A model generated the notes under the pieces. It saw only the letters and a list, made by a program, of their open reading frames with translations. It was not told the DNA's origin and did not search any database. The position numbers and the translations under genes were made by a program. Shown in pieces: positions 1 through 11,416 of a stretch of 11,416 nucleotides of DNA (the stretch's first letter is position 1; every line of letters begins with the position of its first letter). This DNA comes from Paramicrosporidium saccamoebae KSL3 (lineage: Eukaryota; Fungi; Cryptomycota), in the NCBI GenBank assembly GCA_002794465.1, contig MTSL01000052.1:14711-26126 (forward strand), written 5' to 3'.

Positions 1-176
1 ATTATTTGTGAGACTATAAATGGGTCGTTGGACTGACTGAATGAACTCTCTTCTCGTCTCTTCCCGCCTGACAAAGCCCGTGGTATTATCCCCACTACGC
101 GACAGATCCTCTTTACTTGAATTCTAATAGTATCTACGTTTTTATTTGTATGTGAGCGCTGGATGGCGATATACTT

Positions 177-761
177 TTAGATGGAAGTAGTAGGATGGCA
201 CTCCCCAGAAGAGGGATGCACCACAGGATGGTGCGCCACAGAAGAGGGATGCATCACAGGATGATGCGCTCCAGGGGGATAGTACGTCCCAGGAGGGGGA
301 TGCACCATTATGGGCTGCGCAATACCAACAGGGGCCTGTATGGGCAGCACGGGCTCTACAATTCCCATCGGCCTGAATATCGCCAATGAGCCCGTCTCGA
401 ATTGAGGGTACAGCGGCAGTGAGAGGATCAACAAAATGATTCCAGTTCCGTAAGATCCGGTCCACAGAGAGAGGGCAACAAATATCTCAAGACAGATGGC
501 GGCTGCTAGATAAGTAGCACGCCCTGCGTTCTTGTTCAGGGTGGCAAGACACAATACACCTGGAACAAAGCACAAAACAAAGGCTACAACTGCAACGAGG
601 AATGATAATTGGCCTCCGAGTAGGAAAGAGACCGCAATGCCAGATAACTAAAATTGTCAGGTATGAAATAGACGTGATACCAAAAAATAAGCCCCAAGAA
701 GCCCATAGATAATGGTGCCGAGCCACTGGCGCTTTCTGGCGGGTTGTACAGAGCTGCTCAT
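177..761 (-). CDS. Hypothetical 4-TM membrane protein with Pro/His-rich C-terminal tail, 183 aa; complement(join(177..647,681..761))
   Basis: Removing a 33-nt intron (648-680) joins MSSSVQPARKRQWLGTIIYGLLGAYFL to LSGIAVSFLLGGQLSFLVAVVAFVLCFVPG..., which is the frame of track ORF 177..575. There are four hydrophobic segments, then a PPPGTYYPPGAHHPVMHPSS tail. AATAAA lies 30 nt past the stop. An alternative in-frame ATG is at 797. No family recognised. Confidence 0.7.
204..308. repeat. Coding tandem repeat: 33-bp unit x2 (206-238, 239-271) plus a degenerate third core (288-308)
   Basis: CAGAAGAGGGATGCACCACAGGATGGTGCGCCA / CAGAAGAGGGATGCATCACAGGATGATGCGCTC. Encodes (G/V)AHHPV(M/V)HPSS on the minus strand and RRGMHHRM(V/M)R on the plus strand. 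Confidence 0.9.
648..680 (-). other. Spliceosomal mini-intron, 33 nt
   Basis: GTATCACGTCTATTTCATACCTGACAATTTTAG: GTA donor, CTGAC branch point, TAG acceptor. Removal restores a continuous hydrophobic ORF; if retained it reads an in-frame TGA and TAG. Confidence 0.8.
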
Positions 762-1221
762 GATACCGATAGTGTTGGTAATACCCTGGTTTAGCATCCA
801 GGGATCTAATGAGCAGTGTGATTGGCCATGTCGAGAACTGACATCGTGGGCGGCCAGGTCTACCCCATGGCGCCACCACTAAATGGGCTTGAGGAGTCTG
901 TCCTATAAGATTGATATCTTTATCAGCACCAAGTGGTGGCACAACATCCATTACTTTTATTAAATATAACCCAGCATTTATGTAGCGAGATTCTTCGTCT
1001 GCCCATGGTATCTATAATATCCCGGAACCTAGTGAATCGACCCATCACGTATCAATTTGCGTGGCGGATGATTTATTAGCAGTAGTCATCCAGCTTGGGA
1101 TGTATAGTCGAAAAGACAGATCATAGCGGTAAAGTTGTATATACAAGCACTGTAAATAGTGACAACACCATGACTTTAATCCAGTCACTAAGCTTCTTAC
1201 ACCCACGTATATATACAAACA

Positions 1222-1539
1222 CTACATTTCAAGGTAGTCTGCCACCAGCAACAAATCCAGCGACTCTTCAGCACCAATATCCCACGGGGGACTTTGCTCC
1301 AACCCATCAAATTTCCTTCTGTGGTGCAAGAAGCTGCACACACGCTCCACTAGTCTTCCCGGAATGCCATGCAGCTGCACCGTGCCGGAGGACTCGACGA
1401 ACCCGTTGGACGCGTCGAGGAACATGGAGAGGGTACGACTAAAGAGGGCGGTCTCTCTCTCAATAATAAACTCCATCCCATCGTCGCTGAGTAGACGGAC
1501 GTGGGCGGGTCCCTTTGTGGACGCATCCAGCAATGACAT
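1222..1539 (-). CDS. ELC1: Elongin C (SKP1/BTB/POZ fold), 105 aa
   Basis: HVRLLSDDGMEFIIERETALFSRTL...IPGRLVERVCSFL...LDLLLVADYLEM matches the Elongin C pattern (YVKLISSDGHEFIVKRE...IPSHVLSKVCMYF...LELLMAANFLDC). The first ATG is at 1539; the track start at 1545 is TTG. Confidence 0.93.
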   Translation of the reverse strand: MSLLDASTKGPAHVRLLSDDGMEFIIERETALFSRTLSMFLDASNGFVESSGTVQLHGIPGRLVERVCSFLHHRRKFDGLEQSPPWDIGAEESLDLLLVADYLEM

Positions 1540-1583
1540 GCTCAAACAATAATTATTTAACGGGACGTCTCTTTAAGACGGAG

Positions 1584-1635
1584 TGATTGATGCAAGGCTT
1601 GTCGAGAATGATTGATGCAAGGCTTGTCCAGAATG
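1584..1635. repeat. 25-bp tandem duplication, 1 mismatch
   Basis: TGATTGATGCAAGGCTTGTC(G/C)AGAA at 1584-1608 and 1609-1633, about 45 bp upstream of the ELC1 ATG. Confidence 0.95.
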
Positions 1636-2330
1636 CACAGGATTCGATCACAAATGTTGCCAAATACTCAATGTTACGTGATGTCACTGTGATGCAGAGT
1701 GTCCCGTAGTGATGCAACAGCCTACGTACAGAAATTCCCTATCGTGACACTTCAAGCGGGAGCTCTTTTATTAAAGATCATCCTCATCTATGAGGCAAGA
1801 CTCACCGTCAGATCCTAGCGCCCAATGAGAGTTATTAGACCTTGAACATGGCGAGTTGGCTCACCACATCTCACAGAGGATTGATTAGCTGGGTATGTGA
1901 CGTAGAGGCAGGGGGTTGATTAGTTGCTGGGTATTTGAGGACAGTGAAATGTGTATCCATACTATTCTAGGATTAGCAGTGAATAAACCCCCCTTCCCGT
2001 CCATACTATTTATCCCCACTACGCAACCTTGACAATATGTAAAAGGTCTATAACAAGGCTCACTAGGTGGGAATAAAGAGTTTGTTGACGGGTGAACACA
2101 ATTTTATTAACGTATATGGTTTCTTTATGGGCAGCCAAACTGGCTTGTGGGACCGCTATCTGGGTCGGACTCACCAATAACAAGTGGATGCTGTTTAACA
2201 GAGTCTTCTACAATCCATAAGCAAACAGTACATGCATATTACGTGCGAGGAATACTAGAAAGACACATCTCACAGCGTTGACGAATTCACAAACGCACTG
2301 GCTAGAATTTTATTAAGAGTTTAAAGGCCC

Positions 2331-2777
2331 TTAAGAGAGCAAGCTGGATCGGGCAAGGCCGTGTGCAAAGGCGTTACTAATCAAAGCGACCGGCAAGATC
2401 AAGTCGAGAAAGATAAGGAGGTTGAACAGACGACGCCATTTGAAAAACATCATCAGTACCGCCAATATGATCCAGAAGGCCAAGAAGATCCATGTAAGTG
2501 CATTGGTCGCTCCATAGGGACCTGCTGCGATTGCACTGATGCTGGTGGCCGCAACCAAGATCAATGTGCCATCTCGAAAGTGTTTTGAGATGCGCCGAAA
2601 TCTGCCCTCCCGTCCATCCTCAATAGGCGTCATGATGACACCATCTTCGGGCTTTCTGTCGTTCGAGGTGAAAAGGAGTGGAAGATAGGAAAGCCACCAG
2701 AAGATGAACATGACAAAGACGGCTACCCAGCTTGCCTTGACATCGTAGGGACTCCAGTCTCCACTGGCAGCGTTCAT
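2331..2777 (-). CDS. Hypothetical 4-TM membrane protein, 148 aa
   Basis: Intact ATG-TAA ORF with four hydrophobic helices and a basic cytosolic loop (GRFRRISKHFRDG). AATAAA lies 16 nt after the stop (2309-2314). From memory it resembles uncharacterised small membrane proteins of early-diverging fungi (R..RD..L.L...N.LTWIF); this is unverified. Confidence 0.8.
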   Translation of the reverse strand: MNAASGDWSPYDVKASWVAVFVMFIFWWLSYLPLLFTSNDRKPEDGVIMTPIEDGREGRFRRISKHFRDGTLILVAATSISAIAAGPYGATNALTWIFLAFWIILAVLMMFFKWRRLFNLLIFLDLILPVALISNAFAHGLARSSLLS

Positions 2778-3002
2778 TGGGGTTGGTTATCGCCGACTCG
2801 TACTATATATGTCACAACTCTATCTGTGTAAGATCATTTCGTCTCCGTAAAGTCAACCCCCATACCTAAGCTTAGAGGCTCCATTGAGGGATTTGATCCG
2901 TAGATATACTCATTTGGGCCACATAGCGTGGAGCTTACCCATAAACTGGCAAGTCCCCTGGTTCGTCTACTCTCACTCTTTGCAGTAGTCTCACATTAGT
3001 TG

Positions 3003-3473
3003 ATGGATTTGTTACGGAGAACTGCTGAGGCTGGACCCACCAAGCCTCTCCGTGACAAGGTTGGACGGATAACAGACATTTTTGAAGCATTATTGCTCTC
3101 CCCTCCGCCGGTGGAGCAATGGCCAGAATGGACCTCTAGACTCGCCGCACTCATGTCTCAGTATGAGAATGCTCTGCGTGAGCTGCGGCCTTTGCTGTGC
3201 AGATATCTTTTGGTGCCGAACCAGCTGGGCACAAATACAGAGTTTGTGACAAATGTACTATTGCGGACACGCATGGCACCTGAAGTCGAGGCGCATTTGG
3301 AGGAGCTAAAGACAGAGGAGGAGACGGGTAATGTGATGCGGGCCATTTCGCAGATTTTGCAAGAAGGCGCCGATGGCCTAAAGAGTCCATTGAGAAACAC
3401 AATGGCCACTCCAATTACACAAGACGAAGAGCTGATCACAGCCATTAGGACCCATTACACTGCAGTGAAATAA
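3003..3473 (+). CDS. MED8: Mediator of RNA polymerase II transcription subunit 8, 156 aa
   Basis: WPEWTSRLAALMSQY...LLVP...LLRTRMAPEVE matches the Med8 hallmarks (WP..L..F..L..QL, vvvP, LLRTKL.PEVE). ATG is at 3003; the track start at 3000 is TTG. Confidence 0.82.
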   Translation: MDLLRRTAEAGPTKPLRDKVGRITDIFEALLLSPPPVEQWPEWTSRLAALMSQYENALRELRPLLCRYLLVPNQLGTNTEFVTNVLLRTRMAPEVEAHLEELKTEEETGNVMRAISQILQEGADGLKSPLRNTMATPITQDEELITAIRTHYTAVK

Positions 3474-3484
3474 ACGAGTTTATT
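3469..3484. terminator. Two opposed AATAAA poly(A) signals, each overlapping a stop codon
   Basis: Plus-strand AATAAA at 3469-3474 contains the MED8 TAA. Minus-strand AATAAA at 3484-3479 overlaps the TAA of ORF 3483..3950. Confidence 0.65.
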
Positions 3485-3950
3485 AGCGGAACGGCGGCGA
3501 ATGGTTGTTTTTCCGTTTATGACGATGCAGATAATGTGCAAAGTCATTCTCTTCAAAAATGTCACTCAGTCCCCGACTCTTCTGCGTTGGGAATTTAATG
3601 TCGGCAATAAGCTGTAGTCGCTGGTACGACTTTGGGAAGCAATGTTCCTCGAGGATAGATAACCTGCGGGTCGGATCAGCGGGAGGGGGAATCTCGTACT
3701 CCCAGCATTTGGTTTCCGCTGGCTTCGGGGCCGGCTTATTGTCCTTGACTATCCATGGACGCACTGTCAGTAGGGCTGGATCAAAGGCCAAGGGACTGGC
3801 CTGGTTCACCTCGATGCGAACCGACTCGAGCGGGTTGCTGTTTGGCTGTTTTTTGATGAAATGGACATAATCCTTCTTTTCAGGTTGATCATGGCGATGA
3901 TGGTAATCGCGCTCAATTCCGTCCAGCCAGTGTATCACATATGGTTCCAT
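3483..3950 (-). CDS. Hypothetical protein, 155 aa
   Basis: Intact ATG-TAA-TAA ORF filling the gap between MED8 and DBP5, with AATAAA on the stop. Soluble composition and a basic C-terminus (HRHKRK). No family recognised; a short upstream exon is possible. Confidence 0.72.
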   Translation of the reverse strand: MEPYVIHWLDGIERDYHHRHDQPEKKDYVHFIKKQPNSNPLESVRIEVNQASPLAFDPALLTVRPWIVKDNKPAPKPAETKCWEYEIPPPADPTRRLSILEEHCFPKSYQRLQLIADIKFPTQKSRGLSDIFEENDFAHYLHRHKRKNNHSPPFR

Positions 3951-4149
3951 GTTGTGCTATAATTGGCACTCGGACATGAGGATGCCTTAATTAGGGGAGG
4001 AACCCCACTCTAAACCAATGAGAGTCGTGTTGCATCTAACCTGTTTCATATCTGTAATACTCCCGGTTGATTCGGCAGTATTGGTGACATTTAATTGGTC
4101 ACCGTCCAGAAACCATTCTCTGTCAATTTATTTACGCAGACAACTATAC

Positions 4150-5873
4150 TCAGAGAGGGGGAATATCGGGGTTGGGCGGGACAGCCGTCTGTCCGCGATT
4201 AAGTGACTGCAATTTCTGCTCCAATAACTCGACTGATTCAGTGGGCATGCGGATAATCTCACGCTCAAAGAACTCTTCCAAGGATCGGAGAACTTGGCGG
4301 GAGAGATCATTGTGGACAAAGTTGATGGCGACTCCGGAGCGTCCGAATCGGCCCGTGCGTCCAATGCGATGGACATATGTTTCAGGATCAGGATAGCGTT
4401 CAGGAGTCATGGGCAAATCAAAGTTGACAACAAGAGAGACTTGAAGGACGTCAATGCCACGAGCAAGGACATTGGTGGCAAGTAGAACCCGGGTTCGACC
4501 CTGTCTGAATTCATCAATGACCGTATCGCGCTCAGCGGGTGTCATTCCACCGTGGATTAATGACACCATGTGTCCTTCATCCTCCATCCGAGCTTTTACC
4601 TCCTCGGCAGAATTCCGAGTGGCAATGAAAATGATGCTTTGTCCCACTGTCAACAGTCCATAGATGGTGGATAGCATCTCCATCTTGTGGTGATACGAGT
4701 CACATTCAATGTAATATTGTTTGATTGAATCAACCGAGACTTCTTCACGTTTCAGGGTAATCTCATTGGCATTGGGAATGATCATGTGGGCAAATTCAAT
4801 GACGGCCCCATTAAAGGTGGCGGAGAAGAGTAAGAGCTGACAGTATTCGGGGCAAATCTTGCGCAGTCGCATGGATTGGAGACCCATACCTTGCTTGTCC
4901 AACATCACATCAGCCTCATCCAGAACAAAGACGCGGACTTGGGAAAGATCGACGAGACGACGACGTTCAAGTTCCAAGAGCGTTCCGGGAGTTCCAACCA
5001 GAATATGGGCATTGATGGGTTCACGACGAGGCGCCTCCTCGCGCAGACAAAGAGCCGAAGTGACCGAGGTGAATTGGCCCATCTTCTGGATTACATCGAG
5101 GATCTGTCGTGCCAATTCGCGGGTGGGAGCCAAACATAGAGCCTGCGGCACATTGAGTGTCGGATCAACACGCTTCAACATGGTCAAAGTGAAGGCGGCT
5201 GTCTTTCCAGTTCCTGACTGTGACTGTGCAATCATATTCTGTGGGGGATCGCTTAGCAAAAGGGGAAGAGCGTGTTCTTGTACTTTGCTAGGCTTGACAA
5301 ACTTCATGGCATAAATTCCCTTTAGCAGTTCTGGACTCAGTCCAAGTTCCTCAAAGGACTTGACGGAAAAGAGGGGGGAATTTACATCTGCCTGCTTATC
5401 AGCCAACTTGATATTGACGTTTTGAAGGGTCTCCATAAGACCATCCACCACCTTTGCAGTAGCCTCCATGTCGACGGGTTCCCGAGTTCGATTGTCCATA
5501 CGGTTTCCTGAGCCACGACGAGGAGCACTACGCTCATCGCGTTCGTTGCGTTCGTTGCCCCATCCGTCGCTTCTACCGCCCCATCCATTATCTTTATCAC
5601 CTCGTCCGTTGTCTTGACCACCCCATCCATTGCCTTTATCGCCACGTTCATTGTCGTGACTACCCCATCCATCGTCTCTACCGCCCCACCCACTACCACT
5701 GCCATTATCGTTACCGTTACCGTTATCTTGTCGTCGCTCCTCAGTATTCACGTCGCTAGTCATATCTTCGGCGGCTCCCCATCCATCATTCTCGCCAATA
5801 CGCATAGTATCGGAACGGTCTACAATTGGTCAGACGGCGCATGATTCCTTTTACCAGAAATGTTGCGAGACAT
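4150..5873 (-). CDS. DBP5: ATP-dependent DEAD-box RNA helicase Dbp5/DDX19 (mRNA export), 562 aa; complement(join(4150..5819,5855..5873))
   Basis: Dbp5-specific KLADKQADVNSPLFSVKSFEELGL, Q motif, SQSGTGKT, PTRELA, TPG, DEAD, SAT, RGID and PDPETYVHRIGRTGRFGR. A 19-nt first exon (MSRNIS) joins in frame through a 35-nt intron. Confidence 0.97.
5557..5784 (-). repeat. GWG-repeat low-complexity coding region of DBP5, including a 42-bp (14-aa) duplication
   Basis: Six GWG motifs: GWGSHDNERGDKGN / GWGGQDNGRGDKDN, flanked by GWGGRDDGWG / GWGGRSDGWG. Confidence 0.9.
5820..5854 (-). other. Spliceosomal mini-intron, 35 nt (DBP5 intron 1)
   Basis: GTAAAAGGAATCATGCGCCGTCTGACCAATTGTAG: GTA donor, CTGAC branch point, TAG acceptor. 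The phase-1 join G|AC gives an in-frame Asp. Confidence 0.75.
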
Positions 5874-5965
5874 ATCCCAAATCAAGAATTAAGGCTTGGG
5901 TTGGCGTTTTCCCGTTAACAAAACGATTAATCTTTGATTGGTTATCAGGTTGATAAAAGTATCGA
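5874..5965. promoter_or_regulatory. Putative 92-bp bidirectional promoter/5'UTR region (DBP5 / ERF4-like)
   Basis: Head-to-head ATGs at 5873 (-) and 5966 (+), with an AT-rich spacer. Inferred from the gene arrangement only. Confidence 0.55.
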
Positions 5966-7102
5966 ATGAGGCGACGTGATTGGTCATACCCGCAACTACT
6001 GTTATTTCGACGACGGAAGGATGCAGCAGAACAAGAAATGCCCGTCATAGCCAAGAGATACAAGGTGCGGTTTGAGGAAAAGGATCTGCGCTTCTCCGAG
6101 GCGTATCCCGTCGAGTTGGAGAAGGTTTTGCCGCTGGCCGAGTTTGACAGCGTTGTCCGAAAGGTTAACGAGGACATGACGGTGGAGATTCGCGATACCA
6201 ACGAAAACGTGCGGACTTGGGCCATGTGGACGTTGGGACTGTGTTTTGTCGCTGTGGGCTTATTTATGACGCCCGTTCTGTTTGTCAAAACCCGTCGACA
6301 GAAACAAGAGCTCAAGGACTTTTGGGAACGGCTGCGGATCTATCTGGGAGAGATCAACCGAAAGACGTATATGAAACGGAATTTGGAGTGGAAATTGGTA
6401 GAAGACAAGAAGAAACTAAAGGGGAGAGATGTAGTCAATCCCATGTTTGCCTATCGAATGGAAATTATCCATCGCACTCCCAAAACAAAGTCGATGAAAC
6501 AGGCTGACGCAACGTCAATGACGGCTATTGCGGCAGGCTCTGGGGCTTCCTCGACTTCCTTGTCGAGTCAAGGACCTGCGACAGGTGGAGATGAGAAATC
6601 TGCCTCTGATCGCGAAACAGACCGCCGAGGCGATTCAGACTCGGAAGACGACTATGAAGATGGCGCTGATATGGTGCTGGAGGAGGGCGCCTTCCCCCGA
6701 GAAGACATTATTCTCGAGGAGGAGGATGAAGACGACTACATTGACGAGGATGCCGGCAATTTGGCCAGTATTTCCAGTGTCGGCGCTGGCTCCTACAGTC
6801 GAGGCAGTCTAATTCTCACTCCCGCGGCCCTTGCTGTCGCTGCCTCTCAGGGACGGCGTGACTCTATGGAAACCGAATCGGCCAGTTCACCCAGCAATCG
6901 GACATTACCCACGGCCAAAGGTGCCTCTGAGGCTGAATCATTGGGCGAGTCACTGGGCGATTCAGTGGGCGAAAGTGATGTGGTTCCTAGACTGTCTGGA
7001 CGTAGACGCAATCAAAGGAAGAGGAGTTCAAGAGTGAGATTTACTGGATTATTTGACGATGAAGAGGAAGGGGAGGAAGAAGAAGAGGGAGCTGTCGAAT
7101 AG
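5966..7102 (+). CDS. Golgin subfamily A member 7 / ERF4-family protein with long acidic disordered C-terminal tail, 378 aa
   Basis: FSEAYPVELEKVLPLAEFDSVVRKVN...hydrophobic segment...LRIYLGEINRKTYMKRNLEW fits the ERF4/GOLGA7 pattern (YP..L...i...EF...i..iN ... l...N......rgl.w). The true start could be the second ATG (MPVIAK). Confidence 0.7.
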   Translation: MRRRDWSYPQLLLFRRRKDAAEQEMPVIAKRYKVRFEEKDLRFSEAYPVELEKVLPLAEFDSVVRKVNEDMTVEIRDTNENVRTWAMWTLGLCFVAVGLFMTPVLFVKTRRQKQELKDFWERLRIYLGEINRKTYMKRNLEWKLVEDKKKLKGRDVVNPMFAYRMEIIHRTPKTKSMKQADATSMTAIAAGSGASSTSLSSQGPATGGDEKSASDRETDRRGDSDSEDDYEDGADMVLEEGAFPREDIILEEEDEDDYIDEDAGNLASISSVGAGSYSRGSLILTPAALAVAASQGRRDSMETESASSPSNRTLPTAKGASEAESLGESLGDSVGESDVVPRLSGRRRNQRKRSSRVRFTGLFDDEEEGEEEEEGAVE

Positions 7103-7118
7103 CCGACTCGTCACTAAT

Positions 7119-7168
7119 TTGAGTGAGTTGTTGAGTGAGTTGTCGAGTGATAACATTCGAGTGGTAAT
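7119..7168. repeat. Degenerate 12-bp tandem repeat (TTGAGTGAGTTG x2, then TCGAGTG variants)
   Basis: 7119-7130 and 7131-7142 are identical, followed by decaying TCGAGTGATAAC and TCGAGTGGTAAT. Confidence 0.8.
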
Positions 7169-7190
7169 AGTGGAGTCATTTCCATAATAC

Positions 7191-7304
7191 CTCAACTATC
7201 CTCACATCTCGGCTATCTTCACATTTCGGCTATCTTTACATCTCAATTGCCCCACACATCTCGGCTATCCTCACATCTCAATTGCCCCCACATTACAATT
7301 ACCC
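7191..7304. repeat. 17-bp minisatellite with two interleaved unit types, about 6-7 units
   Basis: Type A GGCTATCYT-YACATYTC at 7211-7227, 7228-7244 and 7263-7279, with a partial copy at 7196-7210. Type B AATTGCCCC(A)-CACATYWC at 7245-7262 and 7280-7296, with a partial copy from 7297. Confidence 0.9.
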
Positions 7305-7383
7305 AAAAATGCAAATAAAGTTTACACTTGCAAGGTTCAATTTCCTTAACCATCTACCTCCCTCTCAAAATCCCACATATTCA

Positions 7384-7577
7384 ATGGAACCTTGGCTAAG
7401 GAAGGCAGTTCTTAATGCGGCTTTGGCTTCGACACTTATGGGAGTGACCATTTATTCATGTACCTTCATTTCGTGCTTTGATTTTTAGACTTTAATATCA
7501 TTTCTCGTGCATCTCCACCAAGCTTTAAAGATGCAAAACCATCAGCAGCAGTAGTGTTCAAGACTGAAGCTCTCTAA
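7384..7577 (+). CDS. Small single-TM protein, possibly cytochrome c oxidase assembly factor 3 (COA3/CCDC56)-like, 54 aa; join(7384..7459,7489..7577)
   Basis: Splicing a 29-nt GTA..TAG intron gives MEPWLRKAVLNAALASTLMGVTIYSYFNIISRASPPSFKDAKPSAAVVFKTEAL, ending TAA TAA with an embedded AATAAA. The pattern N..L...L.GV..Y.Y......F.D resembles Coa3. An in-frame ATG at 7309 would give 79 aa. The gene call is firmer than the product call. Confidence 0.6.
7460..7488 (+). other. Spliceosomal mini-intron, 29 nt
   Basis: GTACCTTCATTTCGTGCTTTGATTTTTAG; TTGAT branch-like site; the phase-1 join T|AC gives Tyr. Confidence 0.65.
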
Positions 7578-7677
7578 TAAAACTATAGGATTTGTGGCCA
7601 ATTGTATTGGCGGGCTTTTATCGGGGCTGTCCTTTCTGGGCGTGTTCGACCCATTCCCTCCACCCGGCTCACATATT

Positions 7678-8677
7678 ATGGCGGGCATTGCGGCAACTCG
7701 TCAACAGACAATGGCGCCTTTAAAGGTAATGGACAGTCCATGGTCCTTTGAACGGTTAGAGGATAAGTGACGCAGATGTCGAAGAGGATTGCGGGTTCAA
7801 ATTCCGCAGAGTTTCTCGGGTTTCTGTGAAAAAGGTGGTGGAGATTGACGTTCCAGTGCAAACAGAGGACGCTTCGTCGACAGCCAGCACAACAACAAAG
7901 GTCGAAAAGGAGCGACGACGTCGAAGGTCAAGTTTTGCCGCCATTGCCTCTCGAGCGCCGCCGCGTCCCTCCTCCATTTCGGTCAGTCTGTCCCAGAAAA
8001 TGCTACCAGCGTCGGTGGCGCCGTGTGATTACCACAAGCATCTGATGCCCGACCTTCCCGGTCCGATTAAAATGCGGCAGTTGTTGTTGTGGGCAGTGCA
8101 GCGGGCAGGAGCGCGACAGAAAAATCCAAAAGTACAGGGAATGGTGGAGGAGACAGTTCAGGCCCTCTTCAACAACAAAATCAACACGTCTTGGTACCAG
8201 CGGCCCGCCAGTGCAGGGACAAAGTCGGGTCCCAAGAACCAAGAATTGGCCGATTGCATTCAGCTCTATCAGCGCTACTCGGAACGGTACTCTCGTCCTT
8301 CATGCACAATTCATGCAAATAGACTGAAACAGGAACTGAACGAATGGAACCAGTTGCAACAACAGGTTACAGAGATTCCCAAAACAGATTTGGAATTCAC
8401 TTCCGAATATCCTTTGACTAATCGGCCCATCCGAGACAACTTAAAGTCACTTGGTCAGTGGTTTGATACACTGTCCTCTGCTGTATCTTTTTCCATTTGT
8501 CTAATATTCTAGTCGGATCAACTGCATTGGAATTTGTCGGTAACGACCAGTTTCGAGGAACACGCCCGGACATATTGCGAAGACGTGTTCCATCAGATCA
8601 GGGCGCGCCTGTTCGGCCAACTTCGTCCAGCGCCTATGATGCTTCTCAGGGCGCTCTCCACTGCGTCACAGAATTAA
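7678..8677 (+). CDS. DSN1: Kinetochore MIS12/MIND complex subunit Dsn1/Mis13, 299 aa; join(7678..7725,7760..8286,8323..8482,8513..8677)
   Basis: N-terminal DVEEDCGFKFRR (fungal DEDDGFxFxR motif), RRRRSSF (Aurora B-type site), YHKHLMPDLPGPIKMRQLLLWA, KNQELADCIQ..SERLKQELNEW, then SDQLH and C-terminal MLLRALS. The three introns give a 900-nt open frame. Confidence 0.82.
7726..7759 (+). other. Spliceosomal mini-intron, 34 nt (DSN1 intron 1)
   Basis: GTAATGGACAGTCCATGGTCCTTTGAACGGTTAG. The phase-0 join gives APLK|RISDADVEEDCGFKF; the branch point is weak. Confidence 0.7.
8287..8322 (+). other. Spliceosomal mini-intron, 36 nt, in frame and stop-free (DSN1 intron 2)
   Basis: GTACTCTCGTCCTTCATGCACAATTCATGCAAATAG. 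Removal restores the coiled coil YSER|LKQELNEW; the retained peptide (YSRPSCTIHANR) interrupts the helix. Confidence 0.65.
8483..8512 (+). other. Spliceosomal mini-intron, 30 nt (DSN1 intron 3)
   Basis: GTATCTTTTTCCATTTGTCTAATATTCTAG: CTAAT branch point. It links to the exon carrying the conserved LLRALS C-terminus. Confidence 0.85.
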
Positions 8678-8734
8678 TAGCTTTTCTTTGTAACAAAATG
8701 TTGCACCTTTATTACTCGCCTCTAGTCGTATGGT

Positions 8735-9376
8735 CTATAGTTTGCGTTTCTTGTTTTCGGGAGACTTTACCTGTTTGGTGGGGATTACAGGTTCCTTGAG
8801 CATTTTGTCCAAGGATCCAACAATTGTGAAAACGGGCCCTTCCAGAAGCAGCTCCAAAACCTCAAAGGTAATTTCCTGTCCATCTTCCACCAACTTTCCC
8901 GTCCGTCGACTCTCCCAACTCTGTTCCTCCTCATTCCACTTTAGCACAGCCTCCAGTTGATGGGCGTAAATTACTGCCGTAAAATAGTTTACAACGAGCA
9001 GTCCAACATGTTCCCTGCTCATTTGGTTCACCACACCCAGCAGACGCACTCCTGGTCTGGGCGTGAAGACGGTCCAGTACACCTTGACCGGCACATGGAT
9101 GCATGGATTATCAAAAAGAATGGCTGCCGAAGGTGTCCCCAGGTCTTCGGGGGGATGCACAGCTCCCGGTGTAGGCATGTATTTGGCAAGTTCTACCTTT
9201 CCATAGCAAAGCGGCACACCTTGTAGCTTTGGCGAATATTTCAAGAGACTCTGATCCAAATGACTTTTGGCCCCTTCCAGGAGATTTCCGAGGTGTGCCG
9301 GCGTTAGATGCAGAATGTGTGTTGCTACTATTTCGTCAAATACGGACTGCGCCGCACTGGGCGTCGACCCGGACAT
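8735..9376 (-). CDS. RPA43: DNA-directed RNA polymerase I subunit RPA43, 213 aa
   Basis: HLTPAHLGNLLEGAKSHLDQSLLKYSPKLQGVPLCY...ILFDNPCIHVPV...VFTPRPGVRLLGVVNQMSREHVGLLVVNYFTAVI is the Rpa43/Rpb7-like N-domain plus OB fold. The first ATG is at 9376 (the track start is TTG). Basic C-terminus KKRKL; AATAAA 21 nt after the stop. Confidence 0.9.
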   Translation of the reverse strand: MSGSTPSAAQSVFDEIVATHILHLTPAHLGNLLEGAKSHLDQSLLKYSPKLQGVPLCYGKVELAKYMPTPGAVHPPEDLGTPSAAILFDNPCIHVPVKVYWTVFTPRPGVRLLGVVNQMSREHVGLLVVNYFTAVIYAHQLEAVLKWNEEEQSWESRRTGKLVEDGQEITFEVLELLLEGPVFTIVGSLDKMLKEPVIPTKQVKSPENKKRKL

Positions 9377-9822
9377 GACCACCCCCGGATGTCGCTTTCC
9401 TGCACTCCCATTATGTGATTTGTGCAAATGTTAATAGAACAGCCGGGATGCATGGATATTAATGTGATGGTTGCGAGATTTACGTAAAGACCCTTTATTA
9501 GAGTTCCTGGCCCATAGATATTAATATGAGAATCCCACCGTAATGATCCTTTATCCCTGGGCTGTAATTTGTAGATATTAGATACAATATTAAACTAAAT
9601 AAAAAAGCAATGTCTATGAAGAGATACGACACGACGTGTCTTACTAGTGACCTAGATCGGAATCGTCAGTGGACAGTCTTGGCGATATATTATCTCACAA
9701 ATGAAAATAAATCACAGGCTTGCTAAGAGTACGGAGCTGCATTGAAAGAAAGACCCTTTACTGGAATCTCGGGCCCAGTACTCTTTCAGTGATACATAAA
9801 TGCGATCAGTAATGCCAGGGTC

Positions 9823-11416
9823 ATGAATAAATTGTTAAGTGTCCTCTTTTTCGCTCTAGCGAGCCAAGGAGCACACGCGGCTAAGCGTTCTAGCTTGGGA
9901 GAGAGTTTCAGTGAAACGAGCAATGAGGGAGGAAGTTTAGTCGCCATGCGTGAGCACAGCAATCAACTAGACTTGAAGGAGCTGGACGCTGAGCTTGGAA
10001 GAGTACTGGGAGAAGGCGTCAATGTGCATGATGCTTGGGCTATTCTGTCCGGCAGCTCAACTTTTCAAACGGATGCGGTTATCAAAGCGGACGATTTGGC
10101 ATTCGCACTTTCCCTTCCCGAGATATTTGAAGCCATGCTCAAAGACTCTGCAACAATTGTCAAGTTCATCAAGTATGATTCTGCCAAGCTAACAGAGTAT
10201 TATGTTGAGGATCTGAACGTGTTTTTTACCAAAGTACAGGACTTGGTGGCCTTCGGCTCCATTAAAATCCTGCGTCTTTTAGTAGAGAAGAATATCCCGC
10301 TAAACACTAATGATATCACTATGGAAGATGCTTGTCGGGATGTGGGAATTTTGCATTTACTGTACGAGATCGGGTATCAAGTCGTACCTGGGAAAATCAT
10401 GCTGAATTCCTTCATGGAGAAGGGAAAGCTGGCGCAGCTTGAATTCTTCTGCAAAATCGACCCGAAAAGTCTTCCAACTCGTGACAGTGTTAAAAATGCA
10501 GCCATAGCAGGACATCTGGAAGCCTTTAAATGGGGGGCAAGCAAGCTCGGAATTAAAATTTTGCCAAATGACGTCTTGGCTGAAATAGCTAAACGTGGCC
10601 ATCTAGCGGTGCTGCAATGGATGTTTGAACAGGATCAGAGACGGGAGATTCCCTGTGACGTAATAGTCAATGCTGCTTCCGAGGGACATGTGGGTATTCT
10701 AAACTGGGCATACCAAAAAGATTCAAGAATCCTACAACGTTGCAAGAGTGGTTTACATCGAATCAACGCAGCCGCCTGTGAGAGCGGGAATATTGCCGGT
10801 GTGCAATGGTTGCATGACAAGGCCTCTGCAGCACCTTTTACAACGCATCAATTGAGTAGTGCCGTGAAGCGAGGCCATTTGGAGATGCTGAAATTGGCGC
10901 AGTCAATCAATCCCGAGTCTTTTCCAACGGGCAAGGATCTTGACGATGCTGCTGGTAGGGGGCATTTGAAGATGATTGAATGGATCTATGACATAAAAAA
11001 GCTGGCTCCCACTATCTCCGGTGTGAATCAAGCAGCGAGGAACGATCAAATTGCAGTCCTCGAGTGGTTAGCATCGAAGAACGTATATCCTAATCAAGTA
11101 GCTTTTGACAGTTATGTCGAGTTTGGCGTATTGGCAGCCGTGCGCTGGATGGTACAGAAATTCCCGGCTATGGAACCATCTCCCGAGGCCATTATCAAAG
11201 CCGCAAAGACGGGTCGCGTAGGTGTCATCAGACATATTCACAAAACTAACCCACACCTCTTGAATGATCCAACATACCGGTGGGCAGAGCAAGACTGGAA
11301 ATGGAAAGAGATTGTCGACTTTTTGGCAGAAATTGGAAAGATACAAAAGCCCGAAAATGACATGGACGCCGAGTCTCATCAAGAATCTGTAATCGTTGAT
11401 GATTGCGCGTCTAAAT
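9823..11416 (+). CDS. Secreted ankyrin-repeat protein (3'-partial, at least 531 aa; not in the ORF track because it has no stop in the window)
   Basis: I translated it by hand as open from ATG 9823 (upstream in-frame TGA at 9790) to the window end. Signal peptide MNKLLSVLFFALASQGAHA (A-x-A site). About 9 clear short ankyrin-like repeats (AAIAGHLEAFKW, IAKRGHLAVLQW, AASEGHVGILNW, AVKRGHLEMLKL, AAGRGHLKMIEW, AARNDQIAVLEW...) plus about 3 degenerate ones. Confidence 0.9.
   Translation, partial: MNKLLSVLFFALASQGAHAAKRSSLGESFSETSNEGGSLVAMREHSNQLDLKELDAELGRVLGEGVNVHDAWAILSGSSTFQTDAVIKADDLAFALSLPEIFEAMLKDSATIVKFIKYDSAKLTEYYVEDLNVFFTKVQDLVAFGSIKILRLLVEKNIPLNTNDITMEDACRDVGILHLLYEIGYQVVPGKIMLNSFMEKGKLAQLEFFCKIDPKSLPTRDSVKNAAIAGHLEAFKWGASKLGIKILPNDVLAEIAKRGHLAVLQWMFEQDQRREIPCDVIVNAASEGHVGILNWAYQKDSRILQRCKSGLHRINAAACESGNIAGVQWLHDKASAAPFTTHQLSSAVKRGHLEMLKLAQSINPESFPTGKDLDDAAGRGHLKMIEWIYDIKKLAPTISGVNQAARNDQIAVLEWLASKNVYPNQVAFDSYVEFGVLAAVRWMVQKFPAMEPSPEAIIKAAKTGRVGVIRHIHKTNPHLLNDPTYRWAEQDWKWKEIVDFLAEIGKIQKPENDMDAESHQESVIVDDCASK

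What the first reader, a model, noticed from the sequence alone, without database searches (positions are those of the whole stretch)
5557..5784. DBP5 carries an N-terminal array of six GWG motifs: candidate Argonaute hook on the mRNA-export helicase
Seen: an otherwise canonical Dbp5 has a roughly 120-aa G/D/N/R-rich extension with GWG at track residues W9, W40, W47, W61, W75 and W82 (core spacing 7/14/14/7), built by internal duplication. Established: GW/WG repeats in G/S/D/N-rich disordered regions are the Argonaute-binding platform of GW182/TNRC6, S. pombe Tas3, plant NRPE1, SPT5L and the helicase SDE3. Yeast Dbp5 and human DDX19 have shorter N-termini without such arrays. I recall similar NDGWG motifs in Cryptococcus Dbp5 (unverified), which would make this a recurrent but uncharacterised feature. 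Inference: this Dbp5 may couple mRNP remodelling at the nuclear pore to small-RNA surveillance.
Basis: partly seen in the sequence, partly recalled or inferred. Interest (0 to 1): 0.75.

Follow-up and report, generated by a model that had tools for sequence, protein, structure and literature searches.

The report
Tryptophan docking repeats on Dbp5 tail
The mRNA-export helicase Dbp5 of the amoeba parasite Paramicrosporidium saccamoebae has a floppy N-terminal tail with six glycine-tryptophan-glycine motifs; similar motifs recur in other fungal Dbp5 proteins and look like docking sites for a partner protein, but nothing here shows that the partner is the RNA-silencing protein Argonaute.

Summary
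Window 4150-5805 (-) is an intronless 551-aa Dbp5/DDX19 orthologue from Paramicrosporidium saccamoebae. Its only six Trp residues (W9, 40, 47, 61, 75, 82) are all GWG, lie in a predicted disordered tail, and are partly built from a 42-bp tandem duplication.

The feature is not a one-off. Trp is the favoured aromatic in the tails of the closest relatives (3.5% W against 0.8% F and 0.8% Y) and sits in a fixed G-W-G-x-x-acidic context while the spacers diverge.

Animal DDX19 has a Trp-centred N-terminal docking motif (SBM) that binds MIF4G proteins. I find SBM-like "SWADxVDE" motifs in fungal, plant and algal Dbp5, although the literature calls the SBM metazoan-only.

My best reading is a multivalent Trp-anchored docking array for an unidentified Trp-pocket partner.

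Evidence on Argonaute is mixed. RNAi-null C. deuterogattii has W-to-L at two of four DGW motifs. RNAi-proficient C. depauperatus lost all four, and many RNAi-proficient fungi have none. Whether P. saccamoebae has an Argonaute could not be tested with these tools.

The parts
4150..5805 (-). Dbp5/DDX19 orthologue CDS, 551 aa, no intron
   Evidence: ORF list and translation. Pfam DEAD plus Helicase_C. PDB Dbp5 at 1e-143. Identical protein on NCBI contig MTSL01000052.1 of GCA_002794465.1, which is Paramicrosporidium saccamoebae.
5470..5805 (-). Disordered N-terminal tail, residues 1-112, G/D/N/R-rich with net negative charge
   Evidence: AlphaFold2 with a 36-sequence alignment gives coil at pLDDT 35-45 for residues 1-112. 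Composition.
5776..5784 (-). GWG motif 1 (G8-W9-G10) in 'MRIGENDGWGAAEDM', the N-terminal-most motif, conserved in position among close relatives
   Evidence: Relatives have R-[ILF]-x3-D-G-W-G-x-x-E-E near the N-terminus: MRISENNGWGMPEE, SIRLDGNDGWGVEEEE, SRFGETDGWGAFEES.
5683..5691 (-). GWG motif 2 (W40), 'SGSGWGGRDD'
5662..5670 (-). GWG motif 3 (W47), 'RDDGWGSHDNE'
5620..5628 (-). GWG motif 4 (W61), 'DKGNGWGGQDNG'
   Evidence: inside the 42-bp tandem repeat
5578..5586 (-). GWG motif 5 (W75), 'DKDNGWGGRSD'
   Evidence: inside the 42-bp tandem repeat
5557..5565 (-). GWG motif 6 (W82), 'RSDGWGNERNERDE'
5575..5672 (-). Tandem duplication that built the core of the array: 42-bp (14-aa) unit x2.3 at 83% match, with a 21-bp sub-period
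   Evidence: Tandem Repeats Finder
5431..5469 (-). Conserved helix, residues 113-125 (AKVVDGLMETLQN), just before the KLADKQAD...NSPL entry to RecA1. It lies at the position of the N-terminal regulatory helix of DDX19.
   Evidence: AF2 helix 113-125. Consensus 'VxGLxExLxxVxVKLADKQADVNSPLYS' in alignment A1. The equivalence to the DDX19 helix is my inference from position.
4216..5364 (-). Helicase core (two RecA domains), residues 148-530
   Evidence: Aligned to yeast Dbp5 chain 3pey_A 4-387. AF2 pLDDT mostly above 85.

Best explanation
The six GWG motifs form a multivalent array of Trp-anchored short linear motifs on a disordered, acidic N-terminal tail of Dbp5. Each Trp, held between glycines and followed by acidic residues, is a candidate plug for a Trp-binding pocket on a partner protein. 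[quoted passage not shown] This is the same logic by which the Trp-centred SBM at the N-terminus of animal DDX19 recruits the MIF4G proteins PAIP1, CTIF and SLIP1 without changing ATPase activity. The array grew by tandem duplication of a 14-aa unit from an older 'DGWG' motif shared with other fungal Dbp5 proteins.

Shown: the motifs, the disorder, the duplication, the Trp-specific conservation and the recurrence. Inferred: that the motifs dock a partner, and where this happens. The partner is unresolved. My ranking is Argonaute about 0.25, another Trp-pocket protein such as CCR4-NOT Caf40/CNOT9 or a MIF4G-type factor about 0.3, and the remainder non-specific or no function.
For: 1. All six Trp of the protein are GWG in the tail, far beyond chance.
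2. The tail is predicted fully disordered.
3. Selection acts on the motif and not on the spacers. In 31 tails of the nearest relatives (2,891 aa), Trp is 3.5% against F 0.8% and Y 0.8%. Among 122 tail Trp sites across all hits, 77 have G at -1, 74 have G at +1, and E/D dominate +3 to +5. Copy number (1-9) and spacers vary freely.
4. An equivalent D-[DNG]-G-W-G-[EDN]-[PA] motif occurs in Dbp5 of Tremellomycetes (Vanrija, Kwoniella, Tremella, Cryptococcus x4), Chytridium, Fimicolochytrium and Tulasnella. Of 315 intact tails surveyed, 25 have three or more.
5. There is direct precedent in the same tail. The SBM of DDX19 (Trp6, small residue at +1, Val10, acidic residues) docks on MIF4G domains: crystal structure 4JHJ (PMC3763545), W6A/V10A loses CTIF binding (PMC8373075), and PAIP1 is recruited to the pore with no ATPase effect (bioRxiv 10.64898/2026.07.31.742013).
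6. The array arose by tandem duplication, a common route to higher valency (general knowledge).
Against: No binding partner was identified or modelled, so docking is inferred from conservation alone. The internal motifs are Gly-rich coil and lack the +4 hydrophobic residue of the helical SBM, so the one partner class with structural precedent probably does not fit them. Many Dbp5 orthologues work without any tail Trp (183 of 315), so the function is accessory. The tail alone found no homologue in the protein database. Gly-rich low-complexity regions are a known source of false-positive GW 'platforms' (Karlowski 2010).
Confidence: 0.55

Rival explanations
1. Argonaute hook. The GWG Trp residues insert into the Trp pockets of the Argonaute PIWI domain, tethering Argonaute to Dbp5 so that freshly exported mRNPs are screened by small RNAs at the pore.
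For: The motif style matches GW182/NRPE1-type platforms: G/S/W-rich, then D/E/N, poor in C/F/H/M/Y, with only WG conserved between orthologues (PMC2910046). From my own recollection, fungal forms such as GWGEP, GWGDP and SWGAPP resemble the [SG]WG[EDK]P motifs of GW182; this is not a tool result. The 14-residue spacings would allow two pockets to be bridged (structural knowledge, not tested here).

In the only RNAi-null Cryptococcus lineage, C. deuterogattii (R265, Ram5 and other isolates), two of four DGW motifs are W-to-L. C. gattii, C. decagattii, C. neoformans and C. deneoformans keep all four (RNAi status from PMC11185503). With H99 as outgroup, the tail shows 10 deuterogattii-specific against 2 gattii-specific changes (p=0.04), while the core shows 3 against 4.

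In C. elegans germ cells DDX-19 and the Argonaute CSR-1 share a perinuclear 'D granule' (bioRxiv 10.1101/2024.03.25.586584). That is a spatial precedent only.
Against: C. depauperatus keeps the canonical RNAi genes yet has lost all four DGW motifs while keeping SWAD. C. deuterogattii still keeps two DGW motifs. RNAi-proficient lineages have no tail Trp at all: Agaricomycetes, Rhodotorula and Vanderwaltozyma, plus Mucorales apart from one odd Rhizopus microsporus fragment. Their RNAi status is from general knowledge; the tail data are. The main text of a Cryptococcus RNAi-factor screen with affinity purifications does not mention Dbp5 (PMC6643885). The 7-residue spacings are probably too short to bridge two pockets. 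The C. deuterogattii signal is small (two sites, p about 0.04-0.07, no correction for multiple looks). Argonaute in P. saccamoebae is unverified: the genome paper and its supplements are silent.
Confidence: 0.25
2. Non-specific 'sticker' tail. Evenly spaced aromatic residues and arginines in a Gly-rich polyampholyte drive weak multivalent self-association or partitioning into the FG-nucleoporin phase, raising the local Dbp5 concentration at the pore without any dedicated partner. This would resemble the tails of DDX4, LAF-1 and Ded1.
For: The tail is disordered with regularly spaced Trp (7/14/14/7), 15 Arg, 26 Gly and blocks of opposite charge. Low-complexity tails on DEAD-box ATPases are a known route to condensates, and Trp and Arg favour entry into FG phases (general knowledge, not tested here). 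Copy number varies freely between relatives, as expected if only valency matters.
Against: Sticker models tolerate F/Y/W exchange, but these tails use Trp about four times more often than F or Y and keep Gly on both sides plus acidic residues downstream. That pattern points to a shaped pocket. In Tremellomycetes a single, sharply conserved DDGWGxP copy is the norm, and one copy cannot act through valency. The net charge is about -7 over residues 1-110 and -10 over residues 1-125, and Asp/Glu disfavour FG-phase entry.
Confidence: 0.2
3. All six motifs are copies of the animal-type SBM and dock MIF4G-domain proteins.
For: They sit in the same protein and the same tail, and share the Trp plus small residue plus acidic pattern. 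Zebrafish SLBP's SBM has W-G. SBM-like SWADxVDE motifs exist in fungal Dbp5. Motif 1 sits at the extreme N-terminus, like the SBM.
Against: The SBM binds as a helix with a hydrophobic residue at +4 (Val10; W6A/V10A abolishes binding). None of the six motifs has a hydrophobic residue at +4, the internal ones are Gly-rich, and AF2 predicts coil. In Tremellomycetes SWAD and DGWG coexist as distinct motifs in one tail. The known partners PAIP1, CTIF and SLIP1 are reported as metazoan-only.
Confidence: 0.08
4. Functionally neutral low-complexity expansion: replication slippage of a GC-rich repeat that happens to encode GWG.
For: A tandem DNA repeat is present. Many Dbp5 orthologues lack tail Trp. 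The tail has no detectable homologues as a sequence.
Against: W9, W40 and W82 lie outside the 42-bp tandem repeat, and only W47, W61 and W75 lie within it. The 83% match shows the copies have diverged while keeping GWG. Relatives at 60-79% identity with unrelated spacers keep GWG. Trp is normally the rarest residue, yet it reaches 3.5% in these tails.
Confidence: 0.07

Closest known systems
SLIP1-binding motif (SBM) at the N-terminus of vertebrate DDX19/DBP5, also in SLBP and eIF3g; docks on MIF4G domains of SLIP1/MIF4GD, CTIF and PAIP1 (PDB 4JHJ)
   Same: Same protein and same disordered N-terminal tail. Trp-centred with a small residue at +1 (Ala, or Gly in zebrafish SLBP) and acidic residues downstream. 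It acts as a recruitment site, not an ATPase regulator.
   Different: The SBM is a single copy that folds into a helix and needs a hydrophobic residue at +4. The six motifs here are Gly-flanked coil without that residue and are repeated. The known partners are reported only from animals.
GW182/TNRC6 Trp motifs (Argonaute-binding domain, and the CCR4-NOT/PAN3-binding silencing domain)
   Same: GW/WG in G/S/D/N/E-rich disorder, in many copies. Only the Trp and its small neighbours are conserved, and spacers turn over quickly.
   Different: The host is an essential DEAD-box export factor. The tail is Arg-rich and Ser-poor, two of the spacings are only 7 residues, and no binding to Argonaute or CNOT9 has been shown.
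Argonaute platforms of S. pombe Tas3, plant NRPE1, SPT5L and the helicase SDE3
   Same: Repeat-built WG/GW platforms, one of them (SDE3) on a helicase; same compositional signature.
   Different: Those proteins are dedicated silencing factors with genetic evidence. Dbp5 has none, and the motif's distribution does not track RNAi cleanly.
'DGWG' motif in Dbp5 of Tremellomycetes (Cryptococcus, Kwoniella, Vanrija, Tremella) and chytrids (uncharacterised; defined here)
   Same: Same protein region and same core, D/N-G-W-G plus acidic residue or Pro. Cryptococcus has four copies and close relatives of P. saccamoebae have up to nine tail Trp motifs.
   Different: Usually a single copy 20-40 residues before the regulatory helix, and accompanied by a separate SWAD motif that P. 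saccamoebae lacks.
Low-complexity 'sticker' tails of DEAD-box proteins DDX4, LAF-1 and Ded1
   Same: A disordered, Gly/Arg-containing tail with spaced aromatic residues on a DEAD-box ATPase.
   Different: Here the aromatic residue is exclusively Trp in a fixed GWG context and the tail is net acidic.

Membership tests
Dbp5/DDX19 orthologue | DEAD-box core that matches Dbp5/DDX19 better than other DEAD-box subfamilies | tested here: met
   PDB: yeast Dbp5 1e-143 and DDX19B 1e-127, against eIF4A 1e-81 and Dhh1 1e-70. Pfam DEAD plus Helicase_C.
Dbp5/DDX19 orthologue | Conserved pre-core segment (helix plus KLADxQAD..NSPL) | tested here: met
   Nearly invariant columns V130, L134, A135, D136, Q138, D140, P144 and L145 in alignment A1. 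AF2 helix 113-125.
Argonaute-binding GW/WG platform (Ago hook) | Several WG/GW motifs in an intrinsically disordered region | tested here: met
   Six GWG in residues 8-83; pLDDT below 45 and coil.
Argonaute-binding GW/WG platform (Ago hook) | Biased composition: rich in G, S, W, then E, D, N; poor in C, F, H, M, Y | tested here: met
   Residues 1-110: G 26, D 15, N 14, E 9, S 7, W 6; C 0, F 0, Y 0, H 1, M 3, against the criteria in PMC2910046. One deviation: Arg is high (15) and Ser is modest.
Argonaute-binding GW/WG platform (Ago hook) | Only WG/GW and composition conserved between orthologues | tested here: met
   Relatives at 60-79% identity keep GWG with unrelated spacers and 1-9 copies.
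Argonaute-binding GW/WG platform (Ago hook) | An Argonaute with Trp pockets encoded in the same genome | not testable with these tools
   No tool gives access to the rest of GCA_002794465.1. The genome paper and its supplements do not mention RNAi genes.
Argonaute-binding GW/WG platform (Ago hook) | Co-distribution with RNAi across lineages | tested here: inconclusive
   For: C. deuterogattii (RNAi-null) has W-to-L at 2 of 4 motifs and a faster-evolving tail. Against: C. depauperatus (RNAi genes kept) lost all four, and many RNAi-proficient fungi have none.
Argonaute-binding GW/WG platform (Ago hook) | Trp-dependent physical binding to Argonaute | not testable with these tools
   This needs pull-downs or complex modelling. 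The structure tool here predicts only single chains.
SBM (MIF4G-docking motif of DDX19/SLBP/eIF3g) | Trp followed by a small residue, with acidic residues at about +5 and +8 | tested here: inconclusive
   Every motif has Gly at +1. Motif 1 (W-G-A-A-E-D-M-T-S-D) has acidic residues at +4, +5 and +9. The internal motifs have scattered D/E.
SBM (MIF4G-docking motif of DDX19/SLBP/eIF3g) | Hydrophobic residue at +4 (Val10) on a helix that forms on binding | tested here: not met
   No motif has a hydrophobic residue at +4. The flanks are Gly-rich and AF2 predicts coil.
SBM (MIF4G-docking motif of DDX19/SLBP/eIF3g) | A SLIP1/CTIF/PAIP1-type MIF4G partner in the organism | not testable with these tools
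   These partners are reported as metazoan-only. The P. saccamoebae proteome cannot be searched here.
CCR4-NOT-binding Trp motifs (GW182 silencing-domain type) | Trp flanked by G/S/T in a disordered region | tested here: met
CCR4-NOT-binding Trp motifs (GW182 silencing-domain type) | Trp-dependent binding to CNOT9/Caf40 pockets | not tested
   No complex modelling or binding assay is available. This is only a candidate, suggested by general knowledge of CNOT9 Trp pockets.
Sticker-and-spacer condensate tail (DDX4-like) | Aromatic stickers that are interchangeable (F/Y/W) between orthologues | tested here: not met
   W 3.5% against F 0.8% and Y 0.8% in 31 relatives' tails, with a fixed G-W-G context.

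The most novel reading that the evidence does not exclude
The DGWG motifs of fungal Dbp5, expanded to six copies in Paramicrosporidium, are genuine Argonaute hooks. [quoted passage not shown] The Trp residues would decay once RNAi is lost, as is starting to happen in C. deuterogattii.
Probability: 0.22. Interest if true: 0.85.

Novelty: new variant of a known kind. Interest (0 to 1): 0.55.

Why it matters
Dbp5 is the essential last step of mRNA export. What its variable N-terminal tail does outside animals is essentially unknown.

The result gives two concrete, testable motifs in that tail. The first is an SBM-like SWADxVDE motif that, contrary to two papers, is not confined to animals. The second is a DGWG motif of the GW182 type that recurs in Rozellomycota, chytrids and Tremellomycetes.

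If the DGWG partner is Argonaute or CCR4-NOT, mRNA export would be physically wired to silencing or decay at the pore in fungi. If it is a MIF4G-like factor, the pore-coupled mRNP maturation just described in animals would be far older than thought.

Cryptococcus relatives and other culturable Tremellomycetes make this directly testable.

Tried and rejected
1. RNAi status of P. saccamoebae. Paper searches for Paramicrosporidium with Argonaute, Dicer or RNAi, the genome paper, its supplements and three microsporidian reviews or genome papers gave no statement. One search was badly framed and returned mostly irrelevant papers.

2. A protein search with the tail alone (residues 1-112) found only one candidate sharing words and nothing scored. 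The tail cannot be traced by sequence similarity.

3. tRNA and Rfam scans of the window found nothing.

4. I expected C. depauperatus to be a second RNAi-loss lineage, which would have made its loss of DGWG strong support. The literature says it keeps the canonical RNAi genes, so it counts against.

5. I looked for Dbp5 among Cryptococcus RNAi factors. Burke 2019 does not mention it in the main text. Dumesic 2013 is not held.

6. I considered using the last protein search to build a panel of named microsporidian Dbp5 proteins. I rejected this because candidate microsporidian-like representatives have almost no tail, so they could only repeat the point that RNAi does not need the motif.

7. I considered typing an Argonaute sequence from memory to fish for the P. 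saccamoebae gene. I rejected this because only the best 120 of many thousands of Argonautes are listed, so a miss would mean nothing.

8. The neutral slippage reading is disfavoured (see rivals).
Full report
**What is there**

The window is part of contig MTSL01000052.1 of assembly GCA_002794465.1. Accession MTSL00000000 is the genome of Paramicrosporidium saccamoebae, a Rozellomycota intranuclear parasite of amoebae.

The ORF at 4150-5805 on the minus strand encodes 551 aa without an intron. It has DEAD and Helicase_C domains. It matches solved Dbp5 and DDX19B structures much better than any other DEAD-box subfamily: 1e-143 and 1e-127, against 1e-81 for eIF4A. An in-frame stop lies nine codons upstream of the ATG, and the closest relative begins the same way, so the N-terminus is correctly called.

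**Check of the observation**

The protein has six Trp residues in total, at positions 9, 40, 47, 61, 75 and 82.

- The first 110 residues are G/R/D/N-rich and contain no F, Y or C.
- None of 200,000 shuffles of the tail gave more than four GWG.
- The chance that all six Trp fall in the first 83 residues is about 1e-5.
- Tandem Repeats Finder reports a 42-bp unit x2.3 at 83% match at 5575-5672, with a 21-bp sub-period. The core of the array did arise by internal duplication, which also means the six motifs are not six independent events.
- AlphaFold2 with a 36-sequence alignment predicts residues 1-112 as coil at pLDDT 35-45, a helix at 113-125, and a confident two-RecA core.

**Is the motif selected?**

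The nearest relatives are mostly unnamed metagenome proteins at 60-79% identity (the query cluster P0001 to P0042). Their tails are of different length and unalignable sequence, but they carry one to nine Trp, mostly as GWG.

- Over 122 tail Trp sites across all hits, G is at -1 in 77 and at +1 in 74, and E/D dominate +3 to +5.
- In 31 relatives' tails, Trp is 3.5% of residues, against 0.8% F and 0.8% Y.
- The N-terminal-most motif is positionally conserved as R-[ILF]-x3-D-G-W-G-x-x-E-E.

An aromatic residue that is exclusively Trp, in a fixed context with free spacers, is the signature of a short linear motif read by a pocket. It is not the signature of generic low-complexity sequence.

**Wider distribution**

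An exhaustive search of 50%-identity cluster representatives and a second word-indexed search seeded with Vanrija Dbp5 gave 315 orthologues with intact tails. Of these, 183 have no tail Trp, 63 have a W-A-acidic motif, 65 have a GW-type motif, 25 have three or more GW-type motifs, and 24 have both kinds.

Named carriers of D-[DNG]-G-W-G-[EDN]-[PA] are:
- the Tremellomycetes Vanrija, Kwoniella, Tremella, Naematelia, Papiliotrema and Cryptococcus;
- the chytrids Chytridium and Fimicolochytrium;
- Tulasnella, in the form DDGWV.

Saccharomycotina, Agaricomycetes, Rhodotorula and Coemansia have none, and Mucorales have none apart from one odd Rhizopus microsporus fragment.

**The closest known thing**

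Vertebrate DDX19/DBP5 carries the SLIP1-binding motif at its extreme N-terminus (human DSWALAVDEQE).

- The motif is a Trp-centred helix in which Trp6 and Val10 fill a shallow pocket on the MIF4G protein SLIP1 and acidic residues meet arginines. Position +1 is small, and zebrafish SLBP has Gly there (PMC3763545; PDB 4JHJ).
- W6A/V10A abolishes binding to CTIF (PMC8373075).
- A 2026 preprint shows that PAIP1 uses the same motif to reach the pore, without affecting ATPase activity.

The principle is therefore established: a Trp-anchored docking site on the Dbp5 tail that recruits an mRNP-maturation cofactor. The six motifs here are not SBMs in the strict sense. None has the +4 hydrophobic residue, and the internal ones are Gly-rich coil. 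In Tremellomycetes SWAD and DGWG coexist as separate motifs.

By form, GWG in G/S/D/N/E-rich disorder with only WG conserved, the motifs belong with the GW182/NRPE1 type of Trp motif (PMC2910046). From general knowledge, the receptors for that type include the Argonaute PIWI pockets and also CNOT9 and PAN3.

**Test of the Argonaute reading**

Cryptococcus offers a natural experiment, because Coelho et al. 2024 find canonical RNAi genes in every Cryptococcus and Kwoniella species except C. deuterogattii.

In favour:
- C. deuterogattii R265 and Ram5 have Leu in place of Trp at two of the four DGW motifs (NDGLGEAATE, NNGLGETTPS).
- C. gattii, C. decagattii, C. neoformans and C. deneoformans keep all four.
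- With H99 as outgroup, the tail shows 10 deuterogattii-specific against 2 gattii-specific substitutions (binomial p=0.04), while the core shows 3 against 4.

Against:
- C. depauperatus, which keeps the RNAi genes, has lost all four DGW motifs while keeping SWAD.
- C. deuterogattii still keeps two motifs.
- Whole RNAi-proficient clades have none.
- The main text of a Cryptococcus RNAi screen with affinity purifications does not mention Dbp5.

No paper in the library connects Dbp5/DDX19 with GW motifs or direct Argonaute binding. The nearest precedent is co-localisation of DDX-19 with the Argonaute CSR-1 in C. elegans. Whether P. saccamoebae has an Argonaute could not be determined. I put the Argonaute reading at about one in four.

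**Conclusion**

The best-supported explanation is a multivalent, Trp-anchored docking array on the disordered Dbp5 tail. It was expanded by tandem duplication from an older fungal DGWG motif, and it recruits an as yet unidentified Trp-pocket partner to Dbp5.

The docking function is inferred from the pattern of conservation and from the SBM precedent. It has not been shown. A non-specific sticker tail is less likely because the aromatic residue is Trp-only in a fixed context, and because single conserved copies are the norm in Tremellomycetes. Neutral slippage is unlikely because half the motifs lie outside the DNA repeat and relatives keep GWG on unrelated spacers.

**A by-product**

W-A-D-x-V-[DE]-[DE] motifs that match the animal SBM occur in the Dbp5 tails of:
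- Cryptococcus (SWADMVDEDE, identical to the human pattern W-A-x-x-V-D-E-x-E), Vanrija, Trichosporon and Taphrina;
- Schizosaccharomyces osmophilus, as a looser W-A-S-acidic form (DWASIDSDEE);
- Orbilia and Ramularia;
- a red alga (Timspurckia), a green alga (Tetraselmis) and legume RH38/LOS4.

Two papers state that the motif is restricted to vertebrates or metazoans.

Noticed in passing
Proteins P0127, P0128, P0131, P0140, P0201, P0202, P0313, P0403, P0406, P0059 (Dbp5 orthologues; not in the window): An SBM-like 'S-W-A-D-x-V-[DE]-[DE]' motif sits in the N-terminal tail of Dbp5 from non-animals: Orbilia KTSWADAVHEE, Ramularia KINWADEEETA, Vanrija PKDWADDVEED, Cryptococcus SWADMVDEDE, Taphrina QKSWADEDSEE, red alga Timspurckia QKAWADISSDE, Vigna RH38 TKRWADEADEE and Tetraselmis SSKWGDSPEDD. 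S. osmophilus has a looser form, TDWASIDSDEE. Two papers state that the DDX19 SBM is vertebrate- or metazoan-only. The motif therefore looks far older than its known partners, or it arose repeatedly.
   Followed up: partly
Proteins P0409, P0414 (C. deuterogattii) against P0311, P0410, P0405, P0406: The RNAi-null species C. deuterogattii has Trp-to-Leu at two of the four DGW motifs of Dbp5. Its tail shows 10 lineage-specific changes against 2 in C. gattii, while the helicase core shows 3 against 4. C. depauperatus, which keeps the RNAi genes, has lost all four motifs.
   Followed up: yes
Proteins P0128, P0288-P0310 (Tremellomycete Dbp5 tails): Besides SWAD and DGWG, these tails share two more sharply conserved short motifs. 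One is 'APVASLLSRISGLST', which resembles the yeast Dbp5 Xpo1 export signal. The other is 'RPKPNTSNPLFGKALAGVK', which contains LFG. The tail is a string of linear motifs, not plain low complexity.
   Followed up: no
Proteins P0186 and P0263 (Dbp5-like representatives): Other Trp arrays with different flavours occur on Dbp5 tails. An unnamed JGI protein has six NPW/DPW motifs. A Rhizopus microsporus fragment has ten W-N-Q-Q-Q motifs. Trp arrays seem to have arisen repeatedly on this tail.
   Followed up: no
window 7196-7304 (also 7119-7150): AT-rich tandem repeats lie just downstream of the stop codon of the Erf4-like gene: 17-bp units x4.9 and a 35-bp unit x2.1 ('CTATCCTCACATCTCGG'), plus a 12-bp TTGAGTGAGTTG x2.7. 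Their function is unknown. They may be 3'-UTR or terminator-region repeats.
   Followed up: no
window 5966-7102 (+): The divergent neighbour of Dbp5 is an Erf4/GOLGA7-family protein (Pfam E=6e-7, barely above the cut-off) with a C-terminal extension of about 230 aa that is rich in Ser, Asp and Glu. The annotated start is at 6038. The two genes share an intergenic region of only about 160-230 bp.
   Followed up: no
window 192-269: A 33-bp tandem repeat x2.4 at 86% match lies inside an annotated 231-aa gene with no Pfam hit (window 177-951, minus strand).
   Followed up: no
window 1222-3950: A run of four small annotated genes (105-156 aa) has no Pfam family on record. They may be lineage-specific genes or over-annotation.
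   Followed up: no
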